From an uncultured Candidatus Saccharibacteria bacterium (GTDB lineage Bacteria; Patescibacteriota; Minisyncoccia; UBA6257; GWB1-50-10), in the NCBI GenBank assembly GCA_964536045.1, contig CAZHWX010000001.1, positions 1-37,278 of the forward strand: 37,278 bases of DNA, in the 5' to 3' direction. How positions within the stretch are numbered: position 1 is the first letter of the stretch; each line of letters opens with the position of its first letter. Under the pieces are notes generated by a model that worked only from the letters and a program-made list of their open reading frames with translations, did not search any database and was not told the DNA's origin. The position numbers and the translations under genes were made by a program. Of this stretch, positions 1 to 37,278 are shown piece after piece.

Positions 1-44
1 GAAAGTCATTTCCGTCGGGATTAATTAGTCTATAATTAAGACAT

Positions 45-1055
45 ATGGTTTTTCGCACTACCTTCTTCTTTGGATTATTATTTTTCGCCTTGGTTCTTGG
101 TTTCTTTTTGTTACAGCCTTACGCCACTGGATTAATATTGGCAATTACTTTAGCGGTAGTTTTGCGGCCCACTTATAGACACTTATTAAAATTTATACCT
201 AATAAAATTGTTAGCGCTTTAATTATTACGGTGGTAACCATGTTGTTAATTGCGGGACCACTAGCAGCTATAATTTCTCAAATCATAGTTCAGGCGGGGG
301 AGTTTTATAATAATTTAGCGCAGGGAGCCTGGACTTCGGTGCGTTTACCACTCGGGGGTTTAGCAGAAAAGTTTCCAGCTTTAGCGCCCTTTCAAAATAC
401 TGGTTCCGCATTTGGAGAATATTTACAAAGTGGAGCGGGTTGGGTGATTGGTAATTTTGGAGATTTATTTTCGGGTTTAGCATCCTTTGGTATTAATACC
501 TTGGTTGGTTTATTTGCTTTATATTATTTATTAAAAGATGGAGCCCAGTTTAAAAAGAGTGTTTTAGGACTCAGTCCATTTAGTGAGCAAGAAACTAAAA
601 ATATATATGCCAAATTAAGTCTATCTATTAAATCAGTGTGGGCAGGAACCTTATTTATTGCTCTGATTCAGGGAGTGCTCGCAGGAATTGGTTTTTGGAT
701 TTTCGGTTTACCACAGCCAGCTTTGTGGGGGACACTCACAATTATTACTGCTTTGGTGCCAGTAGTGGGTACGGCATTGATTTGGTTACCAGCCTCTATT
801 TATCTTTTTTCTACTGGTGCGACCGGGATGGCCTTAGGGCTCTTTTTGTGGGGAGCAATTTTGGTGGGTTCTATTGATAACTTCTTACGACCTAAGTTAA
901 TAGAAAGATATATGAAGGTTCACCCGTTCTTTATTTTGGTTAGTGTGTTGGGTGGTTTGAGTGTGTTTGGCCCCCTTGGGTTTTTGTTGGGCCCCTTAGT
1001 TTTAAGTTTGATTTTAGCGTTGTTGGAAATATATCCAGAGTTTCTAAAGTCTTAA
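45..1055 (+). CDS. AI-2E family transporter (PerM/UPF0118-type permease)
   Basis: 336-aa polytopic membrane ORF with many hydrophobic segments. The C-terminal core 'TIITALVPVVGTALIWLPASIYL...GAILVGSIDNFLRPKLI' matches the conserved core I recognise from AI-2E/PerM permeases. Confidence 0.8.
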   Translation: MVFRTTFFFGLLFFALVLGFFLLQPYATGLILAITLAVVLRPTYRHLLKFIPNKIVSALIITVVTMLLIAGPLAAIISQIIVQAGEFYNNLAQGAWTSVRLPLGGLAEKFPALAPFQNTGSAFGEYLQSGAGWVIGNFGDLFSGLASFGINTLVGLFALYYLLKDGAQFKKSVLGLSPFSEQETKNIYAKLSLSIKSVWAGTLFIALIQGVLAGIGFWIFGLPQPALWGTLTIITALVPVVGTALIWLPASIYLFSTGATGMALGLFLWGAILVGSIDNFLRPKLIERYMKVHPFFILVSVLGGLSVFGPLGFLLGPLVLSLILALLEIYPEFLKS

Positions 1056-1077
1056 TTTTAAGGTATCAATTAAATAG

Positions 1078-2232
1078 ATGGCTTTTCAAATAACTTATAA
1101 AGATAAGAAAACCCGTGCTCGCACAGGAATTTTAACTGCGCCAAACGGAGCGCGGGCGGAAACCCCAGCTTATGTAATTGTGGGTACGCACGCAGAGGTA
1201 CGCTGTTTAAAACCAAAAGATTTAGTAGAAACAGGCACGCAGATAATTATTTCTAATACCTTTCACTTATGGCAGGACTTGGGAGATAAACTTTCAGAAT
1301 TTTCTGGTTTACAAAAAACTTTAGATTTTTCGGGGGTGATTTTTACCGATAGTGGAGGCTTTCAAGTTTTTAGTTTGGGTTTTGGGCGGGAACATGGCAC
1401 GGGTAAAATGGAATATCAGACACCAAAAATTTCTGGTGAAAATTTGGTGGAGATTACAGATAAGGGTGCCACTTTTCAGTGGGACGGCAAAAAACAATTT
1501 TTAAATCCGGAAAAGTCGGTAAATATTCAGGAGCAATTGGGGGCGGATGGAATTTTTGCATTTGATGAGTGTACTTCGCCGAACCACGGATTTTGGTACA
1601 ACTGGCGCGCCATGATTCGGACCCATCGTTGGGCAAAAGAATCACTTACGGCACGTAGACGTAAGGATCAGATGATGTATGGCATAGTGCAGGGTGGACC
1701 ACATAGATTATTAAGAAAGTGGAGTGCACGAGTTATTGGTAAAATGCCATTTGAATGTTTGGCGGTAGGTGGTTCTTTTTCGCGGGATGAAATGCCTAAG
1801 GTTTTGGATTGGGTTATGCCGCTCTTACCAGAAGAAAAACCAGTTCATTTATTGGGTATTGGTAAACCGGAAGATCTATTTGAGGGAGTAGAACGGGGGA
1901 TTGATACCTTTGATTGTGTTATCCCAACGCGGGAGGCGCGTCATGGTAGGATTTGGACTAGTCACGGACCGATCGATATAAAAAAATCGGGCTTTACGGA
2001 GGATTCTAATTTATTAGATTTGGATTTTGTGTGTCCGATTTTGGAGCGAGATAATATTTGTCGTAAAGATTTACATAAACTTTTTAAAGAGAAAGACCAG
2101 CGGGCTGGTTACTATGCTACCGCTCACAATGTTTTCTTTTTTAATAAATTAATGGAGAAAATTAGACTATCTATTAAGGAGGATAGATTCTCCGAATTCA
2201 AACAGGAATTTTTGGAGGGGATAAAAAAGTAA
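1078..2232 (+). CDS. tgt: tRNA-guanine transglycosylase (queuine/preQ1 tRNA-ribosyltransferase)
   Basis: Hallmark Tgt motifs are present: 'ETPAYVIVGT', 'NTFHLW', 'TDSGGFQV' (catalytic Asp), 'FAFDECT', 'LLGIGKPEDL' (nucleophile Asp) and 'DTFDCVIPTREARHG'. The C-terminal zinc motif is atypical (see findings). Confidence 0.9.
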   Translation: MAFQITYKDKKTRARTGILTAPNGARAETPAYVIVGTHAEVRCLKPKDLVETGTQIIISNTFHLWQDLGDKLSEFSGLQKTLDFSGVIFTDSGGFQVFSLGFGREHGTGKMEYQTPKISGENLVEITDKGATFQWDGKKQFLNPEKSVNIQEQLGADGIFAFDECTSPNHGFWYNWRAMIRTHRWAKESLTARRRKDQMMYGIVQGGPHRLLRKWSARVIGKMPFECLAVGGSFSRDEMPKVLDWVMPLLPEEKPVHLLGIGKPEDLFEGVERGIDTFDCVIPTREARHGRIWTSHGPIDIKKSGFTEDSNLLDLDFVCPILERDNICRKDLHKLFKEKDQRAGYYATAHNVFFFNKLMEKIRLSIKEDRFSEFKQEFLEGIKK

Positions 2233-2339
2233 TGGCCACTCCCTGCTGGGCTGGCCACTGCGCTTCGCCTTCGCTCGCTTGATGCGAAATTTTTAGGGTG
2301 GGTGCTTTTGTTTAGTTGAAGACGGGGTAGAATGGAGGA

Positions 2340-3176
2340 GTGAAGAAGTTAATTTTTATATTTGGTCTGTTATTAATAACCCAAACTGCGCAGGCGGCGC
2401 CACGATCTTATGTGTCTACTCAAACGCCGCGCCAAGGAGATACGGTGGTGGTAAAGATTTTAGATCCAAAATTAGAATTTGATACAGCCACTTTTCGGGG
2501 AGAAGAAATAAATTTTTTTAATTTAAATAATGAACGGGTAGCGTTTTTACCAATTCCCGATACTTTGAAGTTGGGAGCTTATAAATTTTCTGCTTATAAA
2601 AATGGAGAGTTGGTAATGTTGCGAACTATGTGGGTGCAGAATGGAAGATTTCCGCGACTAGTTTTTAATACTCCGCCTAGTTCGCCAGTGAAGGGGGAGA
2701 ATTTGGCCCCAGCTTTGGCGGATGAAAATAAAATTTTACGGGATTTAGTTTTGCCACGTAGTACTAGCACTCCACCAAACCCCAGATTTATTTTGCCGTT
2801 AAAAGTTAAATATATAGTCAGCGCCCCATTTGGAGAAAAACGAATTACGGAATCTGGAGAGGTGCGTCATTTGGGTACAGATTTCGCGGCGCCGAAAGGC
2901 ACAGATATTTTAGCCATTGCTTCTGGTACGGTGACCGCGGCTTATAAAGGAATTCTATATGGAAATACGGTGGTAGTGGACCATGGAGAGCGGGTATATT
3001 CTCTGTATCTTCATATGGATTCGATTGCGGTAAAGGAGGGGGATAGAGTTAATCAAGGGCAGAAGGTTGGTACTCTTGGTAACACTGGTTATTCCACCGC
3101 TGCTCACTTGCACTTATCTTTAAAAATTAATGGAATTTCGGTAGATCCTCTTAGATTTATAGAGATTTATAAGTAA
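2340..3176 (+). CDS. M23 family metallopeptidase (LytM-type, secreted)
   Basis: GTG start followed by a signal peptide 'MKKLIFIFGLLLITQTAQA'. C-terminal M23 motifs are 'HLGTDFAAPKGTDI', 'GNTVVVDHGERVYSLYLHM' and 'GNTGYSTAAHLHLSL' (HxxxD...HxH zinc site). Confidence 0.88.
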   Translation: MKKLIFIFGLLLITQTAQAAPRSYVSTQTPRQGDTVVVKILDPKLEFDTATFRGEEINFFNLNNERVAFLPIPDTLKLGAYKFSAYKNGELVMLRTMWVQNGRFPRLVFNTPPSSPVKGENLAPALADENKILRDLVLPRSTSTPPNPRFILPLKVKYIVSAPFGEKRITESGEVRHLGTDFAAPKGTDILAIASGTVTAAYKGILYGNTVVVDHGERVYSLYLHMDSIAVKEGDRVNQGQKVGTLGNTGYSTAAHLHLSLKINGISVDPLRFIEIYK

Positions 3177-3242
3177 AAAATAATGGCGGTTTTATTTGCC
3201 CGTTAGGGCGTTCGGGTGTACACTGACTCCCGAAAATAATCT

Positions 3243-4496
3243 ATGAATAGGCCTAAAATAATTCTAGGAATTGTAGCGGTAGTAACGGTGTTTTTTGCGG
3301 TGTTTGCGTATCAGCCAGCGTGGGAAAAAATAAGTTCGTTCCGACCTTGGAATTTAGGGTTAGATTTAGCGGGTGGTACGGTTTTAACCTACCAAATTGA
3401 TTTAAGTCAGGTTGGTTCTACCGATAAATCTTCGGTAGCAGAGGGTTTGCGAGACGTAATTGAAAAGCGAGTAAATTTGTTCGGAGTAGCGGAACCGAGA
3501 GTTTATTTACAGGATGCGGGTGGAGAAAAAAGATTAACCGTAGAACTCGCGGGTATTAAAGATGTAAAAAAAGCGATTGATCAAATTGGCGAAACTCCAT
3601 TTTTAGAATTTCGTACAGTTCGAGAGGAAAGTAGTACCTCGGTAGCTTTTTTACCAACTGATTTAAATGGCCGGTATGTGGTTAGTGCACAAGTGGGAAG
3701 AAATGAAAATACTTTTTCTCCAGAAATAAATTTTTCTTTAAATGATGCGGGAGCAGTTTTATTTCAAAATTTAACTCGAGAAAATGCGGGCAAAGCACTC
3801 TGTTTATTTTTAGATGGTAGTCCGATTATTCCTGACGATATAAATGATAGCTGTCCGCGGGTGCAGGGAGAGATCGCAGGGGGTAAGGCAGTAATTACTG
3901 GTCAGTTCACTTTAGATCGAGCTAAGTCGATCGTAGAGCGCTTTAATGCGGGAGCACTACCAGCTCCAATTGTGTTAGTTAATCAACAAACGGTAGACGG
4001 AGATTTTGGCGCGGATTCCTTAAATAAGGCCTTGTGGGCGGGCATAATTGGAACCTTATTTATTGTGGTATTTATGCTTGGTTATTACCGAACTTTGGGT
4101 ATATTCGCCACTTTAGCTCTCTTGGTTTATGTGGCTCTAACCTTGGGCTTGTTTAAGTTATTGCCTATAACTATGACGCTTTCGGGTATCGCCGGATTCG
4201 TGCTTTCTATTGGTATGGCGGTAGATGCTAATATTTTGGTCTTCGAACGAACTAAGGAAGAAATTAAAAAGGGTAAGTCTAAAACGGAAGCCTTAGAAGA
4301 AGGCTTTAAACGAGCTTGGACTTCTATTCGGGATTCTAATATTTCTACTATTATCACTTCTTTGGTGCTTTATTTTTCTACCTCCGGTTTCGTACAGGGT
4401 TTTGCTTTAACTTTGCTCTTAGGTGTGTTGATGAGTATGTTTACCGCAATTACGGTGACGCGAAGTATGCTCCGGGTCTTTATGAAAAATAAATAA
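3243..4496 (+). CDS. secD: protein translocase subunit SecD
   Basis: N-terminal TM segment, 'LGLDLAGGT' motif, periplasmic domain, and a C-terminal 6-TM block with 'GIAGFVLSIGMAVDANILVFERTKEE'. It is immediately followed by secF. Confidence 0.92.
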   Translation: MNRPKIILGIVAVVTVFFAVFAYQPAWEKISSFRPWNLGLDLAGGTVLTYQIDLSQVGSTDKSSVAEGLRDVIEKRVNLFGVAEPRVYLQDAGGEKRLTVELAGIKDVKKAIDQIGETPFLEFRTVREESSTSVAFLPTDLNGRYVVSAQVGRNENTFSPEINFSLNDAGAVLFQNLTRENAGKALCLFLDGSPIIPDDINDSCPRVQGEIAGGKAVITGQFTLDRAKSIVERFNAGALPAPIVLVNQQTVDGDFGADSLNKALWAGIIGTLFIVVFMLGYYRTLGIFATLALLVYVALTLGLFKLLPITMTLSGIAGFVLSIGMAVDANILVFERTKEEIKKGKSKTEALEEGFKRAWTSIRDSNISTIITSLVLYFSTSGFVQGFALTLLLGVLMSMFTAITVTRSMLRVFMKNK

Positions 4497-4506
4497 TTAA
4501 AAAAAT

Positions 4507-5397
4507 ATGAACAATTTTAATTTGTTAGATTATAAAAAATACTTTTTGGCCTTTTCTGGAAGCTTAACAATTATCGCTATAGTTTTAGTTTCTATCTTTG
4601 GTTTTAAACCTGGTATTGATTTACAGGGTGGAGCGGAGTGGGCTATAAAGTCGGAGGTTTCGGGATTTGAAATTAAAGCAGCCGAAAAATTAGCGGAAAT
4701 AATTGATGCACCGGTTACAGTTCGACACTTGGGAGATGGCACGGCAATTTTACGTTTACCTGCCACTACCGAAACTGAACACCGAGCTTATGAGGTTAAG
4801 TTAAAAGAAATTGGAGAGTTTACGGAAGTTGGTTTTACTAGTGTGGGCCCGACGATTGGAGCGGAGTTAAGAAGTAGGGCAATTACCGCTATGATTTTGG
4901 TATTGCTCGCGATTTCTTTATATATTGCCTTCTCTTTCCGTAAGGCGTCCAAGCCAGTTACTTCTTGGAAATATGGCTTGATCACTTTAGTGACTTTAGC
5001 TCACGATGTAATAATCCCAGCGGGTATGCTGGCGGTTCTTGGTAAGTTTATGGGGATAGAAATGGATACTAATTCCATCGTGGCACTACTCGTCGTAATG
5101 GGTTTTTCGGTACACGATACGATTGTGGTTTTTGATCGTATCCGAGAACACTTGGTACGAGGAGAAACTGGGGATTTAGCAGGTATTGTAAACCGAAGCG
5201 TGAGAGAGACTTTTGTGCGCTCTATCAACACTTCTTTGACTTTGGTATTGGTGTTGGTCGCCCTCTTAGTTTGGGGTCCAGAATCTATGTTTTACTTCAC
5301 TTTAACCATCTTAGTGGGTACGGTTTTTGGTACTTATTCCTCCATTTTTGTGGCCTCTCCGCTCCTTTATTTGTGGGGTAAAAACGCCTCTCGTTAG
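4507..5397 (+). CDS. secF: protein translocase subunit SecF
   Basis: 'GIDLQGG' motif, a 6-TM SecDF-type block and 'HDTIVVFDRIRE'. It is adjacent to secD. Confidence 0.92.
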   Translation: MNNFNLLDYKKYFLAFSGSLTIIAIVLVSIFGFKPGIDLQGGAEWAIKSEVSGFEIKAAEKLAEIIDAPVTVRHLGDGTAILRLPATTETEHRAYEVKLKEIGEFTEVGFTSVGPTIGAELRSRAITAMILVLLAISLYIAFSFRKASKPVTSWKYGLITLVTLAHDVIIPAGMLAVLGKFMGIEMDTNSIVALLVVMGFSVHDTIVVFDRIREHLVRGETGDLAGIVNRSVRETFVRSINTSLTLVLVLVALLVWGPESMFYFTLTILVGTVFGTYSSIFVASPLLYLWGKNASR

Positions 5398-5402
5398 CAC
5401 TA

Positions 5403-5431
5403 TTGACTCTATTTCTTGGATATGGTACAAT
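5403..5431 (+). promoter_or_regulatory. sigma-70-type promoter TTGACT-17 nt-TACAAT
   Basis: The -35 TTGACT lies at 5403-5408 and the -10 TACAAT at 5426-5431, with an exact 17-nt spacer. The -10 ends 17 nt upstream of the ATG at 5449. Confidence 0.6.
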
Positions 5432-5448
5432 CCCCAAGAAGATAAATC

Positions 5449-6465
5449 ATGACGATCGACCAATTATTAGAAAAATGGTTTGCCGAATTCAACCCGAAAC
5501 AACGCAAAGTTGTTACGGCTCGTTTTGGTTTAAAAAGTGGAGAAAAAGCTACTTTGCAAGAAATTGGAAATGAATTAGGTGTAACTCGAGAACGAGTTCG
5601 CCAAATTGGTGATTATTTACTTAAAAAACTTTCGGCCCCGATTCAAAAAGAGGCGGAAACCTTATTACGCTCCGCCGAAAGCTATTTAGCTTCTTTGGGT
5701 GGTGTAGTAAAAGATGATGAGTTTTTAGCAGAAGTAGCTGATAAGTTTTTAAATAAAGAATCAGCTAAAAATTTGGATCGCAAACTTGCCTTTATATTTT
5801 TAGCGGCGGGCATGCCACAGTATCAAAAAGAAACGGATGATTATCATGCGTTTTGGTATACCGATGAAGCTGCTAAGAGAAAGTTTTTAGATTTTAGTAA
5901 AAAAGTTCATCAGCACTTTAAATCTTCTAAAAAAGAAAAGATTTTAAGTGATAAATCTTATCGTAAGGAATTTCCAGATTTGGAATCTAAGCGTGAACTT
6001 AATATTGCCAAATTTTTTGGAGTAAATATGTTTGGAGATTTTGGTTTGTCGGAATGGCCGGAGATTAGACCAAAAACAATTCGAGATAAGGCTTACTTGG
6101 TTTTGAAAAAGAATGCCAAGCCTATGCACTTTGAAGAAATTGCTAATGCAATTGGTAAATTACACCCAGAGCGCAAGGGAGCTCACATTCAGACTGTGCA
6201 TAATGAATTAATTAAGGGTGCAGAGAAGTTTGTATTGGTAGGACGAGGCATTTATGGTTTGAGTGAGCAGGGTTATGAGCCGGGTACGGTACGAGAGGTT
6301 ATAACTAAATTATTAAAGAAGAAAGGACCGATGGGTGCCGACGAGGTGGTTCGTTTGGTTAATCAACAGCGCTTCTTAAAGCAGAACACCATTATGTTAG
6401 GTTTACAAAATAAAAATTATTTCCGTAAATTGAATGACGGTCGGTATTCGGTAAAAGAGGCTTAA
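5449..6465 (+). CDS. sigma-70 region-4-like HTH plus HARE-HTH (RNAP delta-like) DNA-binding protein
   Basis: The N-terminus 'RKVVTARFGLKSGEKATLQEIGNELGVTRERVRQI' is a textbook sigma region 4.2 HTH. Residues around 210-270, 'IRDKAYLVLKKNAKPMHFEEIANAI...IQTVHNELIKGAEKFVLVGRGIYGLSE', fit the HARE-HTH pattern of the Gram-positive RNAP delta N-domain. No sigma region 2 is present. Confidence 0.7.
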   Translation: MTIDQLLEKWFAEFNPKQRKVVTARFGLKSGEKATLQEIGNELGVTRERVRQIGDYLLKKLSAPIQKEAETLLRSAESYLASLGGVVKDDEFLAEVADKFLNKESAKNLDRKLAFIFLAAGMPQYQKETDDYHAFWYTDEAAKRKFLDFSKKVHQHFKSSKKEKILSDKSYRKEFPDLESKRELNIAKFFGVNMFGDFGLSEWPEIRPKTIRDKAYLVLKKNAKPMHFEEIANAIGKLHPERKGAHIQTVHNELIKGAEKFVLVGRGIYGLSEQGYEPGTVREVITKLLKKKGPMGADEVVRLVNQQRFLKQNTIMLGLQNKNYFRKLNDGRYSVKEA

Positions 6466-6481
6466 GCTCTGTGTAATTGGC

Positions 6482-6492
6482 TGGTATATAAT
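6482..6492 (+). promoter_or_regulatory. possible extended -10 element (TGgTATATAAT)
   Basis: TATAAT at 6487-6492 is preceded by TGG at 6482-6484. No good -35 is present. It lies 39 nt upstream of the ATG at 6531. Confidence 0.3.
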
Positions 6493-6520
6493 GAAGAGGC
6501 ACCAAGTAAGGTGTCTCTTC
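6493..6520. other. 11-bp hairpin between the HTH gene and the downstream membrane module
   Basis: GAAGAGGCACC (6493-6503), loop AAGTAA, then GGTGTCTCTTC (6510-6520), with one G.U pair. No T-tract follows, so it is not a canonical terminator. It could be a 5'-UTR structure. Confidence 0.4.
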
Positions 6521-6530
6521 GGTTAAAAAA

Positions 6531-7898
6531 ATGATTAAGGATATTGTAGGTGGATTAGCAGATTTATTTATTGAGTTTTTCCGCAAGGAAGAGTCTTGGT
6601 TTATTTTGCTTTTTATTGGAGCCTCTACGGCGGTTCCTTTTTTTGCGGTAAAAGATTTTGAATTACTACTTTGGGGATTTATTAAATTAACTGCGCCATT
6701 TTGGCTGGCGTTTCCTTTATGGTTTTTATTTTCGGAGATCATGCGTGCGGTGCGCCAAGAAGAATATAAGCGGGGTTTGAAATGGGCCTTTTTAGAATTG
6801 CGGATGCCACGCGAAGTAAGTAACAGTCCAAAGGCCATGGAGCAGATACTTTTAGCAATCTCTACTTTACGGAATGCACCTAAAAAATGGAAAGATAAAT
6901 ATAAGAAAGGAGAAGTAACTCAATGGTTTTCCTTGGAAATAGTTAGTTCGGGTGGGGAAACTAAATTTTTCTTACGAGTACCGGAAAGTCATCGAGACTT
7001 TTTGGAGGCAACTATTTTTTCTTACTATCCAGAAATAGAGGTTACTAATGCTAAAGATTATGCGCCAGATTTACCAAAGGACGCGCATGAATTGGAGGCG
7101 CGTAATCAAAATCTCTGGGGTACCGAATTTATTTTGGACAAGGCGGAGGCTTTTCCAATCAAAACATATCCAAAATTTGAAAGTAGTGGAGAAGGTCGGA
7201 TGGATCCTATTTCTTCCTTATTAGAAGTATTAGGAAAAATTAGGGTAGGGGAAACGGTTTTTATTCATACGATTATTGCGCCAGCGGGAGACGCTTTAAA
7301 AAAAGCAGGGGAAGGAGAACTTAAAAAATTAAGGGCTCCAGAAACCGCAGAAGTGGGTGGACAAAAAGTTGCGGTTCCGCATCCACCAGGTAGAGCCGAA
7401 CAGTTAGCTGCGGTGGAGCAAAATCTATCTAAGACTTCCTTCGATACTCTAATTCGAGTTGGTTATATTGGTCCTAAGGATGGATTTGCGGATGGTTATG
7501 TGCGAGGAGCGGTAATTGGAGCCTTTAATCAGTACGCTGGTTTAAATTTGAATTCTTTTAAAGCAAATGGCGGAACGGATGTTTTAAAGGGGGCTAAGGC
7601 GCCATTTAAAGTAAAGAAAATAATTTTTAGAAAGCATTGGTTTTTACATATTCTTAAAAATCGACTTCCACCCCCAGAAACTTTTTGGGGTCAGATCATA
7701 ACTTCCTATCGCTATCATCGTAATAATGCCTCTAAGAGGTTTTTAATGGGGGTAGAGGCGGTAGCTACCATTTTCCATCCACCAACCTCTGTAGTCTTAA
7801 CTGCGCCCCACTTAAAACGAGTAGAAAGTCGTAAATCTGGTTTGCCCGCCGGTTTGCAGATTTTTGGAGGAGAAAGTGATATAGAAAAATTTCAATGA
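6531..7898 (+). CDS. conserved hypothetical membrane protein (N-terminal 2-3 TM, large soluble domain)
   Basis: 455-aa ORF with uninterrupted coding. The hydrophobic N-terminus is followed by 'LELRMPREVSNSPKAMEQILLAI...WFSLEIVSSGGETKFFLRVPESHRDFLEATIFSYYPEIEV'. From memory this resembles the N-terminal module of CPR-restricted hypothetical/HerA-VirD4-like proteins, but no ATPase motifs are present here. Confidence 0.6.
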   Translation: MIKDIVGGLADLFIEFFRKEESWFILLFIGASTAVPFFAVKDFELLLWGFIKLTAPFWLAFPLWFLFSEIMRAVRQEEYKRGLKWAFLELRMPREVSNSPKAMEQILLAISTLRNAPKKWKDKYKKGEVTQWFSLEIVSSGGETKFFLRVPESHRDFLEATIFSYYPEIEVTNAKDYAPDLPKDAHELEARNQNLWGTEFILDKAEAFPIKTYPKFESSGEGRMDPISSLLEVLGKIRVGETVFIHTIIAPAGDALKKAGEGELKKLRAPETAEVGGQKVAVPHPPGRAEQLAAVEQNLSKTSFDTLIRVGYIGPKDGFADGYVRGAVIGAFNQYAGLNLNSFKANGGTDVLKGAKAPFKVKKIIFRKHWFLHILKNRLPPPETFWGQIITSYRYHRNNASKRFLMGVEAVATIFHPPTSVVLTAPHLKRVESRKSGLPAGLQIFGGESDIEKFQ

Positions 7899-8395
7899 AC
7901 TTAAATTTACCAGGTAGTTGGCAATTCGGTTTAGAAATAGCTCGTTGGGTTTTTTTGGTGTTGGATGCGGTTCTGCTTTTTGGAGCGGTTTATTTTTTGC
8001 GTAAGGGGTTAAAAATTAGACCAGAATTTACCTTAAAACATACTCCTCGGGAGCGATTTATGTTATTGAAAAACGATGCTAGCTTGCAAATGGCGTGGGA
8101 AAAAATAAAAGCTAAGGCGGAAACTAATCCACCCGCCTCGTACGTTTTAACTATTATCGAGGCAGATACTTTTGTGGATGATGTTTTAAAGCGATTAGGT
8201 TTACCAGGTAATACCATGATGGAGCGCTTAGAAAAACTTAATAGCCAAGAGTTTTCTAGATTGGAAGATTTACGTCGGGCTCACCGGATTCGTAATGCCT
8301 TAGTCCACCGTCCAGGGTTTACTGTAACTCGTGAACAGGCAGTAGAGATGATGGGAACTTATGAGGCGTTTTTGAGTGAGTTGGAGGTTGTTTAG
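7895..8395 (+). CDS. membrane-anchored HEPN/DUF4145-like protein (Rx4H motif)
   Basis: ATGA overlap with the upstream gene. One N-terminal TM segment is followed by 'RKGLK'. The C-terminal helical domain is 'IIEADTFVDDVLKRLGLPGNTMMERLEKL...LRRAHRIRNALVHRPGFTVTREQAVEMMGTYEAFLSEL' and carries RNALVH (Rx4H) at nt 8291-8308. Confidence 0.55.
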   Translation: MNLNLPGSWQFGLEIARWVFLVLDAVLLFGAVYFLRKGLKIRPEFTLKHTPRERFMLLKNDASLQMAWEKIKAKAETNPPASYVLTIIEADTFVDDVLKRLGLPGNTMMERLEKLNSQEFSRLEDLRRAHRIRNALVHRPGFTVTREQAVEMMGTYEAFLSELEVV

Positions 8396-8452
8396 TAAAA
8401 TATTTTTTAGAAATAGGTTGAGTTTTTCTATTCGTGATAAAATAAACCAGTA

Positions 8453-9985
8453 ATGCCAAAAATATTTTTGGAGCGGAATTTAAATACAGATAAAAAAGAC
8501 TGGCAGGAGGAGTTAGAGTTATTAAGTGGAGAATCTGTGGTTTTAAGAATTTCCGAGAAAACTAAATTTTCGGCAAAAACTTTTGCGGAGTTAAGAGAGG
8601 AGGCTAGGGCTAATAAAATTGATTTGGTTTTAGAGGTATTAAACGAATCCGACGCTAAATTAGCGAGGGTGGCAGGTTTTAATGTGAGGATGCCAACTAG
8701 GAAGGGTCCTTCAGTTTCCGATATTGTGTCTAGGCGAGGAGAGATAAAGGCTCGACTACCAGATTTTTTGGCTCGTGGTCCGCGCCCCGAAGAGCATAAA
8801 TTTTTAAGTCGTAATCCAGAGGAGCACAAAAATTGGAGTTTTAAAAAGGCTCTAGGTTATGGAGTGGGCCTTATTTTAGTAGGTGTAATTTTAGTAATTG
8901 CTAATTGGGTTTTGCCGCGAGGTACGGTGCGAGTGGTATTACATCCGTGGCCGGTTCAAATAAATGAAACCATTAAAGTATCTACGGAGGTTTCAGTCCC
9001 CGTAGTTTCTAGTAATTCTGTTTTGCCAGGGGAAATGATTTCGGCAAAAAGAAATTTAGAAAAAACTTTAACTTCTACTTCTACGGTTAAGGTATTGGAG
9101 AAAGCTAAGGGACAACTAACTATATTTAATGCGTTTGGCACTACCCCTCAAACTTTAGTGGCCACTACTCGTTTTGAAACTCCAGAGGGAGTGGTATTTC
9201 GTTTAGACGAAAAAACTACAGTGCCAGGAGGTAAAAAAAATTCGGAGGGAGTTTTGGTGCCGGGTCAGATTACGGTTGCGGTTACTGCAGACAAGTCTGG
9301 GTCAGAGGGTAATATTCCACCAACTAAACTTTGGAAAATTCCAGGTTTTAAGGGAACCCCTCGTTATGAAAAATTTTATGCGGAATCAGCCATGGCTATG
9401 AGTGGCGGCTTTGAGGGAGAACGAGCAGCGCCGGTGGCGGGAGAAATAGAGTTGGTAAAGAAAAATTTAGCCTCTGATTTAGAGTCTGCTCTACGGGGAG
9501 AGTCCTCGGTTTTGATGTCGGAAAATTTTACTTTATTGCCAGGGGTAGAGGACTTTAGATTGGTTAGGGAGGAGGTAGATTTTGATGTAGCAGATAAAAG
9601 TAAGTTTTCAGTTTTTGTAGAAGGTGAGTTGCGTAGTTTAGTTTTTGAAACCGAGATGTTAAAAAGTGTTTTAACAGATTTATCGGCTAAAAAATTAGAA
9701 AAAAAGAATACACTCACTATTCGAGATTTTTCGGTGGGATATACCGAGCCTCAAATGAGCTGGGCTTCGGGGAGTATGGTTTTTAGAGCTACTGGAACTA
9801 TTGTTTTTGAAGAGAAAGTAGATAAAGAAGGACTATCCGAAAAACTTAAGGGTTTAAATGAGGAGGAGATAAAAAAAGTTTTATTTGATTTGCCGGGTTT
9901 GGATAGGGTATCGGTAAATTTTTGGCCTTTTTGGGTAAAGTCGATGCCAAATAATCCAACTCGGATAGAGGTTATTTTTGAATAG
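8453..9985 (+). CDS. hypothetical single-pass membrane protein with large C-terminal (probably extracytoplasmic) domain
   Basis: 510-aa ORF. It has a charged N-terminal region of about 130 aa, one TM segment ('GVGLILVGVILVIANWVL'), then about 350 aa rich in beta-type segments ('GQLTIFNAFGTTPQTLVATTRFETPEGVVFRLDEKTTVPGG'). No family was recognised with confidence. Confidence 0.55.
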   Translation: MPKIFLERNLNTDKKDWQEELELLSGESVVLRISEKTKFSAKTFAELREEARANKIDLVLEVLNESDAKLARVAGFNVRMPTRKGPSVSDIVSRRGEIKARLPDFLARGPRPEEHKFLSRNPEEHKNWSFKKALGYGVGLILVGVILVIANWVLPRGTVRVVLHPWPVQINETIKVSTEVSVPVVSSNSVLPGEMISAKRNLEKTLTSTSTVKVLEKAKGQLTIFNAFGTTPQTLVATTRFETPEGVVFRLDEKTTVPGGKKNSEGVLVPGQITVAVTADKSGSEGNIPPTKLWKIPGFKGTPRYEKFYAESAMAMSGGFEGERAAPVAGEIELVKKNLASDLESALRGESSVLMSENFTLLPGVEDFRLVREEVDFDVADKSKFSVFVEGELRSLVFETEMLKSVLTDLSAKKLEKKNTLTIRDFSVGYTEPQMSWASGSMVFRATGTIVFEEKVDKEGLSEKLKGLNEEEIKKVLFDLPGLDRVSVNFWPFWVKSMPNNPTRIEVIFE

Positions 9986-10005
9986 CTTTAAATATGGGTT
10001 CCCCC

Positions 10006-10034
10006 TTGACTCTCTTAACCCCTTTCCATATAAT
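10006..10034 (+). promoter_or_regulatory. sigma-70-type promoter TTGACT-17 nt-TATAAT for the infA-rpsI operon
   Basis: The -35 TTGACT lies at 10006-10011 and the -10 TATAAT at 10029-10034, with a 17-nt spacer. The -10 ends 21 nt upstream of the infA ATG. Confidence 0.65.
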
Positions 10035-10055
10035 GACACCCGTTTGTCTTCATAA

Positions 10056-10274
10056 ATGAGTGAAACCGAAGTATTTAAGGTAGAGGGGGTAATAACCGAA
10101 GCTCTACCGAGTCTTTTATTTCGGGTTTCTTTAACTGAGGATAATCGGCCAATTTTGGCTCACTTGGGTGGCAAGCTTAAGTTGAATCGGATTCGCGTAG
10201 TACCCGGCGATCGGGTAGTGGTCGAAATGACCAAGTACGACGAAAATCGAGGACGCATAGTACGTCGCTTATAA
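10056..10274 (+). CDS. infA: translation initiation factor IF-1
   Basis: 72-aa S1-like OB fold: '[18 protein letters not shown]...[39 protein letters not shown]'. Confidence 0.97.
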
Positions 10275-10279
10275 ACAAA

Positions 10280-10393
10280 ATGAAAGTACGTTCTTCTGTA
10301 AAAAAAATCTGTAATAAGTGCAAAACCGTTCGTCGCAAGGGACGGGTTTATGTTGTTTGTGAAACTAAGAAACACAAACAAAGACAAGGTTAA
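10280..10393 (+). CDS. rpmJ: 50S ribosomal protein L36
   Basis: Not in the supplied ORF track because it is too short. Hand translation gives [37 protein letters not shown] (37 aa), with the CxxC...C...H zinc ribbon. It sits in the canonical position between infA and rpsM. Confidence 0.93.
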
Positions 10394-10397
10394 AAAC

Positions 10398-10781
10398 ATG
10401 CGTATTTCCGGAACTAACATCCCAGACGAAAAGAGAATCGATTTTTCCTTAGCCTATATTTATGGTGTAGGGCGTTCTTTGGCTAAAGATATCTTGGCCG
10501 AGGTTAAAATTGATCCAACCAAACGGGCTAAGACCTTAACTTTGGAAGAGATTAACAAGATTCAGGCCTACATTGAAAAGAAATTAAAAGTAGAGGGTGA
10601 ATTAAGACAACAGATTCGTCAAAATATTGCTCGCTTGAAAGACATCAAGGCTTATCGTGGAACTCGTCATCAGCGCCGATTACCGACTCGTGGCCAACGG
10701 ACCAAAACCAATTCCCGAACTGTTCGTGGTAACGTAAGAAAGACCGCGGGTAGTGGTAAGCGTAAGGTGGATTTGAAATAA
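10398..10781 (+). CDS. rpsM: 30S ribosomal protein S13
   Basis: 'MRISGTNIPDEKRIDFSLAYIYGVGRSLAKDIL...' is the canonical S13 N-terminus. The track ORF start at 10350 lies inside rpmJ and was rejected in favour of the ATG at 10398. Confidence 0.95.
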   Translation: MRISGTNIPDEKRIDFSLAYIYGVGRSLAKDILAEVKIDPTKRAKTLTLEEINKIQAYIEKKLKVEGELRQQIRQNIARLKDIKAYRGTRHQRRLPTRGQRTKTNSRTVRGNVRKTAGSGKRKVDLK

Positions 10782-10785
10782 AATT

Positions 10786-11214
10786 ATGGGAAAAAGAAAA
10801 TCAGTACAAAAAGGAGAAGCGGGTGCAGTAGCCGAGAAGGCTCCGGTCAAGACGGTTTCTCGTCAACGCATTGATAGTGGTCGAATTTATATTCAGGCTT
10901 CTATTAACAATACTATTGTAACCATCACCGATCAGAAGGGTGCTACTTTAGCTTGGATGTCGGCTGGTTCGGTCGGCTTTTCGGGTCCTAAGAAAGCTAC
11001 TCCTTTTGCGGCTTCTAAGGTTATTGAAGCTATTGCCGAAAAAGTTAAGCGTTCTGGTCCTACCAATGTAGAAGTTTTTATAACTGGTATTGGAAAGGGT
11101 AGAGATTCCGCTATTCGTACTATTGCTACTGCGGGTTTTAATATTTCATCTATTAAAGATATGACTCCGGTTGCTCATAACGGTCCACGACCTCGCAAGG
11201 TCCGTCGCGTTTAA
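10786..11214 (+). CDS. rpsK: 30S ribosomal protein S11
   Basis: 'GRIYIQASINNTIVTITDQKGATLAWMSAGSVGFSGPKKATPFAA...DMTPVAHNGPRPRKVRRV' is canonical S11. Confidence 0.96.
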   Translation: MGKRKSVQKGEAGAVAEKAPVKTVSRQRIDSGRIYIQASINNTIVTITDQKGATLAWMSAGSVGFSGPKKATPFAASKVIEAIAEKVKRSGPTNVEVFITGIGKGRDSAIRTIATAGFNISSIKDMTPVAHNGPRPRKVRRV

Positions 11215-11226
11215 AAAAATAAATCC

Positions 11227-11829
11227 ATGCGTGCAATCATAAAAGAAAAAAAGGAGCGATCACTCGGAACTAAACTGTTTTTAAAAGCAGAGCGTTCGTA
11301 TACTCCAAAATCGGCCGTAGTTCGTCGCCCATATAAGCCAGGTCCGCATGGTCCAAATAGCCGAGCTCGACTTTCCGATTTTGCTAAAGAATTACAGGAG
11401 AAACAAAAAATCCAAGTTACGTTTGGTTTGAATAATAAACAGATGCAAAAAACCTTCTCTGGCACGGGCGCAGAGGCGATGGTAGCTTTGCATATGCGTT
11501 TAGATACTACTGTGTTTCTTTTGGGCCTAGCTCGCTCTATGCGAGTGGCTCGTCAACTCGTTAGTCATGGTCATATTGTGGTGAATGGTAGAAAGGTGAC
11601 AATTTCCTCGAGTCGTGTTAAAGTCAAAGACATTATCGCCATCCGACCAGAGTCTCGTGAGTCTAAACTCTTTGAGGGTTTGGCCGAGCGACTCAAGGCC
11701 CATAAGCCTTCGGTTTGGTTGCGATTAGATGCTGATAAACTCCAAGGTTCGGTTAGTGCACTTCCTAAGCCGGAAGATTTGCAATTTCCGTTTGATGTCG
11801 CCTTGGTCGGACAGTATTATTCCCGTTAA
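11227..11829 (+). CDS. rpsD: 30S ribosomal protein S4
   Basis: S4 N-domain followed by the S4 RNA-binding domain 'RLDTTVFLLGLARSMRVARQLVSHGHIVVNGRKV'. Operon position is canonical. Confidence 0.93.
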   Translation: MRAIIKEKKERSLGTKLFLKAERSYTPKSAVVRRPYKPGPHGPNSRARLSDFAKELQEKQKIQVTFGLNNKQMQKTFSGTGAEAMVALHMRLDTTVFLLGLARSMRVARQLVSHGHIVVNGRKVTISSSRVKVKDIIAIRPESRESKLFEGLAERLKAHKPSVWLRLDADKLQGSVSALPKPEDLQFPFDVALVGQYYSR

Positions 11830-11834
11830 ACAAA

Positions 11835-12572
11835 ATGAAATACTCACACTTAAGCGAGACGGTTTCCATCAAGACGGTTTCGGAGAAAGACAACGTTGGT
11901 GTTTTTCACGTCGAAGGTTTATACACCGGTTATGGTGCAACTTTAGGTACGGCTTTGCGTCGTGCATTGCTTTCGTCTTTGCCGGGTGCAGCTATTACCC
12001 AAATAAAAATTAAGGGTGTAGATCATGAATTTTCTACTTTGCCAGGTATGGTAGAAGATATTGTGGAATTTTGTTTGAATTTAAAAAAGGTTCGTTTTCA
12101 CTTCTTTGCGGATGAGCCACAGGTAGTAACTCTTTCTTTGAAGGGAGAAACTGAGGTGACCGCGGGAGACATTCAATCCAGTCCGTTAGTGCAAGTAGTA
12201 AATACGGATTTACACTTAGCCACCATGACTAAGAAGAATGCAGAATTGGAAATGGAAATCACCGTAGAAAAGGGTTTGGGTTATGTACCTAGCGAAACTC
12301 GCCGTTTAGAGCGTTTACCAGTAGGTACCATAGTTTTGGACTCCTTGTTTTCTCCGGTAGTGCGCGCTGCCGTCTTAGTAGAAAATATGCGCGTAGGGGA
12401 TAGAACGGATTTTAATCGCTTAACTTTAGATGTAGAAACGGATGGTACTATTAGCCCATCGGAGGCGGTTCACAAAGCGGCCAATATTTTGCGTGACCAT
12501 TTTGATAAAGTTTCTCAGATGGAAGTTCAGAAGTTGGAAGTAGAATCCACCAAGAAGGGAAAGAAAAAATAA
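11835..12572 (+). CDS. rpoA: DNA-directed RNA polymerase alpha subunit, N-terminal (assembly) domain only
   Basis: 'GVFHVEGLYTGYGATLGTALRRALLSSLPGAAIT', 'VEDIVEFCLNLKKV' and 'LDSLFSPV' are alpha-NTD motifs. The ORF ends at 245 aa in a Lys-rich tail, and rplQ follows after 26 nt. Confidence 0.9.
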   Translation: MKYSHLSETVSIKTVSEKDNVGVFHVEGLYTGYGATLGTALRRALLSSLPGAAITQIKIKGVDHEFSTLPGMVEDIVEFCLNLKKVRFHFFADEPQVVTLSLKGETEVTAGDIQSSPLVQVVNTDLHLATMTKKNAELEMEITVEKGLGYVPSETRRLERLPVGTIVLDSLFSPVVRAAVLVENMRVGDRTDFNRLTLDVETDGTISPSEAVHKAANILRDHFDKVSQMEVQKLEVESTKKGKKK

Positions 12573-12598
12573 AAATTAGTTAGAAAGAATAAAACACT

Positions 12599-12949
12599 AT
12601 GCGCCATTTAAAGCGAGGAAGAAAATTTGGTTTAAAAACCGGTCAACGCCGAGCCTTCTTACGCAACTTGGCGGGTCAGTTGGTAACTCACGAAAAGATT
12701 ACTACCACTGAAGCGAGAGCGAAGGAGTTGCGAGGAATTGTGGAGCGTTATATCTCTTACGGAAAAAAGCAGAATTTAGCTGGCTTGAGAATGCTTATTC
12801 AGAAATTACCTAAGACTGCCGCTCACAAGGTGTATCACGAATTAGCTCCTCGTTATAAAGATCGTAAGGGTGGTTACACTCGTGTGGTGAAGCAAGCCAA
12901 GGCTCGGGTCCACGATGGCTCTAAAATGGCCAGCATTCAATTAGTTTAA
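12599..12949 (+). CDS. rplQ: 50S ribosomal protein L17
   Basis: 'MRHLKRGRKFGLKTGQRRAFLRNLAGQLVTHEKITTTEARAKELR' is canonical L17. Confidence 0.96.
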   Translation: MRHLKRGRKFGLKTGQRRAFLRNLAGQLVTHEKITTTEARAKELRGIVERYISYGKKQNLAGLRMLIQKLPKTAAHKVYHELAPRYKDRKGGYTRVVKQAKARVHDGSKMASIQLV

Positions 12950-12953
12950 GACT

Positions 12954-13295
12954 ATGACTCATACTATCGACGCAACCAATAAGAAGCTTGGCCGTTTGGC
13001 TTCTCAAATCGCTGTTATTTTGCAGGGTAAGAACAGCCCTAAATATAATCCCAACAAAGAAGGGGAGGATAAGGTTATTATTACTAACTTAAAAGCTTTG
13101 GATGTAGAAGCTAGCAAGTTTGATGAAAAGATTTATTATCGTCATGCTGGTGCCTTAGGTCACTTGAATGAGAAAAAATTCCGAGACGTTTTTGCTCGTA
13201 ACCCAACCTTTGTGTTGCGTCGGGCAGTACGTTTAATGTTACCGAAAAATCGTTTGGCGGCTAAGCGTTTGCGTCGGATGACAATTGAAAAATAA
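12954..13295 (+). CDS. rplM: 50S ribosomal protein L13 (short form, 113 aa)
   Basis: 'IDATNKKLGRLASQIAVILQGK' and 'YYRHAGALGHLNEKKFRDVFARNPTFVLRRAVRLMLPKNRL' are L13 core motifs. It is followed by rpsI as in the rplM-rpsI operon. Confidence 0.9.
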   Translation: MTHTIDATNKKLGRLASQIAVILQGKNSPKYNPNKEGEDKVIITNLKALDVEASKFDEKIYYRHAGALGHLNEKKFRDVFARNPTFVLRRAVRLMLPKNRLAAKRLRRMTIEK

Positions 13296-13299
13296 TTTT

Positions 13300-13740
13300 A
13301 TGGCTACTACTAAACCAGCAGTAAAAAAGGAAGCAAAGATTGATAAATATATTGAGGCCGTCGGTCGTCGTAAAACTGCGATCGCTCGGGTTCGTTTATA
13401 TACCGTAAAATTAAAAGATAATGAGAAGGTGGTGGAAGTAAATGATAAATCTTTAACCAAATATTTTTCTTTATTGAAGCAGACTCGGATTGTAACCTCG
13501 CCTTTTGATCAACTCTCTTTAAAGGAGTATAGAGTTACCGTGCAGGTTGTGGGAGGTGGTTCTAATGCTCAGGCAGAAGCCATCCGTCACGGTATTTCCC
13601 GTGTTTTAATTACGATGAATCCAATTTGGAGAACCAAATTGAAACAGCTCGGTTTCTTGAAGCGAGATTCGCGTATGGTGGAGCGTAAGCATCCAGGTAT
13701 GCGTAAGGCTCGTCGGCCACAACAGTGGAGAAAGCGTTAA
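13300..13740 (+). CDS. rpsI: 30S ribosomal protein S9
   Basis: 'GRRKTAIARVRLY' and the C-terminal 'RDSRMVERKHPGMRKARRPQQWRKR' are canonical S9. The ATG at 13300 is preferred over the track's TTG at 13285, which overlaps rplM. Confidence 0.94.
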   Translation: MATTKPAVKKEAKIDKYIEAVGRRKTAIARVRLYTVKLKDNEKVVEVNDKSLTKYFSLLKQTRIVTSPFDQLSLKEYRVTVQVVGGGSNAQAEAIRHGISRVLITMNPIWRTKLKQLGFLKRDSRMVERKHPGMRKARRPQQWRKR

Positions 13741-13745
13741 AAATC

Positions 13746-13768
13746 AAAAGCCCCTTCGGGGGCTTTTT
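13746..13768 (+). terminator. rho-independent terminator of the ribosomal operon
   Basis: AAAAGCCCC-TTCG-GGGGCTTTTT lies 6 nt after the rpsI stop. It is a GC stem with a tetraloop and a T-run. Confidence 0.85.
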
Positions 13769-13804
13769 ATTTACTTTTTAAAAAATAAAAACAATTATTA
13801 ATTT

Positions 13805-14269
13805 ATGAAAATTGCCGTAGTGTTGGTGGATGTGCGGAGTATTGAAAATGTGGGGTCTATTTTTCGCACCGCGGATGGAGCGGGGGTGGAGAAAATTTAT
13901 TTAGGTGGAATTACTCCAACCCCACTTAATCGATTAGGTAAGCCACGAGAGGATCTGGCTAAGGTGGCGTTGGGTGCCGAGACTAGCGTGGCTTGGGAGC
14001 AAGCTCCAAACGTATTAACCCTACTTAAGAAACTTAAAAAAGAAGGTTGGCAGATTTGTGCTATTGAGCAGGATAAAAATTCTAAGAGTTTTAAAAAATT
14101 ACCAAAATCTAGGAAAGTTTTAATTGTGATGGGAACCGAGGTAACTGGGTTACCGAAAAATATTTTGAAAGTTTGTGATGGGATTTATGAAATTCCAATG
14201 AGGGGGAGCAAGGAGTCTTTAAATGTGTCCGTAGCTTTTGGAGTTGCGGTTTATGAAGTTGTTAATTAG
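13805..14269 (+). CDS. SpoU/TrmH-family (SPOUT) RNA 2'-O-methyltransferase
   Basis: 'IENVGSIFRTADGAGVEKIYL', 'LIVMGTEVTGLP' and 'YEIPMRGSKESLNVSVAFGVAVYE' are the three SPOUT/TrmH motifs. The substrate is not assignable. Confidence 0.85.
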   Translation: MKIAVVLVDVRSIENVGSIFRTADGAGVEKIYLGGITPTPLNRLGKPREDLAKVALGAETSVAWEQAPNVLTLLKKLKKEGWQICAIEQDKNSKSFKKLPKSRKVLIVMGTEVTGLPKNILKVCDGIYEIPMRGSKESLNVSVAFGVAVYEVVN

Positions 14270-14300
14270 TTGATTGATTTTTGGTGTAATTATGGCGTTT

Positions 14301-14330
14301 TCAAAAAATTCGCATATGTGAATTTTTTGA
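14301..14330. repeat. 30-nt near-perfect palindrome
   Basis: TCAAAAAATTCGCAT|ATGTGAATTTTTTGA has one mismatch (G/A, which is G.U in RNA). It lies between the SpoU-family gene and the tRNA promoter. Confidence 0.7.
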
Positions 14331-14341
14331 AGATGTGGAGT

Positions 14342-14370
14342 TTGACCAAAAGATAGAGATTTATTAGATT
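14342..14370 (+). promoter_or_regulatory. sigma-70-type promoter TTGACC-17 nt-TAGATT for the tRNA array
   Basis: The -35 lies at 14342-14347 and the -10 at 14365-14370, with a 17-nt spacer. The first tRNA starts 19 nt downstream. Confidence 0.55.
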
Positions 14371-14388
14371 AGGTGACAGCTATTTTAA

Positions 14389-14466
14389 GGGGCAAGAGCT
14401 CGGTCGTGGTAGAGCGTCGGACTATTAATCCGGAGGCCGAAGGTTCGAATCCTTCTTGCCCCGCCA
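14389..14466 (+). tRNA. tRNA, Asn-like body, anticodon reads ATT (A34)
   Basis: Hand-folded cloverleaf: acceptor GGGGCAA/TTGCCCC, D arm GCTC-GGTCGTGGTA-GAGC, anticodon arm TCGGA-CTATTAA-TCCGG (anticodon 14424-14426), T arm GAAGG-TTCGAAT-CCTTC, discriminator G, then an encoded CCA. Confidence 0.8.
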
Positions 14467-14538
14467 CGGGGATAGCTCAATTGGGAGAGCGCCACCCTGC
14501 CAGGGTGGAGGTTGGAGGTTCGAGTCCTTCTCCCTGTA
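14466..14538 (+). tRNA. tRNA with anticodon GCC (Gly) but Ala-type acceptor/D-arm identity elements
   Basis: Cloverleaf: acceptor ACGGGGA/TCCCTGT (G3.U70), D arm GCTC-AATTGGGA-GAGC, anticodon arm CCACC-CTGCCAG-GGTGG (anticodon 14499-14501), T arm GGAGG-TTCGAGT-CCTTC, discriminator A. No CCA is encoded. Position 1 is the A of the upstream tRNA's CCA. Confidence 0.8.
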
Positions 14539-14542
14539 CGAA

Positions 14543-14614
14543 ACGAGAATAGCTCAGTGGTAGAGCATCAGAGTGCCACTCTGAAGGTCGGTGGTTCGAA
14601 CCCACTTTCTCGTT
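14543..14614 (+). tRNA. tRNA-Gly (anticodon GCC)
   Basis: Cloverleaf: acceptor ACGAGAA/TTCTCGT, D arm GCTC-AGTGGTA-GAGC, anticodon arm TCAGA-GTGCCAC-TCTGA (anticodon 14575-14577), T arm GGTGG-TTCGAAC-CCACT, discriminator U73. C2:G71 and G3:C70 are consistent with Gly identity. Confidence 0.85.
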
Positions 14615-14619
14615 CGAAA

Positions 14620-14645
14620 GAAGCAGTAGATTTTATTACTGTTTC
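14620..14645 (+). terminator. possible weak terminator/processing hairpin after the tRNA array
   Basis: GAAGCAGTA-(8-nt loop)-TACTGTTTC forms 9 bp with one G.U, followed by AATTT. There is no clean T-run. Confidence 0.3.
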
Positions 14646-14813
14646 AATTTGGGGCGACATAAACAAATATCCTGGTTCGGGGGAAGCTCCCGGTTACGGC
14701 GTGGATGTTTGAGTTATTTTAAATTCTTTGTTTAAGGGAGACCTGCGAGAATTTTTAGTTAGACCCCTGCTGCCTGGTCTTTTTCTAGAAAGGACTGGGC
14801 ATGCAATTATTAA

Positions 14814-14850
14814 TAAAAAAATCCTCACGATATTCGTGATGATTTTTCTT
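14814..14850. terminator. bidirectional rho-independent terminator
   Basis: AAAAAAA-ATCCTCACGA-TAT-TCGTGATGAT-TTTTCTTTT. The hairpin is flanked by an A-run and a T-run. It lies downstream of the tRNA region on the plus strand and 9 nt downstream of the DoxX stop on the minus strand. Confidence 0.7.
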
Positions 14851-14858
14851 TTGTTTAT

Positions 14859-15293
14859 TTAACCTTGAATCGGTTTAGTGGAATTACATTTACAATCTGG
14901 ACAGGAAGAGCAACACTCTTTTTCTATCGCATATTTACCGTTATCCGCAAAAGCTAAACCTAATGAGAGAAGTAGCATTACTAAATCAATTTCCCATTTG
15001 CCAAAGGCACCAGGGAGTTTAACTAAGGCTAGCGCACCAATCATAACGATTGCTAGAAGTAAGCCAGCAATCTGAGTACTAAAGCCAACTAACATCATTA
15101 AACCACCCACAATTTCTACAAGGCTAACCAAATAGACAAAGATTGGGCCGAGGCCTAAGGTGCCAAAAAAAGTAATAGTTCCATCTAGGTTAATTAACTT
15201 ACTAATTCCGTGAGATAGAAAAACTACTGCAACTGCTAAGCGAATGAGGAAGATTCCTACATCTGGCTTACGCATCCAATTAAAAATATTCAT
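14859..15293 (-). CDS. DoxX family membrane protein with Cys-rich C-terminal tail
   Basis: Four TM segments with 'FLIRLAVAVVFLSHGISKL' and 'IVGGLMMLVGFSTQIAGLLLAIVMIGA', typical of DoxX. The tail is 'EKECCSSCPDCKCNSTKPIQG'. Confidence 0.8.
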   Translation of the reverse strand: MNIFNWMRKPDVGIFLIRLAVAVVFLSHGISKLINLDGTITFFGTLGLGPIFVYLVSLVEIVGGLMMLVGFSTQIAGLLLAIVMIGALALVKLPGAFGKWEIDLVMLLLSLGLAFADNGKYAIEKECCSSCPDCKCNSTKPIQG

Positions 15294-15386
15294 AGTTGAT
15301 TCGTTTTATTAGACGACCTTTCCGAGTATCCGATATTTGTAGCGGACCCCCTGATTATACCGTTAGTCATAAGGTATAATCAAAGT

Positions 15387-15893
15387 ATGCTTCCAGCGAT
15401 TACTAGAGTGCTTTTTATAGTTTTTGGAGCGATAGCTTCGGTTACTTTTTTTTCGGTACCATATTTTAATCGTTTAGAGGCGGTTAAAAATAAGGCGGAG
15501 GTAAAAATAAATGATCAAATAATAATTGCGGAGGTGGCGCACGATGAAGAGAGTCGTAATTTAGGCTTATCGGGTAGGGAAAAATTAAATATTAACGAGG
15601 GAATGCTTTTTATTTTTGAGGATCCAGGAATTTATCCGTTTTGGATGAAAGATATGAAGTTTCCAATCGATATAATTTGGATTGATTCAGATAATCGAAT
15701 AGCGGATATAGATGCAAATGTGCAACCGGAGCCGGGAGTACCGGAAGAGGGTTTAATGCAATATAAACCGCCAATTCCTGTGGAGAGAGTGTTGGAGTTG
15801 AGAGCTGGTCGGGCCCAGTTGTTGAGTGCGGAGGTCGGGGATCTAATTAAGGCTAGACCGCTCGTGAATAGCCAAAAATTAAAAGGGTTATAG
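15387..15893 (+). CDS. DUF192 domain-containing protein (membrane-anchored/secreted)
   Basis: N-terminal hydrophobic anchor, then 'IIIAEVAHDEESRNLGLSGREKLNINEGMLFIFEDPGIYPFWMKDMKFPIDIIWIDSDNRI', which matches the DUF192/COG1430 core. Confidence 0.75.
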   Translation: MLPAITRVLFIVFGAIASVTFFSVPYFNRLEAVKNKAEVKINDQIIIAEVAHDEESRNLGLSGREKLNINEGMLFIFEDPGIYPFWMKDMKFPIDIIWIDSDNRIADIDANVQPEPGVPEEGLMQYKPPIPVERVLELRAGRAQLLSAEVGDLIKARPLVNSQKLKGL

Positions 15894-15902
15894 AATATAG
15901 AA

Positions 15903-16904
15903 ATGAAGAAAATTGCGATTAATGGATTTGGCAGGATTGGCCGGCTTTTATTTAGAAAGTTGCAGGGTAGAGCGGACTTTAAAATTGTGGCGATAAATGA
16001 TTTGGGGGATTTGGAGAACCTAGCTTATTTATTGGCTCACGACTCAGTTTATGGAAATTATGAAAAGATGGTTTTAACGGAGGGTGGTAATTTATTAGTG
16101 GCTGGAGAAGAAATAAAATTTTTAAGCATTAAGGATCCAGCAACTTTACCGTGGGGTGAATTAGGGGTGGATGTGGTGGTGGAATCCACTGGGGTCTTTG
16201 AATCTTTTGTGGCGGCAGAGGCCCACATAAAGGCAGGAGCAAAGCATGTGGTTTTGTCTGCACCGGCTAAAGATGCAGACGGAGAACTTGGTCAAACTTT
16301 CTTGGTAGGAACTGGAGAGTTACAAAAAACTTGTAAGATAACTTCTAATGGTTCGTGTACTACTAATGCCGCTTCGCCGATTATTAAAATTTTGGAAGAA
16401 ACTATTGGCATAGAAAAAGCGATGTTGTCTACGGTGCACGCTTATACCGCTACCCAGTCTATGGTGGATTCCCCAGTTAAAGGAAAAGATTTTAGGCGGG
16501 GTCGGGCAGGAGCACAAAACATTGTGCCGTCTACCACGGGAGCGGCAATTGCAGTAACTCGGGTAATGCCAGAATTATCCGGAAAATTTGATGGGGTTGC
16601 GTTTCGAGTGCCGGTAGTTGCTGGGTCGTTAGCAGATATAACTTTGGTTACTAAGCGACCAACCAGCGAAGAAGAAATAAATAATATTTTAGTTCAAGCT
16701 TCTAAAGAGGTTCGTTGGCAAGGAATATTTACGGTAACTACGGAACAATATGTGTCCTCGGATATTGTGGGTAAGGAATACGGAGCAATTGCAGATCTGA
16801 ATTTTACTAAGGTGGTAGATGGAAATTTGGTAAAAATAATTTCTTGGTATGACAATGAGGCTGGGTATGTTAGTACTCTAATAAAACATTTGGAGCAGGT
16901 TTAA
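15903..16904 (+). CDS. gap: type I glyceraldehyde-3-phosphate dehydrogenase
   Basis: 'KIAINGFGRIGRL' is the NAD-binding motif, 'SNGSCTTN' holds the catalytic Cys, and 'WYDNEAGY' is the C-terminal motif. Confidence 0.95.
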   Translation: MKKIAINGFGRIGRLLFRKLQGRADFKIVAINDLGDLENLAYLLAHDSVYGNYEKMVLTEGGNLLVAGEEIKFLSIKDPATLPWGELGVDVVVESTGVFESFVAAEAHIKAGAKHVVLSAPAKDADGELGQTFLVGTGELQKTCKITSNGSCTTNAASPIIKILEETIGIEKAMLSTVHAYTATQSMVDSPVKGKDFRRGRAGAQNIVPSTTGAAIAVTRVMPELSGKFDGVAFRVPVVAGSLADITLVTKRPTSEEEINNILVQASKEVRWQGIFTVTTEQYVSSDIVGKEYGAIADLNFTKVVDGNLVKIISWYDNEAGYVSTLIKHLEQV

Positions 16905-16910
16905 TAACGA

Positions 16911-17930
16911 ATGCGAGTTTTTATCTGGGCTACACTTTTTGCGATAGGAGTTTGGCTTCTAGGTTTGATTATTTGGACTGGTGAGTTAAGACAAGAAACA
17001 AATTCTTTGGCTAATTCGGCAAATACTTTTTCGGTTGCGGTTAATCAATTGCAGGATAATATTCGGCGGAATGCTCCCACCAGCACTTTGATTTTTGTGG
17101 GAGATATAATGCTCTCTAGAAATGTAGGTACCAAAATGGAAAAGTTGGGGGATTGGGAGTTTCCATTTAAGAAAATAAAAAAATATTTAAGTGGGGCAGA
17201 TTTTGTATTTGGAAATTTAGAAGGTCCAATTTCGAATAGGGGAAATAATCAAGGAAGTATTTATTCTTTTCGGGCTGATCCGCGAGCTGTCTTAGGATTA
17301 CGAGCGGCTGGTATAGATGTGGTTTCGTTAGCTAATAATCATATTTGGGATTGGGGCGCAGAGGCTTTAGTAGATACAGTTGAGGTGTTAAAAGAAGCGG
17401 ATATTGTTTCTTTGGGTGCTGGAGTAAATAAGAAAGAAGCCAATTCTGGCAATATATTTAAAGTTAATGGAACTAAAATTGGTTTTTTAGCCTACACTGA
17501 TTTATATCCAAAAAGTTTAATTGCCAACGAAGAAAATCCTGGAATTAGTGATTGGAATGAAGATCAGGTTTTGTCGGATATTAAACGGTTAAAAGCAGAG
17601 AGTGATTTACTTTTTGTGTCTTGGCACACTGGTACGGAATATGAGCAAATTCCTAATCCACAACAAAGAGAAATTTATAGAGGATTAATAGAAAAGGGGG
17701 TAGATTTGGTTATTGGACATCATCCTCATGTAACTCAGCCTATAGAGGAATATGGTGGGGGTTGGATTGCTTATAGTTTGGGTAATTTTATCTTTGACCA
17801 ACCTTTTTCTAAGAACACTATGGAGGGAATGGTGTTGGAGGTTTTGGTTCGCAATGGAAAAATAACTAAAGTAGAGGCAAAAAAAGTTATTTTGAATCAG
17901 GATTTTCAACCTAGTTTAGAAGGCATATAA
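16911..17930 (+). CDS. CapA family (PGA_cap metallophosphatase-like) protein
   Basis: N-terminal TM anchor, 'FVGDIMLSR', 'FGNLEGPIS', 'SLANNHIWDWG' and 'IGHHPHVTQPIE' give the CapA/metallophosphoesterase pattern. Confidence 0.8.
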   Translation: MRVFIWATLFAIGVWLLGLIIWTGELRQETNSLANSANTFSVAVNQLQDNIRRNAPTSTLIFVGDIMLSRNVGTKMEKLGDWEFPFKKIKKYLSGADFVFGNLEGPISNRGNNQGSIYSFRADPRAVLGLRAAGIDVVSLANNHIWDWGAEALVDTVEVLKEADIVSLGAGVNKKEANSGNIFKVNGTKIGFLAYTDLYPKSLIANEENPGISDWNEDQVLSDIKRLKAESDLLFVSWHTGTEYEQIPNPQQREIYRGLIEKGVDLVIGHHPHVTQPIEEYGGGWIAYSLGNFIFDQPFSKNTMEGMVLEVLVRNGKITKVEAKKVILNQDFQPSLEGI

Positions 17931-17937
17931 TACCAAT

Positions 17938-18411
17938 ATGTTGATTTATTTAGGTGCGGACCATCGGGGGTTTGAGTTAAAAGAAAAAATAAAAGAATTT
18001 CTAACGGAAAGAGCCTATCCAATTTCGGATTTGAGTTTAGCTACCCTTACGCCGGATGATGATTATCCAGAAATTGCTAAGAAGGTTGCAGAAAAAGTAA
18101 GTATTGATTTTGATCGATCTAAAGCAATTTTAATTTGTGGTTCTGGGGTGGGAATGTGTATAACTGCCAACAAATATCCAAACGTGCGAGCTTCTTTAAA
18201 TTTTTCTGCAGATCAAGCCTACGATAGTCGGAAGGAGGACGATGCAAATATTTTGTGTTTGGCTTCCGGGCATACCAGCGTGGAAGAAGCTTTAAAAATA
18301 ATTACTGCTTGGTTGCAGACCCCATTTTCGGATGAGGAACGACACCGACGAAGACTAAGACAGATAGAAAAAATTGAAGCGGAAATTTTAGAGAGAGGGA
18401 AAAGATTATGA
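17938..18411 (+). CDS. rpiB: ribose-5-phosphate isomerase B (RpiB/LacA/LacB family)
   Basis: 'GADHRGFELKEKIKEFL' and 'ILICGSGVGMCITANKYPNVRA' are RpiB motifs, including the catalytic Cys region. Confidence 0.9.
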   Translation: MLIYLGADHRGFELKEKIKEFLTERAYPISDLSLATLTPDDDYPEIAKKVAEKVSIDFDRSKAILICGSGVGMCITANKYPNVRASLNFSADQAYDSRKEDDANILCLASGHTSVEEALKIITAWLQTPFSDEERHRRRLRQIEKIEAEILERGKRL

Positions 18412-19037
18412 TCTATCCAGCTCTAAATACCTTAGAGGAGGATTCGTTTAAAAAACAACTTGCTAGTGCAATTTCTACTGGTGCGGAAATAATTCACGTG
18501 GATTTTGCCGATGGTTCGTGGTTGGCTAAGCCGAATTTTTGTAATTGGTCTCAATTAATTTATTCCGGTAAATCTTTTGAGGCCCACTTAATGGTTAATA
18601 ATCCACTCCCAGCTCTTCAGGCGGGGGCAGATAAAGCGATTCGGGTTATTGTACAAGCAGAATGTGTAAGCCTAGAGAAGGCTAAGATTTTAAAAGAAGC
18701 TTATCCAAATTTAGAATTTGTAATCTCGGTGGATGCGGATACCGCTTTAGAAACCTTAACCTCATATGCAGTTTTAGGTTTTAAATCCTTTCAGTTGTTG
18801 ACGGTAACTCCGGGGGAGTCTGGTCGAGTACAAGATCCGAATACAATTTTGCGAATTAAAAAAATAAAAAGTGTTTTTCCAGATTGTAATTTGGAGGTGG
18901 ATGGGGGAATAAATGAAAATAATTTGGGGGCGTTATTTGTGGCGGGAGCTAATCGTTTTGCGGTTGCCTCTGCTTTATTTGAAGCACAAGATATAAAGGA
19001 AAAATATAAGTTTTTAAGGAATTTAATTGGTTTATAG
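18408..19037 (+). CDS. rpe: ribulose-phosphate 3-epimerase-like TIM-barrel protein (divergent)
   Basis: ATGA overlap with rpiB. 'IIHVDFADGSW', 'EAHLMVNNP', 'TVTPGESG', 'EVDGGINENN' and 'FAVASALF' align with the Rpe metal and phosphate motifs, but several positions are diverged. Confidence 0.7.
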   Translation: MIYPALNTLEEDSFKKQLASAISTGAEIIHVDFADGSWLAKPNFCNWSQLIYSGKSFEAHLMVNNPLPALQAGADKAIRVIVQAECVSLEKAKILKEAYPNLEFVISVDADTALETLTSYAVLGFKSFQLLTVTPGESGRVQDPNTILRIKKIKSVFPDCNLEVDGGINENNLGALFVAGANRFAVASALFEAQDIKEKYKFLRNLIGL

Positions 19038-19082
19038 AAATAAGTTCGGTAGAGTTTCGTTTTTACGGTATAATTAAACAAT

Positions 19083-19943
19083 ATGGAATCTCTTTCGGAC
19101 TCCAAGCTTTTATATTTAGAAAGAACTGCTAATCGTATTCGCGAGCAGGTAGTAGAAATGTTGGTAGAAGCTGGCTCGGGACATTCTGCTGGTCCGCTAG
19201 GTATGGCGGATATTTTTACTGCCTTATATTTTCATGTGTTACATCACAATCCTAAAAAACCCAATTGGGAGGAGCGAGATCGGTTGATTTTGTCGAATGG
19301 CCATATTTGTCCGGTGCAGTACGCCACTTTAGCTTTAGCGGGTTATTTTCCGGTAGAGGAGCTTAATACTTTAAGAAAAATACATTCTCGGTTGCAGGGT
19401 CACCCACACCGTGGATCACTGCCGGGAGTAGAGACTACTTCTGGTCCCTTGGGGTCTGGCCTATCTCAGGCGATTGGGGTGGCCTTAGCTGCCCGTTTAG
19501 ATGGGGCCAAACATAGGGTTTATTGTTTGTTATCGGATGGGGAGCACAACGAGGGGAATACTTGGGAGGCGGTAATAGCGGCGGCTAAATATAAATTATC
19601 CAATTTAACCGTGGTTATAGATCGTAACAATATTCAAATTGATGGATTTACCGAGGATGTTATGCCATTGGAATCTTTGCGAGAAAAATATGAAGCTTTT
19701 GGTTGGCACGTGTTAGAAATTGATGGACACAATATTTCTAGATTCGTAGATGCTACGCGAGAAGCGATGGTAATTTATGAAAAACCAACTGTAATTATTG
19801 CTAATACCATTCCGGGGAAAGGGGTGAGTTTTATGGAGCGAGATTATCGTTGGCATGGTAAGCCCCCAACTAAAGAGGAGGCTAAATCGGCTTTGAAGGA
19901 ATTGCGAACTTTGGGGAATCGCATACAAAGTGAACACGAATAA
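19083..19943 (+). CDS. transketolase, N-terminal (TPP pyrophosphate-binding) subunit
   Basis: 'GSGHSAGPLGMADIFTALYF', 'RDRLILSNGHICPVQYA', 'GHPH...VETTSGPLGSGLSQAIG' and 'LLSDGEHNEGNTWEA' are transketolase PP-domain motifs. It is the split-gene form. Confidence 0.92.
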   Translation: MESLSDSKLLYLERTANRIREQVVEMLVEAGSGHSAGPLGMADIFTALYFHVLHHNPKKPNWEERDRLILSNGHICPVQYATLALAGYFPVEELNTLRKIHSRLQGHPHRGSLPGVETTSGPLGSGLSQAIGVALAARLDGAKHRVYCLLSDGEHNEGNTWEAVIAAAKYKLSNLTVVIDRNNIQIDGFTEDVMPLESLREKYEAFGWHVLEIDGHNISRFVDATREAMVIYEKPTVIIANTIPGKGVSFMERDYRWHGKPPTKEEAKSALKELRTLGNRIQSEHE

Positions 19944-19944
19944 A

Positions 19945-20943
19945 ATGTTGAATCCAAATTTAAAATTAAATTCTAAGGTTTTAAACGAAGAGTGTGAGTT
20001 AAAACCAACTCGGGCCGGTTTTGGTGAGGGCTTAGTAGAAGCTGGTAGAGAAAATAAAAATGTGGTGGCCTTATGCGCGGATCTTACAGAATCTACTCGT
20101 ACGGAGGATTTTGCTAAAGAATTTCCAAATCGGTTTTTTGAGATGGGAGTAGCGGAACAAAATATGGTAACGGTAGCCGCAGGTTTGGCGGTTTCTGGTA
20201 AAGTTCCATTTGTCTCGTCTTATGCGGCATTTTCGCCGGGTCGGAATTGGGAACAGATTCGTACAACCATCGCTTACAATGACGCAAATGTGAAAATTGC
20301 TGGACATCATGCGGGTCTTTATACGGGTCCAGATGGAGCGACACACCAAATGTTGGAGGATGTAGCTTTAATGCGGACTATGCCAAATATGAAGGTAGTG
20401 GTTCCGTGTGATGCAGAGGAGGCGCGTAAAGCAACTTTAATTAGTTCTAAAATTTGGGGTCCTATTTATTTACGTTTTGCTAGAGAAAAAACCAGAACAA
20501 TTACGTCTAAAGAAACATCTTTTGAACTTGGTCGGGCGGAACTATTTTGGGAACCAAATAAGAAAAAACCAGATTTGTTGATTTGTGCTTGTGGTCCATT
20601 AGTGTATGAGGCGATGGTTGCGGCCCAGGATTTAGAAAAAGAAAAAATTTCGGTAGCAGTTTTAAATGTGCACACAATAAAGCCCTTAGACGAAAAAACA
20701 ATTTTACATTTTGCTAGATTAGCGGGGGCGGTAGTGACAGTGGAAGAGCATCAGATTATTGGTGGATTGGGAGGTGCGGTAGCGGAACTTTTAGTTACTA
20801 AGGCTCCAATGCCTTTAGAACGGATTGGAATGAGAGATGAATTTGGTCAATCGGGTAAACCGAGTGAGCTTTTGGATTTTTATGGTTTAAATAAAGAAGA
20901 AATAATAAAAGCCGGAAAAAAAGTTATTCAAAGAAAAAAATAA
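19945..20943 (+). CDS. transketolase, C-terminal (pyrimidine-binding) subunit
   Basis: 'RAGFGEGLVEAGRENKNVVALCADLTESTR', 'FFEMGVAEQNMVTVAAGLA' and 'GPDGATHQMLEDVALMR' are present. The ATG at 19945, 2 nt after the upstream stop, is preferred. The GTG at 19930 is an alternative start. Confidence 0.9.
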   Translation: MLNPNLKLNSKVLNEECELKPTRAGFGEGLVEAGRENKNVVALCADLTESTRTEDFAKEFPNRFFEMGVAEQNMVTVAAGLAVSGKVPFVSSYAAFSPGRNWEQIRTTIAYNDANVKIAGHHAGLYTGPDGATHQMLEDVALMRTMPNMKVVVPCDAEEARKATLISSKIWGPIYLRFAREKTRTITSKETSFELGRAELFWEPNKKKPDLLICACGPLVYEAMVAAQDLEKEKISVAVLNVHTIKPLDEKTILHFARLAGAVVTVEEHQIIGGLGGAVAELLVTKAPMPLERIGMRDEFGQSGKPSELLDFYGLNKEEIIKAGKKVIQRKK

Positions 20944-21884
20944 TGAAAAATAATTTAGAAATAGTAACCATCGGAACTGCTAGTCGAGATTGGACCATGG
21001 TGGGCTCCGAGGATGGACCGCTTACCTGGGGAGATAAACGAGAAGCAGAATCAGTATATGAGGGGTTGGGTGGAGGGGCAGCAAATGCGGCGATTACCTT
21101 TGCTCGTTTTGGATTAAAGACTGGATTGGTGGCTCGTTTAGGTAAAGATGAGTCGGGAAAAAAAATTGTTCAAAATTTAAAAAGTGAAGGAATAAAAGTT
21201 TTTTCGGCTTGGGATGCAAAAAATGCTACTGCTTTAAGTGCAATTGCTTTAAATAAAGCCGGAGAAAGATTAGTTTTTTCGCACCGTGGAGCTTCAGATA
21301 ATTTAACCGAGAAAGATGTGCCAGCTGGAGCTTTGGCTAGTGATTGGTGGTATGTGGTGCCGGGTCGCATTACCGCACCAATAATTTTTAAGTTAATGAA
21401 TGTGGCCCTTAAGAAGGGGATTCGTTTGGCAATTAATCCCTCCAAGAGTTTTATTCATCGAGCAGATTTTGTGCGACGTTTAGCGGATATTTCGGTGTTG
21501 TTAGTAAATAGAGAAGAGGCTGGAATGTTGGTTAATTTACCGCCGGCGGCAGATCCTGTAGCAATGCTTCGCAAAATTCCGAGTGGAGTAGCGGTTATCA
21601 CCGATGGTCCACGAGGAAGTTGGGCTAAGGATAATTCTGGAATTTATCATGTAGGTGTTTTTCCAGAAAAGAAAATTGCAGATCGGACCGGTGCCGGGGA
21701 TTCTTTTGGTTCGGCTTTTGTAGCGTCTATTATTCGTAATAAGCCAATAACCGAGGCCTTGCGAGTAGCTTCGGCTAATGCCACATCTATGGTAGAAACA
21801 ATTGGAGCTCAGACGGGTATTTTGCGAGCTGCTCAATTAAAAGCCCCACGTTGGAAAGAATTAACAATCAAAAAAATCTCTTAA
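20943..21884 (+). CDS. PfkB-family carbohydrate kinase (ribokinase-like), substrate unassigned
   Basis: TAATG overlap with transketolase C. 'GGGAANAAITFARFG' is the N-terminal GG motif and 'DRTGAGDSFGSAFV' is the PfkB signature 2 catalytic-base motif. Confidence 0.85.
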   Translation: MKNNLEIVTIGTASRDWTMVGSEDGPLTWGDKREAESVYEGLGGGAANAAITFARFGLKTGLVARLGKDESGKKIVQNLKSEGIKVFSAWDAKNATALSAIALNKAGERLVFSHRGASDNLTEKDVPAGALASDWWYVVPGRITAPIIFKLMNVALKKGIRLAINPSKSFIHRADFVRRLADISVLLVNREEAGMLVNLPPAADPVAMLRKIPSGVAVITDGPRGSWAKDNSGIYHVGVFPEKKIADRTGAGDSFGSAFVASIIRNKPITEALRVASANATSMVETIGAQTGILRAAQLKAPRWKELTIKKIS

Positions 21885-23080
21885 TGAATCAAGGCGCCTT
21901 AAAGCTTTCCAAAATTTTAGGAACGCTTCCAGAAAACTTGGAGCAAGCTTTACCAACTGAAATTTCAGCTGGTTTTTTAGAACAGACCGCAGAAGAAATA
22001 GAGAGCAAAATAAATAAGTTTAAAAGTGAATTAAAAATATTGGAGAATTATCCGCTGGATTTACGTTTTCGTTTGGGCAAAGAAGTAATAATCCAAGACT
22101 CAAAAATAAGAAAAATATTTGGCGAAAATCCATTTGAAGAAGCAGTAAAACATTGTGAGATGGCGAGTGGTTTGCAGATGGGTTGGTTTTTAAAATTGGA
22201 TAAGGCCCAGGATATTTTAAGAGAGCGTCCGCCACAGGGAGTAATGGATTTTACCGGGGTTACTAGCGTAGAAGAGCTTTTACAGAAATATGAAATTACG
22301 GAAATTTTTAGCGCTCTTCGGTTTTTAGAAACTAAAGAATGGATGCACGAAACTTTTGCTTCCGCATATTCCAAATTAACGCCTGCGGATTTTGAAGAGC
22401 GAAAAATAAAAATTCAAGTCTTGAGCAGTGTTTGGTTGCCGGTGGCGGAGAAGTTTATTCTCAAAAAGAGACACAATGTAAGTCACCTAAAAGAGTTGGG
22501 GGTTATCTTTTTAAATCCGTTAAAACCAGAAATTCCGGGAGCGTTACTTCGAGACTTTGCTTTGCTTTTTCATTATTTACGAGAAGTTTCTTTTTATAGT
22601 AAGTTATTTAGAGCTGTAGCGGGGGAACCAAATTTTGCCGAGCGATTAGCTTCTTTTTTGCGCGGAGATATTTTAGAAAAAAAATCGGTGGAGGGAGCGG
22701 AATGGTTAATAGTTCAACGTTATTTAGATAAAGAAGATCCAACCGACTTACGCTTGTTGTTGCCTAGGGTTAATCCAGAGGCTTTACATTGGCGACGTGC
22801 GGAAAGAGATTTGGCAGTTTTTGGTAAGGCCCATTCTTTAGATTTGGAGTTGTGGGAGGGAATGGATTCAGTAGCAGAATTTTTGGATGGGGAGGTAGTT
22901 AGTTTTGATTTAGAAGATTCCTTAATGTCCATAATTAATTTTCCAGATGGGGAGAAGGGTTATGCTTATCACCAAAAAGAAGCTTTGTGGTTGGAGTTAG
23001 CAATTCGTTTAGCAGGGACAGAGGAAAAATTAGAAGAAATGTTGGTGGCCAATTTTTCTACTGGGACAATAAAATTTTAA
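21884..23080 (+). CDS. hypothetical protein (about 398 aa, soluble, no recognised family)
   Basis: The ATG at 21884 overlaps the PfkB stop (TAATG). The track start at 21851 is a TTG inside the PfkB gene. It is a long uninterrupted ORF in the operon frame with no TM segments and no motif I can assign. Confidence 0.6.
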   Translation: MNQGALKLSKILGTLPENLEQALPTEISAGFLEQTAEEIESKINKFKSELKILENYPLDLRFRLGKEVIIQDSKIRKIFGENPFEEAVKHCEMASGLQMGWFLKLDKAQDILRERPPQGVMDFTGVTSVEELLQKYEITEIFSALRFLETKEWMHETFASAYSKLTPADFEERKIKIQVLSSVWLPVAEKFILKKRHNVSHLKELGVIFLNPLKPEIPGALLRDFALLFHYLREVSFYSKLFRAVAGEPNFAERLASFLRGDILEKKSVEGAEWLIVQRYLDKEDPTDLRLLLPRVNPEALHWRRAERDLAVFGKAHSLDLELWEGMDSVAEFLDGEVVSFDLEDSLMSIINFPDGEKGYAYHQKEALWLELAIRLAGTEEKLEEMLVANFSTGTIKF

Positions 23081-23097
23081 TTTAAGAGAAACCTTAT

Positions 23098-23961
23098 ATG
23101 GAAAAACTTTATATTTTACCCTTTGATCACCGTAGTAACTTTCGTAAATTTTTTGGAGAGGATGCAGAAAAAATAAAAGATTATAAACATTTAATCTACG
23201 AAGGAATACTTTGGGCTATTAAACATGGTGCCCCTAAGGAGGCGGCGGCAATTTTAGTGGATGAGGAATATGGTTCGGAAATATTAATTGAAGCAAAAAC
23301 GGCTGGTTTGCGTAGAATTTTAACTTTAGAAAAGTCGGGGACGGAAGAATTGGAATTGGAGGGAGATAAAAAATTTGTGGAAAGATTGGATAAGTGGAGT
23401 CCAGAGTATGGAAAGGTTTTAATTCGATATAGTCCAAACGATGATGGTTTAAAAAACTCTCGACTAAAAGATAAATTAAAGATGGTGAGTGAGGCTTGTG
23501 CGACTCGTAATATAAAATTTTTATTAGAAGTTTTAATTATAAAAACGGAAGCAGATAGTGACGTTTCAGTAGAGGCATTTGAAATGCATCTTCGGCCAGA
23601 ATTAATTAGAACTACAATTCGAGAATTTTATGCGGAAGGAATTGAGCCTCAGATTTGGAAGATAGAAGGAATAGATGACCCGATAGAGCTCTCGGAGGTA
23701 GCACTTGCGGTGCAAGGTGGAAATAGATTGGATCGAGGACTAGTAATTTTGGGTCGGGATGAAAATAAAGAAAGAGTAGAGAATTGGTTACGAGTTGGAG
23801 CCACGGTAAGAGGAGTGGTGGGTTTTGCGGTGGGACGAACTATTTTTAAGGATCCTCTTTTAGGACATGACAATCAGGAAACTACTAGAGTGGAAACAGT
23901 GGCAGAGATAGGGGGTAGGTATTTGGAATATGTAAAGATTTTTGAAAACAAAAAAGACTAA
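23098..23961 (+). CDS. class I aldolase-like TIM-barrel protein (DUF2090 / LacD-IolC C-terminal domain-like)
   Basis: 'LYILPFDHRSNF' (compare the 'AFDHR' N-terminal motif), 'IWKIEG' (candidate Schiff-base Lys strand) and 'VVGFAVGRTIFKDP' match what I recall of DUF2090, the domain fused to 5-dehydro-2-deoxygluconokinase in some bacteria. Confidence 0.6.
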   Translation: MEKLYILPFDHRSNFRKFFGEDAEKIKDYKHLIYEGILWAIKHGAPKEAAAILVDEEYGSEILIEAKTAGLRRILTLEKSGTEELELEGDKKFVERLDKWSPEYGKVLIRYSPNDDGLKNSRLKDKLKMVSEACATRNIKFLLEVLIIKTEADSDVSVEAFEMHLRPELIRTTIREFYAEGIEPQIWKIEGIDDPIELSEVALAVQGGNRLDRGLVILGRDENKERVENWLRVGATVRGVVGFAVGRTIFKDPLLGHDNQETTRVETVAEIGGRYLEYVKIFENKKD

Positions 23962-23980
23962 GAAATTCTTAGTCTTTTTT
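23951..23980. terminator. bidirectional terminator shared by convergent genes
   Basis: AAAAAGACTAAGAA-AT-TTCTTAGTCTTTTTT is a perfect 11-bp inverted repeat flanked by A- and T-runs. It overlaps both stop codons (23959-61 on the plus strand, 23979-81 on the minus strand). Confidence 0.8.
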
Positions 23981-25292
23981 ATTCCAATTCCATTTTGCGA
24001 AGTTCGCCGTTTACGGAGAGATAAAATAGTAAGTTACCAAATTGTTTGTAGTCTTTAACTCCTTTAGCTAAGACGGTTCCATTTAGGGGTAAGAGTTCAT
24101 CTACCTCAACAACTCTTAACTCGTCATCCCAGAGGCCTATTAAGTGGTTATTATCGAACCAATTTATTTTATAGATTCGGCCCTCGTGTTCGGGAGCGAG
24201 AGTTAATTTATCACCAATGTTTTTTCGGAAGTCTTCTTCCCATTTGTCTAAATAAAGAACATGGAGAAGATTGCGACTTAAGAAGAGTAGACGATCGCCC
24301 TCTGGGCTCCACATGTATTCTTCTGCTTTATTTTCCACTAATTCGGAGGTAGAGGTGGAATTTTTAAAGAGCCAAAGTTTCCCTTTATCGTCTAAACCCG
24401 CTACTAGGTTGGCATTAGAGTTAGGTTTTAAATCTGCAATTTTTAAACTAGTAGAGGCAGACCAGTTACCACCAAATAAAAACTTGGTGATTTCTACTTT
24501 TTTGCTATCTGCACTTACTAGGCCGGAATCATTTAGAGCGAAAGCGGTAGGTTTAAGATTAGAAAATTTTTCTAATTCATTTTTCTTTTCATCCGCTAAA
24601 AAAATTCCCTTATCGGTTTCTATAAAAAGTTTTTTAGGGCTGAAGGGGTGAAAGAAGAAATTTTTAGGAGTGCCGGCTAATTTACTACCAGCTAATTCTG
24701 AAAACCAAAGATTTAAATTAATCGCGGTTTCCGGGGCGTCTAGATTTATAAGAAATAGTTTTTTGTTCTTGTCTTCTACAATTATTTCATCGCTCTCAAA
24801 ATTTTGGCTAACTATATTTTTTCCCCTAAGTTCTAATCCGCGGAACTTAAGAGTGCCGGATTGTTTTAGAATCATTTCGTCGCCTAAGACCCAAAAGCTT
24901 TCGGTGCTAGTGGCAATTAGGGTGGAGGTGGATTCTATAGGAAATAAACGAATATTGTTGCGAGCTAAAACTCCGCCAGCCGGAACTAATAAAGATTTAG
25001 ACCAGGTTATATATTTTTCAGATTTAGCGATAACTACGTAAGTCTCGGGTAATAAATTTCTAAATAACAGGCCCGATTCAAACCAATTACTAGAATGGGG
25101 TCGCTCCTTGCCGTTTAAGGTTATTAGGCTGGGCTTTTCCGAGAAGCGTAGATAAATACTTCCGGTAGGGACAAGTTTCAATTCTCGCCAGTTAATAGCT
25201 AGACCTAAGCCGGTTAGGGTGAGGTAGGCGCCAACTAGGAAAAAGATCCCGACCGTGGCCCAAAATAGGCCTTTCCGTTTACCTGAAGTCAT
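23979..25292 (-). CDS. hypothetical membrane-anchored protein (PEGA-like plus possible beta-propeller ectodomain)
   Basis: N-terminal TM segment 'LFWATVGIFFLVGAYLTLTGLGL'. 'LITLNGKERP...LLPETYVVIAKSEKYITWSKSLLVPAGGV' resembles a PEGA beta-sandwich. A later 'WSPEGDRLLFLS' is PD40/TolB-repeat-like. The long ORF excludes the plus-strand shadow ORFs. Confidence 0.55.
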   Translation of the reverse strand: MTSGKRKGLFWATVGIFFLVGAYLTLTGLGLAINWRELKLVPTGSIYLRFSEKPSLITLNGKERPHSSNWFESGLLFRNLLPETYVVIAKSEKYITWSKSLLVPAGGVLARNNIRLFPIESTSTLIATSTESFWVLGDEMILKQSGTLKFRGLELRGKNIVSQNFESDEIIVEDKNKKLFLINLDAPETAINLNLWFSELAGSKLAGTPKNFFFHPFSPKKLFIETDKGIFLADEKKNELEKFSNLKPTAFALNDSGLVSADSKKVEITKFLFGGNWSASTSLKIADLKPNSNANLVAGLDDKGKLWLFKNSTSTSELVENKAEEYMWSPEGDRLLFLSRNLLHVLYLDKWEEDFRKNIGDKLTLAPEHEGRIYKINWFDNNHLIGLWDDELRVVEVDELLPLNGTVLAKGVKDYKQFGNLLFYLSVNGELRKMELE

Positions 25293-25373
25293 CGGAGAGA
25301 TGATAAGGGATAATAGGGATTAGATAAAGCTGAAAGTTTGAAAAAAGGCTGGTCCAGTGGTAAGGTTCAGGCG

Positions 25374-26387
25374 ATGTTCACCCGTAGAATTGGTATAGAT
25401 TTAGGCACTACCAATACCTTAGTTTTCCTGCCGGAGCGCGGGATTGTTATTAATGAGCCGACTGTCGTAGCTCTTAGAAAACCAGATAATACGGTTTTAG
25501 CAGTAGGCGCAGAAGCTAAAGAAATGGTGGGTCGGACCCCAGAAGATATTGTGACTTATCGACCCTTAAAAGATGGGGTAATTGCCGAGTATTACATTAC
25601 TCAGGCCATGCTTAAATATTTTATTGGTAAGAGTGTAGGTTCCTTTAATTTATTTAGACCAGAAGTAGTAATTTCTGTACCGGCTGGTATTACCTCTACT
25701 GAACACCGAGCGGTAATGAACGCAGCTAAAGAGGGTGGAGCGCGCGAAGTTTATTTAGTAAAAGAGCCGTTACTTGCTTCACTTGGTGCGGGTATTCCGA
25801 TTCATTCCGCGGAAGGCAATATGATTGTAAATATTGGAGGAGGTACGACGGAGGTCGCAGTAATTTCTTTGGGTGGTATTGTAAATTGGGCCTCTCTACG
25901 AGTAGCGGGAAATCGTTTTGATCAGGCCATCTCTGAATACATTCGTAAGAAATATGGTTTAGCAATTGGCGAACAAACTGCAGAGAATATAAAAATTGGA
26001 GTAGGTACTGCTATTCCGAATCATCGGGAGAAAAGAGAAATAAAGATTCGCGGACGTGATTTGCAATCTGGTTTGCCAAAAGATTTATCCGTAACTTCTT
26101 CGGAAGTAGCGGAAGCGGTCAATCCGCATTTAGTAGAAATTATGAATGCAGTGCAGTCCGTGTTTAATGTGACTCCACCAGAATTAGCGGCGGATATTAT
26201 GGAGAAGGGAATAATTTTGTCGGGTGGTAGTTCGCAGTTGCGAGAGTTGCCGGAATTTTTCCGTCGATCTTTGGGGGTGACGGCTTATCTCGCGGAAGAT
26301 CCAATTTTGTGTGTATCTAAAGGAACAGCGACGGTTCTAAGTCACTTAGATGTCTATAAAAGAACCCTCCTCAATCGACGCTCCTAA
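25374..26387 (+). CDS. mreB: rod shape-determining actin homolog MreB
   Basis: 'IGIDLGTTNTLVF...GIVINEPTVVA', 'VISVPAGITSTEHRAV', 'LVKEPLLASLGAG', 'IGGGTTEVAVISLGGIV' and 'GIILSGGSSQLREL' are actin-fold phosphate and adenosine motifs. The ATG at 25374 is preferred to the TTG at 25338. Confidence 0.93.
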   Translation: MFTRRIGIDLGTTNTLVFLPERGIVINEPTVVALRKPDNTVLAVGAEAKEMVGRTPEDIVTYRPLKDGVIAEYYITQAMLKYFIGKSVGSFNLFRPEVVISVPAGITSTEHRAVMNAAKEGGAREVYLVKEPLLASLGAGIPIHSAEGNMIVNIGGGTTEVAVISLGGIVNWASLRVAGNRFDQAISEYIRKKYGLAIGEQTAENIKIGVGTAIPNHREKREIKIRGRDLQSGLPKDLSVTSSEVAEAVNPHLVEIMNAVQSVFNVTPPELAADIMEKGIILSGGSSQLRELPEFFRRSLGVTAYLAEDPILCVSKGTATVLSHLDVYKRTLLNRRS

Positions 26388-27120
26388 ATTAATTGGTTTA
26401 GAAAAGCGTTATACAGAATTTGAACGTTTAACTCAAAGTCAGGACTTACCTGGCTCTTGGTTGTTTTGGGGTGAAGAGGGAATTGGTAAAAAAAGTTTTG
26501 CTGATTCTTGGTTGGGTCGGATAGAAAACGGAGCTTGGGGAGAGATAGCTAAGGTAGATATTTTGCGGTTAGCCCCAGATCCAGAGGAGGGTTATGGAAT
26601 AGAGGAGGCGCGTAAACTACAAAAATTTTTGTGGCAAACTCCCTTGAAATCTCCGCGTCGAATGGCAATTTTAGATCAAGCGGATGAGTTAACGGATCAA
26701 GCACAAAATGCGATGCTTAAAATTTTGGAGGAACCACCTAAACATTCGTTAATTGTTTTGATTGCTTCGGAACCAGAACTTCTATTACCAACCTTGCGAT
26801 CTAGATTAATTGGAATTCATTTTTCTCGTTTAACTAATTTAGAGATGGAAAAGTTTTTAAAAGAAAAAGAGGTACCAGTTAATAAAATAAAAAACCTAGT
26901 AGAAAATTCTTTTGGTCGTCCGGCTTATGCCTTACGTTTATTAAGTGGAGCAATAGAATCTTCGTTAGCTAATAGAACTGCAGATGCAGCGTTGGAAGCT
27001 AGAAATAAGGGAAAATTAAAGTTGGCTAGAGCGCTTTTAAATAAAGAAGTTGCGTTGCGTCGGTCGCCTCTGAATGCTAATCTTCAAGAGCGAGCGATAA
27101 AAGAATTATTTAATTTATAA
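26350..27120 (+). CDS. holB: DNA polymerase III delta-prime subunit (clamp-loader AAA+)
   Basis: 'SWLFWGEEGIGKKSFA' is the P-loop-like region, 'ILDQADELTDQAQNAMLKILEEPP' is Walker B/sensor, and 'PTLRSRL' is the SRC-type motif. The only ATG (26350) overlaps mreB by 38 nt, so the start is uncertain. Confidence 0.8.
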   Translation: MSIKEPSSIDAPKLIGLEKRYTEFERLTQSQDLPGSWLFWGEEGIGKKSFADSWLGRIENGAWGEIAKVDILRLAPDPEEGYGIEEARKLQKFLWQTPLKSPRRMAILDQADELTDQAQNAMLKILEEPPKHSLIVLIASEPELLLPTLRSRLIGIHFSRLTNLEMEKFLKEKEVPVNKIKNLVENSFGRPAYALRLLSGAIESSLANRTADAALEARNKGKLKLARALLNKEVALRRSPLNANLQERAIKELFNL

Positions 27121-27126
27121 AAATAT

Positions 27127-27678
27127 ATGCACGAAATATCTAAAAATTTTCAATCGGCTATAGATCAGATCTTGCGTCAAACTCAGGAAGAGTTAGGAGC
27201 AGTACGTGCTAGTCGACCATCTTCGGCAATGTTAGAAAATGTAATGGTGGAATGTTATGGGCAAACTTTGCCGTTAAAACACGTAGCCACAATTTCCGTC
27301 AATCCGCCTAGAGAATTAATCGTGGAGCCGTGGGATAAAGAAATTTTGACGATTATTTTAAAAGCGATAGAGGGGGTAGGGGCCGGTTTATCCGCCAGAA
27401 TGGAATCCACTGGTATCCGTGCTTTTTTACCAGAATTATCTGGCGAGCGTCGCGAAGAACTTTCTAAATTAGTTAAGAAAATGTCGGAGGAGGGACGAAT
27501 TAAAGTTCGGCATGCGCGAGACGACGCTAATAAGCGGATTGAGGTGGCTCAAAAAGAAAAAGAAATTACGGAAGATCAAAGATTTTCGGTAAGAGCAGAG
27601 GTACAAAAAATAACGGATAATGCCAACGATAAAATAGAATCTTTGGTGGTATCTAAAATAAAAGAAATTCAAGAATGA
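27127..27678 (+). CDS. frr: ribosome recycling factor
   Basis: 'LGAVRASRPSSAMLENVMVECYGQTLPLKHVATISVNPPRELIVEPWDK' and 'LPELSGERREELSKLVKK' are canonical RRF. Confidence 0.95.
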   Translation: MHEISKNFQSAIDQILRQTQEELGAVRASRPSSAMLENVMVECYGQTLPLKHVATISVNPPRELIVEPWDKEILTIILKAIEGVGAGLSARMESTGIRAFLPELSGERREELSKLVKKMSEEGRIKVRHARDDANKRIEVAQKEKEITEDQRFSVRAEVQKITDNANDKIESLVVSKIKEIQE

Positions 27679-28685
27679 TATTCCTATCAATTTTAGGTTT
27701 AGCAATTTTAATTTTAATCCACGAAGCTGGACATTTTTTTGCCGCGCGGTCAGTAGGAGTAGGGGTAAAAGAATTTGCGGTGGGTTTTCCGCCGCGTTGG
27801 TTTCGTAAGAAAAGAGGGGAAACCGAATATACAATTGGAGTTTTGCCACTAGGTGGATTTGTTCGTTTAGAAGGAGAGATGCCAGGTGAAGAAGCCGACC
27901 CCAAGAGAAGTTTTAGTAATCATTCGGCCATTTCTAGAATTTGGATTTTGGTAGCTGGAGTATTAGCTAATTTCTTTTTAGCGGCTCTTTTATTTGCAGT
28001 AGCTTTTACTATTGGGGCGAGACAAGAAGTTATATTTTCGGCAGTGGTAAAAGATTCCCCAGCAGAAGTGGCGGGATTAAAGTTTGGCGATGCAATTTTG
28101 TCAGTAGGTGAACAAAAAATAGAAAGCGCCGAACAATTTATTGCTCAAATAGAAAATAATCGTGGTCAAGAATTAAATTTAGAAATTAGAAGCGGAGAAG
28201 AAGTTAAATTTGTAAAAATTACTCCACGACTCACTCCGCCAGTAGGTGAGGGTCCATTAGGAGTGGCAGTAGGAGAGACTGGTTGGGAGAGCGCCAACTT
28301 TTTAGAGGCACTAGTTAAAGGATTCCAGGAAACGGTAAATTATTCGTTGCTTATTGTTTCGGGTTTGTGGCGAGTTATTACGGAATCGGGTGCTTCTAAT
28401 TTAAGTGGTCCAATTGGAGTGGCGGTGGTGGCGGGTCAGGCGGGAGAAATGGGAATTGCTTATTTAGCCCATTTTTTTGGTTTGCTTTCTATTAATTTGG
28501 CAATTTTAAATATCTTGCCGTTACCAGCTTTAGATGGGGGTAGAGTATTTTTGGTGTTGGGAGAAGTTATTTTTAGGCGTCGAGTACCAGCTAATATAGA
28601 GCGCTACTGGAATGCCTTTGGAATTTCTTTGTTATTACTTCTAATGTTTTATGTGACAGCTCAGGATTTAATTAGGTTGTTTTAG
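27675..28685 (+). CDS. rseP: RIP site-2 metalloprotease RseP (M50 family, with PDZ domain)
   Basis: ATGA overlap with frr. 'LILIHEAGHFFAAR' carries HExxH, a central PDZ domain reads 'DSPAEVAGLKFGDAILSVGEQKI', and 'LAILNILPLPALDGGRV' is the NxxPxxxLDG motif. Confidence 0.92.
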   Translation: MIFLSILGLAILILIHEAGHFFAARSVGVGVKEFAVGFPPRWFRKKRGETEYTIGVLPLGGFVRLEGEMPGEEADPKRSFSNHSAISRIWILVAGVLANFFLAALLFAVAFTIGARQEVIFSAVVKDSPAEVAGLKFGDAILSVGEQKIESAEQFIAQIENNRGQELNLEIRSGEEVKFVKITPRLTPPVGEGPLGVAVGETGWESANFLEALVKGFQETVNYSLLIVSGLWRVITESGASNLSGPIGVAVVAGQAGEMGIAYLAHFFGLLSINLAILNILPLPALDGGRVFLVLGEVIFRRRVPANIERYWNAFGISLLLLLMFYVTAQDLIRLF

Positions 28686-28704
28686 TAAGTAGAAATTAGC
28701 AATT

Positions 28705-28734
28705 AACCCGTCTATATGGCGGGTTTTTGTTTTA
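28705..28734 (+). terminator. rho-independent terminator after rseP
   Basis: AACCCGTC-TATAT-GGCGGGTT forms 8 bp with one G.U and is followed by TTTGTTTT. It lies inside the track's N-terminal extension of proS, which argues for the downstream start. Confidence 0.75.
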
Positions 28735-28760
28735 TTCAAAAACTGGATATACTTGGGTTA

Positions 28761-30014
28761 ATGCTCCAATCCAAGCTTTTCCCTAAAACCCTAAAAGAAG
28801 CCCCTAAAGATGAGGTTTCTAGGAACGCCGAACTCTTAATTCGGGCCGGATTTATTAATAAGCTCCAAGCGGGAGTCTATACCCTTTTGCCCTTGGGTTT
28901 ACGAACGGTGAAGAAAATTACGGATATTGTGCGGGAAGAAATGGAAGCAATAAATGGTCAGGAAATTTTGATGCCTGTGCTTCAGCCGAAAGCTAATTGG
29001 GAAGCTACTGGTCGTTGGGATAGTTTAGAAGTTCTTTTTAAATTTATTAGTCCTAACACCAAAATAGAAATGGCCCTTGGTCCAACTCATGAAGAAGTGG
29101 TTACTCCGCTTGCGGATCGCAATTTGTCGTATCAAGATTTACCGTTTTATTTATACCAAATTCAAACTAAGTTTCGGGATGAGGCGAGAGCTAAATCGGG
29201 TATGATGCGGGGCCGGGAGTTTGGAATGAAGGATTTATATTCCTTCCATGTGGATGAAGCGGATTTAGATGCTTATTATGAAAAAGCGACCGAGGCGTAT
29301 CATAAAGTTTTTAGTCGTTTAGGGTTGGGCGATCAAACGTTTTTAACTTTTGCGTCTGGAGGAACATTTTCTAAATATTCTCACGAGTTTCAAACTTTAA
29401 CTTCGGCGGGGGAAGATTTAATTCATTTGTGTCGAACTTGTAAGCTTGCGGTAAATGACGAAATATTTGGCGAACAATCTACGTGTCCGAAGTGTGGTGG
29501 AGCTTTAACGCCGGAGAAGGCTGCAGAAGTTGGAAATATTTTTAAATTAAAAACTAAATATACAGATGCCTTTAATTTGAAATATAAAGCGGCAGATGGT
29601 ACTTCAAAACCGGTAGTAATGGGTTGTTATGGAATAGGCATCACCAGACTTTTAGGGGTAGTAGCAGAAACTCTAAGCGACGATAAGGGTTTAGTTTGGC
29701 CGTCTAATATTTCGCCTTTTGCGGTCCATTTAATTTCTTTGGGAGCGCCCAACGAAGGAGTTAATAAAATGATTGAAGAGGCCAAAAGTTCTTTAGAGTC
29801 TGCTGGCTATGACGTGTTAATTGATGATCGGCAAGATAAGTCGGCAGGAGAGAAATTTGCGGATGCTGATTTGATTGGTTGTACCATTCGATTGGTTTTA
29901 AGTGAGAGACTATTAGCTACTCAAGAAGTTGAAATAAAATTGCGAAATCAGAAAGAAGCAATTAAGGTTAGCGCCGGTGATTTAGTTGCCAGTTTGCGGA
30001 AGTTAGGGGTATAA
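28761..30014 (+). CDS. proS: prolyl-tRNA synthetase, short bacterial-type without INS editing domain
   Basis: 'MLQSKLFPKTLKEAPKDEVSRNAELLIRAGFI' is the canonical ProRS N-terminus. Motif 2 is 'FRDEARAKSGMMRGREFGMKDLYSFH' and motif 3 is 'MGCYGIGITRLLG'. A C-terminal class IIa anticodon-binding domain follows. The product is 417 aa from the ATG at 28761. Confidence 0.9.
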   Translation: MLQSKLFPKTLKEAPKDEVSRNAELLIRAGFINKLQAGVYTLLPLGLRTVKKITDIVREEMEAINGQEILMPVLQPKANWEATGRWDSLEVLFKFISPNTKIEMALGPTHEEVVTPLADRNLSYQDLPFYLYQIQTKFRDEARAKSGMMRGREFGMKDLYSFHVDEADLDAYYEKATEAYHKVFSRLGLGDQTFLTFASGGTFSKYSHEFQTLTSAGEDLIHLCRTCKLAVNDEIFGEQSTCPKCGGALTPEKAAEVGNIFKLKTKYTDAFNLKYKAADGTSKPVVMGCYGIGITRLLGVVAETLSDDKGLVWPSNISPFAVHLISLGAPNEGVNKMIEEAKSSLESAGYDVLIDDRQDKSAGEKFADADLIGCTIRLVLSERLLATQEVEIKLRNQKEAIKVSAGDLVASLRKLGV

Positions 30015-30026
30015 ACAGATTTATAT

Positions 30027-31049
30027 ATGATGTTACGAAAAACCTTAGGTTTGGATTTAGGTACCGACACCACTCAAATTTATTTGGGCGGTTCTGGCAT
30101 TGTAATTAATGAGCCAACTATTGTGGCGGTTAATACTTTAACTAATGGGGTTGTGGCAGTAGGAGAAGAGGCTAAAAAAATGTTAGCTCGAACTCCGGCT
30201 CACATTACCGCTATTCGTCCAGTTTTAGGTGGGGTAATTGCGGATTTTGATTTAGCTAAAGAACTTATTCAAACCTTAGTAGATCGTAAGGATTTACCAT
30301 GGTCCTGGTTTACTCGAGCAATTGTTAGTGTGCCTACTTCACTTACTGAGGTGGAGAGAAAATCAGTAGAAGATCTATTAAAAGAAATTGGTTTAAATCC
30401 GGTTTATGTTTTAGAACAACCTCTAGCTGCTGCTTTTGGTGGGCGTTTGGCAGTAGGGCAACCAACTGCGCATTTTATCGTAGATGTAGGTGCTGGAACT
30501 ACTGACATGGCCATAATTTCTTTAGATGGCATTGTGGTTTCTAAGCGTCTTAAGATTGCGGGTAATTATCTAAATCAGGAAATTATTAAAGGAGTACGCG
30601 ATGAATTTAAATTAATAATTGGAGAGCCTACTGCGGAGGAAATTAAAATCCAAGTCGGTTCAGTTTTACCTTGGTCGGAGAAATTAGAAATTGTAGTGCG
30701 AGGTAGAGATTTACAATCTGGTTTACCTAGAGAATTAACCCTTAAAGATACTCAGGTTCGTTTTTGGTTACAGCGTCCGGCTAAAACAATTGTGGATGCG
30801 GCTAAAGATTTATTGGAATCTGCTCCGCCAGAGTTAGTGGGAGATATATATAAAAATGGTATTTGGTTATGTGGTGGTGGTTCTTTAATTCGGGGCTTAG
30901 ACCAACTTTTTGAAAAGGAAATTGGAGTGGCGGTTCAAACCGTAGAAGATCCAATGACTTGTGTGGCACGAGGAGCGGGTATTTTTTGTGATCGTTTTGA
31001 TGAATTAAGTCACTTACTCCATAACCAGCCACGGTCCCCAATTTCTTAA
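30027..31049 (+). CDS. MreB/Mbl-like actin homolog (second paralog)
   Basis: 'LGLDLGTDTTQIY...GIVINEPTIVAV', 'IVSVPTSLTEVERKSV', 'VLEQPLAAAFG', 'VDVGAGTTDMAIISLDGIV' and 'IWLCGGGSLIRGLD'. It lies directly upstream of mreC-mreD-PBP2. Confidence 0.9.
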   Translation: MMLRKTLGLDLGTDTTQIYLGGSGIVINEPTIVAVNTLTNGVVAVGEEAKKMLARTPAHITAIRPVLGGVIADFDLAKELIQTLVDRKDLPWSWFTRAIVSVPTSLTEVERKSVEDLLKEIGLNPVYVLEQPLAAAFGGRLAVGQPTAHFIVDVGAGTTDMAIISLDGIVVSKRLKIAGNYLNQEIIKGVRDEFKLIIGEPTAEEIKIQVGSVLPWSEKLEIVVRGRDLQSGLPRELTLKDTQVRFWLQRPAKTIVDAAKDLLESAPPELVGDIYKNGIWLCGGGSLIRGLDQLFEKEIGVAVQTVEDPMTCVARGAGIFCDRFDELSHLLHNQPRSPIS

Positions 31050-31078
31050 ATATTTTTTAAGATCAACTCTTCTAAGAT

Positions 31079-31720
31079 ATGAGAAATAGAGTCGCAGCTT
31101 GGGGGTGGGGAGTACTGGTTGTTTTAATCTTGTTGTTAGCATTTTTTGTGGGTAATTCGGTTATTTCTTTTTTTTCTAGTTTAAGAGGTTCTAATCCGGT
31201 GACAAATTCAGTTGATAAAATTTTAGATGAACAGCAAGAGAAAAAAATTAATCGTTATCTAGGAGTGTCGGCTGGAGTTTATTCGCAATATCCTTTTAAT
31301 GATCGTAATTTTATTTTTTTAAATCGAGGGTCGGAAGATGGGGTAGTGTTGGGGGCGCCAGTTTTTGGATTAGAAGAGGAATTGGTGGGAGGAGTTAGTA
31401 ATGTAGATAGAACCCGCTCTCAAGTGGAAACCTTTTGGAGTCCTAATTGGAAAACGGCGGTTTATGTAGGAGAAAAAAAATCTAAGGCTGTATTGAGAGG
31501 TGGAGAGAGTCCTATTTTAGAATTTTTACCTAAGAATTCAGGGGTTAAGGTGGGGGATGTGGTTTATAACGCTTCGCCAGAATTTCCTTTATATGCACCA
31601 ATAGGAAAAGTTTTTAAGATATTAAACGATGATCAAAATCCTTGGTTTGGAGCGGAGGTAGAATCTTTAACTGATTTAAATTCTTTGCGGGAGGTCTGGG
31701 TTTTGAAAAATTTCCCTTAA
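31079..31720 (+). CDS. mreC: rod shape-determining protein MreC (short form)
   Basis: N-terminal TM anchor, then a beta-rich domain with 'GSEDGVVLGAPVFG...LVGGVSNVDRTRSQVETFWSPNWKTAVYVG...VGDVVYNAS'. This resembles the MreC core, and the mreB-mreC-mreD order supports the call. Confidence 0.7.
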   Translation: MRNRVAAWGWGVLVVLILLLAFFVGNSVISFFSSLRGSNPVTNSVDKILDEQQEKKINRYLGVSAGVYSQYPFNDRNFIFLNRGSEDGVVLGAPVFGLEEELVGGVSNVDRTRSQVETFWSPNWKTAVYVGEKKSKAVLRGGESPILEFLPKNSGVKVGDVVYNASPEFPLYAPIGKVFKILNDDQNPWFGAEVESLTDLNSLREVWVLKNFP

Positions 31721-32163
31721 TGGAAAAAATATTTAAAGAATTATTTTTGTGGGGAGGGTTATCAATTTTGTTTTTCTGGTTACAAGCTTCTCACTTATTA
31801 GATTTTGGTATAAATCCTAATTGGTTAATTTTAGGTCTGGCTTTGGCGTGGGGTATGGGTAGATTGTTATCTGCTATTTTTTTTATGATATTTGCGGTTG
31901 GTGTATATTTTTGGACTTTACCGTTTAGTTTAATTCCAATAGTTGTGTTGGTAGGTGTTGGTTTAATAATGGGCTTAATTATAAAGTTTTTAACTGGAAA
32001 GCCATTAATGGATGAAGCTTTGGTTTTAGCTTTAGGAATTCTACTATTGAATACATTATTTTTTTGGCAATCTGGAAATTGGTTGTTTATTAACGTTTTG
32101 TGGGAAATTTTAGTTACTGAAATTATTTTATTTTTAGGTTGGCCAATATTTAGAAAAATATGA
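31720..32163 (+). CDS. mreD: MreD-like integral membrane protein
   Basis: TAATG overlap with mreC. It is a 147-aa, entirely hydrophobic protein with 4-5 TM segments. The call rests mainly on position between mreC and PBP2. Confidence 0.55.
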   Translation: MEKIFKELFLWGGLSILFFWLQASHLLDFGINPNWLILGLALAWGMGRLLSAIFFMIFAVGVYFWTLPFSLIPIVVLVGVGLIMGLIIKFLTGKPLMDEALVLALGILLLNTLFFWQSGNWLFINVLWEILVTEIILFLGWPIFRKI

Positions 32164-33968
32164 CTCCTGCTCCGTTAGAAAATTTCTTATTAGACGCTAC
32201 TTCTAAAGCCCACTTGCGAGAGGTGCCATTAAATAGGCGGGGGTTAGTTTTAGTTTTCACTTTTGCGGTTGTGATTTTTTTATTTTTTTTAATTAGATTT
32301 CTTTATTTAGGTTTTTGGAATCACGAATTTTATTCCGCTCGGGCCATACGCAATGTTAGTGGTAGTGAAATAAAACCAGCTCCACGTGGGGTTATTTATG
32401 ATCGTTTTGAAAATCTATTAGTAGAAAATGCCCCCTCTTTTAATGTGGTTTTAATACCTCGAGAATTACCCAAAGATGAAAAATTAAGAGAGGAAGCAGT
32501 TAAAAAAGCTTCCGAGCTTGCAGGTCGGGAATCCGAAGAATTAATTTTAGAAATTAACGCTAGGGATTGGAGTAGGGCAGATAGATTAATTTTGGTTTCT
32601 GATGCTACCCAAGAACAGTTGGTGGAATTTGAAACTCAAAAAATATCTGGAGTTAAGTTGGAGCCGGGTTTTCGTCGGTCGGTAAAAACGGGGGCGGCAC
32701 ACATAGTTGGTTATACCGGTTTAGTAAACGCAAAAGATTTAGCGAGTAATCAGTCTTTAGTCCACCAGGATTTAATTGGACGTACTGGCTTAGAGGCTCA
32801 ATATGACGATGTATTGAGAGGAGAAAACGGAGAGGAGGTTATTTTCAGAGGAGAAGCTCAAGACAAAAGAACCTTAAAAGAAGCGGTTCCTGGAAAAAAT
32901 TTAAAAACTTTTATTGATGGAGAATTTCAAGAATTTTTGCGGACTAGGTTGAGTCAGGCTTTGAAAGATTTGGGTCGGGATTCGGGTGCGGCTTTAGCTT
33001 TAAATCCACAAAACGGTGAAGTTTTAGCGTTGGTTAGTTTTCCAGATTTTGATGCTAATAAAATTTCCGCTGCCTTAAAAATTCCTAATCAGCCACTTTT
33101 TAACCGAATTGTTTCGGGTCGGTATAATCCAGGTTCTACCATTAAACCCTTAGTGGCGTCCGCCGCGTTAGCCGAAGGGGTGGCTACTCCACAAACTAAT
33201 ATTTATTCCGCAGGATTTATAGAAATTCCTAATCCTTATCAACCAGATAAGCCGAGCCGATTCGTAGAATTTAATAATCACGTATATGGCTGGGTAGATG
33301 TCCCGGAGGCTCTCGCTAAATCTAGTAACGTCTTTTTTTACGCGGTAGGTGGAGGCTTTGAGCGTCAGGTGGGTTTAGGGATTTGGAAAATAAAAGAATG
33401 GTGGCAAAAGTTTCGTTTAGATCAGCCAACAGGTATTGATTTACCGAGTGAGGCAGTTGGGTTTTTACCAGATCCAGAGTGGAAAGAAAAAACCACGGGT
33501 CAGCCGTGGCGGTTGGGAGATACATATAACGTGGCTATTGGTCAGGGAGATTTTTCTATAACTCCGTTAGAACTTTTAAATTATATTTCAGCCATAGCTA
33601 ATGGCGGAAAGTTAAATAAGTTAAGGGTGGTAGATCCGGAACCGGAGGTTTTAAAGGATTTAACTTCGGAACTGAATCCGGTACTTAGTTATGTACGCAG
33701 GGGAATGAAAGATGCGGTGGAAAAAGATTATGGGACTGCTTATCTTTTACACACCTTACCTTTTGAGGTGGGGGCTAAAACTGGTTCTGCTCAGGTAGAA
33801 AATAATTCTAAAACCAATGCTTTTTTTGTGGGTTTTGCACCTTTTGAAAATCCTGAGGTGGCCATACTTATTTTGATTGAAAATGCGCGGGAGGGTAGTT
33901 CTAATACTGTGCCCGTAGCCAAGGACGCTTTTCTGTGGTACTATGACCACCGTCTTAAAACCCCTTAA
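32160..33968 (+). CDS. mrdA: penicillin-binding protein 2 (class B transpeptidase)
   Basis: ATGA overlap with mreD. N-terminal TM segment and PBP dimerisation domain. The transpeptidase triad is 'GSTIKP' (SxxK), 'KSSNVFF' (SxN) and 'KTGSAQ' (KTG). Confidence 0.92.
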   Translation: MTPAPLENFLLDATSKAHLREVPLNRRGLVLVFTFAVVIFLFFLIRFLYLGFWNHEFYSARAIRNVSGSEIKPAPRGVIYDRFENLLVENAPSFNVVLIPRELPKDEKLREEAVKKASELAGRESEELILEINARDWSRADRLILVSDATQEQLVEFETQKISGVKLEPGFRRSVKTGAAHIVGYTGLVNAKDLASNQSLVHQDLIGRTGLEAQYDDVLRGENGEEVIFRGEAQDKRTLKEAVPGKNLKTFIDGEFQEFLRTRLSQALKDLGRDSGAALALNPQNGEVLALVSFPDFDANKISAALKIPNQPLFNRIVSGRYNPGSTIKPLVASAALAEGVATPQTNIYSAGFIEIPNPYQPDKPSRFVEFNNHVYGWVDVPEALAKSSNVFFYAVGGGFERQVGLGIWKIKEWWQKFRLDQPTGIDLPSEAVGFLPDPEWKEKTTGQPWRLGDTYNVAIGQGDFSITPLELLNYISAIANGGKLNKLRVVDPEPEVLKDLTSELNPVLSYVRRGMKDAVEKDYGTAYLLHTLPFEVGAKTGSAQVENNSKTNAFFVGFAPFENPEVAILILIENAREGSSNTVPVAKDAFLWYYDHRLKTP

Positions 33969-33971
33969 TTT

Positions 33972-34433
33972 ATGAACCCAAAGAACTACTTGTCTCCAGA
34001 GAGACAGCGGGAAATAACCGAAGAGTTAGATAGTTTGCGTACTAGTGGCCGTAAAGATGTGGCCGAGCGTTTGAAGGCTGCTAAAGAGCTCGGTGATTTG
34101 TCGGAAAACTCCGATTATCACGAAGCTCGTGAAGAGCAGGCCCGTTTAGAAACTAGAATTGCAGAGTTAGAAGAAATATTGCGTCACGCAGTAATTGTGC
34201 GACGTTCGGAAAGCGTGGGTACAGTTCGTGTTGGCTCTAATGTGAAGGTTAAGAGAAATGGGGAGAAGTTAAGTTATACAATTGTTGGTTCTAGTGAATC
34301 CCGTCCAGCAGAAGGTTTGATTTCTAATGAATCACCGGTTGGTCAGGCTCTCTTAGGTAAAAAACCAGGAGATTCTGTAAAAGTTCGGACTCCGGGTGGA
34401 GAGGTGGAGTATGAAATTTTAAGCATTGAGTAA
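33972..34433 (+). CDS. greA: transcription elongation factor GreA
   Basis: The coiled-coil N-domain carries 'GDLSENSDYHEAREEQARLETRIAELE'. The C-terminal FKBP-like domain reads 'ISNESPVGQALLGKKPGDSV'. Confidence 0.95.
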   Translation: MNPKNYLSPERQREITEELDSLRTSGRKDVAERLKAAKELGDLSENSDYHEAREEQARLETRIAELEEILRHAVIVRRSESVGTVRVGSNVKVKRNGEKLSYTIVGSSESRPAEGLISNESPVGQALLGKKPGDSVKVRTPGGEVEYEILSIE

Positions 34434-35884
34434 TGCTCGATCAATTAATTGCTGAGAGAAAGCGTAAATTAGAAAAATACCGAGAAGTTCGGGAAGCTTA
34501 TCCGGGCGAAGGTAGAAAGCGCTCTACTATTGCGGAAGTTGCAATTAATTTCAAAAAATTTTTAAAAAAGAAAACTAAAGTAAGAGTAGTGGGTCGTATC
34601 GTTTCGTTGCGTGATCAAGGTAAAATAGCTTTTTGGGAATTAGCAGATGAAAGTGGTCGGATGCAGATGGTTTTGAGTGCTCAAAAAATTAAAGATTTTA
34701 ATTTTATTTCCCAAACTTTTGATTTGGGAGATTTTGCAGAAGTGGAAGGGATTCCAATTGTGACTAAGCGTGGCACAGAAAGTTTAGAAATTAAGAAGGT
34801 GGTTATGCTTTCTAAGTCTTTACGCCAATTACCGTCGGAGTGGTTTGGTTTGGCAGACGAAGAAGCTAAATTACGGAAGCGTTATTTAGATATTTTATTA
34901 AATCCAGAAGTTAAAAAACTTTTTGTTCAAAAGGCTAAATTTTGGTCGGCCATCAGAAAAAGTTTAGAAGAGGCTAACTTTTTAGAAGTTCAAACTCCAG
35001 TTTTAGAAAATGTGCCGGGTGGAGCAGAGGCGGAGCCATTTGTTACACATCACAATGCACTAGATGTAGATTTTTATTTGCGCATCTCTTTAGAATTACC
35101 ACTTAAAAAATTATTAGTGGCGGGTTACGAAAAAGTTTTTGAAATTGGTAGGATTTTTAGAAACGAAGGAATTGATCGAGAGCATTTGCAGGACTACACC
35201 CAGATGGAGTGTTATTGGGCATATGCGGATTATAAACAGATGATGAAGTTTACGCGGGAAATGTATCTTCGTGCAATTAAAGAAGCTTTTGGTACGTTGA
35301 AATTAAAAACGGTAGATGGTGCAGTTATTAATTGGGGGGCTAAGTGGCCAGAAGTAGACTACGAAACCGAATTTAAAAAGGGGACTGGCTTAGTTTTAGC
35401 TAAAGCTACGGATGCGGAATTGTTTACTAAAGCTAAAGAATTAAAATTAGAAATTCCGAAGGGAGCGGGTCGGGCGCGCTTAATTGATATTTTATTTAAG
35501 AAAACTTGCCGACCTAAATTAATTAATCCGTGTTTCTTAATTAATCCACCAGTAGATATTGAACCGTTAGCTAAGCGTTTACCAAATGATGCTCGTCGTG
35601 TCGCGCGATTTCAGATTGTGGCCTTAGGTAGTGAGTTAGGTAAGGGTTTTTCGGAGTTAAATGATCCACTTGATCAACGCTCTAGATTTGAAGAACAGGA
35701 AAAGGCGCGAGCTGGTGGAGATGTGGAGGCACAGAGAATAGATGAGGACTTTTTAGAGGCGATGGAATATGGTATGCCACCGGCCGCTGGTTTCGGTATG
35801 TCGGAGCGCCTATTTGCCTTCTTTGCGGGTAAGACTGTTAGAGAAGCTTCTATTTTCCCATTAGCTAGACCTGAAGAAAAATAA
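34433..35884 (+). CDS. lysS: lysyl-tRNA synthetase, class II
   Basis: TAATG overlap with greA. N-terminal OB fold 'VRVVGRIVSLRDQGKIAFWELADESGRMQ', 'FLEVQTPVL', 'IGRIFRNEGIDREHLQDYTQMECYWAYADY', 'ELGKGFSELNDP' and 'GMPPAAGFGMSERL'. Confidence 0.95.
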   Translation: MLDQLIAERKRKLEKYREVREAYPGEGRKRSTIAEVAINFKKFLKKKTKVRVVGRIVSLRDQGKIAFWELADESGRMQMVLSAQKIKDFNFISQTFDLGDFAEVEGIPIVTKRGTESLEIKKVVMLSKSLRQLPSEWFGLADEEAKLRKRYLDILLNPEVKKLFVQKAKFWSAIRKSLEEANFLEVQTPVLENVPGGAEAEPFVTHHNALDVDFYLRISLELPLKKLLVAGYEKVFEIGRIFRNEGIDREHLQDYTQMECYWAYADYKQMMKFTREMYLRAIKEAFGTLKLKTVDGAVINWGAKWPEVDYETEFKKGTGLVLAKATDAELFTKAKELKLEIPKGAGRARLIDILFKKTCRPKLINPCFLINPPVDIEPLAKRLPNDARRVARFQIVALGSELGKGFSELNDPLDQRSRFEEQEKARAGGDVEAQRIDEDFLEAMEYGMPPAAGFGMSERLFAFFAGKTVREASIFPLARPEEK

Positions 35885-35897
35885 AAATAAAAAATAT

Positions 35898-37160
35898 ATG
35901 TTAGACATTAATTTAATACGTACTAATCCAGATGAGGTTCGGGCGGGAGTAGAAAAGAAAGGAGTAGATTCTAAATTAGTAGATAAAATTTCTCGAGCCG
36001 ACGAAGATTGGCGAGAAAAAGTTGCATCCCTTGAAACCATGAAGGCGGAGCAAAATTTACTTTCTAAGGATTTAGCTAAAGCTCAAACTGAAGATTTAAT
36101 TGCTAAAGCTAGTGTATTAAAAAAGCGCGTGGCGGAAATGCAGGAAGAAGTTAATGCTTTAAAAACTAAACGGGATGAAATTTTAAATCGCTTACCTAAT
36201 TTACCATTAGCTGATGTGTTGGTGGGTAAAGATGATTCGGAAAATAAAGTAGCTCGTACAGTTGGAACTCCAACTAATTTTGATTTTGAACCAAAAGATT
36301 ATATGGCAATTGGTGAGACCTTAGATATTATCGACACAGAGCGCGCTTCTAAGGTTTCGGGTAGTCGGTTTGGCTATTTAAAAGGAGACGGAGCTTTGTT
36401 GGAGTTTGCTTTAATTCAGTACGCTATAAATAAATTAGTTGCTAAAGGATTCAAGCCGGTTGTGCCACCAGTCATGATTAAGCCAGAGATGATGTCGGCT
36501 ATGGGTTATATGGATGCGCATGGCGATGAAATTTATCAGCTTAAAGATGATCCATTAGTTTTAGTGGGAACTTCGGAGCAATCGGTGGGGGCGATGCACG
36601 CGGATGAAACTTTAGCGGTAGAGAAAGATCCAATTCGGTACGTGGCTTTTTCTACTTGTTTCCGTCGCGAAGCGGGGAGTTATGGAAAGGACACTAAAGG
36701 AATTTTGCGAGTGCACCAATTTGATAAATTGGAAATGTTTTCATTTATCAAGCCAGAAGATTCTTTGAAGGAACACGACTTTTTACTTTCTTGTGAAGAA
36801 GATTTGCTTAGTGGTCTAGGCTTACCATATCAGGTGATAGATATTTGTTCTGGTGATTTGGGTACTCCAGCAGCAAAGAAGTGGGATTTGGAAGCTTGGG
36901 TGCCATCGCAGAAGACCTATCGGGAAACTCACTCTACTTCTAATTGCACCGATTTTCAGGCGCGTCGTTTAAATATCGGGTGGAAAAATCCAACTACTAA
37001 GAAGCGGGAACTAGTTCACACTTTGAATGGTACTGCTTTTGCAATTGGTCGTACGATTATTGCGATTTTAGAAAATTATCAAACTGCGGATGGGTCTGTA
37101 ATAATTCCGGAGGCTCTACGGCCCTATATGATGGGGAAGGAGAAAATAACTAAGAATTAG
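35898..37160 (+). CDS. serS: seryl-tRNA synthetase
   Basis: 'MLDINLIRTNPDEV' followed by a long coiled coil. Motif 2 is 'FRREAGSYGKDTKGILRVHQFDKLEMF' and motif 3 is 'TLNGTAFAIGRTIIAILENYQ'. Confidence 0.96.
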   Translation: MLDINLIRTNPDEVRAGVEKKGVDSKLVDKISRADEDWREKVASLETMKAEQNLLSKDLAKAQTEDLIAKASVLKKRVAEMQEEVNALKTKRDEILNRLPNLPLADVLVGKDDSENKVARTVGTPTNFDFEPKDYMAIGETLDIIDTERASKVSGSRFGYLKGDGALLEFALIQYAINKLVAKGFKPVVPPVMIKPEMMSAMGYMDAHGDEIYQLKDDPLVLVGTSEQSVGAMHADETLAVEKDPIRYVAFSTCFRREAGSYGKDTKGILRVHQFDKLEMFSFIKPEDSLKEHDFLLSCEEDLLSGLGLPYQVIDICSGDLGTPAAKKWDLEAWVPSQKTYRETHSTSNCTDFQARRLNIGWKNPTTKKRELVHTLNGTAFAIGRTIIAILENYQTADGSVIIPEALRPYMMGKEKITKN

Positions 37161-37170
37161 AGAATAAACA

Positions 37171-37197
37171 AAAAACCACCCTTGGGTGGTTTTTTGT
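37171..37197 (+). terminator. rho-independent terminator after serS
   Basis: AAAAACCACC-CTTG-GGTGGTTTTTTGTTT is a GC stem with a tetraloop and a T-run, about 10 nt after the stop. Confidence 0.85.
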
Positions 37198-37224
37198 TTG
37201 CTAAAAAGTTGTAAACTTAGGGGA

Positions 37225-37278
37225 ATGGTTCGAAAGATTATTTGGTTTTTGGTAATCGCTGGTTTGGCTTACGCCAGC
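37225..37278 (+). CDS. 5' end of an ORF running off the window (signal peptide/TM-like start)
   Basis: The ATG at 37225 gives MVRKIIWFLVIAGLAYAS... Only 18 codons are visible, so coding status is not verifiable. Confidence 0.3.
   Translation, partial: MVRKIIWFLVIAGLAYAS

Follow-up and report, generated by a model that had tools for sequence, protein, structure and literature searches.

The locus

The window we analysed, meaning the whole stretch of 37,278 nucleotides, carries three consecutive plus-strand genes that we refer to as G1, G2 and G3. G1 (6531-7898) encodes 455 amino acids, G2 (7895-8395) 166 and G3 (8453-9985) 510. The first two overlap through an ATGA at 7895-7898, and an AT-rich spacer of 57 nucleotides (8396-8452) separates G2 from G3. 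In protein lengths, overlap and gap length the open reading frame listing agrees with the initial annotation of the region. Strong purifying selection acts on all three genes. Measured against an 86%-identical relative, G1 has a dN/dS of 0.05 and G3 one of 0.095, and for G2 dN is 0.175 with dS saturated. Homologues run to hundreds for each gene which, together with the low dN/dS values, marks G1, G2 and G3 as real genes.

Upstream of G1 lie secD, secF and a gene (5449-6465, plus strand) whose product, judged by its domain matches, combines Sigma70 region 4 with a HARE-HTH, RNA polymerase delta-like domain. This gene is a conserved neighbour, standing immediately 5' of G1 in 77/80 related species-level genomes, and has a dN/dS of 0.028. 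Shortly before the start codon of G1 come a conserved -10-like element, TGGTATATAAT (6481-6491, plus strand), and a stem-loop (6493-6520, plus strand; -19.6 kcal/mol, z -3.3), the stem of which is preserved in genome L081 through compensatory changes. Element and stem-loop suggest that G1 begins its own transcription unit. On the other side, G3 is followed by infA (10056-10274), rpmJ (10280-10393) and then rpsM, rpsK, rpsD, rpoA and rplQ. A near-consensus sigma-70 promoter, TTGACT-17-TATAAT, with an 11/12 match, is predicted between G3 and infA (10006-10034, plus strand), so the infA-rpmJ-rpsM operon would have its own start site 3' of G3. The three genes had been thought to occupy a position that elsewhere belongs to secY-adk-map; what we see is a lineage-wide gene order and no displacement by these genes. 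GC content is uniform over the whole window (0.39-0.41) and gives no sign of a foreign island.

G1 and the fold of VirB4

G1 opens with two transmembrane helices (hydrophobic segments at residues 22-40 and 45-63), which lead into a predicted cytoplasmic alpha/beta domain. All the peptides quoted for G1 in the initial annotation are found in the protein. G1 itself has no Pfam match even at E≤1, and the model for DUF8128 (PF26449) was probably absent from the Pfam copy searched. PF26449 does appear in the precomputed annotation of P0002, which is 86% identical to G1, and in that of most of the 120 homologues listed; from the near-identity to P0002 we infer that G1 is a member of this family.

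AlphaFold modelling and Foldseek searching, both proposed at the outset, were run on G1 and G3. They yielded fold matches to TrwK/VirB4 for the former and to baseplate-J proteins and GlxA for the latter, clear fold-level relatives that make the original phrase 'no assignable function' too strong for these two proteins. In the case of G1 (model pLDDT 87.4), the top 12 matches in the PDB are all TrwK/VirB4 chains of the R388 type IV secretion system (T4SS), with E-values of 6e-5 to 2e-3 and probabilities of 0.99-1.0, but low TM-scores of 0.31-0.36. The cytoplasmic domain is thus probably like the N-terminal domain of VirB4, a link drawn through the fold alone: alignment of the G1 profile with the single sequences of TrwK, TrsD and TrsE by hhalign gave nothing, and CagE_TrbE_VirB (PF03135) was not matched in the Pfam scan. 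VirB3 and VirB3-VirB4 fusions have an N-terminal transmembrane hairpin, and so does G1. G1 is not itself a VirB4, a family whose C-terminal portion is a RecA-like ATPase bearing Walker A and B motifs: Pfam and NCBIfam scans detect no ATPase domain, and the protein ends at residue 455 without a P-loop. A C-terminal tail, at about residues 412-446, is strongly conserved even though it falls in a low-confidence region of the model.

The domain has a second set of relatives, in phages. The hhalign comparison of the G1 profile with gp156 of Bacillus phage G returns a probability of 95% (E 3.6e-8), aligning G1 88-332 with gp156 17-263, ahead of the DUF87/TraG-D_C region of the phage protein. Structure matches in BFVD are to proteins of phage JL, phage G (gp156 again) and phage Slash, with E-values of 2e-16 to 3e-14, and G1 matches phrog_5156 at 1.7e-8. 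By tblastn, G1 had no match among 50,697 phage genomes, and no relative was found in IMG/VR. What these phage proteins (PHROG 5156) share with G1 is the DUF8128-like N-terminal domain, at only ~14-18% identity. In gp156 that domain is fused to a HerA/TraG-like ATPase, which forms the C-terminal part, and the gene sits beside that of a VirB4-like ATPase, gp155. Unlike G1, the fused phage proteins have no transmembrane hairpin in the aligned region and no HEPN-like partner such as G2. Between them, the PF26449 homologues, the TrwK/VirB4 folds and gp156 support the initial statement that the G1 domain serves elsewhere as the N-terminal module of HerA/VirD4-like ATPases and appears here without the ATPase.

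G2, a candidate HEPN-like protein

G2 has a single transmembrane segment (residues 17-35) with positive charges on its C-terminal side, followed by a domain of ~125 residues that is predicted to be cytoplasmic. Conservation is concentrated at W68, A90-D91, H130 and R133-N134-x3-H138, and the last of these contains the R-x4-6-H motif of HEPN proteins (here R133-N-A-L-V-H138), which stands towards the C-terminal end of the small domain, as in the HEPN superfamily (DUF4145 and HEPN_Swt1). Over 81 orthologues, R133 is kept in 76, N134 in 77 and H138 in 74. The profile matches are all below gathering thresholds: DUF4145 reaches E 0.0073 and 16.8 bits (cut-off 23.1), and HEPN_Swt1 is matched by 5/70 orthologues, at best with E 1.1e-4 and below the Pfam gathering score. 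One homologue, P0248, carries PF13643 in its precomputed annotation, and a profile search of PDB sequences produced a marginal match to Rpb5 and nothing more. G2 may plausibly be a membrane-tethered HEPN-like protein, as first proposed, although the support, from the conserved R-N-x3-H and the sub-threshold HEPN_Swt1 and DUF4145 matches, is weak. G2 also differs from the HEPN superfamily in being anchored in the membrane and encoded in a housekeeping cassette.

The missing ATPase

G1 and G2 are adjacent in 80/80 related species-level genomes, and in 74 of these a P-loop ATPase of ~440-500 residues is encoded directly 3' of G2, with a median gap of 9 nucleotides; in a further arrangement (L071) the ATPase gene lies 5' of G1 instead. 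The representative at L004:11943-13382 passes the Pfam cut-offs for TrwB_AAD_bind (4.7e-10, 39.4 bits, cut-off 20.5), TraG-D_C (27.8 against 22), T4SS-DNA_transf (26.0 against 20.1) and DUF87 (27.0 against 23.2). Its NCBIfam matches, to TraD (6e-15), VirD4-like CD1115 (7e-13) and CedD (2e-7), do not reach the equivalog cut-offs, so it is best described as a member of the superfamily and not as a named equivalog. A tblastn match falls on R388 trwB. The relatives' partner sits in the same FtsK/HerA/VirB4/VirD4 superfamily as VirB4 itself, and resembles the type IV coupling proteins (T4CPs: VirD4, TrwB, TraD). A 2025 survey of Patescibacteria counted 5,713 homologues of VirD4-like T4CPs, of which no more than 148 lay close to virB4, and left their function open (PMC12102498); the gene after G2 resembles these orphans too. 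It differs from T4CPs in that the Paceibacteria protein appears to be soluble: the L004 sequence begins without a membrane anchor, and a hydrophobicity scan of one cluster-0 member, L017, detected no transmembrane segment. Its attachment to the membrane would have to be provided by G1 or G2.

In our window the ATPase is wholly missing. Searching the 37 kb by tblastn with 80 cluster-0 ATPases gave a best E of 0.02, over short stretches only, and the other large reading frames encode, by Pfam, aminoacyl-tRNA synthetases, a PBP, transketolase and the like. Nor was an ATPase found within ±10 kb of G1-G2 in L081, L002, L024, L027 and L033. The ATPase-less lineages form three small clades at separate places in the G1 tree, which points to repeated loss. 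Could G1 and G2 then be decaying, functionless leftovers? We disfavour this and regard it as very improbable, because both reading frames are full-length and intact, G1 evolves under tight constraint, the invariant residues, C-terminal tail and R-N-x3-H motif are all kept in ATPase-less lineages, and the arrangement persists where G1 is only 47-50% identical.

G3 belongs to another unit

G3 proved to have the architecture first described for it: a charged, putatively cytoplasmic alpha/beta N-domain (~17-79), one transmembrane helix (130-153, with the hydrophobic segment at 136-154) and a beta-rich ectodomain of ~355 residues. The accompanying statement that each gene has N-terminal transmembrane segments holds for G1 and G2; in G3 the segment is internal, after an N-terminal region of ~130 residues. 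In the model of G3 (pLDDT 88.3) the ectodomain is multidomain and baseplate-J/gp47-like, and includes a GlxA-type beta-barrel. Foldseek pairs it with the baseplate proteins 8kea_d, 9ki1_H, 9b45_j and 7kh1_A5, from phages A-1(L), Mu, Pa193 and XM1, at probabilities of 0.98-1.0 over 348-376 columns, and, in the same range of probability, with the GlxA barrel at E 2.8e-7 over ~135 columns. The domains are oriented differently with respect to one another, which keeps the global TM-scores low (0.15-0.19). Weak profile matches agree with the fold: G3 reaches 17.1 bits for Baseplate_J (PF04865), short of the cut-off of 21.1, and matches phrog_6, 'baseplate wedge subunit', at 2.9e-6. Precomputed annotation places PF04865 on a few G3 homologues and PF21110 on many. 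Unlike the Baseplate_J wedge proteins (gp6/gp47/gpJ), G3 is a cellular protein, anchored in the membrane and equipped with a cytoplasmic N-domain, and neither in the window nor around its homologues are there tail, sheath, tube or spike genes.

What surrounds G3 homologues is alaS, infA, ribosomal protein genes and X, an uncharacterised soluble protein that is the usual 5' neighbour of G3 but has no gene here. G3 is part of a conserved unit of its own, (alaS)-X-G3-infA, and not of the G1-G2 cassette. The initial annotation treated the three genes as one module, and it is unlikely that they form a single complex at the envelope with a role in secretion, uptake, attachment or defence. All three encode membrane proteins, and they are contiguous here. 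Direct adjacency was found in at least six other genomes (among them L001, L002, L024, L033 and L081) and holds for the 86%-identical relative, and in ~11 more G3 lies 2-6 kb 3' of G2. Set against this, the usual third gene of the cassette is the ATPase and not G3. Where infA was found, it lies directly 3' of G3 in 14/15 loci. Distant Patescibacteria have alaS-X-G3 (L088, L089), or G3 after alaS (L090), without G1 or G2. The AT-rich spacer between G2 and G3 also contrasts with the G1-G2 overlap.

Defence or secretion?

Defence systems repeatedly contain HEPN domains and HerA-like ATPases. G1-G2, with its ATPase, might on that basis be an anti-phage system in which G2 would be a membrane-tethered HEPN RNase effector and the ATPase, of the HerA/FtsK superfamily, a sensor or motor. 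G2 has a marginal PADLOC match to RTasHEPN (E 0.055), the partner ATPase a weak NCBIfam match to HerA_antiphage (6.6e-4), and phages carry the fused form. We nonetheless think a defence role improbable, about as much so as a three-gene complex. PADLOC returned no significant match for G1, G2 or G3; the composition is native; constraint is at the level of housekeeping genes; and in 77-80 of 80 species the cassette keeps the same chromosomal place, behind secDF and the gene for the Sigma70_r4/HARE-HTH protein, which argues for vertical inheritance, unlike a variable defence island.

Slightly less probable again is that G1 is a TrsD-type accessory subunit of a canonical Patescibacteria T4SS, with its VirB4/VirB3/VirB6 cluster encoded apart. 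TrsD is described as a remote homologue of the VirB4 N-terminal region and as the T4SS component that is most abundant among Patescibacteria, and its homologues are reported mostly to adjoin virB4 (PMC12102498). The modelled fold of G1, VirB4-like in the same region, would fit. Yet hhalign of the G1 profile against TrsD of pSK41 gives a probability of 0.3%, and G1, at 455 residues, is twice as long as TrsD at 227. A non-exhaustive screen of the ±10 kb flanks noticed no VirB4-type protein, which is where the published TrsD pattern would place one. Additional ATPase copies occur at 18 loci; in the four that were scanned they resemble T4CPs and end in a zinc finger. More generally, the cassette differs from a T4SS in that no VirB3, VirB6 or VirB8 genes were noticed near G1-G2, and from a conjugative element in its fixed chromosomal housekeeping context.

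Probably two units side by side

On balance the region probably comprises two unrelated conserved units that abut, G1-G2 as the membrane half of an ATPase cassette and G3 from a unit of its own. G3 would be an envelope protein, anchored in the membrane and bearing a baseplate-J-like ectodomain, and is normally encoded between X and infA. A literature search found no paper describing the G1-G2-ATPase cassette, the order of which, conserved across Paceibacteria, reads secDF, Sigma70_r4/HARE-HTH, DUF8128, HEPN-like, T4CP-like ATPase.

How might the cassette work? The two transmembrane helices would anchor G1, presenting its VirB4-like platform on the cytoplasmic face of the membrane. In relatives the soluble VirD4/TraD-like ATPase may dock on this platform to give a membrane-bound motor, as the analogous VirB3/VirB4 pair and the fused gp156 of phage G suggest, and the conserved, unstructured C-terminal tail of G1 could be the docking element. 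The motor would move nucleic acid or protein. G2 would lie beside G1 in the membrane, its cytoplasmic HEPN-like domain acting as an RNase or as a nucleic-acid-binding domain. With no ATPase in the window, the motor model cannot be demonstrated for this genome; here G1 and G2 may work with an ATPase encoded elsewhere, or independently of one. The strong constraint on both suggests that they are probably still functional. Most probably, G1 and G2 together make up the platform in the membrane for a translocation ATPase that is inherited vertically and derives from a type IV secretion system.

A cassette between the Sec genes and a second unit at infA

The three plus-strand genes 5' of the infA operon encode proteins of 455 (G1, 6531-7898), 166 (G2, 7895-8395) and 510 residues (G3, 8453-9985). 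G1 and G2 are joined by an ATGA overlap and G3 follows after a 57-nt spacer, an arrangement on which our ORF listing agrees with the initial annotation. A hydrophobicity scan finds hydrophobic segments at residues 22-40 and 45-63 of G1, 17-35 of G2 and 136-154 of G3. Upstream of G1 lie secD (3243-4496), secF (4507-5397) and a plus-strand gene (5449-6465) for a 338-aa HARE-HTH/RNAP-delta-like protein that carries Sigma70 region 4 (E 5.6e-14) and from which sigma regions 1-3 are absent. Downstream of G3 run infA, rpmJ, rpsM, rpsK, rpsD, rpoA, rplQ, rplM and rpsI. The 37-aa rpmJ (10280-10393, plus strand), between infA and rpsM, overlaps the 143-aa ORF called as rpsM, which is over-extended; the true start is probably the methionine of MRISGTN.... 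The window's remaining genes are housekeeping genes (TGT, M23 peptidase, aminoacyl-tRNA synthetases, PBP, transketolase, GAPDH). Two ORFs, one of 409 aa (21851-23080, plus strand) and one of >400 aa (23979-25292, minus strand), have no Pfam family at E<=1e-4; homologues of the second occupy the equivalent site 3' of rpsI in four related loci (L017, L019, L029 and L039).

What gives these genes their context is the neighbourhood of their relatives, sampled as one genome per GTDB species (80 loci). G1 and G2 are adjacent in all 80. The Sigma70 region 4/HARE-HTH gene lies directly upstream of G1 in 77, and upstream too are secF in 66 and secD in 63. In 74 of the 80, a soluble ATPase of ~440-500 aa is encoded directly 3' of G2, with a median gap of 9 nt. 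It has a Walker A motif (GKSGVGKS) and a Walker B motif (YLYVDEFH), passes the Pfam thresholds for TrwB_AAD_bind, TraG-D_C, T4SS-DNA_transf and DUF87, matches R388 trwB by tblastn, and has as its nearest NCBIfam models TraD and VirD4-like coupling proteins and CedD. One further locus (L071) has the ATPase just 5' of G1 instead. Given the constant adjacency of G1 and G2 and the ATPase that follows them, the canonical cassette is a DUF8128 protein, a HEPN-like protein and a type IV coupling protein (T4CP)-like ATPase, to which the Sigma70 region 4/HARE-HTH protein may be tied as an RNAP-binding or DNA-binding factor. In a non-exhaustive look at the flanks of the loci (±10 kb), we noticed no VirB4, VirB3 or VirB6 genes. 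A prophage or mobile island we reject, since composition is flat across the whole window and synteny is fixed.

Several loci carry additional genes. About 18 have a second ATPase copy, T4CP-like with a C-terminal treble-clef zinc finger (PF23477; four copies scanned). In 33 loci, ~580-aa Cys-rich paralogues with CxxC repeats and no Pfam match stand in tandem 3' of the ATPase (for example L035 8814-16030, with four in a row, the most seen, and L004 from 15634 onward), often with a CutA1 gene between the ATPase and the array. In the window's 86%-identical relative, a bAvd accessory protein and an RVT_1 reverse transcriptase, resembling a diversity-generating retroelement, are inserted between the M23 peptidase gene and secD (L081 5268-6645, L082 2165-3542); such a pair also occurs in L089 (15477-16878). 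The window lacks it, 66 nt separating the peptidase gene from secD.

The DUF8128 protein, G1

A word-based search returned 233 homologues of G1, nearly all 420-480 aa long and almost all from Patescibacteria/Paceibacteria (Jorgensen-, Brenner-, Wolfe- and Liptonbacteria), most with a precomputed PF26449 (DUF8128) annotation. Our own Pfam, NCBIfam and PADLOC scans gave no match to G1, the Pfam set scanned apparently being without PF26449. An exhaustive profile search reached 2,906 representatives of 50%-identity clusters at E<=1e-3, and the best 150 of these 2,906 are mostly stand-alone proteins of about 400-530 aa. The C-terminal tail of the family is very strongly conserved (FHPPT..VLTAPH..RVESRK.GPPAGL.IFG).

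The AlphaFold model of G1, built on a 117-sequence alignment, has a pLDDT of 87.4 and a pTM of 0.81, with low confidence in the C-terminal tail. Its twelve best matches among PDB folds are all TrwK/VirB4 chains of the R388 type IV secretion system (T4SS; E 6e-5 to 2e-3, probability 0.99-1.0, TM-score 0.31-0.36), after which the list turns to unrelated ferredoxin-like folds. Against BFVD, the best matches are proteins of the large Bacillus phages JL (913 aa), G (gp156, 825 aa) and Slash (551 aa), with E values of 2e-16 to 3e-14. The phage link extends to sequence profiles: hhalign aligns G1 88-332 with gp156 17-263 (95% probability, E 3.6e-8), and positions 59-201 of phrog_5156, an 824-position profile, match G1 115-269. 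Residues 380-715 of gp156 give weak DUF87/HerA and TraG-D_C matches, and its neighbour gp155 is a VirB4-like ATPase. These results uphold the initial annotation's reading of the G1 domain as the N-terminal module of HerA/VirD4-like proteins, present here without an ATPase. The G1 profile showed no similarity by hhalign to the single sequences of R388 TrwK, pSK41 TrsD or pSK41 TrsE, so the predicted relationship to VirB4 is at the level of fold only. A profile search of PDB sequences gave no match, nor did a tblastn search of 50,697 phage genomes with G1 as query, and a scan of IMG/VR returned no relative. Taken as a pair, G1 and the ATPase resemble the two parts of a divided VirB4- or gp156-type protein, one a membrane platform and the other a soluble motor, with the G2 gene between them.

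The HEPN-like protein, G2

A word-based search for G2 gave 11 proteins, and orthologues were hence taken from the 80 related loci. Near-invariant in their alignments are W68, A90-D91, H130, R133, N134 and H138, the motif residues being kept in 76 (R), 77 (N) and 74 (H) of 81 sequences. Read from sequence, R-N-x3-H is the canonical HEPN R-x4-6-H motif. Profile matches are weak: G2 scores 16.8 bits against DUF4145, under the cut-off of 23.1; HEPN_Swt1 matches 5 of 70 orthologues (best E 1.1e-4); and one homologue carries PF13643. 'HEPN-like' is therefore a reasonable but unproven description. The initial annotation had G2 as a membrane-tethered HEPN-like protein; the tether, a transmembrane segment at 17-35, stands, and the HEPN assignment is plausible from the conserved motif with weak profile support. 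Five K/R residues come right after this segment and none before it, a charge distribution that would put the soluble domain in the cytoplasm. The sole match in a PDB profile search, to the N terminus of Rpb5, is marginal (E 0.012) and we judge it to be chance.

G3 belongs with a different partner

G3 has more than 300 homologues, many carrying PF21110 (GlxA beta-barrel) and a few PF04865 (Baseplate_J). Its model (pLDDT 88.3) comprises a small alpha/beta N-domain (17-79), a disordered linker, a transmembrane helix (130-153) and a 355-aa ectodomain, so that the domain layout first proposed for it was a good one. Foldseek matches it to the GlxA barrel (E 2.8e-7) and, over ~350-375 columns with probabilities of 0.98-1.0, to the baseplate wedge proteins of cyanophage A-1(L), Mu, Pa193 and XM1. 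A literature search for 'baseplate J' in Patescibacteria turned up nothing relevant.

The three genes had been proposed to form a single membrane module, and in one relative (L001) a G3-like gene does lie directly 3' of G2. The wider neighbourhoods do not support that proposal: the usual successor of G1-G2 is the ATPase, and infA, located in 15 loci, has G3 directly 5' of it in 14. In nine loci G3 is preceded by X, a soluble protein of ~370-430 aa with a conserved C-terminal motif (NQLLRRRAKWL) and no Pfam, NCBIfam or PDB-sequence match. Members of the X family include those of L005 (13342-14496), L036 (13295-14407), L088 (7788-8996) and L089 (7673-8893). The last two, from distant Patescibacteria, have the order alaS-X-G3-infA with G1, G2 and the ATPase not nearby, and hhalign confirms their X proteins at 99.9% and 98% probability; another locus, L090, has G3 after alaS without infA. 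This order without G1 and G2, together with the way G3 tracks infA, places G3 in a second conserved unit. The conserved partner of G3 next to infA is X, and G3 itself is a membrane protein of the cell whose ectodomain is phage-baseplate-like. X is missing from the window (the unannotated 409-aa ORF was compared with it and rejected), and with neither the ATPase nor X present in the window's clade, the two units abut here.

The spacers also carry transcription signals, recognised at the level of pattern only. A conserved -10-like element, TGGTATATAAT, and an 11-bp stem-loop (6481-6520, plus strand; -19.6 kcal/mol, z -3.3) lie just 5' of the G1 start codon. In the 86% relative (L081) several compensatory substitutions maintain the stem, and the loop is longer; many relatives have a terminator-like hairpin and a -10-like element in the same spacer. 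Together, element and hairpin suggest that G1 starts its own transcription unit. Between G3 and infA, just 5' of the latter, is a near-consensus sigma-70 promoter, TTGACT-17-TATAAT (10006-10034, plus strand).

Farther along, a tRNA gene (14389-14463, plus strand; Rfam 63 bits) reads CUAUUAA in its anticodon loop, giving an anticodon, AUU (Asn, A34), that is normally avoided. Its anticodon arm resembles that of E. coli tRNA-Asn, apart from an A in place of G34. The corresponding site of L081 is occupied by an unrelated tRNA-Glu(CUC), and a metagenome scan with the AUU tRNA returned only an unrelated tRNA-Lys(UUU); the gene could be real or an assembly error.

A putative platform without its motor gene

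The only loci without the ATPase are L001, L002, L024, L027 and L033, plus the window, where tblastn across the 37 kb did not find it, and its 86% relative (L081-L083). They fall in three places in a neighbour-joining tree of G1 (the window with L081, L001 and L002; L024 with L033; and L027), a distribution that implies repeated loss or relocation of the ATPase. Decay of the orphaned pair is unlikely. Compared with the 86% relative, G1 has a dN/dS of 0.05, G3 of 0.095, the ribosomal and Sec neighbours of 0.03-0.11 and the Sigma70 region 4/HARE-HTH gene of 0.028, among the lowest of the neighbourhood, while G2 has a dN of 0.175 with dS saturated; dS is near saturation for every gene, so all of these ratios are rough. 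Every ATPase-less lineage retains an intact G1 tail and G2 motif. Pseudogenisation is thus rejected on dN/dS, rough as it is, and either the partner ATPase is encoded beyond the 37-kb contig or G1 and G2 serve a purpose independent of it.

On balance we favour G1 and G2 as the membrane platform of a split ATPase system that derives from a T4SS and is inherited vertically, its adjacent motor gene missing here, and G3 as an envelope protein apart from it, whose ectodomain is baseplate-J-like. The docking, the substrate and any RNase activity of the cassette we infer.

What the cassette may mean

Because Patescibacteria are host-dependent and have tiny genomes, a membrane machine that every sampled Paceibacteria species keeps at one chromosomal site is probably important to their biology. 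VirD4-like T4CPs are abundant in Patescibacteria, with 5,713 homologues in 2,918 genomes, about two per genome, of which only 148 are near virB4 (Quinonero-Coronel et al. 2025, PMC12102498). Those authors left the role open, suggested that exaptation may have given orphan T4CP genes other functions, and found TrsD, which resembles the VirB4 N terminus, to be the most abundant T4SS component; their paper has no relevant mention of DUF, HEPN or secD. We found no paper on DUF8128 or PF26449. The analysis gives orphan T4CP ATPases constant genetic partners, a DUF8128 protein whose fold resembles the VirB4 N-domain and a HEPN-like protein tethered to the membrane, and ties DUF8128 to the fused ATPases of large Bacillus phages. 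It turns an annotation gap into a testable hypothesis, that of a split, membrane-docked translocation motor, for which the ATPase-less clades, the window's included, are natural experiments on the membrane platform alone.

A bolder proposal, and one we hold to be rather unlikely, is that the DUF8128 protein, the HEPN-like protein and the orphan T4CP-like ATPase form an undescribed, vertically inherited housekeeping machine of Paceibacteria. These host-dependent cells are bounded by a single membrane, and a conjugation-derived (T4SS) motor, split into membrane platform and soluble ATPase, would carry nucleic acid (or protein) through it; the part of G2 would be that of an RNase or a gate for nucleic acid; and some clades, the window's among them, would have rewired the platform to run without a dedicated ATPase. 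If true, this would account for the thousands of 'orphan' T4CP genes reported from Patescibacteria.

Follow-up and report, generated by a model that had tools for sequence, protein, structure and literature searches.

A 73-nt tRNA gene, t2, in the 37,278-nt stretch of DNA analyzed here (the window) looks like an intact gene that combines an alanine-charging signature with a glycine anticodon, and this identity mismatch looks heritable rather than the product of an error. We tentatively favor, with rather less than even confidence, a reading of t2 as a lineage-specific missense tRNA that would be alanylated by AlaRS regardless of its anticodon and would still decode.

Results

Organization of the tRNA array

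The t2 gene occupies the middle of an array of irregular tRNAs, one to three in number, with a structured RNA of ~155 nt after them; a SpoU methylase gene flanks the array on one side and doxX on the other. The features of the locus are as follows.

14342 to 14370, + strand: sigma-70-like promoter (TTGACC, 17-nt spacer, TAGATT) found by consensus scan, ~20 nt upstream of t1
14389 to 14463, + strand: t1, an irregular tRNA with anticodon AUU (A34), G8 replacing U8, and G73 (ARAGORN; Rfam, 63.1 bits)
14464 to 14465, + strand: t1-t2 spacer CC, which reads CCA with A14466 in this lineage only
14466 to 14538, + strand: t2, a tRNA of 73 nt (ARAGORN, Rfam covariance model, RNAfold)
14539 to 14542, + strand: t2-t3 spacer CGAA, 4 nt (flank comparison)
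14543 to 14614, + strand: t3, a tRNA with anticodon GCC, U73, C2-G71, G3-C70, A1-U72, and G32-C38 (ARAGORN; covariance model, 66.4 bits)
14620 to 14645, + strand: hairpin of variable sequence directly 3' of the last tRNA (alignment)
14651 to 14806, + strand: conserved structured RNA with no assigned class (RNAalifold, six lineages)
14825 to 14849, + strand: bidirectional intrinsic terminator, conserved in all lineages, at the end of the tRNA-ncRNA unit; it also serves doxX, encoded on the other strand

The array site adjoins a ribosomal-protein operon at a fixed chromosomal position. No further tRNAs were found in the window or in the 6- to 40-kb syntenic contigs. Pfam and NCBIfam labels identified no AlaRS or AlaRS paralogue among the window ORFs; the only synthetases there were ProRS, LysRS, and SerRS, 14 to 22 kb from the array.

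Fold and authenticity of t2

Both ARAGORN and the Rfam tRNA covariance model called the anticodon of t2 as GCC, the latter with a score of 64.7 bits (E, 5e-12). The covariance-model alignment gave the acceptor ACGGGGA/UCCCUGU (pairs A1-U72, C2-G71, G3.U70, G4-C69, G5-C68, G6-C67, and A7-U66), with G3.U70 formed by G14468 and U14535 and the discriminator A73 at 14538. The D-loop, AAUUGGGA, contains G20, the anticodon loop CUGCCAG places C35 at 14500, and the anticodon arm as a whole (CCACC-CUGCCAG-GGUGG) is of the glycine type with a C32-G38 pair. The MFE structure computed by RNAfold was the same cloverleaf, in a 7/5 acceptor/T configuration with a 5-nt variable loop. An earlier, sequence-only reading had placed G3.U70, A73, G20, and a GCC anticodon at 14466 to 14538, and the covariance-model alignment bore this out.

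Two JGI metagenomes and one metagenome assembly from NCBI, all independent, carry the identical t2 gene (L001, L002, and L003). In a second NCBI assembly (L040), the sole difference was C31A, which gives a 31:39 mismatch and leaves C35 unchanged. Since three assemblies are identical and the fourth differs at position 31 alone, a base-call error at 14500 is ruled out, and with it the proposal that the true gene is a plain tRNA-Ala(GGC), to which we give next to no probability. The proposal draws on the arithmetic fact alone that GCC is one base from GGC; C35 is present in all four assemblies and, within an identical 17-nt anticodon arm, in a deeply diverged lineage (L011). The stem and the 32-38 pair of t2 are, moreover, of the glycine and not the alanine type, and the acceptor lacks both G1-C72 and G2-C71. 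The suggestion that t2 stands one mutation away from tRNA-Ala(GGC) likewise had to be abandoned, since its stem is of the Gly(GCC) type and its orthologues include GCU, AUU, and CUC anticodons and none with GGC. A tRNA pseudogene, with disrupted stems and lost tertiary nucleotides, was also considered and rejected, given stems that are paired over 13 variants and the score of 64.7 bits.

Alanine and glycine characters of t2

By sequence comparison, t2 is a true chimera with an alanine-type D-arm, a glycine-type anticodon arm, and a mixed acceptor. The D-arm was compared with the 98 distinct tRNAs that share TAGCTCANNTGGGAGAGC in IMG/VR, a viral-contig collection; 78 of these (80%) were tRNA-Ala and none was tRNA-Gly, and G3.U70 was present in none of the 20 non-Ala members of this set. 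The stem of the anticodon arm, CCACC/GGUGG, is the one that tRNA-Gly(GCC) commonly has, and at least 120 IMG/VR loci carry it. Among the 57 distinct reference tRNA(GCC) with this stem, U73 was present in 55, G1-C72 in 54, A73 in 2, and a G.U pair at 3:70 in none. The 32-38 pair was U32-A38 in 84 of 86 tRNA-Gly(GCC) references, and A32-U38 is conserved in bacterial tRNA-Ala(GGC); t2 carries C32-G38. The combination of features in t2 is far from chance.

The description of t2 as having an alanine acceptor and body, offered by the sequence-only reading, stands for G3.U70, for A73 with G4-C69 and G20, and for the D-arm, but not for 1:72 and 2:71, where A-U and C-G replace G1-C72 and G2-C71; the anticodon is not NGC. 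G1-C72 and G2-C71 are conserved in all known cytoplasmic tRNA-Ala, A73, G4-C69, and G20 are minor alanine determinants in bacteria, and C2-G71 is a glycine determinant (PMC9976931). The absence of G1-C72 and G2-C71, together with the presence of C2-G71, may cause t2 to be poorly charged by AlaRS. As measured against tRNA-Gly, t2 has A73, A1-U72, and G3.U70 in place of U73, G1-C72, and G3-C70.

These acceptor features raise the alternative that t2 is in practice a glycine tRNA, recognized by GlyRS through C35, C36, and C2-G71 and ignored by AlaRS for want of G1-C72 and G2-C71, with G3.U70 as a tolerated variant of the A3-U70 seen in A73-type tRNA-Gly. We consider this unlikely. A precedent comes from phages, in which tRNA-Gly(GCC) genes with G1-C72, C2-G71, A3-U70, and A73 exist and in which the closest relative of the t2 family also has A3-U70 and A73; U70 and A73 alone therefore do not exclude a glycine identity. 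The glycine determinant C2-G71 (PMC9976931) points the same way, and extra GCC decoders would be useful where GGU is the most used glycine codon. Against this, none of the 57 reference tRNA(GCC) has G.U at 3:70, A1-U72 replaces the G1-C72 that is important for bacterial GlyRS, and A73 with G3.U70 would expose glycyl-t2 to DTD (D-aminoacyl-tRNA deacylase), for which U73 is the antideterminant (PMC9976931). Overall similarity assigned t2 to no isotype: its body was 0.74 to 0.79 identical to all isotypes among 1227 by-catch tRNAs, with none separated, and BLAST of phage genomes returned only generic matches of ~79% to tRNA-Ile and others.

Conservation and anticodon turnover among orthologues

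The array was compared across six mutually non-independent lineages (A to F) of a Paceibacteria-like clade, which differ from one another at 38 to 63% of 4-fold sites. G3.U70 and A73 were present in all five t2 orthologues, while 1:72 (G-C or A-U), 2:71 (C-G or U.G), and 7:66 varied, and G20 was absent from lineage D, which has U20. The anticodon was GCC in lineages A and D (L011), GCU in C (L006), AUU in E (L029), and CUC in F (L033). Five orthologues thus carry four kinds of anticodon, those of the sister lineages corresponding to serine (GCU), asparagine (AUU), and glutamate (CUC), and none is NGC. C35 and C36 occur together only in A and D; lineages C, E, and F lack one or both.

Outside the anticodon arm, the AUU-bearing t2 of lineage E matched t2 of the window at every one of 56 positions, at a neutral divergence of 53%. 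Because the two share the same body, any body-directed charging of one applies to the other. Conversely, the 17-nt anticodon arm is the same in A and D at 63% neutral divergence, with changes in the D- and T-arms. All five orthologues keep a 7-nt loop of the form Y32-U33-NNN-A37-R38. The switch from GCC to AUU is accompanied by a change of G38 to A, and among the array tRNAs C32-G38 is restricted to the GC-rich anticodons GCC, GCU, and GUC. The anticodon loop of t2 thus appears to behave like a decoding loop.

The orthologues also bear on the synthetase. AlaRS recognition ignores the anticodon. AsnRS needs G73, and SerRS identity is tied to the long variable arm (PMC9976931); the orthologue with AUU has A73, a misfit for AsnRS, and the orthologue with GCU has no long variable arm, a misfit for SerRS. 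No synthetase other than AlaRS can account for every orthologue, which makes alanylation regardless of anticodon the likeliest mechanism. For the glycine tRNA alternative, the canonical Gly(GCC) anticodon arm, perfectly conserved between A and D, is favorable evidence. Orthologues with the identical body and GCU, AUU, or CUC would be unusable by GlyRS, yet they are intact, and the G.U pair is never resolved to A-U or G-C in any of the five.

Selection on the array was evident from base pairing. In 13 distinct array tRNAs, 99.6% of pair cells were standard pairs, the cloverleaf was kept in 13 of 13, and 14 of 21 pairs showed compensatory change, a result matched by none of 500 shuffles; these genes are therefore not decaying. 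The identity mismatch in t2 is thus supported as real, heritable, and under selection. The alternative that the array consists of redundant tRNA copies drifting to loss, with G3.U70 a chance transition in one copy, is highly unlikely. Anticodon turnover, gene gain and loss, odd anticodon arms, and single-base differences between near-identical strains (t3 from GCC to GCA in L003, and C31A in t2 of L040) are what it would predict, but the near-complete pairing with abundant compensatory change, the unchanged 56-position body, the retention of G3.U70 in five lineages, and the conserved promoter and terminator all oppose it.

As to how the anticodons changed, the anticodon stem of lineage C is fully replaced (10 of 10 positions) at 38% divergence, a pattern more suggestive of a cassette swap than of accumulated point changes. 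There is no need to invoke hypermutation of the arm, since the lineages are already 38 to 63% diverged at 4-fold sites. AUU, GCU, and GCC recur on different chassis, with ~3 coincidences versus ~1 expected by a rough hand estimate, which is not significant.

Flanking tRNAs and decoding features of the array

Turnover extends to the flanking tRNAs, whose anticodons across lineages are AUU, GAA, GUC, or GCU for t1 and GCC, GCA, or CAU for t3. Orthologues of t1 read GAA with A73, GUC with G73 on a 6-bp anticodon stem, or GCU, or have instead an arm of 10 bp closed by a 5-nt loop. Lineages A and D match in the t1 stem and at positions 32, 33, 37, and 38 but at none of the three anticodon bases; the discriminator passes from G73 (with AUU) to A73 (with GAA), matching the Asn and Phe identity rules (PMC9976931).

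The spacers clarify the relation of t2 to its neighbors. The sequence-only reading had t2 overlap the CCA of the upstream tRNA; this is a coincidence, since the spacer is CT in C, D, and E, the three other lineages with both genes, leaving a 2-nt spacer and no encoded CCA. In five of the six lineages CGAA(A) trails the last array tRNA, as if t3 had been inserted between CGAA repeats. The same reading had called t3 a conventional tRNA-Gly(GCC). It does lie 4 nt downstream with U73, C2-G71, and G3-C70, but it also has A1-U72 and a G32-C38 pair, the latter found in 0.2% of 1668 reference tRNAs; a single base change makes it GCA in a near-identical strain (L003), it has CAU with G33 in L011, and four lineages of the six (B, C, E, and F) lack it.

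In a further alternative, the array consists of non-decoding tRNA-shaped modules that serve as RNase P/RNase Z processing and stability "punctuation" for the conserved downstream RNA, or t2 is an alanyl donor for a non-ribosomal reaction such as aminoacylation of the cell wall or of lipids; both versions would leave the anticodon without a function and free to change. We regard it as somewhat unlikely. Almost every lineage has a different anticodon, and several members are clearly unable to decode: t1 of lineage E has a 10-bp arm with a 5-nt loop, t3 of D has G33, t1 of C has C37 and a 6-bp stem, and the tRNA of F has a 6-bp stem. A Watson-Crick 32-38 pair is present in 6 of 13 array tRNAs versus 1.3% of 1668 reference tRNAs, and RNAfold closes the loops of these tRNAs to three nucleotides. 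Given members without decoding features and one to three genes per lineage, non-decoders are tolerated in the array overall. Dedicated non-decoding tRNA-Gly species are known in Staphylococcus (PMC7826273), and the same structured RNA always comes next, in one promoter-terminator unit. For t2 itself, however, drift would destroy the loop, yet the 7-nt loop, U33, and A37 are kept in five of five orthologues, the A and D arms are identical at 63% neutral divergence, and position 38 shifts with the anticodon. For processing, the acceptor and T arms would be enough, but conservation extends to the D-arm and G3.U70, and Pfam labels revealed no Fem-type or other tRNA-dependent transferase in the 37-kb window.

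Promoter and downstream structured RNA

The block TTGAC...TTATTAGATTAGGT is conserved in lineages A, B, and C, altered in D and E, and different in F; from the predicted promoter, the array would be strongly transcribed. In the hairpin that follows the last tRNA, stem letters change across lineages and pairing is kept. The structured RNA has a P1 helix, GGGGCGAC/GUUAGACCCC, around two hairpins, with another hairpin on its 3' side. RNAalifold on the six lineages gave 54 pairs, 12 with compensatory change, and many strand-specific G.U pairs on the + strand. Three lineages were searched against Rfam with no match at the gathering threshold or at E<=10, and inspection by eye revealed no conserved small ORF, tmRNA-like 3' end, or SRP-like motif. 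A scan of genome and metagenome contig collections with the core pattern returned only chance matches in unrelated high-GC genes, indicating that the lineage is not in those collections. The array always precedes this RNA within one promoter-terminator unit, with which it is predicted to be cotranscribed, and the constancy of this partner hints at a role in maturation.

Discussion

The favored reading places t2 as a functional, non-canonical member of a small lineage-restricted operon of "irregular" tRNAs in Paceibacteria-like CPR. Its acceptor end, with the main AlaRS determinants, would have been joined to a non-alanine anticodon arm that was swapped several times in the clade. For t2 we infer transcription, alanylation, ribosomal use, and low efficiency, as follows. 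The array would be transcribed from its own promoter, and RNase P and 3' processing would release the individual tRNAs, which would then receive CCA. t2 would then be alanylated whatever anticodon it bears and, so charged, enter the ribosome, so that GGC and GGU would be read as alanine in lineage A, with some glycine charging possible. The C32-G38 pair is unusually strong and would probably make decoding inefficient. With GGU used more often than any other glycine codon here (33 per 1000 codons), efficient Gly-to-Ala decoding would be costly.

A stronger version, which we think doubtful, is that this CPR clade keeps a dedicated "retargetable" tRNA operon in which an alanine chassis (G3.U70 and A73) is refitted with new anticodon arms, the sister lineages deliberately reading GGY, AGY, AAU, and GAG partly as alanine. 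If true, the operon would be a natural, evolvable ambiguous-decoding system, possibly controlled by or matured with the structured RNA.

Natural tRNAs with a charging identity at odds with their anticodon provide the raw material for code change and regulated mistranslation, and few bacterial examples have been described so far, namely allo-tRNAs, tRNAProX, and Sec/Cys hybrids. The present locus adds an ordinary-looking 7/5 cloverleaf with an alanine signature at a fixed site, its anticodon swapped between close lineages. It forms a built-in comparative experiment in which each lineage predicts its own X-to-Ala proteome signature. It bears as well on the tolerance of AlaRS for changes at 1:72 and 2:71, on A34 tRNAs, which prokaryotes almost never keep, and on an uncharacterized structured RNA that is always (by prediction) cotranscribed with the array.

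Relative to canonical tRNA-Ala, t2 shares G3.U70, A73, G4-C69, G20, and the D-arm, but the canonical molecule has G-C at both 1:72 and 2:71 and an NGC anticodon, whereas t2 has A-U, C-G, and GCC on a Gly(GCC) stem. With canonical tRNA-Gly(GCC) it has in common C35, C36, C2-G71, the CCACC/GGUGG stem, and a Watson-Crick-capable 32-38 pair, and it differs in having A73, G3.U70, A1-U72, C32-G38, and a D-loop with G20, where the canonical tRNA has U73, G3-C70, and U32-A38.

Hybrid-identity tRNAs are already known, and t2 is a further variant. The closest likeness is to the allo-tRNAs and irregular-tRNA polycistrons of Acidobacteria and other bacteria (Mukai et al. 2017, PMC5389517), which are extra bacterial tRNAs whose acceptor identity is independent of the anticodon. 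Their anticodons are diverse (35 codons), and the subset that has G3:U70 inserts alanine in E. coli despite non-alanine anticodons; like the array, they occur in polycistrons of odd tRNAs, some apparently translation-inactive, with a biological role that is not known (PMC5389517). The t2 family shows the same pairing of anticodon-independent identity with diverse anticodons. Allo-tRNAs differ in architecture, with a 12-bp acceptor/T branch arranged as 8/4 or 9/3 and a long variable arm, where t2 is 7/5 with a variable loop of 5 nt. They also often lie near toxin-antitoxin genes, whereas the array occupies a fixed site and is followed by a conserved structured RNA.

The tRNAProX/ProRSx pair of Streptomyces (PMC10404621; PMC11415595) resembles t2 in its encoded mismatch of anticodon and amino acid, its conservation within a clade, and its several anticodon variants. 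That tRNA uses a dedicated synthetase paralogue encoded nearby; none is present in the t2 window, where the housekeeping AlaRS would suffice. The non-proteinogenic tRNA-Gly of Staphylococcus (PMC7826273) and the tRNA-Other of Bacillus cereus (cited in PMC5389517) are also extra genes with a conserved body, diverted from decoding. The staphylococcal tRNA-Gly, however, keeps its cognate anticodon because GlyRS needs it, and no tRNA-dependent transferase is evident near t2.

Outside bacteria, the CUG codon was reassigned to alanine in yeast by tRNA-Ala(CAG). Human anticodon variants of tRNA-Ala and G3:U70 variants of tRNA-Gly(GCC), tRNA-Cys, and tRNA-Thr also combine alanine identity with a non-alanine anticodon and cause misincorporation (PMC12084884, PMC11415595). 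These eukaryotic cases are population variants or involve one fixed codon, whereas t2 is bacterial and fixed in its lineage, and its target codon varies between sisters.

Composition and authenticity of t2

The features of the window considered here were as follows.
13805-14269, SpoU/TrmH methylase gene, preceding the tRNA array
14342-14370, sigma-70-like promoter, flanking the array
14389-14466, + strand, t1 tRNA, anticodon ATT (ARAGORN; Rfam tRNA model 63.1 bits)
14466-14539, + strand, t2 tRNA, anticodon GCC (ARAGORN; Rfam tRNA model 64.7 bits)
14543-14615, + strand, t3 tRNA, anticodon GCC (ARAGORN; Rfam tRNA model 66.4 bits)
14651-14806, conserved RNA of ~155 nt, after the last tRNA and ahead of the terminator
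14825-14849, bidirectional terminator, flanking the array on the other side

Covariance-model alignment placed t2, the tRNA under study, at 14466-14538, with the acceptor ACGGGGA/UCCCUGU containing G3.U70 and A73, the D-arm GCUC-AAUUGGGA-GAGC with G20, the anticodon arm CCACC-CUGCCAG-GGUGG and the T-arm GGAGG-UUCGAGU-CCUUC. The minimum-free-energy fold from RNAfold was the same cloverleaf. The two methods thus bore out everything that the sequence-only reading had stated about the t2 sequence, and covariance-model folding upheld its G3.U70 pairing. Syntenic contigs were fetched from independent assemblies by anchoring on two proteins, SpoU and ribosomal L13. In three of these (two from JGI metagenomes, the third an NCBI metagenome assembly) t2 was identical to that of the window, and in a second NCBI assembly (L040) it differed by one base, C31A, with C35 (window 14500) unchanged. 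This agreement upheld C35 and led to the rejection of sequencing or assembly error; the probability that t2 is an artefact is negligible.

Reference tRNAs were drawn from the IMG/VR viral-contig collection. An arm often seen in tRNA-Gly(GCC), CCACC-UUGCCAA-GGUGG, was present at 120 or more loci. Among 57 distinct tRNAs carrying it, the 3:70 pair was G-C in 47, A-U in 9, U-A in 1 and G.U in none, while U73 was found in 55, 1:72 G-C in 54 and 2:71 C-G in 53. The D-arm TAGCTCANNTGGGAGAGC was carried by 98 distinct tRNAs, comprising 78 tRNA-Ala and no tRNA-Gly; G3.U70 with A73 occurred in 75 of the 78 and G3.U70 in 0 of the 20 non-Ala tRNAs. The t2-type D-arm and a GCC anticodon coincided once in all of IMG/VR, on a fully glycine-type acceptor, and the handful of phage tRNAs combining GCC, U70 and A73 all had A3-U70. 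Judged by these features, t2 did not fit canonical tRNA-Ala, nor did it fit canonical tRNA-Gly. On these comparisons, t2 is an alanine-type D-arm with the key alanine acceptor determinants, fused to a glycine-type anticodon arm. The earlier description of an alanine acceptor and body therefore holds for the D-arm, G3.U70 and A73, but not for A1-U72 and C2-G71, which by identity rules are not alanine-like, C2-G71 being a glycine determinant (PMC9976931). That the anticodon lies one base from GGC is arithmetic and not history; the arm is glycine-type.

Anticodon exchange on a conserved chassis

The comparison covered six lineages (A-F; the window belongs to A). The five further lineages had the same transcription unit at the same intergenic site, with different anticodons. 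Across the six, the unit consisted of a promoter, 1-3 tRNAs, a variable hairpin, the conserved structured RNA and a terminator. Between-lineage divergence at 4-fold sites of flanking genes was 0.38-0.65; the lineages are relatives at species to genus level, not strains.

Array anticodons by lineage (L numbers, contigs from other assemblies)
Lineage A: window, L001, L002, L040; ATT, GCC, GCC
Lineage A: L003; ATT, GCC, GCA
Lineage B: L004/L005; GCT, CTT
Lineage C: L006-L008; GTC, GCT
Lineage D: L011; GAA, GCC, CAT
Lineage E: L029; tRNA with a 5-nt loop on a 10-bp arm, followed by ATT
Lineage F: L033/L034; CTC alone

The acceptor NNGGGGN/NCCCUGN-A, together with the D- and T-arms, identified the orthologues of t2. 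Their anticodons were GCC (A), GCC (D), GCU (C), AUU (E) and CUC (F). All five retained G3.U70 and A73, with variation at 1:72 (A-U/G-C), 2:71 (C-G/U.G) and 7:66 (A-U/G.U). Outside the anticodon arm, the lineage E orthologue matched the window t2 at 56/56 positions despite 53% neutral divergence. The 17-nt anticodon arm was identical in A and D (63% neutral divergence), with D- and T-arms altered, and in lineage C all 10 stem positions of this arm were replaced at a divergence from A of just 38%. The anticodon arm is thus kept over long periods and then exchanged, and strong purifying selection acts on the chassis. In an alignment of the 13 different tRNAs of the array, standard pairs filled 99.6% of pair cells and 14 of 21 pairs showed compensatory change; no shuffle or register slide approached this level of pairing. 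The tRNAs are not pseudogenes.

The first tRNA of lineage B (L004 9062-9134) was a mosaic: its acceptor stem GGGGCAA/UUGCCCC was that of t1, its anticodon was GCU, and its D-arm, T-arm and variable loop were all of t2 type, which suggests gene conversion among array members. A tRNA on a 194-kb phage-like IMG/VR contig (L046 10541-10695) was 79% identical to the lineage F t2-type tRNA; the two agreed in the stem of the anticodon arm, in the T-arm and in the 3' strand of the acceptor. The phage-like tRNA differed in having A3-U70, in its anticodon loop of 8 nt and in that its CCA is encoded, and it adjoined a CUA (amber-suppressor-type) tRNA.

Evidence for and against decoding

Several features argue against decoding. 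Watson-Crick C32-G38 or G32-C38 pairs occurred in 6 of 13 array tRNAs versus 1.3% of 1668 reference tRNAs, and G33, C37 and the anticodon ATT were also present (0.2%, 0.3% and 1 of 1668 in the reference). Position 8 could be G or A, the anticodon stem reached 6 bp in two cases, and in one a 10-bp arm ended in a pentaloop. Gene number differed among lineages, and the anticodon arm was not constant even among near-identical strains, L003 having GCA for GCC and L040 having C31A. That t2 is a drifting relic, as such irregularities might imply, is quite improbable given its chassis.

Other features argue for decoding. All five t2 orthologues kept a 7-nt loop of the form Y32-U33-NNN-A37-R38. C32-G38 was found only with GC-rich anticodons, G38 being A in the AUU version; a 32-38 pair tuned to anticodon strength would give such a pattern. 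Between lineages A and D, t1 was identical in stem and loop context, with the three anticodon bases and the discriminator changed jointly, from AUU/G73 (A) to GAA/A73 (D), in line with Asn and Phe rules. Collectively, the sequences favour a reading in which most array members would decode and some have been inactivated.

The window t1 (14389-14463) had anticodon AUU (A34), an Asn-like arm CGGACU-A-UUAAUCCG, G73, and G8 replacing U8. The ATT anticodon was found in 1 of 1668 reference tRNAs; prokaryotes are almost devoid of A34 tRNAs, Arg-ACG excepted (preprint 10.64898/2026.05.15.725136). In lineage E the t1 loop CUAUUAA was found again, this time as part of t2. The "second tRNA-Gly", t3 (14543-14614), had the pairs G32-C38 and A1-U72. 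One base change gave GCA (Cys anticodon), also with U73, in the nearly identical strain of L003 (919-990), and in lineage D (L011 4196-4267) t3 had CAU with G33.

Candidate charging enzyme

Of the t2 forms, GlyRS could accept none but those with GCC; SerRS requires a long variable arm that t2 lacks, and AsnRS requires G73, where t2 has A73. The anticodon-blind AlaRS is the sole synthetase compatible with all t2 orthologues, and since the body is identical in lineages E and A, the charging enzyme should be common to both. An alanine-charged tRNA with a lineage-dependent codon target, GGY here, would thus be the best explanation, held tentatively and at somewhat less than an even chance. AlaRS would charge t2 regardless of anticodon, and t2 would be expressed, processed and decode GGY in the window lineage, probably weakened by its strong 32-38 pair and non-ideal 1:72 and 2:71. 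That t2 is in effect a glycine tRNA would suit its anticodon arm and C2-G71 but not the non-GCC orthologues, and is unlikely.

The conserved RNA and the genomic setting

The ~155-nt RNA folded into a helix that closes around two hairpins, with another hairpin at the 3' end, backed by 12 compensatory pairs and many + strand-specific G.U pairs across the window and the orthologues in L004, L006, L011, L029 and L033. It matched no Rfam family. It constantly accompanied the tRNA array and is predicted to be co-transcribed after it. This association gives some weight to t2 being a non-decoding tRNA-shaped module, or an alanine donor, linked to the RNA that follows; the kept 7-nt loop speaks for decoding, and we consider the non-decoding alternative possible but doubtful. 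Lineages B, C and E had an additional ~90-nt hairpin insertion ahead of the terminator.

The window is a cellular contig of 40% G+C. It encodes a ribosomal-protein/rpoA operon, the SpoU/TrmH gene, the tRNA array, opposite-strand doxX and pentose-phosphate genes, as well as MreB/MreC/PBP2, ProRS, LysRS, SerRS and Tgt. The nearest named homologues of its SpoU were from Paceibacteria/Parcubacteria (CPR bacteria), and this lineage was not found in the genome and metagenome collections searched. RpoA (11835-12572; 245 aa) comprised N-terminal and insert domains only, Pfam reporting no alpha-CTD. ProRS (28716-30014; 432 aa) gave a bacterial-type match in two separate stretches, scoring below full-length cut-offs; the INS editing domain, which clears Ala-tRNA-Pro, is thus apparently missing from it. 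Third-position U far exceeded C (GGT 364 vs GGC 79, AAT 367 vs AAC 70, TGT 44 vs TGC 3, AGT 137 vs AGC 35), AAU making up 84% of Asn codons, and + strand GC skew was positive throughout.

In lineages B and C, a ~6-kb branched-chain-type ABC transporter cluster lay between rpsI and the SpoU gene (L004 2913-8523, L006 3650-9984). It was missing from the window; the neighbourhood is therefore rearrangement-prone. Contigs L009, L010, L030-L032 and L038 ended within ~50-70 nt of the SpoU stop codon, just upstream of the array, and L003 and L008 terminated within the tRNA-RNA unit. Differences at the locus between co-existing strains would be expected to split the assembly graph and give such breaks.

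Comparison with known systems

The tRNAProX system (PMC10404621, PMC11415595) has a dedicated synthetase, which the array tRNAs lack in this window. The nearest described phenomenon is that of allo-tRNAs and irregular-tRNA polycistrons (PMC5389517). Allo-tRNAs have an 8/4 or 9/3 branch and a long variable arm, unlike the array tRNAs, which have neither. In that group, whose role is unknown, some members are inactive and identity is anticodon-independent, with highly diverse anticodons; its G3:U70 allo-tRNAs put alanine into E. coli proteins (PMC5389517).
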